Assembly (NCBI GenBank): GCA_951406725.2
Contig: OX597818.1
Coordinates: 33,728,001 to 33,792,000, forward strand
Length of the DNA stretch: 64,000 nucleotides
DNA from: Octopus vulgaris
Taxonomy: Eukaryota
Direction of reading: 5' to 3'
Both the position numbers and the translations under genes were made by a program. Numbering within the stretch: position 1 is the stretch's first letter; every line of letters starts with the position of its first letter. The notes under the pieces were generated by a model, which was not told the origin of the DNA, searched no databases, and saw only the letters and a program-made list of their open reading frames with translations. This document shows positions 1 through 64,000 of the stretch, in pieces.

Positions 1-235
1 AACATTCCCCAAAAAGAAGCAAGTACTAGAGGCGATTCGATTTCCAGTTGGTGTCATAACGTAATCACTGTAAAATGATGAACACAGGTAAAAGAAAATT
101 AATAATAACAAAGACAATTTTAAGGAATGTGGGTAACTGGAATACTTACCTACTCGTATTTGACAGGTATAATTTTCGATCGGCCAAGAGAAATGGAAGG
201 TAAGTTGACCTGGGCGGTATTTCTACTCAGAACGC

Positions 236-239
<4 letters not shown>

Positions 240-266
<27 letters not shown>

Positions 267-470
267 AATGTATGTATGTATGTATGTATGTATGTATGTG
301 TGTGTGTGTATGTATGTATGTATGTATGTATGTATGTATGTATGTATGTGTGTGTGTGTATGTATGTATGTATGTATGTATGTATGTATGTGTGTAACTA
401 TGTATGTATGTAAGTATACATGTATGTATGCATGTATGTATGTATGCATGTGTGTATGTATGTAGGTATA
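240..470. repeat. (TATG)n/(TG)n compound microsatellite
   Basis: Direct reading; explains ORFs 150..473, 223..588 and 268..465. Confidence 0.95.
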
Positions 471-583
471 CATACACAGGTGGGTGCCTGTGTATATAAA
501 TGTATGTATATCTATATAAAATAGTAAAATAGTAAAATAATAAAATAATATTTATATACATAAGTAGCACATACACACACACA

Positions 584-637
<54 letters not shown>

Positions 638-785
638 GTATTACTAAAATATATGGAATGTATATTCGACTTTTATTAAGTACAACACATGTTTCGACCC
701 GCTCTTCTCGGTTTCTTTCGGTACATCAATAAAAGAGGTCGCACAAGAGATATTTTGTGTCGGCTTGCTTACCGCTATATGTATA

Positions 786-849
<64 letters not shown>

Positions 850-1938
850 TATATATATACATATACACATATATATATATATATATACGTTATTTGCGTA
901 TAAACAATCTTTATCCACCAGTGTAGTGTTGAGTACTCATTCTCATTGTTCAATACTTACGTATACACATATATACACACATTATGCTTGGTATTGTGCC
1001 ACTGCGGTCCGAATGAGATCGAAATGGGATTCTGTTGCTATGTTGAGAAACTGCTACAGAGACACATCGCATAACTTTCACACCTTCATGCGTTGATTAT
1101 GCAGCGCATGTGCCCTAGCACGAATAACGCGCTCTATATCGTTCACTCTAGCGATATGACCGGTATCAATTCCACCTTCATTTAATGTCTTTTTATGCGC
1201 CTATTCTAAGCTATTCACTATCCTCTCTATTCTACTGCTTTCTATTGCTCTTTCTTAAACTCACTTTAACCAAGCATGATGTTGAGAATATTTTCTGTTT
1301 GTTGTGGCTTGTCTAATTCCTTAACCCGGTCCTGAAATCTTCCCTTGTCGAGATTGTCTAGTTTTCTGTAACTTGATCATTAACCTATTGGTCTTGTCTA
1401 AGTTGAACTATCAAATCTCGAATTTGTGGCCTGTGTATCGAAATACCTGACATTGTAGATAGCTTATGCTAAGTTTGTCAGTACATTTAATGAGGTCATC
1501 AATTTACCACCGGAGAAAATCAAGGTGATGTCTGACAGATAGTTGAAAGCGTCTTACGGGGCTAATTCTTTCTAGATTTGGAGCCTAAACGACTATTCAT
1601 CTGAATGTAATGTTTGCTGTCCCTGCATATTATTTGTTTAATGTCTCTGCATATTATCTGTGCTTACCTGTGACAAAATTCCTATGATCACGTGTAAGGG
1701 TCACGGATAAAAGCTTTTTGTTACTCAGTCTATGGAGTGCTGAAACCATTCTTTCTTCTTCGTTATAGCTTTCTTGATTTAACTGTTTATCTCATCAGCC
1801 AAATGAGATTTTGCTACATCCTTCAGCCTTTCTTGTACCAGAGCGAATTTATGCATATCTTCATATATTATCCTTAATAACATCTGAGTTAATATTTTGT
1901 AGCGAAGCGTACAGACAAAATAGCCTAACAGTATGTCT

Positions 1939-2238
1939 GGGTTTTTTTCTAGCCCTTTTCAAGCCAAGCCTAGCCAGGCTAATGGGCCCGGTGTCCCGGT
2001 TTCTGTGGCTAGTGTGTTTCCCCCATCGCAGCGTAACTCAAGAAACAGGAAGAGAGAGTGAGAGAAAGTTGGAGCGAAAGAGTACAACAGCGGACGCCAC
2101 CCCATCCCCTGCCAGCGCATCGTGGAGCTTTAGGTGTTTTCGCTCAATAAACACACACAACGCCCGGTCTGGGAATCGAAACCGCAATCCTACGACCGCG
2201 AGTTCGGTTCCCTAATCACTGGGCCATTTCGACTCCAC
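1939..2238 (-). mobile_element. tRNA-derived SINE (octopus OR-like head) with 12-bp TSD
   Basis: Minus-strand head with A box TGGCCCAGTGA and B box GGTTTCGATTCC. Perfect TSD AACAGTATGTCT at 1927-1938 and 2239-2250. Confidence 0.92.
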
Positions 2239-2485
2239 AACAGTATGTCTTTACTGATCCTTAAAACATGTTTTTTGTGTATTTAGTGTTAGCTGTTTGT
2301 TAAGACTAGTAGGATTACATGGCTCCCCCTAAGTTAGGTATTCCAGTGATTCTCTCAGTGTTATTTTCCTCATCGCCAAGAGTGCCTGATATTTCCCTGC
2401 TGAATATTATATTTCGACCAGAAGATTGCGGCATCGTATTTGCAAGTTTTTCTCCATTTATTTGAGATTTGAATTGTCTGGGGTA

Positions 2486-2882
2486 TCTTTATATATAAAA
2501 GTGAGGTTGTATGCTGTCTGTCTCCTACGATTTAGATTCCTAACTACTCCCACATTTTGCAGTGCAGTTTAACCAAAACCGGGTATCTTATAGTCGTGAT
2601 TCATATCGAGCCCTTCTGGGTATTAGCGCGCGTCTACGATGAGTCTACGATTTTAAAAAAATTACCATCAATTTTTCTCATTTTTAATGCATTTTTGGCA
2701 TATATAAGGGAAGTAACTCTCTAAAAATTTATTATTAAATCTCAGAACGTAAAAAGCTACAGTAACCCCACCCCCGCTTTGTGGTTAGCCATATTGAGAT
2801 GGCTATTATACTTTACATCTCTAAAAATGCTTATATAGTTATTTCCCTTACAAACCCGAGCAACGCCGGGCGATACTGCTAG
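2486..2882 (+). mobile_element. Non-autonomous Helitron
   Basis: 5' TC(TTTATATATAAAA), subterminal hairpin CCCGAGCAACGCCGGG, 3' CTAG at 2879-2882, inserted between host A (2485) and T (2883) with no TSD. Confidence 0.85.
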
Positions 2883-3423
2883 TTCCTTGTGAAATGTTCT
2901 TATGGTAAGATTCTTACTTTGAATAATTGCATTTATAATGATTCCCTGTCCATATTCCAACCTAGATTTCTTTTACTTCGCTTACTCTTGGTACTACATT
3001 GATTTCTATTTCATATTAACAAGTTCTTGAGAAAAACGTTTTGAATTGAAGTCAAGCTGTTTCTTTTGTTGAACGAAGAATTGCCACTCTTCGCAAAGCC
3101 AGATTCTTCAAAATTCACCGATGATCTCTTGCTTCAGGCGCTTGGATTTCGCTTCTTTATTTTTTCCAAGGAGTTTTGTTATGTCATATTTGTTTAATAT
3201 TTCTTTCCTCTTTTACCATTTGTGTCGTTTCGTCATTGATTTCATCTAAGATTGACAAATATTTCTCTTATCTTTTCTATTTTATTCTGTATATTTGTTT
3301 CCCAATTTGTTTTTTTGGGAGATTTTATGTCCGTACAAGAATAAATCTGACGGCCCTCAGACATTATTTTTTTCGCTGTAACTACATTGCTAATATATAT
3401 ACATTATTGTTATTAGCATTATA

Positions 3424-3456
<33 letters not shown>

Positions 3457-3551
3457 GGTGGTGGTGGTGGTGGTGGTGGTGGTGGTGGTGGTGGTGGTGG
3501 TCGTCGTCGTCGTCGTGGTCGTGGTGGTGGTCGTGGTCGTCGTGGTCGTCG
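3424..3551. repeat. (GTA)n(GTG)n(GTC)n trinucleotide microsatellite
   Basis: Direct reading. Confidence 0.95.
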
Positions 3552-3552
3552 T

Positions 3553-3780
3553 GAAAGAACCCCGTTGCATGCGTGAGGGTGGGGGTGTATGTGTGTGTAT
3601 GTGTTTGTGTGTGTTTGTGTCTATGTATGTCCCCCTTCACCGCTTGACAACCGGTGTTGTCGTGCTTACGTCCCCGTAATTTTTCGGTTTACAAATAATT
3701 ACTAGGGTTAATCCATTCGACAAAAGATTCTTCAGGGCGGTACCCCACCATGGCCGCAGTCTAATGACTGAAACAAATAA
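3553..3780 (+). mobile_element. Partial (3' half) CORE-type SINE with internal microsatellite
   Basis: Matches the 3' half of the full copy at 49383-49810 (CGCTTGACAACCG...CATGGCCGCAGTC.AATGACTGAAACAA). Confidence 0.75.
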
Positions 3781-4067
3781 CAGACACTAAATAAATTAGA
3801 AAATGATGAAGAGGGGATTAATTCGGTCTAGTTTACATCATTTCGTCAAATCATTTATTCAGTAATTTTAAGCAAAGAGGAAATCGAAAGTGAATTTCAG
3901 TTTTATAAAAATCGAAACATACGTCATATTTTGTTACGTTGCGCACCATTGCATTCTACGTACCAGGCGAATAACCAGGCTAAGCCGCAGAAGGTAAAAT
4001 GAAGTTATTAAGACTGAGAAAGACAAACGATTCATCTTTGATAACACGTACGAAAACTAAAGGAAAT

Positions 4068-4449
4068 GGAAGCACTCCGTCGGTTACGACGACGAGGGTT
4101 CCGGTTGATCCGAATCAACGGTACAGCCTGCTCGTGAAATTAACGTGTAAGTGGCTGAGCACTCCACAGACACGTGTACCCTTAACGTAGTTCTCGGGGA
4201 TATTCAGCGTGACACAGAGAGTGACAAGGCCGGCCCTTTGAAATACAGGTACAACAGAAACAAGAAGTAAAAGTGAGAGACAGTTGTGGTGAAAGAGTAC
4301 AGCAGGGATCACCATCATCCCCTGCCGGAGTCTTGTGGAGCTTTTAGGTGTTTTCGCTCAATAAACACTCACAACGCCCGGTCTGGAAATCGAAACCGCG
4401 ATCCTATGACCGCGAGTCCGCTGCCCTAACCACTGGGCCATTGCGCCCC
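4068..4449 (-). mobile_element. tRNA-derived SINE (OR-like), full length, 11-bp TSD
   Basis: Head GGCGCAATGGCCCAGTGGTTAGGGCAGCGGACTCGCGG with B box; TSD CTAAAGGAAAT at 4057-4067 and 4450-4460. Confidence 0.92.
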
Positions 4450-4538
4450 CTAAAGGAAATACACATCAGGGAAGTCATACATAGGTGCCTAATATACGCA
4501 CACACACACATACACATATATAATTATGTATATATGTG

Positions 4539-4750
4539 TACAAATTTTATAATTATAAGCATAATTATAATTAAATTTCAGCAAATAGCTTCACCACATA
4601 CCGAAATTTAGAAATACCAGTAACGTGAATTAAGAGAATTGATGTCTGGGAGAATTTGTAACTGCTATTTCTAAATGTCGGTAAATTTCTAAATGAAGCA
4701 ATTTGCTGAACCCTAATTATAATTATGCTTATAATTATAAAATTTTTGTA
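4539..4750. repeat. Long imperfect inverted repeat (arms ~4539-4620 and ~4662-4750)
   Basis: AAATTTTATAATTATAAGCATAATTATAATTA...TTCAGCAAAT.GCTTCA...TTTAGAAATA.CAG recurs as its reverse complement. Confidence 0.85.
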
Positions 4751-4935
4751 TAAAGTTACCGATAAGCGTTATTGCAACATACCGAACTACTTGGTAAAAT
4801 TATTAGTTATTAAGTAATGAATTACTTTTACCATTTATTATTGAAATATATATATATACTCTATGACGTATTGAAATATATATATATATATATATACTCT
4901 ATGACGTATTAAAATATATATATACACTCTATGAC

Positions 4936-5009
4936 GGTCGCACTGATGAATTGCGGATATTTACGCATGTATATATGTAAATGGTAACAATGAAATCTAG
5001 TATGTGACT
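4936..5009 (+). ncRNA. Type I hammerhead ribozyme motif, intact core
   Basis: Stem I GUCGCA/UGUGAC; CUGAUGA at 4943-4949; stem II AUUG/CAAU with inner AUUUAC/GUAAAU; GAAA at 4992-4995; short stem III; GUA cleavage triplet ending at 5002. Confidence 0.75.
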
Positions 5010-5263
5010 AATCAATGTATTTTGTATCTTTTCATTTGTCTTGCTCGCTTACATTCTGGCGTTTGCCGAATTTTCTTGAGAACAAAATTTTTCTTAGTCG
5101 TCAGACCATATGGGGTTTACATTTAGCATATTGGATGACCACTTAGTGATCATCCCTCTTATATATGTGTAATATAATTTTTCTGAATCTTCAGATATTT
5201 TCAATATGCCAGCCCACTGGTTTAAAATGATATTAATCAAATTAATATCAATTTTTTTACCCT

Positions 5264-5460
<197 letters not shown>

Positions 5461-5601
5461 AGTGTACATTTAAACACAAAGAGAGATTACCTATAACAGG
5501 CAATTTCTACACCCTAGGAGACAGTCAAAACGACCGAAAACCACAAAATTTAAGCTATTTCAAAGGGAATGAAAAAGTAAAATCTTTTACCTTGTTTTTA
5601 T

Positions 5602-5668
5602 GGTTATACCTATAGGTTTCGGATTTTTTTAGTAAATAAAATACTTAACTAAATCCTCATCATTAACC
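5602..5668 (-). ncRNA. Type I hammerhead motif with C3->A core substitution
   Basis: Minus strand: GGUUA-aUGAUGA-GGAUUU...AAAUCC-GAAA-CCUAUAGG-UA-UAACC. Perfect stems I and II; palindromic stem III ACCUAUAGGU. Confidence 0.75.
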
Positions 5669-5900
5669 GTGCCATCCAAGACTGACCTATAATTATGAGA
5701 CCAATAGCACGTGCCTCATCTTTATATGTTATATTTTTTTCAAAATACCCCACGCAAGCGCAGTTTCAGTCGGCAGAAAATGAAAAATGCCGAAACGAAT
5801 TTTGAAAAGCTAATATCGATACTTAGATATCTATATAGAGTAGTAAATTTTTAGAAATTCTACGACCAGTGGACTAGCATGTATAAAACTCAATATATAT

Positions 5901-5957
<57 letters not shown>

Positions 5958-6122
5958 CAGCAGTTGTATACTGTAAACTTAACGTGACAGTCCCATAAAG
6001 GGAATCACACCACCGCTATTTAGCCCTAGGAAGTATCAACGCTTCCTGTCAGCCTTGACACATTTCCTGTGTCTTTATGTTTACAAAGGGGAGACAAGCA
6101 CCCCCATCCAGTTAAGCCTGCA

Positions 6123-6165
6123 CCCAGACACATGTTTCTAAGTCTTTGCTCGTCATCAGTCTGGA
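6123..6165 (-). ncRNA. Minimal type I hammerhead motif (decayed: G17 and a stem II mismatch)
   Basis: Minus strand: CCAGA-CUGAUGA-CGAG CAAAGA CUUA-GAAA-CAUGU-G-UCUGG; palindromic ACAUGU stem III. Confidence 0.7.
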
Positions 6166-6384
6166 GTAGCGTGGCCTGCTAGCTGAAGATACCTGTCTAG
6201 ACTTTGTAAACATATATATATATATATATACTTTCAGTGAAGTAAATTTACTGATCACCAAAAAATAGAAATATTAAATTTCTAAATATCTCACAGAGAT
6301 TGGCAAAAAATCTTGAAATAAAATTGAACAATGACATATATACATACACACATACACACATATGCTATACATCTGTATGCGTGT

Positions 6385-6583
6385 GAACAGACCAACACCT
6401 TGAAAACTGGTGTTAGTTCGTTTACGTTCTTATCAGCTTACCAGTTTGGCAAAAGCGTCAATAGAATACTTACCAGGTTTTATAAATATATATATACTGT
6501 AATCGATTTGCTCAACTGAACGATCCGAAGTACTATCCCAGCATGGCTGCCGTCCAATGACTGAAACAAGTAAAAGATAAAAG
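6385..6583 (+). mobile_element. Decayed 3' part of CORE-type SINE
   Basis: CCAGCATGGCTGCCGTCCAATGACTGAAACAAGTAAAAGATAAAAGA tail. Confidence 0.7.
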
Positions 6584-7018
6584 AATAACAATGAAGAGAA
6601 ACACTTGCCAGTTTTTCGAAGGAAGATAAATTGATCTAGGAAGTCTCTTACAAAGATAATTAAACGGTCAGACCATTCCGTTTTGTTTCAGTCCGTGTTT
6701 GTTTCTTTACTTGTTTTCTCATTGCTTTTATTATATCTTTTCTCTTATTATTTGCATGATTGCAGCACTGTTGTTTTCGCCTCCGTTCTTGTTGTTGTTG
6801 TTGTTGTTGTTTTTCTTCTCCTATTGTTCTAACCTATTTCAACTGTCTTATTTATCGACTTATTCCTTGTGAAATTGAACGAGATGAAACAAGTGTAGGG
6901 AAAAAAGAAACATATTTCATTTATAGAGAAAAGCTTTGCCCTCTATTAGTGACAAGAGGCAACATTCCACACCGATCGATTGTTCCAGCACTTATTGAGT
7001 TTTCACCATCAATTCTTA

Positions 7019-7028
7019 TAACAATAAC

Positions 7029-7087
<59 letters not shown>

Positions 7088-7120
7088 TAATAATAATAAT
7101 AATAATAATAATAATAGTAA

Positions 7121-7151
<31 letters not shown>

Positions 7152-7155
7152 AATG

Positions 7156-7219
<64 letters not shown>

Positions 7220-7242
7220 CAGCAACAACAACATCAACAATA
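7019..7242. repeat. (AAT)n microsatellite
   Basis: Direct reading; source of the poly-I and poly-L ORFs. Confidence 0.97.
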
Positions 7243-7733
7243 ACACCTATGAATAAAATGTAAAAACGATCGCAGTAACTAGAAGTGTCAAATTTAAGCT
7301 TAAGAGAAAATAAATAAAGAAAGAAAGCAAGTTCTTTCTTAGAATAAATTTTTCGACTTGAAAATTAATTGACTGCAAAGAAAATGATTGAATTGTGTCC
7401 AATTTGAATCGATGAATACATAATTGTTATTTGTAAAAGACCACTTCTCTAAAATATTGAAGTCGAAAACGATGCCGATGCCGATGCGTTGTTAACTGCG
7501 ATAAACGCTCACACATATAGATGCAACTACAAATAAAAACCATTTCATATAGCTACACGCATATTTTGTGTGTGCGTGTATGTGTGTATGTGTGATTGTG
7601 TGTATATGTGACTGCGTGTGATTGTGTATATATGTGAGTGTATTTGAGTGCATATATATATATTATATATGTATGTATATACAGATAGATATATGTATAA
7701 AAATATACATACACATTTATATGTGTATGTGTG

Positions 7734-7774
<41 letters not shown>

Positions 7775-8885
7775 TGCACACTTCTTTATTGCTTCATTCA
7801 TTGTTTTATACAAACACACACGTGTGTGTGTGTGTGTGTGTGTGTATACAGAGAGACAGAGAGAGAATGAATTATTAAAGAAGGAAGGAAAGCAGGAAAG
7901 GAAAAGTAGTAAAGAAAAAATTGGAAACAAGAGAATGATAGTTTTTGTGTTTTATTTTTATTTTTTGCTCTGTTTTTCAGCAAAAAATATTCGATTCGTT
8001 TCCAATATTCTTTGCTGTAAGAACCCTTTGATTAAAATGTAAGGTTGTGTGTGCGCCAATTTACATTAGTTTAAGTGATGTATTGTCGCTACATATGTGC
8101 GCATATGCTTTTCCGTCTCTCAGTACGTATGAGTGCCAAATATAAATGAATTTGCATTAGTTTGCATGGTCAATTAACTATATTTGTCACAGTATGTACG
8201 TGTTTTTACGTGTGTGTGTGTGTGTGTGTGTGTGTTCTCTAATCAGTTTTTGTAACTTCCTTCTTGTCATTTTTTTTTTGTATTTATATTATAAAATGGT
8301 GTTTTATATTTAATTTTATGTAAATTCCTCAGAATTGATAAGAAGCCACTACCAACTCCAATTTCCAGTGCTTGTTCGATACACGGTCAATCTATTTCGA
8401 TCCAATTGCTACTGTCTTTAGAACACGTCATGAAATCGATTATCCATCGTTGCTGATCGAAGGACTCGATAATCTTCTGTCTATAAATAATATTGGTTAA
8501 GAATAGTTTTTGAAGCATTCTGAAAGTATCTTTTCAGTATCTTTCCAAGGTAGGTTTTATTCTAGGTTTATATATAAAGTGACAACATCGCATGCTTTTC
8601 AAGGATTTGTCAATTAGTATACCAGCCACTTGTAACGTCAACAACTCCTAATCATCGTATGGTTAAACAAGTAACTATCTATCGTTTACAAGTAGCGGGT
8701 GAGATGAATAGTAACCGAAACTCGATGTGAACCGAGGTAACTTCTACACGTATTCCATATTTTCTATATTTGGTATACTTGATGTCCAATTTTTGTGATT
8801 TCTGTAAATCTTATACATCTAAAATAATGACAACAACTACACAGTACCGAAAAACCATAGTTGATCAGTTTGTATATTCAGTATA

Positions 8886-9262
8886 TGGAGGTGCAAGGCC
8901 CAGTGGCTAGGGCAGCGGACTCGCCGTCGTAGGATCGCGGTTTCGATTCCAACACTGGGCGTTATGAGTGTTTATTGAGCGAAAACACATAAAGCTCCAC
9001 GAAGCTCCGACAGGGGGCAGTGGCGAACCCTGCTGTACTCTTTCACCACAACTTTCTCTCACTCTATCTTCCTGTTTCTTTTGTACCTATATTTCAAAGG
9101 GCTAATCTTGTCACATTCTGTTCCACGCTGAATCTCCCTGAGAACTACGTTAAAGTTACACGTGTCTGCAGAGTGCTCAGCCACATGCACGTTAATTTCA
9201 CAAGCAGGCTGTTCCACTGAGCAGATCATCTGGTACCCTCATTGTCGTAAGCGACGGAGAGC
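8886..9262 (+). mobile_element. tRNA-derived SINE (OR-like), same subfamily as 4068-4449
   Basis: A/B boxes and the same body and tail as 4068-4449; short AGTATA flanking repeat. Confidence 0.9.
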
Positions 9263-9577
9263 TAGTATAGTGTGTTTTTTTCTGTAGCTTCAGCTCAGAA
9301 CTGCGGCCATGCCATTGTTTTCAGCCAAGGTGATTTGATTTCCTCCTCTTACTCAACTAGACTTGTTTACATATATAGTTACTTAGTTTTGCACCAAGCT
9401 CTAAAATCAAAATTATATTTCTCAAAATAAGAAGATATTCCAAGTGAGATACGTAAACCACAATCAGTTTAGGACTGCTTCTGAATTTTGATTGTACGTA
9501 TTTAACATTGGTTATGTTATTTTTACTTATAGTAAGATCTCCATTAATATTCTTTTTACTATTTCTAATAATATTTT

Positions 9578-10157
9578 TTCTACTCTAGGCATAAGGCCCA
9601 ATATTTTGGGAGAAGGAGCTAGTCAATTACATTGATCCCAGTGCGTAACTGGTACTTAATTTATCGACCGCGAAATGATGAAAGGCAAAGTCGACCTCGG
9701 CGGAATTTGAACTCAGAACGTAGCGGCAGACGAAATACCTATTTCTTTACTACCCACAAGGGGCTAAACACAGAGAGGACAAATAAGGACAGACAACCAG
9801 ATTAAGTCGATTATATTGACACCAGTGCGTAACTGGTACTTATTTAATCGACCGCTAAAGGATGAGTGGCAAAGTCGACCTCGGCGGAATTTGAACTCAG
9901 AACGTAGCGGCAGACGAAATACCTATTTCTTTACTACCCACAAGGGGCTAAACACAGAGAGGACAAACAAGGACAGACAACCAGATTAAGTCGATTATAT
10001 TGACATCAGTGCGTAACTGGTACTTATTTAATAGACCGCGAAAGGATGAAAGGCAAAGTCGACCTCGGTGGAACTTGAACACAGAACGTAGCAACAGACG
10101 AAATACGGCTACGCATTTCGCCCGGCGTGCTAACGTTTCTGACAGCTCGCCGCCTTA
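9578..10157 (-). mobile_element. Meta-domain-like tRNA SINE with tandemly reiterated ~184-bp internal unit
   Basis: Head AAGGCGGCGAGCTG.CAGAA.CGTTAGCACGCCGGGCG; conserved GTCGACTTTGCCTTTCATCCTTT...GATAAA.TAAGTACCAG repeated three times. Confidence 0.9.
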
Positions 10158-10866
10158 ATATTTCTATTAATATTAACATCAATATTATTGTTGTTACTGA
10201 TGTCGCTACTAAGCCAACGGGATTCCAGTCATAATATTCTTCTATTATCCTTCTTCTCTTTACAAATATTTTGAATCGAATGACAAAATTACCTAATGTA
10301 TCAAAGCTTTTCATTATATCTTATTTAGATATTTTTGTGACAATAAAGTGTGACAGCAAGGGAATTTTTACTTCTATTTCTAACACGTTCATTCGTAAGC
10401 GTGTTGTATTTATTTACGCTGTTGTTCCTACAGCTGGAGACACTTTTCGTTGTTGCTGTTATCCTTCTTTTCGCTACTGTCGCTGATGCAAACAGTTTTA
10501 TGGAATAAAATATATGTTTGACAGAATATAGAAATTTGACAGCCTTGAGACACGATAATTTTTTTTTTTCTCTCGCTTCTGCTTGTGTTGTACAGTGTAA
10601 TGTCTTAAGTGGTTCCATCTAATATTTCCATGTTTGACATGATTATTACTTTCTGACTCCAAGATCTTATTTTCGACAAATATTCCAATATTTCAAATAT
10701 TCTCATGCTGGCTGATCGCATGCTTTTCCAGACCTGTATATATTGACGCAATAGCATTTGTTGCTTCTGCTGAAGAGGTTAGAATGGTATTAGTGTCATT
10801 ATTATAGTTACTCTTCTGCTTGTTGTTGTTGTTGTTGCTGTTGTTATTATTATTATTATTATTATT

Positions 10867-11719
10867 CAGTAGTTTTATTTTTTATAGCGTGCTTTCACTT
10901 CCCTACCGAGCGCAACTCTGTGTGCCTTGGGTATGTGCTGTGATTTGTTGTGATGCTCTGATGGTTATTGTATGGAAAGTGTTCTGCGTAGGATGTATGC
11001 AGTGCCTAGTAGTGCAATTTTCTGTATGTTATGTGTGTTTGCAAGTCCTGGTGATTTTGTTATGTATTTGTGTGAATATTTTTTTATCATGCCTAATGCA
11101 CCTACTATGATAGGAATTGTTTCTGTTTTTAGATTCCACATTCTGGTTACCTCCATTTCCAGGTCTTTGTATTTTGAAAGTTTCTCCCTTTCTTTTAGAG
11201 ACACGTTGTCATCTGTCGGTATTGATACATCAATTAGAAAGCATTTTTTTTTTCATGATCTCTGACAACTATATCTGGTCTGTTGGCCTTAATTTTTCTG
11301 TCTGTGTTTGTCGGCATATCCCAAAGTATGGTTGCTTTTTCGTTTTCTGTGACCTTTTCTGGTGTGTGCCTATACCATCTTTTTTCTGTTGTTATTCCAT
11401 AATGTTGGCATAGCTTCCAGTGTATGTAGGTCCCAACTCTGTCATGTCTGTGAATATATTCCTTCTTAGCCAGGACTGGGCAGCCAGAGATAATATGATT
11501 TATTGTTTCTTGTCCATCTCCACATATTCTGCAGTTACTTGTAATATTTCTTTTCTTTACATGTTTTTGGTAATTTCTGGTGGGGAGGCTTTGGTCTTGT
11601 GCTGCAATTAAAAATCCCTCTGTCTCTGCTTTGAGTCCGGAGCTTCTCAACCATTGCTGGGATTTTTCTTTGTCTATTTCTTTTGCATTTAGTTTAGTCC
11701 AGTATTTACCGTGAAGGGG

Positions 11720-11720
<1 letters not shown>
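10867..11720 (-). mobile_element. 5'-truncated R4/Dong-clade non-LTR retrotransposon (CCHC knuckle, restriction-like endonuclease, 3' UTR)
   Basis: ORFs 11234..11809 and 10965..11204 give KPLHGKY..WLRSSGLKAETEGFLIAAQDQ, CRICGDGQETINHIISGC, RHD, NRPDIVV, KLSKYKDL and PIIVGALG, with one frameshift. Both ends abut (TTA)n. Confidence 0.92.
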
Positions 11721-11769
<49 letters not shown>

Positions 11770-11772
<3 letters not shown>

Positions 11773-12590
11773 GGCGGCGAGCTGGCAGAATCATTAGCAC
11801 GCCGGGCAAAATGCGTAGCCGTATTTCGTCTGCCGTTACGTTCTGAGTTCAAATTCCGCCGAGGTCGACTTTGCCTTTCATCCTTTCGGGGTCGATTATA
11901 TAAGTACCAGTTACGCACTGGGGTCGATATAATCGACTTAATCCGTTTGTCTGTCCTTGTTTGTCCCCTCTGTGTTTAACCCCTTGTGGGTAGTAAAGAA
12001 ATAATTATTTCGTCTGTCTTTACGTTCTGAGTTCGAATTCCGCCGAGGTCGACTTTGCCTTTTATCCTTTTGAGGCCGATAAAATAAGTTCCAGTGAAAC
12101 ACTGAGGTCGATATGATCGACTACTCCCCTCCTCACAAATTTGAGGCCTTGTGCCTAAAATAGAATGCATTATTATAGTTACTCTTCAGCTTGTTGCTGA
12201 TGTTATTATTATCATTATTAAGGCTGCGAGCTGGCAGAATCGTTAGCACGCCGGGCGAAATGCTTCGCGGTATTTCGTCTTCACGTTCCGAGTTCAAATT
12301 CCACCGAGGTCGATTTTGCTTTCTTCTTTTCGAGGTCGATAAATCAAGTACCAGTGGAGTACTGGGGTAGATGCAATTGACTATCCCCCTCCCCCAAATT
12401 TCAGGCCTTGTGCCTGCAGAGCGAATCATTATTGCGAGCTGGCAGGATCGTTAGGGCGCTGAACGAAATGCTTTGCGGTATTTCGCCCGTCGGTACGTTC
12501 TAAATTCAAATTCTGCCGAGGTGGCTTTTGCCTTTCATCCTTTTGGGGTCGATTAATATTTCAGGCTTTGTGACTAAAGGAGAAAGGATT
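11770..12590 (+). mobile_element. Cluster of three Meta-domain-like SINE copies, the first with an internal reiteration
   Basis: Heads (AAGGC.)GCGAGCTGGCAG at ~11771, ~12219 and ~12434. Confidence 0.9.
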
Positions 12591-13884
12591 ATTATCCTTA
12601 TTATTAATTGTTTTTAATAAAGAAACTATTTTATTGAGGAATGTGTCGTTATTTATTCTATTTTTGCGACACATGAACAATAGTGTCGTTCGTTATCGTA
12701 TATTTTCCAATGGTCAATCATTAGTTTACAGGTACATTGCTTTTATGACCACGTGAATAATATCTGTAAGTCAACATGGAACTAATATATCAAGGGACTT
12801 TGTTCGCTGAGCAGTAATACCTTTGGTTTTCTTTTTGCCGTATAAGTAATTCACCGATGCACGATGATGAACTATATGTATACATACTCACATCTTAACT
12901 ATTACACCTATATAAAAGACAACTACACAGCTTTTTTTTTCTACGAATTTCCATTCGAAATATTTTGGTGAGCCTGAGGTTATGGTGTAAGTTACATATG
13001 CAATAGGATCAAACTCTATGCAATTAAAAAGGAAAGTGCAGAGACTGTTTCGCATTCTTTTGCTTTTTTTCTAGTGTGGTCGTGGTTACTCTAAGACACA
13101 AATATTATCAGAATTACATTGATTTTTTAAGAACTTAAAACGTAGAGGAAACCAGATAGACTTTATAATATACTAAGAATATATAGTACCAAGCTTGTAG
13201 GCCCAACTAACTGTAAAAATCTATAAATACTTTCAGTCTATTATTAGAAGGTTAATTTTGAATGGAAGCGTGTAACCAATATAATCAATAGCAGTGCATT
13301 AACTTTATTGACCCCAGAACGGTGGGAAAAACTCGACCCTGGCAATGTTTTGGAACGAAATGCAAGTCTGATGGATACTAAATACGGATACATTTAATAT
13401 ATCATTCTTCTACTGAATTATATCGTGGTTGTGTAAAGAAACTCTACTAATTTTTGTAAATCTTCTACTATGAAAGAATGCTGGAATTGCCTTAAGTGTA
13501 CAATGCCGAATAATTTGTATCCCTTAGCGCTATTTAGTTATTCTTCGCTATGTTTTGCGTTCAAATCTTGAATATTTCTTGGTAAACAATGAAATATATA
13601 TCAGTCAAATGTCAATATCAATCAGAACGATATAACCCTAATATTGGCTCTGATCCAATTTCGGATTGCTACCAAGTTATAACTAAAGAATACCAAAATC
13701 TGTAACCTACCATTCTAAGTGTCTTATGGGTAATTGGATTTCTCACTTTAAGTGCAGAGTTCAAATCTTGGTACTCTTGACATAGGCTTCCATATATCAA
13801 GGGTCGGCAGAATATGAAACGAGAATTTCCAGTATATTTTCGTCCTTCACAACAAGAAATCATTATTACTTGGAAGGAAAAAAG

Positions 13885-14060
13885 GCGACAAGCATGGAGA
13901 GTCTTCAGCACTCCGAACAAAATGCTTAGCAGCATTTCGTGGTTACGTTAAGTTCAACTTCTGCTACGGTCGACTTAGCCTTTCATTCAGTCAAGCGTTG
14001 GGGTCGATATAACCAACTGTTTTCCTCCACCAAAACTTCAGGTCTTCTGCCAATAGTAAA
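13885..14060 (+). mobile_element. Decayed Meta-domain-like SINE
   Basis: AAGGCGACAAGC...GGTCGACTTAGCCTTTCATT...GGGGTCGAT. Confidence 0.65.
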
Positions 14061-14736
14061 AAGTGTTATTACTTGTAAGGTACGCCTTCCTCGATTTTTA
14101 TGAAGCCCTTTTCTTTGACAAATCTTTTTCTTTCAGTTTCACTCTTTAGTATCAACAAGAAAATCGAGTTTTGATAATAGTGAAAGAAATTATTTTAGAA
14201 ATAGAGGCCAAGGTTCAAGTTTATTAGTGAAGAGATTGCCATTGCAAAATGTAGAATATGATAAATGGTTTTAGGACATATGCAAATGTTAAAAAAAAAA
14301 TACTCCTACATACAATATGCAACGGCTGCCAATGACACCAATCTTTTATTCGTCTGTCACGTGTCGAAATCACGCAAGAGAAGGGTGAAAAAGAAAAAAA
14401 AAACTTCCAACATTCTAACATTCAAATTCGTTTCAATCTCTGCCTTGCAATTTTCTTTTCCTTTATTTATTTTTTTTTAGTTCTTTGTGCTTTATTACTT
14501 TTTATGCGTTTATTTCATCAAGATTTCGTTCAATGAAGGAGCATTGTTTTAGCTTTTAGAAATCATTTATTTATTTATTTTTTATTCATCATTTATTTTA
14601 TTAGCAAATGTGAATATTGACAAAAAAATAGTAATGTTTGTTGAGCAGTTTTGGGATTCATTATCTTCACAGGATTTTGTTATATTTCTGTGCCTCTTGG
14701 TTTTGCTTGGGTTGTATTACTGCTATTATTTCCACT

Positions 14737-14923
14737 AGCAGCAGTAGTGGCGGTGACAGCGCAGCAGCAGCAACAGTAGCAGTAGTAGTAGTAGTAGTAG
14801 TAGTAGTGGTTGTGGTGGTGCTGGTGGTGGTGCTGGTGCTGGTGTGGCTGGTGGTGCTGGTGGTGGTGCTGGTGGTGGTGCTGGTGGTGGTGCTGGTGGT
14901 GGTGCTGGTGGCGGCGGCGGCAA

Positions 14924-14954
<31 letters not shown>

Positions 14955-14982
14955 GGTGGTAGTGGTGGCAGCGGCGGCGGTG

Positions 14983-15016
<34 letters not shown>

Positions 15017-15075
15017 TAGTAGTTACGGCGGTGGTGGTGGTGGTGGTATTTATACTGTTGTTGGTGCTGAAGCTG
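14737..15075. repeat. Compound trinucleotide repeat (GCA/GTA/GGT/GCT/GCG)
   Basis: Direct reading; source of the poly-V/T/P/G ORFs. Confidence 0.92.
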
Positions 15076-15757
15076 GTGTTGGTCATTGATGTCTCGGTCT
15101 TTATAGATTTACAGACATTCGTTCAGTTTCTATTGTTTCTGAAGAAACGACACAGGCTGCAAGATAAACACACTGTAGCTGCAAATAAATATCAAGTATG
15201 CAGCAAATTTTTTTCTTTGTTTAGTTTTATTTCATGCCATGTACTTTGCCTTTAAGTATCTTTTGAGCGATGCTGCATTTGAAAGGTTTCTACCAGGTTG
15301 TGAACATCTATAACTTGATTTTAATTATTCAAGCACAACGAACCACGTTTCTAAGTAAACCAGGCGTTGTCACCAATGTGTGAAATAGACTTTGCGCACA
15401 AAGTTTGTACAGTCTCACACACCATAATACATATATACAAACTCTCTCACCTATCTCTCTATCTCTTTCTTTTTCACACAGACACGCAAACATACACACA
15501 TGCAGAGCAATATGTATTATTCTTCATTGAAGATACTAAGGTGTTATTTGAAACCACTTTTGCTGTTATTCTTTTGCACGTCAAGCATCCACACTGAGAT
15601 TCGATCCTTGATTTGTGTTTTCCAAAAATATGATTATGAAGCAGTACAATACTAGTGTGAAGCGTTTAAGTCGCACGTCTAAGATGTTTTTATGTCATAA
15701 GTTAATGAAAATTGGATTGCACAGGAAAATTGCCAGAGATTTCAACAAATAGATGTT

Positions 15758-16147
15758 AGAGGAGGGGCTGTGTGGTAAGTAGCTTGTTTACGGTAAGTAG
15801 CTTGTTTACGAACCACATGGTTCCGGGTTCAGTCGCCTCGGGCCGACCAAAGCCTTGTGAGTGGATTTGGTAGACGGAAACTGAAAAGATGCCCGTCGTA
15901 TATATGTTTATATATATATATATATATATGCGTGTGTGTGTTTGTGTTTGTTCCCCGTAGCATTGCTTGACAACCGATGCTGGTGTGTTTATGTCCCCAT
16001 TACTTAGCGGTTCGGCAAAAGAGACCGATAGAATAAGTACTGGGCTTACAAAAGAATAAGTCCCGGGGTCGATTTGCTCGATTAAAGGCGGTGCTCCAGC
16101 ATGGCCGCAGTCAAATGACTAAAACAAGTAAAAGAGTAAAAGAGAGA
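15758..16147 (+). mobile_element. CORE-type tRNA SINE with an 18-bp tandem duplication and a CORE deletion
   Basis: Matches 49383-49810. GGTAAGTAGCTTGTTTAC is duplicated and the segment between GTTCAGTC and GCCTCGG is missing. Confidence 0.9.
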
Positions 16148-16254
16148 GAGTATATTATCGCAAATAAAATTTGACAAGCATATATGAACCTTGTAGGTAA
16201 GACTTCATCAATGAAAAAAAGCATTTGAACCAGAACATGAGTGTAACGTATAGA

Positions 16255-16310
16255 TTAAATTAACCAATTAAATTAACCAATTAAATTAACCAATTAAATG
16301 TAACCAATAA
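16255..16310. repeat. 13-bp minisatellite (ATTAAATTAACCA) x~4
   Basis: Direct reading. Confidence 0.85.
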
Positions 16311-16448
16311 TTATCGTACATATCACTCATTTGTATATCCCTCTTTCTACATAGAAAATTGAATGGATGTAAATACGGCTATGATACACAGTGACTGTGG
16401 AAAAAAGACTACAGCGTTCAGAACTGATATCCTGCTCTGTTAGAGTAA

Positions 16449-16892
16449 GATCTTTTCGGTTTGAACTGCAGTTTTTTTTAAATAATTTCCACGTAACTAA
16501 AAAATTTTAAACTTCGTATACTGGTAGGATGTGTTTAATAAAACATCTTTTTCTCTTGGCTTTATTGAGAAAATTCCATAGTTTGTAAGATATTTTTCTT
16601 CAATTTCTGCAATTTCAACCAATCATTGACGTCTATTGAGGTAAAAAAAAAACATTCTGTGCCGTATGAATATGTCCCTCGTTTAAGAAACAGATTGGGT
16701 TTATTTACATTTGTGAAGAAAAAAAGATACCCTTCCCCCGCCCCTAACCCTAACCCTAACCCTAACTAACATTAACTAACCCTAACCCTAAAACAGATTG
16801 AAATGCAATAGATCGATACTAGGGTCATAATTATGGGTGACAATTTCATATGACACCGCTAGAAAAAAACTGCCGTTCAAACCGAAAAGATC
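16449..16892. mobile_element. MITE-like element with ~30-bp TIRs and internal (TAACCC)n
   Basis: GATCTTTTCGGTTTGAACTGCAGTTTTTTT at 16449-16478 versus AAAAAAACTGCCGTTCAAACCGAAAAGATC at 16863-16892; CCCTAA repeats at 16742-16790. Confidence 0.88.
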
Positions 16893-19874
16893 CGCGTTCA
16901 GAACTGATATCCTACGTGTTACAGTAATCTGATGACTTTCGCCCGTGTTAATAGTGGTCGGATTAGTAGTATGAACAAAGAATTTTGTTGAAGGAATTCA
17001 ATGAAAGCAACACTGACACTCCAGTGGTTCAGCTAGTCTAAAATTCTCACAATGCACGTTATCTTGGGATAAGTTTCCTATAGGATTTCTATAAATGCAT
17101 TGGTTACTTTACTATTTCGCATATCATCTATGGACACAACGTTATCGAATTTTCTGTTATCGGAATTCAGTGCAAAAAATAAATCTATATTTACGTCTTT
17201 CCCCCATCTCTGTCACCCTGTATACACACACATACGCCACACACAGTCTACTCGCGCACACACAGAGATATAAGTATGTATATATACCTATCTATATATA
17301 TATACATATATATATGTGTGTATATATGTACGTATGTATGTATATACATATATATATATATAGAGAGAGAGAGAAAGATGCTTATATTTGTGTATCTCTT
17401 ATTTAGCATGTGTAAGTGAACGTGAGTGGGCGCCTCTCTTTTACTTTCTCTTTGCGTCATTTGTGTGCTTGTGTGTGTGTGTGTAAGTGTGCGTCAATGT
17501 GATATATACACAATATATATATAATATATATATAATATATATATAGAGAGAGAGAGAGGGAGAGAGGGGAAGCTAGACAAAGGGTGAAAGAGAAAGAGTA
17601 GATAAAAAGATGAAAAAAATTCACATGCAGAAGTACGTTATCATGAGCGTCAGTTTATTTCAATTCTGAAGCATCCTTTGTGACATGAACATCATATACA
17701 ATTGTGTATACCAATATTGAATTTATTTTGAATATTCTTTATAGAATTACTTTACGTAATCTACTTTTTAAATTACAATTACGTCTGTTGGAAGGAAAAG
17801 ATTATCCTAAGTAGACAATGGTTGCTGAAAAAAATACTGCTTATATCCTTATGCCAAGCAAGTCGTCTCTTTCTGCGTTCTGTCTTGTCTTATTCAATAA
17901 TCATCTTTTATACAAGCCGTCCGAATATTCTGACAAAGCTTTTAGAGCGTTAACTAGCTGGAATGTATTTATGTCATGTATCTTATTTCTATTTTTACAT
18001 GCGGCAACTGTATTGTCAATCATTCTTGTCCAGTTACTTAACAAATCCCAAACTTACTTTTCGAGACAAAAAAGAAGCGAAATCGACTTGCACTTACAGG
18101 AAAAACTATTTTGGCGGTTATCTTTTGACAAAGCCAGAAAGTTTGGCTATCGTTCAAAATTATGAAAAGAATCCTACACGTGGCATCATTTTCTCTAAGT
18201 CTATAAGACAAATCTAGCAAATGGTTGGTTCCAGCGCTTTTAGGAACTAATAGTAGCCAAGATGTAACAAAATATATCATGCTATATGATGAAAGAATAA
18301 TACGTCTCACTAATACGTGTTGACACTTGTCAAGATTGGTTTTCCAATAAAAAAATTATATGTATATACATATATATATAATATATTTATATATATATAA
18401 TACTTACACACATACATATGTGAACCCCTTAAATATATATATATATATATATATGCTTGTACATCTGCACACTTATGTGTGTATGAACCTAAATGATATG
18501 AAGAGAAAAAAAAACAGAAATTCGTGTCTCTTACTGGTCTCTCCGGACAGATGTTATAACAATTTTAGACAATGTGTTTCACTGAAAGATATAGCTTCAG
18601 ATAGTATTATTCGATAACTGATACTTTTTGGCTTTGTGCATTTTATTTATACATTGTTCTATTTTTTTTTCTTCCTACACATTTCATAAATTACTTATAG
18701 TTTTGCTGTCTTGTTATCTTTTAGCTTAATGGCGTACAGAAGTTTCTTGTTGTTATGGACATGTTTAAAACTTGTTCTACGAGATAAGCCATATTAACAT
18801 GAAGAACAAAAGATGTCTGTAATGTTTCTAATAGAACCGTCTGCTATAATACCCTTGTAGTGACTTAGAATAAAATCATTGATAACATTATTTTGCCATT
18901 TAGGAACCGAAGAGTGATAAATGGCATTCATGATTTCTGGTAATCTAGAAAATATATATGCGTCAGTGTAGCCATTCTGTGATGTGCTTTCTTACACAAC
19001 CACTTATGAAATGTTAAGAATGAATACATCACCAACAGTCACATCAATGCCAACAAGACAATAGCAACAATGCCAACGCAGTAATCTAGTAATATTATGT
19101 TAACATAATGCTGGTTGCTTTTTGTAAGTGAGCGATGTACAGATTGTTTTTGAAGCTCTTAGTCAGACCTGATGGAATAAAAACTCTGCTCAAAGCAATC
19201 TATTCACCACCATCCTAATGGATTTCTGATTCTATGCGACTAGTACTACATAATCTAATATATCGTTTTCTAATACGATCTAATTTAATTATTTGAAAGA
19301 CATTGCACTGTTATCTCTAGTAGTTCAGGTAACCACACATAGGTTCTGTTATTGACGTATTACTGATTGCGGCATGTACTTTAATATATAAGGAAGGTCC
19401 TTATTTCAATTCGCGACCGCAAATATTTTGCTTATGTAATTATAAATACATCTCTTATTCACAATTCTAGTATAAAGAATAAGTATCTAGTCTTATTTGC
19501 GTACGAATATAGCGTCATTTGAGAGAAATTTTAACTGATTTTTCTCTTCACAAATATGGTATAGTTACGGTAATATGACTTACATTAATGGGACTTATAT
19601 TACCTGAAACGAGTAAAGATAAATGTCATCTTGCCTAGGCATTAAACTTCATATACGGGTCTTATAAATATCGTGTTGTTCCAAAAGTACAACACTGTTT
19701 CCATTGCCTAGGACACTATCAGATTTCTAAAATACTGGGCACATGTTTTGATTTATCACATAAGCACTTTGTGTCATATTTATACAAATGGGACATGCAC
19801 GCATACAGATACACACAATACACACACACACTCACACAAACAACACACACAGACACATACGACACTTCGATTCG

Positions 19875-20133
19875 AACACCGCTTCCGGGTTAGGTCTGCG
19901 CGTTCTTGGTTCCGCCTACGAAGGTCACAAGTTCGCGATCAGACTCAGGTGTAGCAGGCAGCCGATGATCCGAAATATGGCGATCCAAGCCCGGTCGGGA
20001 CGAAAGCCAGAAGAAACTCTGGTCGAAGTTTGAAGTGCCACTGATGTGCAAATTGATTGTTGGAAACGGGTGTAGAGGCGAAAGACCAATCGAGCCGTGT
20101 AGTAGCTACCGCCCTCCGAAATTTTCCTCAGGA
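19875..20133 (+). pseudogene. Decayed 28S (LSU) rRNA fragment, D3-flanking conserved core
   Basis: 19967-20133 aligns with the eukaryotic LSU core ACCCGAAAGATGG...GAAGCCAGAGGAAACTCTGG...CTGACGTGCAAATCGATCG...GGCGAAAGACTAATCGAACC...AGTAGCTGGTTCCCTCCGAAGTTTCCCTCAGGA, with CpG->TpG changes. The 5' boundary is uncertain. Confidence 0.9.
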
Positions 20134-20711
20134 CAAAATAGTACCTGAGGAATGAATGCATTTCGGAGTAAAATCATTTTTCCGTCCTAATGAACTTGGA
20201 TATCGTTTTTTATATGATTTTGTATAGTCCTTCTTCAGCCATGAAACGCGAGTAGTCGTTGTACAAGTACTTACTTTTATACATTATATTATTGTTTTAA
20301 TTTGTATTGTTCAGTCTATACATTATTTGATTTTGGATTAATATTTTTATGATGAATGTTTCTTTGTATGGTATTCGCAGTGATTTTAAAAGTATTTGCT
20401 CTTATGTATTATATAATTGTAATAATCTTACTGTTCAATATTATATATTATTAAAATTTTAGAGTAGTATTTTGTATGGTATATGTCTCAGAGCATGGTT
20501 TTAGATGAGTTCTTCATTGACTGAATTGTGAAATGGTTGTTCGTCTCTAAATTAGTTATATATATATATATATATATTATATATTACGAAATTCTGTCTA
20601 ATATTATTATACTGAATTATACCTGTGAGGTTGGAGTAATACTTTATTCCCTTATAATATTATCTATATATGTGCGTGTGTGTGTGTGTGTATGTATATA
20701 TATACATATAT

Positions 20712-20992
20712 GTGGAGGCGCAATGGCCTAGTGGTCAGGGCAGCGGACTCGCGGTTGTAGGATGGCGGTTTCGATTCCCAGACCGGGCGTTGTCAGTGTT
20801 TATTGAGCAAAACCACCTAAAGCTCCACGAAGCTCCGGCAGTGGGAGGGGGCGATCCTTGCTGTACCCTTTCGCCACTACTTTCTCTCACTCTTTCTTCT
20901 GTTGGCCTGCTCGCTTAGCCAGCGGGGTGGCAAAGCGCATTATGACCAGCGATGTGTAGCAGCATTTGATAGCCTGGTCGGTCACGGTCACG

Positions 20993-20997
<5 letters not shown>
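20712..20997 (+). mobile_element. tRNA-derived SINE (OR-like head, distinct tail ending GTCACGGTGAT)
   Basis: GTGGAGGCGCAATGGCCTAGTGG...GGTTTCGATTCCCAGACCGGGCG. Confidence 0.9.
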
Positions 20998-21049
<52 letters not shown>

Positions 21050-21248
21050 ATGTGTGTAAAGAAAGACCGAGAGGGAAAGAGAGAGACTATACAAGAGGTT
21101 GTATAAAGTTCATAACTTTTAATTAATCTTCGCTAACTTAAAGGGATCAAAATATTCACTAGGATCAATAGACTTCAGTTTGAGGCGACTAACATTCATA
21201 CATGATAACTGCTACCACTATCAAATATTTTACATATTAAGCATGGAC

Positions 21249-21540
21249 TGTGGAGGCACATGGCCTTGTGGCTAGAGCAGCGGACTTTCGGTCGAAGGAT
21301 CGCAGTTTTGAATCTCAGACCGGACGATGTGTGTGTTTATGACCGAAACAGGCGGCTCCGGCAGAAAGGTAATGGCGAACTTCTGCCGTCTCTGTCGTCA
21401 CAACTTTCTCTCACTCTTTCCTCCTGCATCTAGCAGCTCACTCGCCACGGACCGACGTCACGCCCAGGTGGGAAACCTATATGGCAATGAAACTGGGGAA
21501 AACAGCCCTTATGACCCAAGAATCGCTCGAGAAGGAACAA
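21249..21540 (+). mobile_element. tRNA-derived SINE (OR-like head, another distinct tail)
   Basis: GTGGAGGCACATGGCCTTGTGG...CACAACTTTCTCTCACTCTTTCCTCCTG; tail ...GAGAAGGAACAA. Confidence 0.85.
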
Positions 21541-21564
21541 GTACCAACAGGCGTGGACACGTGC

Positions 21565-21780
21565 TTTAGCACGCTGGGCGAAATGCGTAGCCGTATTTCG
21601 TCTGCCGTTACGTTGTGAGTTCAAATTCCGCCGAGGTTGACTTTGCCTTCCATCCTTTCGGGGTCGATAAATTAAGTACCAGTTACGCACTGGGGTTGAT
21701 GTAATCGACTTAATACCTATGTCTGTCCTTGTTTGTCCCCTCTATGTTTAGCCCCTTGTGGGTAATAAAAATAGGTATTG
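21565..21780 (+). mobile_element. Meta-domain-like SINE (5' truncated)
   Basis: Matches 11790-12005. Confidence 0.88.
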
Positions 21781-22457
21781 GAGGTGGTGTTGGGGGTTTT
21801 TTTTTGGGGGGGGGGGTTGCTGCTGTTGCTGTTCTTCTATTGTGTTACTGCTGATGCTGTTGTTTAGACCGCCGCCAACACTGACGAGTAAATATATTAT
21901 GAAAGCATTTTTTCATCGGTCATCTCGTATTTTCAAACGCAATTTATCTTATCTAAAGCCCACAACACACTCATTTTTATCTGAAAACGATAGGATATGA
22001 ATTTAGTGAAATTTAGCTATTTGTTACAGGTAACTCAAGACACAGCTGTCTCCATTGATTCGTTCTTGGAGTCATTATCCTGAATGCTTGGGTAATGAAT
22101 ATCCAAGTAATAATTACAATATGGAAATATTTTTTCAAGAATGAGAAGAATATAAACCTCGAATTTCCTCCTTCTGGGGTCGACAAAATGAAATACAGCT
22201 TCAGTACAGGGAATAGTTTTCATCAACTCTTCCTAGTATATCAGCGGGTTCTTAAAGCAAGCGACTACAGCTGCGCTCGCAGAACGAGTCTGGTAGGTAC
22301 CATGTCTTATTAATTAATCGCTAACGTTATCAACAACACCAAAATGCAATGTACTGCACCACCACTGATGTTATGAGATAGAAAGGGGCTGAGACAAGCG
22401 CACGCGTACTAGAGGAAGAGTTTTAGTTTCGAGTTTTGATGTAGCATTGTTATAACA

Positions 22458-22796
22458 CACTGGTTCTCAGCTGGGGTCCATATGATCTCTGAAGGTCCAT
22501 ATATATAAGATATATTTTTTTTTGTGGGGAGGGGGTCTACAATAGTATTTTAAGGGGCCCTGAAAAAAATTTTGCTTTTGATGTATTGATATTTTATTCC
22601 AAGAAACATCTTGGTTTCTTCCTCTAGCATTTTATGTTACTCATCATACACAAGTTATTATGTGAAAAACGAAATAGGAACTTTGAAAGACGTGTTTATA
22701 AAACTACTGGTTAAACATCGAATGACCATGGGGGTCCACCAGAATAAAATACTAATCAAATGGGTCCATAAACAAAAAAATGATTGAGAACCCCTG
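22458..22796. mobile_element. hAT-superfamily MITE
   Basis: TIRs CACTGGTTCTCAG / TTGAGAACCCCTG (CAGGGGTTCTCAA type); perfect 8-bp TSD TTATAACA at 22450-22457 and 22797-22804. Confidence 0.9.
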
Positions 22797-23225
22797 TTAT
22801 AACAAGTTAAATGTCAGCGAACGTTTGTTTCATTTGTTAGTAATTTAAATCGGACGCATAAACTGTCGAGCAATATTCTGTATTTCTTTACGGATATAAA
22901 TAAAATAATCCCTGTCTCTGAAACAAAATCAACTATTATGAATATTTCTGTTTCCACTTTATGTGCTAGCCTAGCATTTGGAACAATTGGGCGATTATGC
23001 AAATTGGAAATAGTGTCAGAGCACCATGTGACACGCCTGCACACACATACACCTTCTTTCACATTTTCCCCCCCACTCTCTCTCCCTCTCTGTATAGATA
23101 TACGTAGGGGTGCTTGCGTGCATGTGCGTGTCTCAGTGTGTATGCGTGTGTGTCCGTGTATCAGTTTGTAACCTTGTATGTGTGTGTGGGTACATTATGC
23201 TCGCATAGATAACACACACAAACAA

Positions 23226-23258
23226 ATAGACAGACAGACAGACGGATAGATAGATAAT

Positions 23259-23327
<69 letters not shown>

Positions 23328-23328
23328 G

Positions 23329-23400
<72 letters not shown>

Positions 23401-23401
23401 T
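23226..23401. repeat. (GATA)n/(GACA)n microsatellite
   Basis: Direct reading. Confidence 0.97.
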
Positions 23402-23733
23402 AAGAATCTGGGTTACTCTACCCAAAACCCTAGCAACCCAAATTTGAGATAAAGCTGTCGAAAAGAGTTGATACAAAGGAAGGGACCATTTAAATAAATG
23501 GATTTTGCTTTCTGTCAGAAACGCAAAGATTTATTACGTTGTTGGATCTTTTCGCCATATATAAAAAGTGAACTCTTATGCATCTGCTGAGAAGATTAAT
23601 ACCAACTTTATATTTGCATACATATACACGCGCGCATGCACGTGCAAACACACACACGCACACACATATGTATGCATGTAGATGTGTGAATGGACGTGTG
23701 GGATGATATAGGTACTTGTATAAATTATAGGGT

Positions 23734-23810
<77 letters not shown>

Positions 23811-24032
23811 TGCCTTTGTGTGATTGAGACTGTGAGTTTAAGTGTTCATATGAATATTAATAAATAAATATATAAATATGCATAAATGCATAGATTTATT
23901 TGACATATAAATGTGTCTGAATGTGTGTGCATGTGTGTGTGCATGAGAGTAAGGAAAAGACGAAAATGAGAATGTGCACATTGCATGTTTGTGCACATAT
24001 GTGTCTACATGTATATATATGCTTATGCCTGC

Positions 24033-24071
24033 ATAATAATAATAATCACAATAATAATGATGATGATGATG

Positions 24072-24138
<67 letters not shown>

Positions 24139-24217
24139 CATTCGTATATTTTATCCCAGTGTAACTTTGATGGCATTCAGTGCTCTCTCACTCAATAATA
24201 ATAATAATGATGATGGC

Positions 24218-24258
<41 letters not shown>

Positions 24259-24297
24259 CAGCAGCAGCAGCAGCAGTGGTGGTGGTGGTAGTAGTAT

Positions 24298-24351
<54 letters not shown>

Positions 24352-24365
24352 AAAGAAGAAGAAGA
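24033..24365. repeat. (AAT)n and (AGT)n/(AGC)n trinucleotide arrays
   Basis: Direct reading. Confidence 0.92.
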
Positions 24366-24455
24366 AAAAAATGTACGGTCAGTTTGCAAGTGACGTGAAC
24401 GGGAAGTCAGATACAGAGTACTGTTGGCTATGGATGAGGAGAGGTGACCAGAAAT
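24362..24455 (+). mobile_element. Short internal fragment of an R4/Dong-like LINE
   Basis: KKMYGQFASDVNGKSDTEYCWLWMRRGDQK parallels KPLHGKY...SQQWLRSSGLK of the element at 10867-11720. Confidence 0.6.
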
Positions 24456-24529
24456 CATTTATTAATTGTAATTTTTTCTCAAATTCATTTAAAATTGTTT
24501 TTTGAAGTATAAGAATTTAATCAGTAATC

Positions 24530-24810
24530 TTATTGCTCTTGTTTTTCGTGAATGGTTAAATGCCCACTTCCCTGGGAGATGGATGGGTCGTCGTGGCCCG
24601 CAGGAGTGAGGAGTCCTAACTTAACACTCTGTGACTTCTTTCTATGGGGTCGGTTAAAAGAAACAAGTCTACCGAACCAAACCAAAGTCGTTGGTAGAAC
24701 TTGAAGGGTAAATACGAGAAGATATGTCTTCCATTCCACAAGAGATCCTGTTGAAATCAGTTGACGCAACTCCCGGGTGACGACATTTGTAGCCCATATC
24801 GAAAAACACA
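24530..24810 (+). pseudogene. Tc1/mariner (IS630-Tc1-mariner) transposase C-terminal remnant
   Basis: FREWLNAHFPGRWMGRRGPQE* / RSPNLTLCDFFLWGRLKE / QVYRTKP..L.EL correspond to the WP.RSPDL.P.DFFLWG.LK..VY motif; frameshifts and stops present. Confidence 0.88.
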
Positions 24811-24988
24811 TGCTAAAATGTTCCAATAACACATGAGTAAAATCCACGTATGTATATATATATATACACACACACAAGGACTGTTTGACGATTTTATACA
24901 TGTGTGTGTACGCGCGTGTGTGCGTGTGTGTGTATTTGTGTGTATGTGTGTATGTCTGTATCTGTGTGGATGTGTAATGGTGATTATA

Positions 24989-25052
<64 letters not shown>

Positions 25053-25721
25053 GAAAAGAAATGGAGCAATAAATATCAATGAGAAGTTAATCATTGGTAT
25101 TAAAAGGTCATAGTTTAATTGTAGTTCACATGCATTTACAGCTGTTTCTGTTTATTAAATCGAAGTAAATTTGCATTTATCTCGTTCCATTTAACAAACA
25201 TCGTCAGAATGATTTAGAAGAATATAAATAGGAGAAAAGAGGAAATGAAAAGAAATGGAAAAGGAAAAGGAAAAGGCAAAAGTAAAAGTAAAATGTTCGC
25301 TAAGTCTTTAGCTTACATTTTTGTGACTTGTGTTCCACGTGTTTGTATGTTTCTTCAATTAGATGAATGGATATATATATATATATATATATATTGAGGA
25401 ATCTAGACGGCCTCTACTTAAAATGAAAACTGAGATCAAGAAGTTTATTATCACTCCAAACAACTTTTGAATGATGCATCATATCTCTTCGGCAATACCT
25501 AATAATCACCAAACATCTTGCTAGAAAGAAGCTCACAGAAAATTTTCATACTTCAAAATCTCATAATCACAAATAATTTGTAAGGTTACTGGTAGACTCC
25601 CTCATCTAATCATAAATGAACTTCAAGCGTCTAGTCGCAGATACGATGTTCTGAGAAAGCGAGAAGAAATTATGCAAAATAATTGAAATCAGTAATCTAT
25701 TAAATATTAATATAATATTAG

Positions 25722-25905
25722 TTTCAAATTTTGATACAAGCTCAGCAATTTCGGGGTTCGGGGGCTAAATCAGATCGATCCCAGTGCTCAACTGGTACTT
25801 ATTTTATCGACTCCAAAATGAGGAAAAAATAAAACTGGCCTCGGCAGAATTTGAACTCAAAACGCATTTTGCCCTGCATGCTAACGATTCTGCCATCACG
25901 CCGCC
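25722..25905 (-). mobile_element. Decayed Meta-domain-like SINE
   Basis: CCCAGTGCTCAACTGGTACTTATTTTATCGAC...GAATTTGAACTC...CTAACGATTCTGCCA. Confidence 0.75.
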
Positions 25906-25926
25906 ACAGATATTAACATAATATGT

Positions 25927-26271
25927 GGGGGAGGGGAGATCCTCTTCGGTCATGAATGACCATGACATTGCACCTAGAAAGTTACCCTCCGAGGTACAAG
26001 TCCGAGCAAGTTTGTTTATGGAAATCCAGCAGTCGCCCATGCATGCCAGGCTCCTCTCTCTACACCACTGATGTTATCCAAAGGAAAGGCAAAGGCTGAT
26101 ACAGCCTGGCACCAGTGATGTCGCAAATCATTTCTACAGCTCAGTTAACTGGAGCAACGTGAAATAAAGTGTCTTGCTCAAGAACACAACTCGCAGCCCG
26201 GTCTAGGAATCGAACGCACAACCTCACAATCGTAAGCTCGATGCTCTAACCACTGAGACATGCGCCTTCAC
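25927..26271 (-). mobile_element. CORE-type tRNA SINE, 12-bp TSD
   Basis: Head GTGAAGGCGCATGTCTCAGTGGTTAGAG; CORE-like GTGTTCTTGAGCAAGACACTT; TSD AACATAATATGT at 25915-25926 and 26272-26283. Confidence 0.9.
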
Positions 26272-28514
26272 AACATAATATGTAAGCTAACTGAAAAAGA
26301 CCACGTCTGGACTGAACAACTAAGTAATCTGCAGTCACTCTATTCGGACTATAATTTCAAATTCCTAACAATAGTTATTGAAACACTTGAGCGTTTGTCT
26401 AATTGCTTCAATACCTATCGTGAGAACCGGGATTCACAAAACCCGAAAGAACACGCCTAATTGGATGATTACACCTTTAATCTATCAAAGTTACAGTCAA
26501 AAAGACCTAAAAGTACAGCGTTATATATGAGATTCACATACGCAATGCCATCAACGTCTGAGCTCATGTGTACACATGCACATACATGTGTATATGCATA
26601 TAAGTGTACATCCATACATGCTTACATACATTTATATGCACATACAACATTACTGTTTCTCTTTTAAGTATGTCCAAATTCCAGTCAAAGTGCCTTCTTT
26701 CTAGACTAAAACGACGCTTTTGTATCGGGAATATGTAAAATAAACCAAAAATAAACAGAGATACATAAACGCTAATTTGTAGATATAAGTCGTTTTATCA
26801 ATTCTTAGATGTTGATACAGTTTCTTGACGACTAACGAACTCAAACGAATTCTCTAAAAAAATAATTAAGGAAATAATAATTACTATTTATTATACGCAT
26901 TATACGTGTATTATTATATTGCAACTATATATGTTACTAATTATCGGGAGGGAAATATCAAATGCAGATGTATTCGCCAACTAATTCCTTTCATGTTGGT
27001 TTTAATTCACTTTACAGTTGTTATATTTTCTTTGTATACGTTTAACATTTGGGAATTAATACAGGAATTTCTGTGAAAGATTACAGGCAAATACACCGAC
27101 CAACATCTGGCATCGGAAGAATGATGTGCCGTCCCGACAGGTCCCCCAGATTCGTTTATATATAAAGCTTTATCTTTTTTAATATCGGAAAAAAAATATC
27201 GCACTCTAGAGAATAAAGAAAAAGAAATCCGGAAAACATCCAAGAACAACAGACCTGTAACATAGAAGTTTCATGATATTCACTCTTGACTCCTAAGCAA
27301 ACAGGTTTCTGTTTCCTGCTGAAGCTATCAGACTTCACGTAAGCTTATACTATCTTTGGGATATGAATTAAAGTCATAACATCTCACGCTTGCATCGAAT
27401 TATGGAACATTTCTGTATCCTTAAAATAAACTAATATTATTTATATACCATTTGCGAACCTGTGAAAGTGCGCAAATTTTATCGAGTAAACTGATAATTA
27501 GACAACACATAGGATCGGTGTTTTACTCAATGTAATAGAAAACAAGTGCGAAATTATAGAATTTTGCTTTCTCGTTTATCTTGATACATGTGGCTCTATT
27601 TCAGACGATATGGGAAATGTTACTGATAAAAGAACATAGAGATGCACAGTCGTACCATATCATTATATATTCTGAAAGACCACATTCCATTTCTTTCTAA
27701 ATAAATATAGACTGCTTTTGTGTTTGATATTTATAACAGGACATAGAAAATGCCATATATGTTTTGATCCGAGGAGAAATTACGGCAATTATTAGTTTTC
27801 AAAATGTTCGTGACATGTAGGGAGAAACACAACGTAATAAATCACGGCTTTTGTGGTTCTAGAGCCTGAAGCGGCGTATAAGCTAAATTTATTATCCTCA
27901 AATTGGCACAACTTTCCTCCAAATACTAGCACCAACTGCCTCAACTTCTCTAGAGGCCCGAAAACACCAGGTTGCGATGGTGAACTCTACGAAAGATTGT
28001 GTCATAGGAACAGCTTGACACCTGATGCTAGTGACAGAAATTAGAGAAACTCTTGGTCATTATACACATACACCCATCTTACGCTGACCCATTTTCCGGA
28101 ACTCATAAAATCATTTTTTGCAACGTATCAATCGTTAATAGAAGTGGTTGGCTACAGTTATATCGTAATTGATAGTAGTAAAACCATCGGTATTCTGTGA
28201 AGAGCATCCAAGGCGAAGACAGTTGTTCATTGGTTCAATCAACTGCATAGCATCGGACTGAGTTATAATTGTATCATATCAATTTAGAATTACTTAGAAA
28301 TGGAATTAGAGTTGCAGACGAGCTTACTTTCGATTATCTACAGATTCAATGACCTCAAAAAGGTCAATTTACAGTGAATATAGTAGAGTACGTATAATAG
28401 TCTTAGAATGAATCATACAGTATGTAATTTAATAAACATATTAGGGAATTTGCGTATATATCCATATAGCTATGTACAACTGTGTCCATACATACATAGA
28501 CACATACATGCATA

Positions 28515-28564
<50 letters not shown>

Positions 28565-29416
28565 TGTATATATATATATATATAGATACATACATACACA
28601 CATACACGCATATATATATTTATATATATATATATGTATATATATATATGTATGTATGTATATGTATATATATATTTGTCGTTGTATGTATATGTATACA
28701 TATACATATTTGTGTCGCCTCTATGAGCATTGAGTTGTTCGATGACCTGAACAACATACTCATTGAATTAATTTGTGAAGTGGCCTGTCAAAATCTTAGG
28801 AAATGTGTACACGAATTTAAAATCAGAAGATATAGAATATGTAAATATGTAACTGTGATAGCTGAATGCGATTGACTCAAACGAAACTATTGTGAGCATG
28901 CATTGTTGTTGTATATCATTAAAACAAACTAATGATTGCGTCCATTAGCGAGTCCGATACCGTAAGATGTTGAATTTACATATAGGAGCCGTTTGTATAT
29001 ATGCAGACAGATTGTCATATGCATAGGAGCGGGCCAAGACACACAAGAAAATACTAAACGGACTGTACGGACGAGAACATTATGGTTATATACATCTACA
29101 TAGAAATGTCAAAGAAAAGGGACACATATTCATTGTTGTACATTTATGCGTATTAATTTCGAAGCCGTATGTGTGTGAATGTATAATTAATAACGTCCCT
29201 AGATTCAGGGAATTATGAGTTACAAACGGGCCAAACCATTGTTAATCGAGAGACAAATTAAAAAGGAAGTTGTGTTAAGACAATGGAATATTAATACAGC
29301 GTCTCTCTGTCTTGTGTGTATTTGGATTGAGTTGATGCCATCTGTTACCGAGAGAAAGACTCTCCGAAGTCTATAATGTGGATTTTTCTCTCTCGCTCTC
29401 TCTCTCTCTCTTTTTC

Positions 29417-29466
<50 letters not shown>

Positions 29467-29576
29467 CATTTACATATATACCCACACACACACATATATA
29501 TATATATATGAATATATATATATATATATGTATGTATATATATATATATATATATACATATATTTTTACATACATA

Positions 29577-31277
29577 CAAAAAAAATTGAGTACATCAACA
29601 TTGAAGATGATGATATCAAACTAGCCATAGATGAGATTGACACAAACTCAGCTGCTGGACCTGATGGATTTCCAACGATCCTTCTCAAATCGTGCAAACG
29701 AGCCCTTACAAAACCGCTACAGCTTCTTTTTCAGAGCTTTCTTGCAAGTGGTAAGCTCCCAGTCAAATTGAAAAAAGGGGTAATATGTCCTATCCATAAG
29801 GGAGGTAGCAGAGCAGATGCTAAAGATTATAGGCATATCTCTCTGACCTCACACATCAGCAAAGTCATGGAACGAATAGTCCGCAAGAAACTAATCATGT
29901 TCCTTGAAGAAAATGACTTGCTGTCTGACACCCAGCATGGATTTCGACCAGGTAGAAGCTGCCTAACACAGCTCCTGCAACACTATGACTGGGAGTTAAA
30001 ACAGCTACTAAATGGCTCAAATGTGGATGTAATATATCTCGACTTTGCAAAAGCCTTCGATAAAGTCGACCACGGTATGATCTATCACAAGCTGCGTGGT
30101 CTCGGTATAGGCGGAAAACTTGGAGAGTTGCTGCACAACTTCCTAAAAGACAGAAGACAGGCAGTTGTGAGTAATGGAGCCACCTCCAAGGAAACACAAA
30201 TAACAAGCGGTGTTTCACAGGGTACTGTCTTGGGGTCACTGCTGTTCATAGTGGCCCTTTCAGATATGCCTTCAGTTGCTACGATGGCCACCCTTGCTAG
30301 CTATGCAGATGACACAAAAGTGTCCCACACAATACAAAACCCTGAAAATATTGCGCTTCTGCAACAGGAGTTGGATACAATATACAGGTGGGCTGAGGAC
30401 AACAACATGCAGTTTAATGCAGGTAAGTTCCAGGCCCTGCGCTACCTAGCACACAAAGGTAAACGACGTGCAGATTGGATACACTGGCCCAAGAAGAATT
30501 GCAATCCCTGAGTCAAAATCAGTGCGTGATCTGGGCATTGACATGAGCAATGATGCATCTTTCCAAGTGCATATTACTAATCTGGTGATAAAATGCAGAC
30601 GGCTGGCTGGATGGATTCTCCGAACTTTCAGAACAAGAGAGAAGGAGACACTGATGGTCCTCTGGAAAACATTCGTCCCCAGCCGCTTGGACTACTGCTC
30701 CCAACTATAGTCACCACACAATATAAAACTAACAGCAGAACTTCAAAGAAGCTACACAAAGAAGATCGTCTGAATGCAAAATATCAGCTACTGGGAAAGA
30801 CTGAAAGTATTAGACCTCTTCTCCCTAGAGCGGAGGCGGAAGAGATATGCGGTGATATACATCTGGAAAATCCTGGAGGGTCTTGTCCCAAACTTTGGCA
30901 TTCAAACCGCAGAACGGGGCGCCACTGTATGGTGCCAAAGATTCTAACATCCCCATCAAAATACAGGTCCAGATACTGCAACAGCTTGGGTTTCAGAGGA
31001 CCACAGCTCTTTAACATCCTCCCTAAATGCCTGAGAGATTACATAGTGTGGATATGGGTTTCTTTAAAAATAAACTGGATCCCTTTTTGTCGGGGGTCCC
31101 AGATGAACCTACCTCACGACAGGAAACGCAGATGCGGGCAACAGCATCGAACTTCCTTGTTGATCAAGTGCCACGTATCAGAGGTGGATTCACATATTAG
31201 TGTAGCTCATTCAGCGGTGGTGACCCTGCATGGCCGCGGCCTTCGGGCTAAAACATTTTTAAGGATTTAAGGATTTA
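29577..31277 (+). mobile_element. 5'-truncated CR1-group LINE (RT domain and 3' end), disrupted
   Basis: ORF 29378..30511: [54 protein letters not shown]. Continuation ...RLDYCSQL* and LERRRKRY across frameshifts and a stop; 3' (TAAGGATT)2 tail. Confidence 0.93.
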
Positions 31278-31295
31278 TACCCACACACACACACA

Positions 31296-31404
<109 letters not shown>

Positions 31405-31423
31405 GTATGTATATATATATATG

Positions 31424-31457
<34 letters not shown>

Positions 31458-31464
<7 letters not shown>

Positions 31465-31685
31465 TATTGAATTTCTAAATGTCTCAGAGAGACATAAGCG
31501 GTGGTGGAGCGATATAGTGGTCGTATACCGTCAACTCAACGTGACAGTCCCGTAAGGGAATTGCACCACCGCCATTTAGCCCTAGGAAACATCGACGTCT
31601 CTTGTCGGCTTTGACACATTTTCTGTGTCCTTATATTTGTAAAGGGGAGGCAATCACCCCCGCCAGCTGGGACTAAGCACCTGAA

Positions 31686-31690
<5 letters not shown>
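31458..31690 (-). mobile_element. Second copy of the hammerhead-bearing unit seen at 5957-6300, flanked by (TA)n
   Basis: AACGTGACAGTCCC.TAA.GGGAAT..CACCACCGC.ATTTAGCCCTAGGAA...TTGACACATTT.CTGTGTC is shared with 5981-6128. Confidence 0.85.
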
Positions 31691-31748
<58 letters not shown>

Positions 31749-31981
31749 ACACAGACACATACACATATACGTACATACTCACTTCGAAGTATCCCAGCTG
31801 AGTCAGTAATCGAACAGTCTAGTTATGGTTTAGCTGTTTAGCTGGCCGAAACTTCGAAGTCATTGTAAGTACTACACTTGTTAAAGATGATCAATTCGAA
31901 CTCTCGAAGTACTGAGTAATCCTTGAGTGAAGTGTAGCATTATGTTTATAATAATTTAACATAGAAACAAACATTTATAGT

Positions 31982-32010
31982 TATATATATATAGAGAGAG
32001 AGAGAAAGAA

Positions 32011-32060
<50 letters not shown>

Positions 32061-32788
32061 ATAGACAGATACACAGAGAGACAGACAGACAGACAGACAG
32101 ATAGACAGATACACAGACAGACATACAGATAGACAGATACACAGACAGACACACAGACAGACACACAGATACACAGACAGACAGACACACAGACACACAG
32201 ACAGACACACACACAGGCAGACACACACACACACAGACAGACACACACACAGACACAGACAGACACACACACAGGCAGACACACTCACACAGACAGACAC
32301 ACACACACACACACACACAGACAGATAGACAGACAGGCAGGCAGACAGGCAGGCAGACAGGCGGGCAGACGGGCAGACGGGCATACAGACAGACATGCAG
32401 ATAGACAGGCAGACAGACAGATATACAAGCAGACAGACAGACAGACAGACAGGCAGGCAGGCAGACAGGCAGACAGGCAGACAGACAGGCAGGCAGGCAG
32501 ACAGACAGGCAGGCAGACAGGCAGGCAGGCAGGCAAGCAGGCAGACAGACAGGCAGACATGCAGGCAGGCAGGCAGGCAGACAGACATATATGTAAAGGT
32601 AAGATCCCAGGATCTACTTCATTCCCTAATTTTGGGATATACACGCATACATACATATACACACACAAACACACACACATGTGTGTGTGTGTGTGACAGA
32701 CTATATATATATGTCTGACTGGTCGAGTTCAATTAGTAACTGGTTGCAAACTGCTACTGAAGTTAGATTGATGGGCAGAGTGATAGAT

Positions 32789-32885
<97 letters not shown>

Positions 32886-33030
32886 TAGGCAGGCAGGCAG
32901 GTAGGTAGGCACGTACGTAGGTACGTAGGTAGGTACGTAGGTAGGTAGGTAAGTAGGTAGGTACGTATGTAGGTAGGTAAGTAGGTAGGTAAGTAGGTAG
33001 GTAGGTAGGTAGGTAGGTAGGTAGGTAGAT
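31982..33030. repeat. Compound (GACA)/(CA)/(GGCA)/(GATA)/(GGTA) microsatellite field
   Basis: Direct reading. Confidence 0.93.
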
Positions 33031-33297
33031 AATGACTGTGTTAATGTATCCTTCTTTACTACTGAGTCTAGTGAGTGCCTTACAGGATAATAGATAGTTA
33101 TACGTTGTCTGTACCATTTAATTATTCATATAATATTTATATAAGAATTATCACGATAATACTATTTTGTTATTTAGTGTGTGTTTTTATTTCATTAACT
33201 GTAATTATGAAGATTTTATGCACATATTTTATTTTATATACGCTATACGATTAAGAATATGATTTATAAGTTGTATAATACTCACTACATAAATATC

Positions 33298-33715
33298 ACT
33301 TTCAAATTTTAGCTCAAGAGAAGCAATTATGGAGGAGGAAATAAGTAGAGTACATCGACCTCAGTGCTCGACGGATTCTTATTTTATCGACCCCGAAAAG
33401 GATGAAAGGCAAAATCGACCACGGCGGAATTTGATCTCAGAACGTGTAGACAGACTAAATGATGTCAGGCCTTTTTAGCTGGCGCGCTAACAATTCTGCC
33501 AGTTCACCGCCTTACTCACTGCAGAAGGCGTGAAATTTAGGGGGACAGGGATACTCGATTAGATCGATCCCAGTGTTTTCAGTGGTACTTAATTTATGGA
33601 CTCCGAAAGGATGGAAGGCAATGCCGACCTCGGTGGAACTTGAACTCAGAACGTAGCGACGGGCGAAATTCTCCTAAGCACTTTGTCCAGCGTGCTAACG
33701 ATTCTGCCAGCTTGC
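33298..33715 (-). mobile_element. Two decayed Meta-domain-like SINE copies
   Basis: TTTATCGACCCCGAAAAGGATGAAAGGCAAA and CTAACGATTCTGCCAGC motifs, each twice. Confidence 0.8.
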
Positions 33716-34243
33716 AGGGTTATTCACTGTATAACTATCATTCACAAATTATATAAACCATTTAATATTTGCGAAGGTGACAGTTTGGATGTAAACTGGA
33801 TTGTATCACAGTAAGGATTGAATTCATAACATAAGGGGAAGTAGCTGAATACCATAAGAAATGAAATTTCGCCCAGTTCTTTACAGATTATTCGACCAAC
33901 GACACTCCACCGCAGTTTGCATAAAACTTTCTACAATATGTGTTATATAAACGAGAAATCTGTTTGTTCTCGTTCAAGTAGAGGTTTGTTTACACTTGGC
34001 GAAGATTACTCTAAAGATTTTTGACATACTAAAGTGACATGTTTAATTATTAGCAGAGAAGTTATTCAATTTTTACTGCCACTCCATGGGCGGTAATATT
34101 CACACGTTTATTTCACTGCACACACACACACACACGGACGGACGGACGGACAGCACGCACACGCATGAATATATACACACAAAAGTGCAATGATATATGC
34201 ATGTACATTTATATACATGCACAAATATATATGCTATGTATGC

Positions 34244-34292
<49 letters not shown>

Positions 34293-34354
34293 TACATTTA
34301 AAAAAATGCTATATATGTTATACTGTATGAAAATACGCCTCAATGGATTTCAGC

Positions 34355-34401
<47 letters not shown>

Positions 34402-34423
34402 CCACATTAAAATATATACATGT

Positions 34424-34479
<56 letters not shown>

Positions 34480-34494
<15 letters not shown>

Positions 34495-35045
34495 AATGTG
34501 TGTCCGTCTGTCAGTGTGTTTCCCTAAAACCTGAGAACTACACAACCAATTTCATTCAAATTTTACACATGGCTTACTTAGGGTCCGGGGAGAGTCATCG
34601 GCAAAAAGATTTAACTTTTTGCCAAAGGCGAGCCCACAGTAATGACATATCTTCTCCAGTATTATTCCCTAAAACTTGAGAACTACACTACCAATTTCAT
34701 TCGAATTTTACACATAGCTTACTTAGGGTCCGGGGAGTGTCATCGGCAAAAAAAATTAACTTTTTCCTAGGGCGAGTCCATAGCAATATCATATCTTCTC
34801 CACTATTTCAGTATTACGTGCTAAAATTGAAACAAAAACATCTCTCTATTGTAATGTCAGATACTTTCACTTTAATACTGAAACTATTAAAGACGAACTA
34901 TTATATAAGAGGGATGAACCATTAACAGTGGACATCCATTTTGCTAGAAGAAAATCCGCTATGGTCTTATATGCTACACCACCGGTTTTCAATTCATATT
35001 AATCAAATTAATATTCAATTTCTCACCCATATTATTTTAAAATTA
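34480..35045 (+). mobile_element. Helitron-like 5' segment with ~145-bp tandem direct repeat
   Basis: ATATATAAACTGAGAATGTGTGTCCGTCTGTC start resembles the start at 2486; repeat units begin TTCCCTAAAAC at ~34519 and ~34665. No 3' end seen. Confidence 0.6.
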
Positions 35046-35303
35046 AATTTAAATCCAGGACCATGTGTTTTGGAACGAAGTTTGTTACCACACAGCCACA
35101 CCTGCACCTATGTATGTGTGTTTGTGTGTATGTGTAGCTGTATATGTATACATTTATTTCTATACATATATATTTGTATGTATACATGAATATGTGTAGA
35201 TGTATATATATAGATAGATGTACATGTAATATGAACGCATATATTCACACATATACATGCATAAATATATATACACATACACACATACACACACACATAC
35301 ATA

Positions 35304-35545
35304 AGTGCAGGTGTGGCTCTGTGGTAACAAACGTCGTTCCAAAACGCATGGTCCTCGGTTCAGTCCCACTGTGTCTTGTGTTTTCTGCCATAGCTTCAGA
35401 CCAACCAAATCCTTGTCAGTGGATTTTGTAGGCAGAAATTGAAATAAATCAATCGTATATATATGTATGTATATGAAAGTCTTTGTGTGTGTCTTTGTGT
35501 TTCTCCCTCATCACTGCCTCGCAACTGGTGTTCGTTTATTTACAG
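35304..35545 (+). mobile_element. Decayed CORE-type SINE with an inverted duplicate of its head at 35056-35107
   Basis: GTGCAGGTGTGGCT.TGTGGTAACAAAC.TCGTTCCAAAAC.CATGGTCCT occurs on both strands. Confidence 0.8.
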
Positions 35546-35606
35546 TATCTCATATTTTCGTTTGCCCACTCAGTTGTATCTATCAATTTATCTATATAAT
35601 ACACAC

Positions 35607-35682
<76 letters not shown>

Positions 35683-35696
35683 ATAGGTGTACATTC

Positions 35697-37376
35697 ATAT
35701 TTATTATATCAAAGACAATATATTTATGCGTTCGTGTATTACTTATACATTCGAAAACTGCTGCACCGATCATAATGAAATTTGGAACCCAAAATCGAAG
35801 TCCAGGGAGAAGGGTAATGCTGTGTGTTTCATACAATTTCATGGACCAAAATTTCTGATTGGATCCTTATGATATTTGAAACTTAGATTCAATGCAAAAG
35901 GGCGGATATAATGCAATAGGTATGGTTTGAATTTCAGATGGCTTCAAGGGGGCGGACCCCCCCCCCCCTGAACATTCATAAATTTTCGATGTTGATGAAA
36001 TTTCAAACATGGGTAATTGACACACATCAAAAAGTATTCTCAAAGTCTCCACTTCACATGAGGATTCTAAGACACCCTAATGGGGGCCTTAACTCCCAAA
36101 TTTTAGTCATTTCTTTTATGATCCAAAACTAAGTCAAAAGTACTGGATGGATCTTTATGAAATTTGGAAATTATATTCTATGCATAAGGGCCATAACCCC
36201 CATGATAATTCATATAATTATGCTGTTGAGGAAATTTTAACCATAGATATTAGATAGAAATGAAGTAATATTTATAAAATTTATTCATCTTACAAGTTAG
36301 AAAGACCCCTTCATGGGGACTTAACACCCACAATTTCGTCATTTTATCTTAGCAAAGACGAATAGTTGTACTCTTGGAAGCTGTGGGGTCATCCGAGCAT
36401 AGAAGATGAGCATTATTTGTAATTCAATGGTACAACAGTGTAACAGTTTGCTTTGCCATACACTTACATTGTGATTTCTACAACGTGCTGCAAAATTGTC
36501 AAGTAAATGAGAGGCATCTTTGCCTCCACTGATTCAGTTGCAAAGCTTTGAGTAAAGATATTTGATTGCAGATCTCCTTTCAGTCTTTTTATTATCACTG
36601 GGTCATACATATTCCCCACATGGTAACATTGATTTCAAGGCCTTCCCAGATGAGTGACTGGTTATTCAAAGGCATTTATAGATTGTATATTTATTCTGTC
36701 CAGTTACGTATCAGTATAGTGGTCATTTGCAAACTCCAGAGGTGACACTTTCATTTCCTCTTAGCCCTCACGTCACACAGTTGTTGATGTTTATTTCAGT
36801 TGGGTCACACCCTTCCAATTGCTATAGATTTGTAATGCATCTTACGGCTGTGCCTGTAACCTGGATGGCGAGGAATCCTACATTGAGAGTGGTAACGACT
36901 AGAGTAGGGACTGCTTATTGTGATCATTCATCATTTGGTTTCCTGTAGCTTTGCTCTCTTTTAAAAACCCAGTGAACATATATTTCCTATTTCAAAGAAA
37001 TTCAAACAATAGATATAAGACCCAAGTTAAAAAGATTCTCAACAATTCACCTTCTCTGGTTGACATTAAGACACCCACCCCCAACAGGGGCCTTAACTCT
37101 CACATTTCTGAGCTCAATGAGCTTCATTTTTCAGGAGTAAAATCTTTTTAACAAGTTCAATAAGACTGGAATTTTAAAATATGCGCATAAAAATCAGGAT
37201 AGGATATATGTGGCACGATTACAATATTTTGGTGGGGTGTAAAGAGGAAAATAACCCTCATCTGCAATTTTGATGAAATTCGAAACATAGATATTCCAGT
37301 TCATTAGAGAAAATATAACAGAAAAGTCTAATTCTTCAATTACATGTAACAAGGGCAACGCCGGGTATCTTTGCTA

Positions 37377-37377
<1 letters not shown>
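35697..37377 (+). mobile_element. Non-autonomous Helitron with internal repeats and non-repetitive filler
   Basis: 3' end GGGCAACGCCGGGTATCTTTGCTAG|T matches the end of 2486-2882. Repeated GAC.CC...GGGG.CTTAAC.C motifs at ~36070, ~36304 and ~37070. 5' boundary approximate. Confidence 0.7.
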
Positions 37378-37424
<47 letters not shown>

Positions 37425-38036
37425 ATATGTTATTCATGTATACATACATATATGTATGTGTGTATGTGTGTGTACATAATGGCAGACTAACAGGATTATC
37501 AATATTTATCTGTATGCGTTTACAGAGACCATAATACGCACACACACACACAAACATATTTTATGTGTGTGTATGTGTGTGTGTGTGTGTGAGTTTGTGT
37601 GTGTGTATGAGTGTGTCTGTGTGTGTGTCGCAATACACAGAGATGTAGACGTATTTTTGTGCTTGTGTGCGGGTGAAGAAAAGAGCGTATGCACCTGGCG
37701 TTTCAGTTTAGATACATACATTACTTCAATTCTCTGAATCTTTTTCGAATGTAAACACTTTAGTCTTTAATTACATATATATATATATATACATATATAA
37801 ATATATAATATATACATACATATATATAATAAATATATGCATATATATATACATATATAAATATATAATATATTCATACATATATATATAAATATATGCA
37901 TATATTTATATATATATATATACATATATACATATATATATACATACATAAATATATAATATATATATACATATATATATATAAATATATGCATATATTT
38001 ATATATATATACATACACACACACACACACACACAT

Positions 38037-38084
<48 letters not shown>

Positions 38085-38572
38085 TCATGTCCGTATGATA
38101 TTTATATGTGTGCACACAAGTATATATCCGTGTGTGAGTGTTTATATAAGTCTGCATATTTATTCGTATGTTTCTAGACAGAGATTTCTACTGTTCCCCT
38201 TACTTCCGCAGTGTTTCAACTCGTGGTGACGTCATATGGTAGGCTAAGCAAGTTAGAACGAAACGAAATTATTAATTGCTATCTGGTCATGTCTTTTCAA
38301 TGCCATTGTGAAGAGAGAAATGGCTAACATCTGGGTGGGCTCCCGACACTTTTTTTTTATCCTGATTTTAAGGAATCACATGTAGGCATTTCATTTGTAA
38401 ACTTTCACGAAATAAGTTTAGCTCAGAAATGGTAACCGCAATAATGAATTTATTACAAAATTAAGAACAAAAGAATAGTTACGACTTCAATTAACATTCA
38501 TGTAAGAGTAGCAATCATGTTGTTATTTCATCTTTCACTGTAACTTGCTCACCTTAGATCGGCCAAATCAGT

Positions 38573-39200
38573 GTTAAGTTAAGTTAAGTTAAGTTGATTT
38601 TTTGGCTCAAAAAGCAAAAAGCAAGGCCATGTAGGGGGACATGGAATTATGTACAGTGAGGGTGTTCATGCAAAGAGTTCAGGCCATTTCTTGTCAAGAG
38701 AGACTTTGAAACGAGCGGTCGTCGGCATCTTCACTCTCTCGTCCGGCAGCTTATTCCACGGATCCGCAACCCGGACGGAGAAAGCCCCTCTCCTTCGATT
38801 GAGATGAAATCATTGCAGATAGAGCTTTTTGGAGTGACCCCCGCAGCCGACGCTCTGGAGCAGGAGTGAAGAACAGCTCTTTCGAGAGTTTACACTTTCC
38901 GCTTATGATGTTGTGAGCGAGAATGAGATCACCACGGCGTCGTCGATTTTCTAGAGAATAAAGGTCGAGCGTCTTCAGCCTCTCTTCATAGGACAAATGC
39001 TTGAGACCAAGAACCATGCGGGTAGCCAGCTTCTGGACTCTTTCGAGATGATGTATGTCTTTGAGGAGATAAGGAGAAGAGGCTTGAATCCCGTACTCCA
39101 ATATAGGTCTCACCAGAGTGACATAGAGCGGTATGAATATGGCTGCTGTGAGCATTCCGAATGACCGTCGAATCAAAAACAGAATTCCGCGTGCTTTGTT
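38573..39200 (-). mobile_element. 3' fragment of a CR1-group LINE with (TAACT)n tail
   Basis: ORF 38751..39176: LYVTLVRPILEY..SPYLLKDIHHLERVQKLATRMV..LSYEERLKTLDLYSLENRRRRGDLI; tail GTTAAGTTAAGTTAAG at 38573-38595. Confidence 0.92.
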
Positions 39201-39466
39201 ATCTCCCTTTCACTCCGGCTTTTTCTTCTTACCATTTCAAGTTGAACTCTTAACCCATAATATTTTATTCTCTCTCAGTGTGTTTCGTTCCTTTCCGTTT
39301 TTTTCTTTTTTCTTTCTTTCTTTTTTGTTGCCCTTTCAATCCTTCCTGTCGAAGAGCATGGTGTCGGGACGTCAAAGACTTTTCCATTCTTCCAGAGAGT
39401 TAAACTAATACACCTGCTTGTTGTTTTTTCGCCTGTCTTCGTCTTTTGTTTTCTGTAAATTTGAAC

Positions 39467-39948
<482 letters not shown>

Positions 39949-40082
39949 TAATCGACGTCACAAAAGTGACGGAGGGTACTGACTAGCATGGCTTGTGCTA
40001 AAATAAGTGTTAAATTAACTCGAAATCCACTAAAACATTATAGTTAATGAATGACAAAGTGAGGTAAGTCCCTGTCCTACAT

Positions 40083-40138
40083 AGCCGTACCGCGATTTCG
40101 AATTTCGGTGCAGACTACCTTAATCCTCATCACCGGCT
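40083..40138 (-). ncRNA. Type I hammerhead motif with C3->G substitution
   Basis: Minus strand: AGCCG-gUGAUGA-GGAUU..GGU agucugc ACC..AAUUC-GAAA-UCGCGG-UA-CGGCU. Confidence 0.75.
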
Positions 40139-40540
40139 CTTAACACCCAGGTTTAAACTCCACTTCTTCTGTGAATCTTATAAGAAAAACCGTTGAAATC
40201 GTGTACTGATTTTCAAAACGCCAAAAGTGTAAACAACAAATTAAAAGGGTGGCAATGAACGCTAGGGACTTACCTCCCTTTGTTAGTCATTAAGTATAAT
40301 GCTTTAGGGGATTTAGAGTTAACTTAACTCTTATTGTAGCATAAGCGGTGCTAGTCGACACCCCATCCCATCACTTTAGTGATCTCGATTCATTTTGCCT
40401 TTAGGTTCTAATTGCTAATAAGCCACCCTTTTAATTTCTCTGTTAAACACTTTTACTTTTTGAAAATCAGCACATGTTTTCAACGGTTTTTCTTATATCC
40501 GTATCGTTTCCCACTCCATGTTTTAAAGACGCTAGGTCTT

Positions 40541-40592
40541 GGGGTCTGAGGATACGCCATAAAGGTACGCTTTGTGGCAAGAAACCGACCTT
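40541..40592 (+). ncRNA. Type I hammerhead motif with deleted cleavage-site nucleotides
   Basis: GGGGU-CUGAGGA-uac-GCCAUAAAG guacg CUUUGUGGC-aa-GAAA-ccg-ACCUU; 9-bp stem II. Confidence 0.65.
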
Positions 40593-40719
40593 CACACATA
40601 CACACATATATAAACAGCAGTTTGCAATATTTCACCAAAAGTGAAAATTATAATTATAAATGTGACAAGAGTGTTATTACTAGAAATAAGAGCTAAAATA
40701 TTCTAATGCTGTAGTCCAC

Positions 40720-40985
40720 GGTTTAGTCGGAGGAATTGGAATCGACTCCATTACTTATTCTTTTAAAGCTGGTTCTTATTCTATCGCACCCTTACACCGT
40801 ACTGCTAGGCTATGGGTTCGGAAACGTACCAACACCGGTTGTCAAGCGGTCGTGTGGGACGAAAGCAAACCCAAACACACACGTTCAGATATACACATAC
40901 ATACATGGAGGGTTTTTTATTCATTTGTGTCTACCAAATCCACAGAAATTTTGGTCGGCCCAGAGCTCTGGCAGAAGATATATGT
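40720..40985 (-). mobile_element. Decayed CORE-type SINE
   Basis: ACCAACACCGGTTGTCAAGCGG...GTCTACCAAATCCAC...TTGGTCGGCCC. Confidence 0.7.
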
Positions 40986-41082
40986 GTGAGCGTAAGGGAT
41001 TATTTTAATTGAATTAAAACCTAGTGCAACAACAATTTCTTTTTAAATCAGTGCATATATCCATGCTATAGACACCAGTACA

Positions 41083-41530
41083 TCGAACCCAGTGCTTAAC
41101 TGGTACTTATTTTATCGATATCGAAAGGATGAAAGGTTAAGCTGACTTGAGCGGAATTTGATCTCAGAACATAAAGATTTCAAATTTTGGCGAAATTACT
41201 TAGCGGTATTTCGTGTCCTTACGTTCTGAGTTCAAATTCCGCTGGGCTCGACTTTGCCTTTCATCCTTTCGTGGTCGATAAATTAAGGACCAGTTACGCA
41301 CTGGGGTCGATATAATCTACTTAAATCCGTTTGTCTGTCCTTGTTTGTCCTCTCTGTGTTTAACCCCTTGTGGGTAATAAAGAAATAGGTATTTCGTCTG
41401 TGTTCAAATTCCACTGAGGTCGACTTTGCCTTTCATCTTTTCGGAGTCGATGAATTAAGTACCAGTTCCGTACCGGGTCGATCTAATCGATTTGCCCCCT
41501 CCCCCAAATTTCGGCCCTTGTGCCTAGAGT
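41083..41530. mobile_element. Two Meta-domain-like SINE pieces in opposite orientation (minus ~41083-41170, plus ~41190-41530)
   Basis: GAAAGGATGAAAGG on one side; GACTTTGCCTTTCATC twice on the other. Confidence 0.85.
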
Positions 41531-41916
41531 AAAAAAAAAAAATATTTTAAAATTTACTTTCCTACAACTATACTTCTTGATAGTCATATTTCCATTAGCT
41601 TTTTGACAATCATCAATATTCATGCTTGCTAGAAATTTTTTCCATTAATTTTATGACAATCGTCAATATTCGTGCATTCTTAATTTCCGCATCACACAAT
41701 ACTAAAGCTGTTCTACGTTGCAAAACTTCTATTTAAGTTGATTGATAAGTTCCTTTGCCGAACATTTTATGAAGCTTCTCTTTAGAGAAGTACAATCCTT
41801 TAGGCATTAAGTTAAACAACATAGGATAACCGAAGATACGGGTGTTGGCAGTGTAAGGACCTAACATAGTTATATTATGAAATTATTCAAAACGCATACA
41901 CTTACATACGTATATA

Positions 41917-42151
41917 CAGGGTGGCCCAAAAGTAGGTCTACAGTAATTCAATTATCTCATGCGCATTCATATATTAACAGCTTAGATCTTAATTATAAAA
42001 AAAATATGTAACCATTATTGTATGCTAATTTAGTTAATTTTGTCAACTCCATTTCCAGCTTGTAATATAGAAATGTAAATGTATTAAAATGTTTTAAAAG
42101 AAATTTAAAGTGCCTGCGTGATAATTGTAAACCTACTTTGGGGTCACCCTA
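41917..42151. mobile_element. Tc1/mariner MITE
   Basis: TIRs CAGGGTGGCCCAAAAGTAGGTCTACAGT / ATTGTAAACCTACTTTGGGGTCACCCTA, flanked by TA. Confidence 0.85.
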
Positions 42152-42160
42152 TACATATGT

Positions 42161-42218
<58 letters not shown>

Positions 42219-42329
42219 GTGTGTGTGTATACATATATGTATGTATATTTACATAAATGCATTCGTATGTACATATATATATATTTACATACTTGCATAC
42301 GTATGCATATATGTAAAAGTATATGTATG

Positions 42330-42360
<31 letters not shown>

Positions 42361-42888
42361 ATTTCCATGAATGCATACGTATATATATATATATATATAT
42401 ACAATACATATATATATAAACGGTATATATAAACACTCATGCACGTGCAGATACATTTATTTGCATGGGCATACCGGTTCTTGTCAAGCTCAGAAAGAAT
42501 TAACATCGGCCAAAAGATTTATTTAACACTTGTATTAGAGCTTTTACAAACTTTACCAAATAAGGTTTACGTAACCTTCTGGTTACATTCGTTATAGAAA
42601 GATCATGGGAAAAAAGCATTTTATCAGCAGACAATTTACACACACTCAGACACACACTCACACGCACGCTCACGCTCACACACACACATTCACATGCACA
42701 CTCACACACCCATTCACACGCACATGCACACATATCTATTAATGTATATGGATATATAGATATATAGACATAAACGCACATAAACAATTATCTATGTGTG
42801 TGTGTATGTATTTATATTGTATACATATATAATATATATTCATTCATATATATACATGTGCTTACATACGTACATACATGCATAGATG

Positions 42889-42974
<86 letters not shown>

Positions 42975-43903
42975 CACACACACATATATATATATATATA
43001 TACACATGCACACACGATTTCGCAAGTACACATATTTATGGACACATATGTATAGAGATATGCAGGCTTGCATTAATCTCTGTACAAGTATAAGTATGTA
43101 TATCAACATTGCATAATAAAACAAAATGGTAATAACATACGAGGCTTTAATTGCAATTTTTCATGAACCGAAGGCGGTTACTGACAAGTATATTACTTCT
43201 GCAGGCAAAAGCAATTTAGCATCTAATTTGTTTGCATCAAATAACAACTGTTGCACTGTAATTTATCTAAACGTCTGCCAGGTGGTAGTTACGAGAGGCC
43301 TTAGTAAATGAACGCAACAAACAAAATTCTCCATCCGGTAAGTAAATTCAAACGAGCTGAGATGAAACCTCGCTAACAGCTACCACTATTATTTATTTCC
43401 TCTTTAATCATTTGAAGCTTCTTATGTCTGGCTACTGTTTGTTATAATTATCTGTTCTGTTGGGAATTTTTTCCCGTCAATCCTTTATTATTGACATTTG
43501 TTTTTTGTTTTTTTTGTTTTTCTATTTGTTGTCTTTTTATTATTTTGTTATGGTGAATGGATATTGAAAGTTTAAATATGAAAGTGTAGGAATAGAAAAT
43601 AGTTTATTTTAATTGGAAATTTTCAAATGAATACAATATACATGCATACATGCACATATATGTATGTGTGTGTGTACATGTATGTTATAATGTTATATAT
43701 ATATATATATGTGTGTGTATGTGTATATATATATGTGTGTGTGTGTGTGTGATTGTGCATACATAGGTATGTATGTACATATAGCATGTAACAAAATGGA
43801 ATGGAAAATGGGATTAGATGAAAATATATAACAAAATAAAAGAATATGTATGTATATACATACATATATATATATTTATATGCGCATGTATACATGTATA
43901 CCT

Positions 43904-43949
<46 letters not shown>

Positions 43950-44492
43950 GCATATATATATACATATATATGTATATATATATACATATAGATAGATAGA
44001 TATACACACGCACTAGTTTTTGAAGAGAAAATGAAGCTTGCAAAAAAAAAAAGAAAAACAATAAGTAAAAGTGACTTAGGTTCCGCTCGGCTAATAAGAC
44101 AGGCCTACCAAAAAAGTTAAAAGCTAAAAATCTGAACAGCGAAAAAAAAAATGAAAAAGTACAAGAGGAGAAAACAAACAACAAATTGAATATACGGTAC
44201 GGTGAGTCTTGTTTAGATTTCGCTCTACGGTAACTTATTATGAATAAGTCAGAAGTGTAATGAATGATGGAGAAAAGTGGTAAGAATCCGGTGAGCTGCA
44301 TAACTAAGAATCATGTTTACTATTTGGTTTCTCTTATCTCTTGATAAACATAGAATTTTAATTATGGCAGGAAGAGCTAACGCGTTTTTAAATCAACTTT
44401 CTGGTTTGTTTTTACCTCTGTTGATCTGTGTTCTTCTGAGTTTTTATGTATTTATTGTATATTTATTTTTGTTTATTTGTTGTTTTCTCATA

Positions 44493-44908
44493 TCTTTTAC
44501 TTGTTTCAGTAACTAGAACGCGGCCGTGCTGGGGCACCGCCTTGTAGAGTTTGTAAAAGAATGAATCGACCCCCACTAGGTTTTCTTTTTTATTTTCCAA
44601 AGCCTGGTACTTATGCTATCTATCTGTTAGCCCAACCGCTATGTTACGAGGACACAAACAAACCAGCGCCAGTTGTCAAGCGGTGGTTTGGGACTAACAC
44701 AGACACGAAGACACACACGCAAAGATATGTGTATACATGCATTCTATGGGCTTCTTTCAGTTTCCGTCTACCAAATCCACTCACAAGGCTTTGGTCGGCT
44801 CGAAGCCATAGTAGAAGACACTCGCCGAAGGTGCCACGCAGTGAGACTGAACCCGGAACCATATTGTTATGTGGGAAGTAAGCCTCTTATCACAGTGCCA
44901 TGCCTATG
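44493..44908 (-). mobile_element. CORE-type tRNA SINE
   Basis: Reverse complement of the 49383-49810 family. Confidence 0.85.
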
Positions 44909-45270
44909 TTTTTATTTGCTTGTTTTATTTTTCAGGGCACCCAGGATCGGTGAAATCAGTGTAGTTAATAATATACAATAAAACCAACTGCAATGGAACG
45001 GCGGCAGTATGAAGGGCAGGCAGCAAGGGATTTTCTGAGGACGAAAATATGTTTTTGTGTGTGTGTGTTTATTCGCCCCACCACTATCGCTTGACAAACG
45101 ATGCTGGTGTGTGTACGTTATAAGTCCTGAGGTCGATTCGTTCGACTAAAGGCGGTACTACAGCAAATGACTGAAACAAATAAAAGAGTAAGATCAGCAG
45201 CAAATACCTTAAGAATGAGTAAAGAGTACCCCATTAGTCAAATAAAGGGTTGGATTCGAAATCCCACCGA

Positions 45271-45316
45271 GTCACCTGCTGAAGGTTAGAGAGTACATCA
45301 GCCGAAACGTTGTGGT
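45271..45316 (+). ncRNA. Minimal type I hammerhead motif, A6->C substitution (Penelope-type layout)
   Basis: GUCAC-CUGcUGA-a-GGUU...AGCC-GAAA-CGU-U-GUGGU; palindromic ACGU stem III. Confidence 0.55.
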
Positions 45317-45477
45317 AACAACAAAGTATGGACACCTGTCCGTCCAATGTAAATAATGTACACAATTTCTCATCTCTAAAATATAGAACAATAGATTTCA
45401 GAAAACGATAGAAAGGCGGTATTTGTAAAATAGTCCTGATTTAAAAGTAATTTTAACCGTAATACCAAATTATTCCA

Positions 45478-45850
45478 GGTATGGTTTTGTGGTAAGAAAC
45501 TCGCTTTGCAACCATTGGGTTTAGGGTTCAGTCCCACAGCGTGACATCTTCGACGAGTGCCTTTTTCTGTGACCCTTTGTTGACCAATACCTTGTGAATG
45601 AATTTGAGAGACCAAAACTGTGGAAATCCATCCTATATGCATATGTCTGTGTCTGTTTTTGTCCCACCACCACACAGCTTGACAGATGGCGTTGGTTTGT
45701 TTAGTCCTCGTGACTTAGCGTTTCGGTAAAATAATCGATAGAATGAATACCCCAGACTTTAAATATAAATACTGGCGTCACCTTGTTCGGTAAAAGGACT
45801 TCAAGGCAGTGCCACAGCATTTCCGCAGTCCAATGATAGGATCAAGTAAA
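45478..45850 (+). mobile_element. Decayed CORE-type SINE
   Basis: GGTTCAGTCCCAC.GCGTG.CA.CTT...CAGCAT..CCGCAGTCCAATGA. Confidence 0.75.
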
Positions 45851-45879
45851 AAAAAATATTTAAATATAAGGTGCTAGGC

Positions 45880-48800
45880 GTAGAAATAGAACACTTAAAT
45901 GATAAAATAAAAATTGCAAACAACGAACAAAAAAGTAACAAAAACGAAAGCAAGAATAAAATCGTTACTCTAGAAAACATAGAAAACAGAGGCCACGGAA
46001 TTAGACGTGATACTTGCCGAACAAGTTAAATAATAAACCATAAAGAAACCAAACCCTAAAGCACTTATAGCCAATTGTGTATGAAAAGTTGAATTTGAAG
46101 AACAAAATATGAGAAAATATGAGGAAGATTCAGAAATAGAATGTCGTAAATATAAAAATTAATGAATATCAAAAAAGGAAATAATTAGATTATTAAAACG
46201 AAGAGCTAAGTATGGACTCATGAAAATCCCTCTTAATTATAAAAGTTAATATTAAAATAGCTACAATAAAAGCGTAAACAATACACTTTTATTTGTTGCT
46301 TTTTTAACGAGTATCTAGAAAACTTATTTAAGAAACTTATCAAGAAAGCAAGCGAATATTAATCTTAGTAGAACAAGCAAAATAATATATGCAGCAGCAA
46401 TGTAGTTTGATTTGAAATATGAGTGTTCCCTCAAGATCTCTCAACAAGCAATATCAAAATAATTGAATAACGTGGATAGCAAACATACACAAAATAAACG
46501 GGAAAATATCAAACACTCAATCCCTAATGACATCAAAGCAATTTAAAAACAAAAGACAAATGCTATAGAAATATAACACAAAATAGCATTCTAAGATTTA
46601 AAATACGCATGAGGCTGCAACATTTCAGTTAATTGCAAAGAATCCGTTGCTATGAGGAGCAACGATTCTTTGAACAAAACAAATAGCTCTACTATACCCC
46701 CAAAAGATTTTATCAATAACTAAGATAGCATATAAAACATTACAGTACCAATAGCAAGAAGATTTGAAGAATTCCAGGGAGATGTTTAGATAGCAAAAGA
46801 CCTACAATGGACGAGATTATCAAAATAATATCTCGGCGCCAGAATAACAGTGGTAAACAATATCAAGAATACCTCAAGTGCTACACACTGCGGAAACCTA
46901 TAATGCATCAGGAAATAATAAAATCTCAAATTCCAGGTTGGAATATTTATCAAGCTCGCGTAAAGTACTGCCAAAAATATTTCACAGTGTTTTCAAAGAA
47001 ACCGGAAACAACACCTGACTGTTTAGGAAGCCATCAGAAATATAAACATGCTTTTCTATAGTTTAATACCCTTTAATGTGATAAGAAAAAGAATTGACAC
47101 TCCGTCGATTTGCGACGACGAGCATTCCAGTTGATCCAGTCGAGAGAACAACCTTATCGTGCACTTAACGTGGAAGTGGGTAAAACTCCACAGACACGCG
47201 TACCTTTAACATAGTTCTCTGGGAGATTCACAGTGAGTTAGAAAGAGACCAGGCGGCGCATTGAAATACAGGTATTACTCATTTCTGCTAGCTAAGACTG
47301 GAGCAACTTATAATAAAGTGTCTTGCTCAAGGACATAACGCACCGTACTCGTGGCCTTGCGACCATGAGCCGAAAATTCTAACCACTAAGCCACGCACCT
47401 TCACTAAAGTGCGATAGTATCAGAGATTAAAGAAATATCTGGAAAAAAATAAGATTTCGAGAAAGGAAAAGATGGTGAAGATGGTGTGAAAATTCATCTT
47501 GTAGTAAAAAGATAACCGAAATCGAAGATTGTAGATGGCATGGCCCTTCTGTCACCAACAGCTTCCACAATCAGAAGGCCTTTGACAATCATCAATCTAC
47601 ATGAATTGTGTAAGGAAAAACTCCACTAATTTACAACATGACATTAAGATATTTAAACGGCATATTACGCTAGTCTACAATCCCATACAAATACGACAGG
47701 TGCAAGATTAAACCGCTCGTAGACATGAACGATCCGGTTTCTCGCAGCTCTTGATAAACAAATGGAAACACCACCGAAATTTTACAAGGGTTTACTGCAA
47801 GAAATGAAACGAAATTACTATTAGGAAAATATACGAAACCGAACATAGAAATGGATTATTACGTAAAAACCCTAATGTCAGGTTTCATGAAGAAGGGAAA
47901 ATATGATAAGTGGATCAAACACAGGCTGTTAAATACAAATTATTGATCAAGAGTGAGTACGAATATGAATTATCAAAACAGTTCAGAGAGTAATTCAGAA
48001 CGTATTAGGTCATCCCAGTAATATTGTTGTAGAAATCTCAGCGAACGACTCAATGAAATATTAAGAATAAATAGAAAATTAAAAATAAGGACTAAATTTT
48101 GAATACAACACCATCAATTGAATATAGAATGATTGTACTTAACGAAAACAGAAAGAAGTTGGAGAACCATGTTATTAGAAGTAATTATAAAATTATCTAC
48201 TGTGAAACAACAAAAATATGTATCAATGGGAATTAGTTCGATTCGAGTTTATACCGCACTACCTGTTACACGGCCATATTTCCGAGCTGTGTAAAAGGGA
48301 GTTTTATAGGGATTTAGGATTGTGTTTCTTGGCAAGATCACTCTAGTTGATTGCAGTATTTGTTTCCTTGTTTCTTATATTATTTTTGTGTTTTTCGTAG
48401 TAATTCAAGAAGCTGCAAAGCACAAACAAAGCAAAAATGCAGAAGATACAAAGAGAAACTGGAGTCAAACACTTTTAAACCGAGAGGAATTATTAGAAAA
48501 GTGAGAAACAAAATTAGTTACTTTACAATTTCTAAAAACAATATCAAGAAAGACCTTTCGATGCTGAAACTGGACAAAAGGACAGCAGGATAAAATTAGA
48601 TTAAAATATTTCAGAACTGATTGCGAAGATACAAGTATAGTGTAGAATATTGTTGTTTGATCAAATCTTTCTTACTTGAAACCACAGAAAGCATGCACTG
48701 AAGCAAAATATATTAAATAACTTCGGAATATGCAGAGGTTGGAGAGAAACAATAAACCACAACACGAGCATAAATCAGGGGTACAAGGCACGAAAGAATT

Positions 48801-49150
48801 AGAGCATTTAAACACCAGATTATACTCACATTATAGTATAACAACATAATTTCTATAAACCAATATTTTACAGAGGGTACAATACTACCTGAGTGTATAT
48901 TATTACCAAGTACCAATAGTAAAGAATGTAAGTCGTAATCGATGTATTAGTCGCAGTAGAAAATATCGTATCTCAAAACGAAATGGAGAAATTATCTAAA
49001 TTATCCAGACCTGGAAACAGAAATAAATTGAATAGAAAGATTGCAGAGAGAGACAATAATAATATGCTTGTGAAATATTGTAACAGATACGAACAAATTA
49101 CATCACCAAAAGTCCGTAACTTACATACATACGCAACATGCCATAGATAG
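45880..49150 (+). mobile_element. Ancient, heavily decayed R4/Dong-like LINE
   Basis: Ordered remnants: KKPETTPDCLG..LIP (~47000), KAFD (~47580), DMND (~47725), and IDVLVAVENIVSQNEMEKLSK/PDLETEIN*IERLQRETII (~48940-49060). The last aligns with LIDVSIPTDDNVSLKEREKLSKYKDLEMEVTRMWNLKTETI of 10867-11720. Confidence 0.6.
47093..47403 (-). mobile_element. CORE-type tRNA SINE sharing its tail with the 4068/8886 subfamily
   Basis: Head TGAAGGTGCGTGGCTTAGTGGTTAG; TGTCCTTGAGCAAGACACTT; tail ...CGTCGCAAATCGACGGAGTG. Confidence 0.8.
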
Positions 49151-49382
49151 GAAACACACATATATTACAAGTTTACCAGTTTAGTAGTGTTTTGTTGGCT
49201 AGCTGTGCTGACTTCAAAACTTCCAGTGGATATGTAGTAAATTGTGAAAATGATGAATGAGATTTTGTGCACCGGCACCGGAAGCTTCAAGGTGTTCGTT
49301 CAACCTGCTTGAAACAGCTGCTAAATTTCCATCAAATCTCACGCTGTTTTTGCAAGTGTTATTAATTGAGATTATCCTAACA

Positions 49383-49810
49383 GTCGCAGGAGTGGCTGTG
49401 TGGTAAGTAGCTTGCTTACCAACAACGGTTCCGACTTCAGTCCCACTGCGTGACAGCTTGGGCGAGTGTCTTCCACTGTAGACTCGGACCGACCAAAGCC
49501 TTGTGGGTGGATTTGGCAGACGGAAACTGAAAGAAGCCCGTCGTATATATGTATATATATATATGTGTGTGTGTGTGTATGTGTGTGGGTGGGTGTATGT
49601 TTGTGTGTCTATGTTTGTCCCCCCAACATCGCTTGACAACAGATGCTGGTGTGTTTACGTCCCTGTAACTTAGCGGTTCGGCAAAAGAGGCCGATAGAAT
49701 AAGTACTAGGCTTACAAAGAATAAGTCCTGGGGTCGATTTGCTCGACTAAAGGTGGTGCTCCTGCATGGCCGCAGTCAAATGACTGAAACAAGTAATAGA
49801 GTAAAGAGTA
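49383..49810 (+). mobile_element. Full-length CORE-type tRNA SINE with internal (TA/TG)n
   Basis: GCAGGAGTGGCTGTGTGGTAAG...TTCAGTCCCACTGCGTG...GACGGAAACTGAAAGAAGCCCGTCG...AATGACTGAAACAAGTAA. Confidence 0.93.
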
Positions 49811-50786
49811 ACAACCGGAAAACGTTTAAAAAGAAGGATCCATTCTAGATCGTTCTTATATTCCAAGACTTTGGATTGACACATGTTATCGACTTTAGTT
49901 GTCTTTAGATTATCAACATTGCTTGAGAAAATCTTGAATCTAATAAGTAAGTTTATTCATGTTTTTCACATCACTATATTGGAAACTGCACCACAATTGT
50001 ATTTAGCATATAACTTTACATCTTGGGGTAAAATTTCTCAACACCATTTTCTTATATTCATGATCAACGTTGCTTTTTCTTTTTTATTTCTCTTCCCACT
50101 GGCCATCTCTAACTCTAGTCAAATTAGGTAGAAATCTACCACCGAGAAAAGCTAATAAGACTGAAACAAACCCGTTGCTTATAGCAGCTGGCTTTTAAAA
50201 CAAGATTCATTCCTACCTCCGTTGTCTTTATTCTCACCAAATTTTGTTTATTGGAGTTACCTCCGATGTTGATTGTTTTTTTTATTTTGTTTTGCTTCTT
50301 ATATGCACATATGCAGTGGAGTTTGAAGTTCAGCGCAACGTCATCAGTTTTGTCAAGAAATAGTACGCAAAAATACAATGTTCTCTTCTCATGACCTCAT
50401 AGCTGCCTTCAGTTTTCCTTTTTTATATCTTTAGTCAATGATCCGTGCAGGACCTCCAAGACTTGTGAGACTGAGACTGATAATGTTCCGTTTAGACAGT
50501 TGCAAGCGAACGCCTGGAAACGACAAAAACATGAACAAAGAGATGGCCGTTACTTTGGAAATGCTAGATAAATCATAGAGATTAGTGGAAAGAAAAAAAA
50601 GGTGATCGTACTACGAATGAAAGGGATAGGGATGCAATTGGGCCAGTAAGAAGCGCATCAATGCTGTTGGCATAAAGAGTAGCCAGCTACACAGAGCAGA
50701 GAGTGTTATAGTAGCAACAGAAAGGACAAAGAGAGGAGACAACATGCCAGTGATCGAGACGCTGAAGCATATCCTTTAGTGAAATA

Positions 50787-51201
50787 TGCTATTTCTTTAC
50801 AACCCACAAGGGGCTAAACACAGAGGGGACAAACAAGGACAGACAAAGGGATTAAATCGAGTACATCGACCCCAGTGCGTAACTGGTACTTAATTTATCG
50901 ACCCCGAAAGGATGAAAGGCAAAGTCGACCTCGGCGGAATTTGAACTCAGAACGTAACTGTAGCCGAGATACCTATTTCTTTACTATCCTCAAGGGGCTA
51001 AACACAGAGGGGACAAACAAGGACAGACAAAGGGATTTAGTCGATTACATTGACCCCAGTGCGTAACTGGTACTTAATTTATCGACCCCAAAAGGATGAA
51101 AGTCAAAGTCGACCTCGGCGGAATTTGAACTCAGAACGTAACGGCAGACGAAATACGGCTACACATTTCGCCCGGCGTGCTAACGTTTCTGCCAGCTCGC
51201 C
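50787..51201 (-). mobile_element. Meta-domain-like SINE with reiterated internal unit
   Basis: Two copies of the CTATTTCTTTAC...GAACTCAGAACGTA unit, then the head. Confidence 0.92.
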
Positions 51202-51738
51202 TATATGCTAATCAGACGGATGAACCTTCTTTGGATGTAGCCCTGGGATGTCAATGTACATAGCAGCAGCACCATGTCAGGAATGGATATATTTCTCTAT
51301 TATGAACCTCACTCCAGCTTTGTAGAGTATTCACAGCTATTATAGGCTAAAGAGTAAGACCCGTCTTATGATAATATTATAGGCTAAAACGTAGGACTGG
51401 CCTTATGATAATTATTCAATGACGAACCATCCACTTTTTTCTTCGGTTATCAAGGAAACCTTCATGTAAACCATGTATTGCTGTCTAAAATGTGGGAACT
51501 AATTGCATTATGTTGCTCGGGTTACCTTACGTCTGAAAAAAAGAAAACCTGTAAAGACACAGCTTAAGCATTTTTCATTCGTCATACGCTAGCTGACTCG
51601 TATTAAATAACAACGACAATGTCCTACTCTAAAACCTTTGCCCGGTTGACTGATAACAACTTCTAGTCACCCAAATCATTCAGCTGTCTTCTCGAATTTA
51701 TTATATGAATTTGCTTTTAAGTGTAACATTTGGATCTG

Positions 51739-51783
<45 letters not shown>

Positions 51784-52717
51784 GTCACATTTTCAGAAAC
51801 TCTCCCTCTCATTCATTTCTTCTCTCTACCTTTCATTTTACACCAAGTCTGGTTGCTCTCACTTTCTTAAAAAATTCCTTAACGACTTTAAAGCTGGCAA
51901 TATATATTTAGAATAACATTTTGAGTCAACACACTTGTTGTAATGACCATATGAGCATAACCTCCAAAGTAAAATGGATATGTTTTCAACAAGTTATTTT
52001 CACGTCATGAAAATCCCCACGAAGCAGGGATTGCTCAGCAACAATTTCAATTCCAATAAATACACCGGAAATACTAAGGAGCAAATTGCATCGTTATCAA
52101 AATCAAAAATAACGTACGTGTGTGCGTGTTTAAATGCAGTAGAGCTAAACCGACATAGCAAAATAGAATCAGTAAAATAATAACAACCGTCAACCCGAAC
52201 ACTAGCTAAACAAATGCCATAGTTGCCAATAGAGTAAGAATAACTAACATCACCTTAAACAACTTTAACACAAAAGCCACCTTGAAACACCTTATAACTC
52301 ATACTAGCACAAACAACTATACTAGCAACATCAAAACTACTATCAAAATGGCATGTCGTACAAACAAAATTGTTTAAACAAACTACAAAATGTGTTCCAA
52401 TTTTTTTATATTTTTCAACGGTGAGATTTTGGCAATCAACAATGCCACTTCTGCCATGTTTTAAGTGCTAACCTGCAGGCAACTGGCATTAGATGAAAGT
52501 TCACAGCGAGAGGTCAAATGAAAATGAATGAAGCGACTTTTTTGTATTTTCTTTTTAAAACTTGAACAGCGTTTTGTTTTTCATTTTTTTTTTTTGTAGT
52601 TTTCCTATGATTTTCAATTGCAGCTTGTTTATCTCGGACGTAATTCAAAAGATTTGTGTTTGCATTGTTTCTGGAGGTTTTTCATGAAGCACCACACTCC
52701 ATCTTATCCTCTCTCTT

Positions 52718-52789
<72 letters not shown>

Positions 52790-53218
52790 TTTCTCCTTCC
52801 CTCGTACACATAAACACGCACATACAGAAGTGTAAGAGCGTAAGAAACACACGATAGTTATTGCCACAATTGCAAAAGAATCAATAATAAGGTGATGTTT
52901 TTCCTACAGTTGTAAATTGAATTAATATCGACAATAGAAGTTGGAATATTTATTAAGGCATCTAAAGGAAATCAAGTAATTGAAGTACGTATATATATAT
53001 ATATGTGTGTGTGTGTGTATCTGCGTGTGTGTATCTGTGTACACACGCATACACATATCCATATGTATATGTATGTGCATACCCATATGCATATGTGTAT
53101 GCTTGTACATACATAGATATGTACACGGATACATATTCATACACATATGTCTATCAAGCTATATTTCTCTCTATTTAAATAAATATTTATATCTGCATCT
53201 CTTTCTCTCACTTTATCT

Positions 53219-53288
<70 letters not shown>

Positions 53289-53429
53289 TCGTGCGTTTTT
53301 GCATACGGACGAGAGGAAAGGAACAGTGCACTTTATAGATTTTATATTATGAGGCACCTGATGAATCACTTCATTACTTCACAGAATCTGATGCACGTGT
53401 AAAGGTATATATAAGCTCGTTGAAGCAAT

Positions 53430-54790
53430 ATTTGGTAAATGATGTGTTGCTCAAACGATATTCATTGTTCGAGTACATTGCTTGCCAGAAACATTGTGAT
53501 TGCTAACTACACTTCTCTTATGGAAAGTAAACCAACGAGGCTCATCACATCAGTTGATTGCTGATCGACGGTATGAATAAAAGCTATCCAAGTGAAATTG
53601 TTTCTGATGACGACAGCGAAACAATATCTCAGACGTCTAGCTGTCTGATTAAGCAATATCGCCGGATAATTTAATATCTAGGACGTTTCTGTTCTTCATA
53701 GTCTATACTTTCAGGATATAAATTATCATTGTCCATGACATTACATATTATAATACATTTATATCCGCGGCATATAAATATCAATACGAAATGTACTGGA
53801 ATTAGATTGCTTCCTCTCTTTTGGTCTGAGAGTAAGTTTTGTTTATATACGCTCTCGAAATATATTCGCATTGTCTCGAATAATTTCTTTCTATTACATC
53901 CAATGATGTTGAAATGCTTTGCATATCTTTGTTTTGTAAAATCAAGATCTTTTATGTGGGCAAGTTGATATTTTATTAAGCTACATGTTGGCTGTTGGAA
54001 TGAAGGTGATCAATGTGTACGATTTCGCTTCTGGTGTGAGATTTCGAGAACAAATGGTTTATGTAGAATTAGGTGACCTTAACGCTATTATGTATGGGCG
54101 GATAATGTATTACTGGACTTAAACAATTCTTCGTTACAATATTAGCTATATTAATGTTGTTTAATTGATCAAACAAGATTACCTCCTGGGTTTGCTATAA
54201 TACAGGGGATGCTCCTGGTATGCTACATTTTCGCAACTCTACTTGTAGACATTGCAGCAATAAGGAACACCCTGTTTAAAATGCCCAAGTTTGAGGCTGT
54301 AAATTTCCAATTATAATTGTAAGATGGAAATAGAGGTACAATATTCTTTAATTAAATCTGGAACATAGAAGATCTGTGTATTTAAATTATGTCTTTTCTT
54401 TACTGTGGGTTTTGTATTAGCTAATAGTTTTAATCTGGTATCACAGCTAAAATGTTTACTATACTAAATATAGTCACGTTTGATTCATATTTGTATATTC
54501 TTGTTAAATCCTCTCTAATTATCGTAGTTTCCTGTTAGATCCTCTCCCTTTTCTAATTGGATGATAATCCTCATTTCTTTCAGGATAAATACCTCAAGAA
54601 TATACTTTAATTCACTTTTGGAGGAGTTGACCAGTATTTCGAGATCTGAAAGAAAATTGTCTTCTGACCATTGTGATTATTTGTGTTTCCTCATCACGAT
54701 GCGCTCTTTTACTTTTAGCTTCAGAGATAGTCCCGAGTTTACGGTATTATAGGCAGTTGGATCGTTATTTATATGTTTCTATGTTTTAGT
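53430..54790 (-). mobile_element. Possible highly decayed Penelope-like element (RT to GIY-YIG region)
   Basis: Minus-strand remnants in the expected order: KYILEVFIL (~RYIDDIFI), YK/KPT, LIKEYCT (~LA.RICT), NLI...ICRG (~NLIY.I.C.GC). Many stops; weak. Confidence 0.4.
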
Positions 54791-54827
54791 AATGTTATAA
54801 GATAACATTATATATATATATATATAT

Positions 54828-54930
54828 CATCGTCATCATCGTCGTCGTCGTTTAACGTTCGTTTACCATGTTGGCATGGGTTGGGCGGTTTGACCGAGCG
54901 CTGGCAAGCCAGAAGGCTGCGCTAGGCTCT
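54828..54930 (-). mobile_element. 3' tail fragment of a SINE or LINE ending in (GAT/GAC)n
   Basis: CATCATCGTCGTCGTCGTTTAACGTTCGTTTACCATGTTGGCATGGGTTGGGCGGTTTGAC. Confidence 0.55.
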
Positions 54931-55720
54931 AATCATTGGCTATCCCATCTACCTTTTTATTTATCAGACATAAACTTTCTAAAACTCCTGCATCCGGTGC
55001 ATTTTCCTTCTTTTTGAAACAATAACGTACAATTTGAAGATTTAACAGCTATTTCCGTCACGTCGGATGGGACACCAGAATGGGACTGCCTACCTGACTC
55101 AATATTATACTATTAAAACAAGATAGATACGGAAAACGATATGAAGGAATTGTAGTTTGGCGATAAACGGGGATACACAAATTTAAAGAATGCTAAAATT
55201 ATTTTATTCGTTAGTCAGAATTACTATGTGCACGGTATGCATTTCAAAAGATATTTAAACGTTCTATGGAACGTCTATTCCTACCGAAGAATTATGCATT
55301 CGGTTCGTAATTCTTTACATAAAACATGTAGGAACGACTGACCCACCGATCGATAGGTCACAAACGTAAAATTCTCTGCCTTCAGGAACTACGTATTCAG
55401 AAGTGCAATGTTTAGATATAGTTTTATCTGTTTCTAGTGACTTCACTCTCGTGAAATGTCGCCCAGAGCTACAAGTTTTTCACATTCCGGGAATTGGTTT
55501 TCTTTGACTTTTTTTATGCAAATGATAAAGAAAGAAAGGTTGAGAGAAAGAGAGAGAGGAAGAAGTAACGACATGATATATATATATGTGTGTGTGTGGG
55601 TGTGTATGTATGTATGTATGTATGTATGTATGTATGTATGTATGTATACAGAGAGAAATAGAGAGATGCAAAAATAGAAAGAAAGACATGGAGAGCGCCT
55701 CCTGCAACACATTAATGTAT

Positions 55721-55809
<89 letters not shown>

Positions 55810-55813
<4 letters not shown>

Positions 55814-56212
55814 TACTTATTTCTGTCATTTGACTTCGGCCATGCTGGAGAACGGCCTTTAGTCGAATAAATCGACCCCAGGACTTATTCTTTGTAAGAT
55901 TAGTACTTTGCTATCGGTTCTTTTCGCCGAATCGCTAAGTTACGGGAACGTAAATACAACAACATCGGTTGTCAAACGATGGTGAGTGGGACAAACACAG
56001 ACACAAATACATACATTCCAGCGTGTCCGCAGTCAAATGGCTAAAACAAATAAAAGAATAAAAGAAAAATACAACGAGCTTCTTTTAGTTTCCGTCTACC
56101 AAATCCACTCACAAGGCTTTGGTCGACCCGAGGCTCTTGTAGGTGCTACACAGTGGGACCGAATCCGGAACCATGTGGTTGGGAAATAACCTTCTCACCA
56201 CAAAACCACTCC
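55810..56212 (-). mobile_element. CORE-type SINE containing an inverted piece of its own tail (~56017-56068)
   Basis: Family match; internal plus-strand CCAGCGTGTCCGCAGTCAAATGGCTAAAACAAATAAAAGA. Confidence 0.82.
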
Positions 56213-56249
56213 TATATATATATATATATGGGCATTTGTGTGTATGTGT

Positions 56250-56332
<83 letters not shown>

Positions 56333-57208
56333 GAATGCAATGGAAGAAAAACACAATAGTGGACAATAAAAGTTCCGGACAGATGGACGATACAAAGCGG
56401 ACAGGAAAATCAACAATTAGAGGCATAGGAAAAAAAAAAAGCAAGGGGCGTTTGTGGCTGTATTTCGTCAGTCAAGTTACCAGATGTCTCAACAGTTTCG
56501 GGCAGTATACAGAGTTTTCCTCTCGCTACTTTGCTCTCCTTGGCTATAAAATTTCTTTTATTTATTTCAGTCTTCATTAGACTATACAGTTGTATGGAAG
56601 AAACATAATTATGAAACTCCACAGTGAAGTCCAAAATAAACTCACTTAGAGAAATTAAATAAATATCATCAGCTAACCTTTTGCCCGCAGCATTCAAAGA
56701 AAAATAGCCCATTCCCTCACCTTCACCTTTTGAAAAAAGACAGCCTGGTTAATCAACATTTCTTCAATCTTAAAAGACAGCAGCAAGTGTTATTCTAATT
56801 GCAGCCGAAAGCAATTTGAATCTTGCATTTAATTAGAATAGCTGAAAGATGTGGAAATGTAATCGTCAAGTCCTTGATAAATTCTTCCGAAACAAAAGGA
56901 TGAACTTAGCTTGTCAATATAATTCGACCTTCAGTTGAGAAATTAATGCATTCCTAGTCAAGCGTAAATTATTGTAAATTGTGTTTTTCTGTTAATTTCT
57001 CTTAAAAGTGCAGTGTACCAACGCTAGCATATATGCATTATTTTTTTTTTATTTCCGAGATTCATTTAAAACTTTTTCCCCGGTAAATAATGATCTACAT
57101 TCAAAAATCTAGGTTAAATCATCGAAAGCGCAACAGCATCATCTAGCTTGTCATGTATTGATGTATGTATTTCATTATGTATTTCAGCCTGAAGGTTGTG
57201 GCCATGCC

Positions 57209-57471
57209 GTATGTATGTATGTATGTATGTATGTATGTATGTATGTATGTATGTATGTATGTATGTATGTATGTATGTATGTATGTATGTGTGTATGTAT
57301 GCATGTATGTATGTATGTGTGTGTGTATGTATGTATGTATGAATGTATGTGTATGTATGTATGTATGTATGTATGTATGTGTGTATGTATGTGTGTATGT
57401 ATGTATGTATGTGTGTATGTATGTATGTATGTATGTATGTATGTATGTATGTATGCATGTATGTATGTATG

Positions 57472-57505
<34 letters not shown>

Positions 57506-57856
57506 TGTATGTATGTATGTATGTATGTATGTATGTATGTATGCATGTATGTGCAGATTTGTATGTTTTATGTTCGTATTCTCATGCACATAGTGGCATA
57601 TCTAGACATGTTCATGTATGTATGTATAAGTGCCATTATTCATTTTTATTTCAAGATTTCTTGCCGATAGAGAAAGACTCGGTTTCTAACCTAGATCCAA
57701 GGCTCCTTCATTGAAATTTCAACATCAACAACAGGATATTTGCATCTCTATGTATGTATGTATGTATGTATGTATGTATGTATGTATGTATGTATGTATG
57801 TATGTATGCATGTATGTATGTATGTATGTATGCATGTATGTATGTATGTATGTATA
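57209..57856. repeat. (TATG)n microsatellite field with inserted fragments
   Basis: Direct reading. Confidence 0.93.
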
Positions 57857-58182
57857 TGTGCAAATTTGTATGTTTTGCTTTGTGTATATATTCCCATGCA
57901 TATAGTTGCAGATCTAGACATGCTCATATATATTTAAATGATGAACTTCTGGAAAGTTTTCCAGACTGTTACAGTTCCAGTGACGGAGTGGATCTGTAGT
58001 CCTCGAATCAGATTTTTCCTTTCTGGTTTTGAGAATCCTAATTTCTCACTATTGATATTTAGGCAATGTATCTCTGGGCGATAATCACTACAGGAATATA
58101 CCAGAACTTGTTGTCTGGATAGAGTAACTGCAGGTTTCCCAATAGTTCAGAGTGGGTAATATTTTTTCACTGACTTTCAGAT
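57855..58182 (-). mobile_element. 3' fragment of a restriction-endonuclease-type non-LTR retrotransposon within (CATA)n
   Basis: Frameshifted KVSEK / ELLGNLQLLYPDNKFWYIPVVI / HCLNINSEKLGFSKPERKNLIRGLQIHSVTGTVTVWKTFQKFII* resembles RLE C-termini (EK...Y..L...P++IGALG...LQ....GT). Its 3' UTR is repeated at ~57548-57615. Confidence 0.7.
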
Positions 58183-58348
58183 TTTATGTATGTATGTTTG
58201 TATGTAATGCATGCATGTATACATGTATGTATATATGTATGGATGGGTGGAGGGAGAGAGGGAGGGATAGATGTATGCATACATGCCTGCATGTATGTAT
58301 GCATGCGCCCATGTATGTATATATATGTATGTTATGTATGTATATATA

Positions 58349-58745
58349 CTCTTTTACTTGTTTCAGTCATTTGACTGCGGCCATGCTGGAGCACCACCTT
58401 TAATCGAGCAACTCGACCCCCAGGACTGATTCTTTGTAAGCCCAGTACTTATTCTATCGGTCTCTTTTGCCGAACCGCTAAGTGACGGGGACATAAACAC
58501 ACCAGCATCAGTTGTCAAGCAATGCTACGGGGACAAACACAGACACACAAACACATACATACATATACATATACACATATATACGACGGGCTTCTTTCAG
58601 TTTCCGTCTACCAAATCCACTCAGAAGGCTTTGGTCGCCCGAGGCTATAGTAGAAGACACTTGCCCAGGGTGCCGCGCAGTGGGACTGAACCCAGAACCA
58701 TGTGGTTCGTAAACAAGCTACTTACCACACAGCCACTCCTGCGCC
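58349..58745 (-). mobile_element. Full-length CORE-type tRNA SINE
   Basis: Reverse complement of 49383-49810, with CORE-like GCACCCTGGGCAAGTGTCTT. Confidence 0.93.
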
Positions 58746-59085
58746 TATATGTGTGTATCTATAAACATACCATGATAGCAGGTATATCATTTGTGTGTAA
58801 ATGTGCATATGTTGAAGTAATATGAATACATATGCGTGATTTCTTTCCATAATTGTGAATATATACATACTACGGGCTAAATTCTGCAATCTTTTACGGT
58901 ATTTTTCTAAATGTTCTTTCTGATGATGGCAAGCTCACATTCTGACAGTTGCTGCTGATAGAGTTAATTACATAATTGAATGCTTCGATAATCGCAATTA
59001 TCAACTAAATGTCGGTTTGTAAAATATAAAGACTATGCATTATAGATGTTATATTTATTGAACAATAAAGAGTAAAATAGATACA

Positions 59086-59275
59086 TAAGTAAGTAGGTAG
59101 GTAGGTAGGTAGGTAGGTAGGTAAGTAGGTAGGTAGGTAGGTAGGTAGGTAGGTAGGTAGGTAGGTAGGTAGGTAGGTAGGTAGGTAGGTTGGATGGATG
59201 AATGGATGGATTTATGAATGGATTGATGTATGGATGGATGGATTGATGGATGGATGGATGGATGGATGGATGGGC
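59086..59275. repeat. (GGTA)n(GGAT)n microsatellite
   Basis: Direct reading. Confidence 0.95.
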
Positions 59276-61266
59276 GGACGGAGAGACAGCCAGTCGACGG
59301 TCATTTCAAAGTTTCATTGATCTTGTCTTATCAAAAAGTTTAAATATTATGAACAGATAAGACGGCGATGAACCTGATAATACTCAAAACAAAGATAGCT
59401 TCGCAAAACGCCGTCGTTGATGCACTGTTCGTGAAACAAAGAGAACGGATTGTTCACGAATTGAACTCTTTTATAGATAATAGTATTTAATAATATTAAG
59501 AAAAGTTTTTGCCTACTAACTAATTGGAATATCTTATTGATCGAATTTTTCCCACTCATTTTGCCTACATATTTGTTCACAGCAAGTAGAATACTCCCCT
59601 GACATACTCTCCCTCGTCCATAGTCATAATTAGTTTCACTGTACTGTATCTATATTTGTCTGTATTCATAATCTCTAGGACTTGCTTACAGCGAACTTGT
59701 TTCACAGGGGATGTCTGATGTGACCAAAGTATGTTTGCTATTTTCATCATTTGTCTTTAGATGCAAGATCGTTTCCTACCTGCATCGTGTATATTGTCCA
59801 AAAATAACATCGAATTGATTTTGTTTCAGTTATCTCACTTGGTAGTTGTTATAAGATTTTATACCCACCTCGTGAGTATTTCTGTCTGCTGACCTCTTGT
59901 CAGTTGAACAATTTCTTTTCGGCACACTACCTTAAATGTGCAAGATCCTATGGCCTATTTATTATATGATGTCTAATCAGAGCTGACCTAGGTATAAATA
60001 ACAACAACATTAGGTATAATAATGAATGTGTTTTCTTAATCACCGATCAGTCAGAGAAACAATCCTTCCTCGCTGAATTCGGTTTTGTATATTTTATTCC
60101 TCTATATTTAAGAGGGTAAAGTGAAATTTGACGAAGAATCGCCCGCTATTCTTTTCGAGTCGAATGATCGCAAAGGGACTATTTCATTGGCCCATGTTTG
60201 ATTTTGGTGAGAAACTAGAAGTATAGTTCGGCTGAAGTGCGTATAGAAGCTATGCACCTAAAATATCATAAAGCAGAGCGAACGGCAAAGCAGAAATAAA
60301 ATTCCTGTTCGCACTGAACATCTGAACTACACACATTCTGTAGTTCTAAATTGAATCTTATTTTGCACTTCGCATTCTCTCATTTCTTTTACGCTCATAG
60401 CATTTTACACTCTTTTATTCTTATAATGCATTTTCTTCACCGACAAAGAAAATCATTCGCATTATTGATCTATACAGCAGTTCACAGCTTATCATCATCA
60501 CCATCATAACAAACATGTACTACTTCACTAGATGTAAGTACCACACTGAAATCACTCTTGAATTTAATAAACTAATGAAACCGAAAGCGACAACGAATTG
60601 ATATTTTCAGAGCGTAATGGGCAAGATAGTTTTATGCTGATCTACCGTTTCTGAAAATATTCAACTATTAAGGTAGCATATAACTTCAAATAATAATACA
60701 CTAAATTAACTGTCTTCGTTAATGAATAGAGCTGTACTACATCAACTTTTCATTAATTTTATAAATTGGCATCAACATATTACACTAAATTTCCATAAAA
60801 TATTTTCCAATTCGGTACTATATCGATTTGTTTTGAAATTCTCATAAAATTTTAATTAGTAGTTATGTCTTAAAGACTATTAATTCCGTATCAAGTTTTG
60901 GTGGATATATCCAATTATATGTTTAATGTATGTGTTTTCTGAAGCTGTTAATAATGCTATTTGAAATTATATCTATAGTAGTTTTTTAAATTTTTTATGT
61001 TATGCTGTCTCAGTTGAATAAGAACTGATGAGTTGTGGTCATACAGTACACTCCTAACCAGACAATATTTGGATAATTCTTATTCGGCTTATATTTGTGT
61101 TGAACTTATAGCCAAGAAACTTTACTGGTAATTGCTAGTGAGTGATACAATATTTAATGCAATGAACGTTAAGAAGAAAGCGAGCTACAAAATGAAAACA
61201 TGGTATAAAAAACCGTAAGATAACAACTCATATTATTCACATTATTTTCGGGGGGAGGGGAGACTA

Positions 61267-61308
61267 CTCCAGATATGTTTCGGTATTATTCTGATCTCAT
61301 CAGCGAAG
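61267..61308 (-). ncRNA. Minimal type I hammerhead motif, intact core, weakened stems
   Basis: Minus strand: CUUCG-CUGAUGA-GAUCAGAAUAAUACC-GAAA-CAUAU-C-UGGAG. Confidence 0.55.
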
Positions 61309-61634
61309 AAATATATTTTATTTATATTTTCAGAAGTGACTCAATAGTTGTTAAATAAATGTGATTGTTCATCGGTTGCTTTGTGAATACATAATTCAGT
61401 GACAACATCTCGTGAAAAGTAAGAATTAAATTAATGTTTATATATTTAGTACATGGAGAAGGAAAAGTTTAACTAAACTTATGAGTTGAGGAAAAGCGAA
61501 TATTAATCAAGAGATATTAATATATAGCAATTACGGGAGAGAGAATTCCAGTCATATTTCGATTTGATTCGGACTTACCTGTGTTTATATACGTACCAAT
61601 TTCAGAATAAAACGTGACGATTGTTTAAGCTGTG

Positions 61635-61770
61635 TTAAGATCAATGAACCTTCATTGATCTTGACCTTCGTTGGTTAAGATCAATGATCATTTGTTAAGA
61701 TCAATGAACCTTCATTGATCTTCACTGAACCTTCATCTATGGATTAAAATCGATATTCTGCTCTCTAAAA
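61635..61770. repeat. Duplicated perfect 12-bp-arm palindrome, with a related single copy at 63064-63125
   Basis: AAGATCAATGAA-CC-TTCATTGATCTT at 61637-61662 and 61697-61722. Confidence 0.9.
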
Positions 61771-61944
61771 ATTCAGCGTTTATTATTTGTGTTAATTACC
61801 CATGCGAAAACTATGCACAGGAAAACGACTGACATTGTGTTTAGAAAGACACATTCTCTAATGCTTCATCATCTAGAATTAATATACGGGCTAGTAACAA
61901 GTGGAAACTGTAAATAGAGTTTAATATTTCCGAAAAAAAAAAGT

Positions 61945-62500
61945 CGAATCGTTAGCACTTCAGGCAAAATGCCAAGTGGTAGTTCGCCTGTTGTTCTGAT
62001 TTCAAATTCCGCCGAAGTCGACTTTGCCATTCATTCTTGCGGAGTCGAAATAATAAGTACCGGTTGAGTATTTGAATTCAATATTTTTGCAAAAATCAAG
62101 GCGACAAGCTGGCAGAGTCTTTAGCATGCAGGAATAAATGCTAGCGAGATATCCTCCGTCTTTGCGTTGTGAGTTCAGATTCTGCCAAAGTCGACTTTGC
62201 CTTTCGAGTTCGATAAGTACTAATTGAGCACTGGAATAGATTTAATCGATTTGGCCCCTTTCCGAAAACAGCTGGCTTTGTATCAAAAATTTGATATATT
62301 TCTGCAATAATGAAGGCGACAATCTGACAGAATGGTGAGCGCGCCATGCAAAATGTCTAGCTGTATTTCGTTCGCCTTTACGTTCTGAGTTCAAATTCAG
62401 TCGAGGTCGACTTTGCCTTTCATCCTTTCGGGGTCTATAAAATAAGAGCACTGGGATCAATGTAACTGACTTACCCGCTTCTTAAAATGCTGGCATTCTG
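61945..62500 (+). mobile_element. Three decayed Meta-domain-like SINE copies
   Basis: GTCGACTTTGCC motif three times; AAGGCGACAA heads. Confidence 0.8.
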
Positions 62501-63874
62501 TCACATATTTCTACAAAAATCTCAGATTAAGTAGTTAATATAAGTATTACTTATCTAACCATGGAATTTATATAGGGTCTATCTACACTGAAAAATATAG
62601 CCAAAAGCGAAATTTTGAATTTAGTTCCTAGAGTTAATAGGAATTTCGAGAAGTTAGTTGCTTGTGAACGTTTTAGTATGGATATCACTATCATTCATTC
62701 AAAACGAAAATAGCATCGTATTACAGATCTGTGAAAAATTTAATATACTGTCACTAAAGCGATGCGAAACCACTACAAAACTACTATAGTACTTCAGTTT
62801 CCATTGTACCAAGTTGAGAACACTTAATTAACATCAACCATTACCTGAGTATTCCACGTTGTCAATTATTCACGAACCGAAATACAAAGAACTGCGACTT
62901 TCTTCTGAGGATTCTTCATAAATTTAATTAAATAGACGCGCACTAACATTTGTGTATATTTAGCACACTGAAGCAAATTGATTCATCAGTAAGATGCTGG
63001 AGATCTATAGTGTCAGTATCTGATGTTGAAGAACATCCCTAAAGGGCAAATACTACTGCTCTATTAAGATCAATGAGTCTTCATTAGACCACCTATGGAT
63101 TAAAATCGATATTCTGCTTTCTAAATCCAAAACTAATGCGTTTCTCTGCCCCCAAGAATTATACATCAAACGTCTATTGTGAATTTGACAAGTGGTTTTG
63201 GATAGGAATGGTAACAAAATCATTAACAATTTCGTGTTGCATTCTCAGAAATATAAACTATTTTAGATTCCTATGTGTGCACTCTATGTAGTGTTGACAG
63301 CACAAGAGTGAGAGAAAATATAAGTTGCAATAAAATAGTGATGACGAAAGGCAAACTAATATACAGCAGAGTTCTTTGCAATGAAATAGCAACAATCTCT
63401 TGTCAGCATTTTTGGGGATATACTTTTGAAACGACGGGCAATTACCAGGTAATTTGAAAATTTTCTTTCCTTGTGCATACAAATTGCATTCAGCGGTGGA
63501 AATATCTGATCGCCGAAACATACGCGCAAGCGCATCATTCACACACTTTCACGCATGTATACACATAGAGAAAGAGATATAGACACACATATTTCTTTCT
63601 ATACTTGATAAACATTTCATATAAATACACCAGTACTTGGCAGTAATAATATATAAATGAAGTTCTGTCTACGATGGATACACCGGTATATATATTCATA
63701 TGTATATATATATATAGTAAGGGAGAGAAAGGGAGAGATACATAGAGATTGTAGACAACATATATGTGTGTGTGTGCGTGTTTGTGTGTGTATGTGTGTG
63801 TGTGCTTGTGTGTGTGTGCTTGTGTGTGTGTGTGCGTGCGTGTTTGTGTGTGCGTGTGTGTAGGTATGTATTTG

Positions 63875-64000
63875 TGTGTCTGTGTTTGTTCCTTCCACAT
63901 CACTTGACAACCGATGTTAGTGCGTTTATGTCCCCGACACTTAGCAGTTCTGGAAATTAGACCGATAGAATAAGAACTAAGTTAACAAAGAAAAATTCCT
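63875..64000 (+). mobile_element. Partial CORE-type SINE running off the window end
   Basis: CACTTGACAACCGATG...ACCGATAGAATAAG. Confidence 0.75.

Follow-up and report, generated by a model that had tools for sequence, protein, structure and literature searches.

The stretch of Octopus vulgaris DNA analysed here (64,000 nt, hereafter the window) holds, near position 40,250, two decayed copies of an abundant repeat, most likely a retrozyme, arranged back to back and now fossil. In the explanation that we consider probable, both derive from a non-coding octopod non-LTR retrozyme of about 335 nt, and were inserted together by a Penelope-like enzyme acting in trans. The unit reads ribozyme-A-spacer-B-linker-ribozyme. 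To judge by its sequence, the family works like a non-LTR retrozyme, and most likely is one; it is not an autonomous Penelope-like element, and analogy with known systems suggests that its enzymatic mobility is probably provided by such elements.

Layout of the Locus

Comparison of the region with the window by BLAST resolved two pairs of inverted repeats (Table 1). Segments A and A' (39947-40086 versus 40393-40251) are identical at 113 of 143 positions (79%, E 7e-30), and segments B and B' (40179-40253 versus 40497-40422) at 67 of 77 (87%, E 2e-18). The repeats are interleaved in the order A-B-A'-B', which bears out the inverted arrangement described in the first-pass annotation. Read in ribozyme sense, the left copy is B-linker-ribozyme-A, from 40253 to 39947, where it meets (TA)n, while the right copy is A'-spacer-B'-linker-ribozyme, from 40251/40254 to 40592, with a CA/TA stretch next to its end. 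The right copy had been thought to begin about 14 nt past the equivalent cleavage site; instead, it begins 1-5 nt past it, as the homology of A' reaches back to 40251-40256. No further copy of the A/B unit or of the left-type core was found in the 64-kb window.

Table 1. Features of the locus, with positions numbered along the window.
Feature	Positions	Strand	Remarks or basis
(TA)n microsatellite, probable insertion target at the 3' end of the left copy	39892..39946	.	sequence
Segment A, left copy	39947..40087	-	141 nt downstream of the cleavage site, ends at (TA)n
Extended helix I, left copy	40070..40152	-	40147-40152 pairs with 40070-40075
Left type I hammerhead	40083..40138	-	predicted cut between 40088 and 40087; G at core position 3 (40133)
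Left linker between B and ribozyme	40139..40178	-	
Segment B	40179..40253	-	5' end of the left copy = 40253
Junction of the two 5' ends	40251..40253	.	three bases fit both copies, possible microhomology; no microsatellite between
Segment A', right copy	40251..40393	+	starts 1-5 nt past the equivalent cleavage site
Spacer joining A to B, 28 nt	40394..40421	+	
Segment B'	40422..40497	+	
Right linker	40498..40540	+	no significant likeness to the left linker; short distal-helix-like motif near 40530-40539
Right hammerhead-like motif	40541..40592	+	helices I and II and the two core boxes present, cleavage triplet lacking; further copies elsewhere
CA/TA-rich flank, probable target at the 3' end of the right copy	40593..40610	.	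sequence

A Non-Coding Repeat Family in Head-to-Tail Form

Parts of the stretch are contained in 20 of the 24 sequencing runs listed, from four organisms. The contigs of four runs were aligned to the stretch at 80% likeness, namely three DNA runs (organism A twice, organism C once) and run X21. The three DNA runs, with 40.6, 23.6 and 29.8 million records, yielded 1038, 1201 and 1303 family contigs, most of them less than 95% alike, and X21, which is RNA by guess, yielded 66, again mostly below 95%, a result that speaks neither for nor against expression. In organisms A and C, depth was present in 30 of 30 bins, the right ribozyme included; summed contig depth is not taken here as a copy number.

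An ORF-less unit of about 335 nt is abundant in two organisms, and it exists head to tail in one contig among the pieces listed. This contig, record 1 of run X1 (665 nt), spans both ribozyme regions and is composed of the pieces 40132-39948 and then 40220-40081 on the same strand, that is, ribozyme-A, 61 nt, and B-linker-ribozyme; a gap of 62 nt would be predicted from the right copy, and the repeat period is 334 nt, within the range of about 150-450 bp for non-LTR retrozyme units. A second contig passes from 40250 to 39947 through 31 spacer-like letters, so that the start of B is joined to the end of A. Hence, the permuted monomer proposed at first pass does recur with A and B in tandem order elsewhere, and its predicted length of about 340 nt from cleavage to cleavage was measured at 334-339 nt (335 nt when summed from the two local copies, 339 nt in the right copy). 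Moreover, joints between the spacer and left-type B were found in both organisms, at 39957/40392 and at 40243-40248/40426-40432 (records X1 6, X2 22 and X13 15). The tandem evidence consists of one contig and one joint among those listed (32 of 4027 pieces and 15 of 144 joints), and long arrays were absent from the same pieces and joints.

No ORF of at least 100 aa lies inside the unit, and a 65-aa frame at 40447-40641 has no Pfam match. GC content is 37% in the 2-kb bin 40001-42000, which holds most of the unit, and thus under the 50% that bounds non-LTR retrozymes. A pattern scan of prokaryote genomes for two B motifs gave no match, and the sole metagenome contig matching them (L001, 1-3062), which has a phage-like gene context and no BLAST similarity to the window, was dismissed as chance.

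These data bear on the possibility that both halves are 5'-truncated pseudo-LTRs (pLTRs) of an autonomous Penelope-like element, the ORF-less tandem being a rare by-product with no retrozyme life cycle. Minimal hammerheads 100-700 bp apart on opposite strands have already been linked to truncated Penelope-like elements (Cervera and de la Pena 2014, PMC4209133), and such elements often leave inverted 5'-truncated copies (Craig et al. 2021, PMC8557442). In addition, the arrangement B-ribozyme-A-(TA)n gives the left copy the look of a pLTR, and the contigs listed include just one tandem. However, the right copy passes from A through the 28-nt spacer to B with no ORF, a link that recurs in contigs of both organisms, and the ribozyme has an extended, covarying helix I, not the minimal form typical of Penelope-like elements (PMC7761336). 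We consider this origin unlikely.

The deepest coverage of the unit was found at 40387-40438, corresponding to the spacer and its neighbours, with a sharp drop beyond. Of the X13 contigs, 26 depart from the unit at 40432, and the letters that follow form a TA-rich consensus (agreement 0.62); in X1 and X2 the consensus at this point is mixed. The drop and these exits hint at a second preferred 3' end, resembling the Penelope 'tail', that many copies would share, about 10-20 nt inside B and 45-50 nt beyond the point where the left copy stops. Regarding the divergence between the two local copies, left A departs from the family majority at 14 places, and right A' carries the majority base in 10 of these; in the reverse comparison, left A carries it in 5 of 8, four right-hand rows beyond the ungapped register being excluded. 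Because the other copy mostly keeps the majority base, much of the 21% divergence between A and A' represents independent decay.

The Two Hammerhead Motifs

We then focused on the ribozymes. The left motif comprises a 5-bp helix I, a 5-bp helix II with an inner hairpin, GAAA, a 2-bp helix III with a palindromic tetraloop, and the triplet GUA. It is one of four descriptor matches in the window, compared with a mean of 0.12 over 50 shuffles, and 0 of 5000 shuffles of the 105-nt spacer that holds it gave a match, using a descriptor that was chosen after the motif was seen and let any base stand at core position 3. By analogy, the left ribozyme copy is very likely dead, because it carries G at core position 3 (window 40133), where C is canonical, and a C3G change abolishes cleavage in a Penelope hammerhead (Frangieh et al. 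2024, PMC11167929).

The family differs from this copy. Core position 3 is C in 1904 of 2144, 741 of 867 and 1641 of 1825 depth units (29, 32 and 31 contigs in the three DNA runs), i.e., the canonical base accounts for about 85-90% of family depth. Majority letters, taken per column without phasing among the rows listed (40 of 307, reaching 40391), also turn the U-G pair of helix III (40095/40090) into U-A and add one inner pair to helix II. In addition, distal helix I has 4 of 6 pairs in the left copy versus 6 of 6 in the family majority, and the pair 40148/40074 is G-C in the former and A-U in the latter, both sides having changed. Although its columns are unphased, the family majority of the left type reads as a canonical-type hammerhead apparently under structural selection. 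The concern that consensus ribozymes might turn out non-canonical is thereby eased by the majority C for the left type, which is the one type that this comparison covers.

The right motif contains a CUGAnGA box, a 9-bp hairpin, a GAAA box and a 5-bp helix I, and 0 of 5000 shuffles matched its descriptor, which was also relaxed after the motif was seen. GAAA and helix I are separated by just 3 nt and the UH cleavage triplet is missing, so that the motif in its present form is unable to cut. Both ribozymes at the locus are broken. The earlier identification of two hammerheads, on the minus strand at left and the plus strand at right, is retained for the motifs themselves, neither of which is canonical here; their stems do differ and their positions do agree, but the fold is shared just partly. 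Rfam reported no hammerhead at gathering score in the window, nor at E <=10 in 39000-42000 and 40050-40170, and weak matches to Rfam miRNA/snoRNA families were attributed to chance. The right motif might alternatively be read as type III, with the upstream GUC at 40536-40538; on inspection this was discarded, as the 7 nt available leave no room for a helix I hairpin.

When the right copy was folded as a circle, 0 of 10 tested helix I and distal helix pairs rose above 0.001; the predicted pairing of its two ends via distal helix I was absent in folding and was rejected. Its folding stability as a circle was modest, at z -1.98, and that of the left copy corresponded to z -0.1, no better than shuffles, decayed copies being a poor test of this property.

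The segments consisting of linker plus ribozyme have no detectable similarity between left and right, as 66 of 500 shuffles reach their alignment score. Such a result would be in agreement with two independent insertions, or a later rearrangement, with 40498-40592 stemming from a different ribozyme-bearing repeat, a fragment of which was added to B'. The presence of several other unrelated hammerhead elements in the window, the beginning of another abundant repeat at about 40608, and the lack of a joint between left-type B and the right linker among those listed point in the same direction. Nevertheless, the right motif lies at the same distance from B (48 nt to the ribozyme core, versus 45 nt at left), keeps the distal-helix-like motif and closes a copy of exactly unit length (339 nt), and the two 5' ends overlap by three bases, with no intervening microsatellite. 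Overall, separate origins for the two halves seem improbable to us.

Ends and Junction

The two divergent copies are joined 5' to 5', a Penelope-like terminal arrangement, and both outer ends lie in TA/CA repeats, at one locus of a microsatellite-rich genome. No target-site duplication is readable at the locus. The 3' end of the right copy falls at the ribozyme, about 135 nt off the end of the left copy, whereas the Penelope tail difference is 30-40 nt. No single contig among those listed covers the whole stretch, as could be expected if the structure were an assembly artefact or a chance palindrome. However, the arms are just 79-87% alike, X2 record 19 (39959-40354) reads through the junction and differs at 10 of 390 nt, and X1 record 7 (40468-40709) and X2 record 23 (40464-40709) match the stretch exactly, making an artefact or chance most implausible.

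Neighbouring Elements in the Window

Microsatellites and short repeats abound in the AT-rich animal DNA of the window. Further type I hammerhead-like motifs were observed at 4936-5009 (+), 5602-5668 (-) and 25133-25211 (-), each within a short TA-bordered element; the core is canonical in two of them and carries A at position 3 in the motif at 5602, and none is similar in sequence to the A/B unit. Short CUGAUGA...GAAAC motifs at 6127-6159 (-), 53604-53628 (+) and 61272-61303 (-) are like minimal Penelope-type hammerheads and fail the strict descriptor.

Immediately left of the locus, and flanked by (TA)n and (CT)n, 39522-39795 (+) belongs to a second short repeat family; nhmmer links it to 4937-5267 and 34901-35034 at E 1e-11 to 8e-3, and a degenerate hammerhead-like motif was noticed by eye near 39593-39660. 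On the other side, 40608-40716 is a fragment of another repeat, with the highest summed depth (40673-40720) and consistent loose ends on both sides; its 26 nt at 40635-40660 resemble part of B at a level of 73%. An abundant short interspersed repeat is present at 41079-41556 and in more than 10 places (among them 9581-10182, 11754-12557, 21566-21779 and 50781-51201), often neighbouring or in tandem, at 75-94% identity.

LINE remnants are found at 29336-30511 (+), with RVT_1, and at 11234-11848 (-), with zf-RVT at 11237-11848. The RVT_1 match (29600-30508) lies about 10 kb from the locus and a named relative is jockey-like; among the named matches listed (3 of 120), this reverse transcriptase is 68% identical to a protein from Argonauta hians, 66% to an 'Octop...' protein and 47% to one from a crab, which points to an octopod as the probable host. 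The segment 38751-39209 (-), which has no Pfam match, presumably resembles the C-terminus of a LINE reverse transcriptase.

A Proposed Route of Insertion

Under joint insertion by a Penelope-like enzyme, tandem copies would be transcribed and the hammerhead would cut the RNA to monomers, probably in dimer form because helix III is weak and palindromic; the monomers would perhaps be circularised. A Penelope-like reverse transcriptase/GIY-YIG nuclease, provided in trans, would cut a TA-rich target, and cDNA would be primed from both cut ends. The two cDNAs would grow toward each other and be joined at the template-5' ends over about three matching bases, leaving outward-pointing copies. The two templates would represent subfamilies sharing A and B and differing in their ribozyme modules, with the right cDNA running to the self-cleaved RNA 5' end and the left one stopping early. 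The start of the right copy, 1-5 nt from the cleavage-equivalent site, is as expected if its template had a self-cleaved 5' end. Twin priming is a process known from work on L1; in its simple form, from one RNA, it fits poorly here and was rejected, since within the unit about 170 nt separate the outer end of one half from the start of the other, and the two halves carry different ribozymes.

The purified anole Penelope-like protein cut and extended both target strands and favoured AT-rich DNA, and reverse transcription began within the RNA about 90 nt past the hammerhead cut, at two neighbouring sites explaining the 'tail' (PMC11167929). The same work indicates that the anole element needs extra RNA for activity, in the region past its 3' end site. 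By analogy, the well-covered spacer region, just past the 3' end of the left copy, might be guessed to be a protein-binding site.

Several observations stand against the proposed route: the 3' end of the right copy is at the ribozyme, not 140-190 nt past it; the right circle forms neither ribozyme helix and the left copy folds no more stably than shuffles, whereas a high degree of self-pairing is described for retrozyme circles; and the search for a helper element was negative, 0 of the 148 ORFs in the window matching a GIY-YIG family. A different history may be suggested for the right copy, whose length is one unit, whose two ends both fall about 5 nt beyond the cleavage site, and in which the cleavage triplet is exactly what is missing. 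It could be the fossil cDNA of one full turn round a circular RNA that had been trimmed at the cut end before ligation, and so could no longer cleave, copied by a Penelope enzyme, with the ribozyme swapped as a cassette. We find this doubtful; if true, the locus, with two unrelated ribozyme modules on one conserved body and an insertion from two templates on both strands, would show directly at the genomic level that retrozyme circles are copied by Penelope enzymes and that ribozymes pass between retrozymes as cassettes.

Returning to the favoured joint insertion, the first-pass annotation had offered a retrozyme-like monomer or a Penelope inverted pseudo-LTR pair. The permuted monomer holds, and the alternatives largely merge, as retrozymes are described as non-autonomous derivatives of Penelope pLTRs in a preprint (Li, Clavereau and Pollet, bioRxiv 10.64898/2026.07.22.740005). 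Probably they are one thing, i.e., a retrozyme unit inserted in Penelope fashion.

Comparison with Known Systems

The element is of a known kind, apparently not yet described from cephalopods. We found no description of a cephalopod or octopus retrozyme or hammerhead family in largely open literature, and the family may already be catalogued as an unclassified repeat; the giant squid genome report (PMC6962438) counts 235 Rfam hammerhead loci, with no analysis in the part available. With four descriptor-matching hammerhead-like motifs in the window against 0.12 expected, elements of this sort may be plentiful in octopod genomes. As for the locus itself, it is dead, and nothing points to a host function.

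Non-LTR retrozymes were defined by Cervera and de la Pena (2020, PMC7229834), with units of 350-390 bp in mussel and 330/350 bp in axolotl. As in these, the octopus unit is non-coding, measures about 335 nt, carries one type I hammerhead, occurs head to tail and has low GC. Moreover, its weak helix III with a palindromic tetraloop is like that of axolotl HHR_Amex1, and two ribozyme variants on related units are likewise found in both. Unlike the retrozymes described there, the locus is inverted and not tandem, both of its ribozymes are broken and its modules are unalignable, and it is known here from its sequence alone.

The Penelope-style arrangement of an opposite-strand pair with an inverted truncated copy is already in print (PMC4209133, PMC8557442). 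The locus shares with such pseudo-LTR insertions the ribozyme pair on opposite strands about 450 bp apart, the inverted 5'-truncated copy, the TA-microsatellite target, a 3' end well downstream of the cleavage site and a possible tail (PMC4209133, PMC8557442, PMC11167929); tails and a bias toward (TA)n and other microsatellites are among the features that Craig et al. report for Penelope-like elements. It differs from Penelope pseudo-LTRs in having no reverse transcriptase/GIY-YIG frame, in that B directly follows A, and in combining an extended helix I with a short helix III.

The enzyme that moves animal retrozymes is still inferred: Penelope-like elements are named as likely helpers in PMC7229834, and the moving enzyme is listed as a limit of the study in the preprint, whose argument consists of co-occurrence and sequence trees in Xenopus and whose sampling, as given in the part available, comprises 31 vertebrates, 3 insects and 1 coral, and no molluscs. 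In this context, the locus, as a retrozyme unit in a Penelope-style inverted insertion within TA repeats and with one end at the site of the ribozyme cut, provides structural support for the Penelope-helper model in a mollusc lineage. Inverted retrozyme insertions are not discussed in the portion of the preprint available. Nonetheless, it predicts exactly such a hybrid and, as in the octopus family, reports many dispersed monomers and fragments besides arrays.
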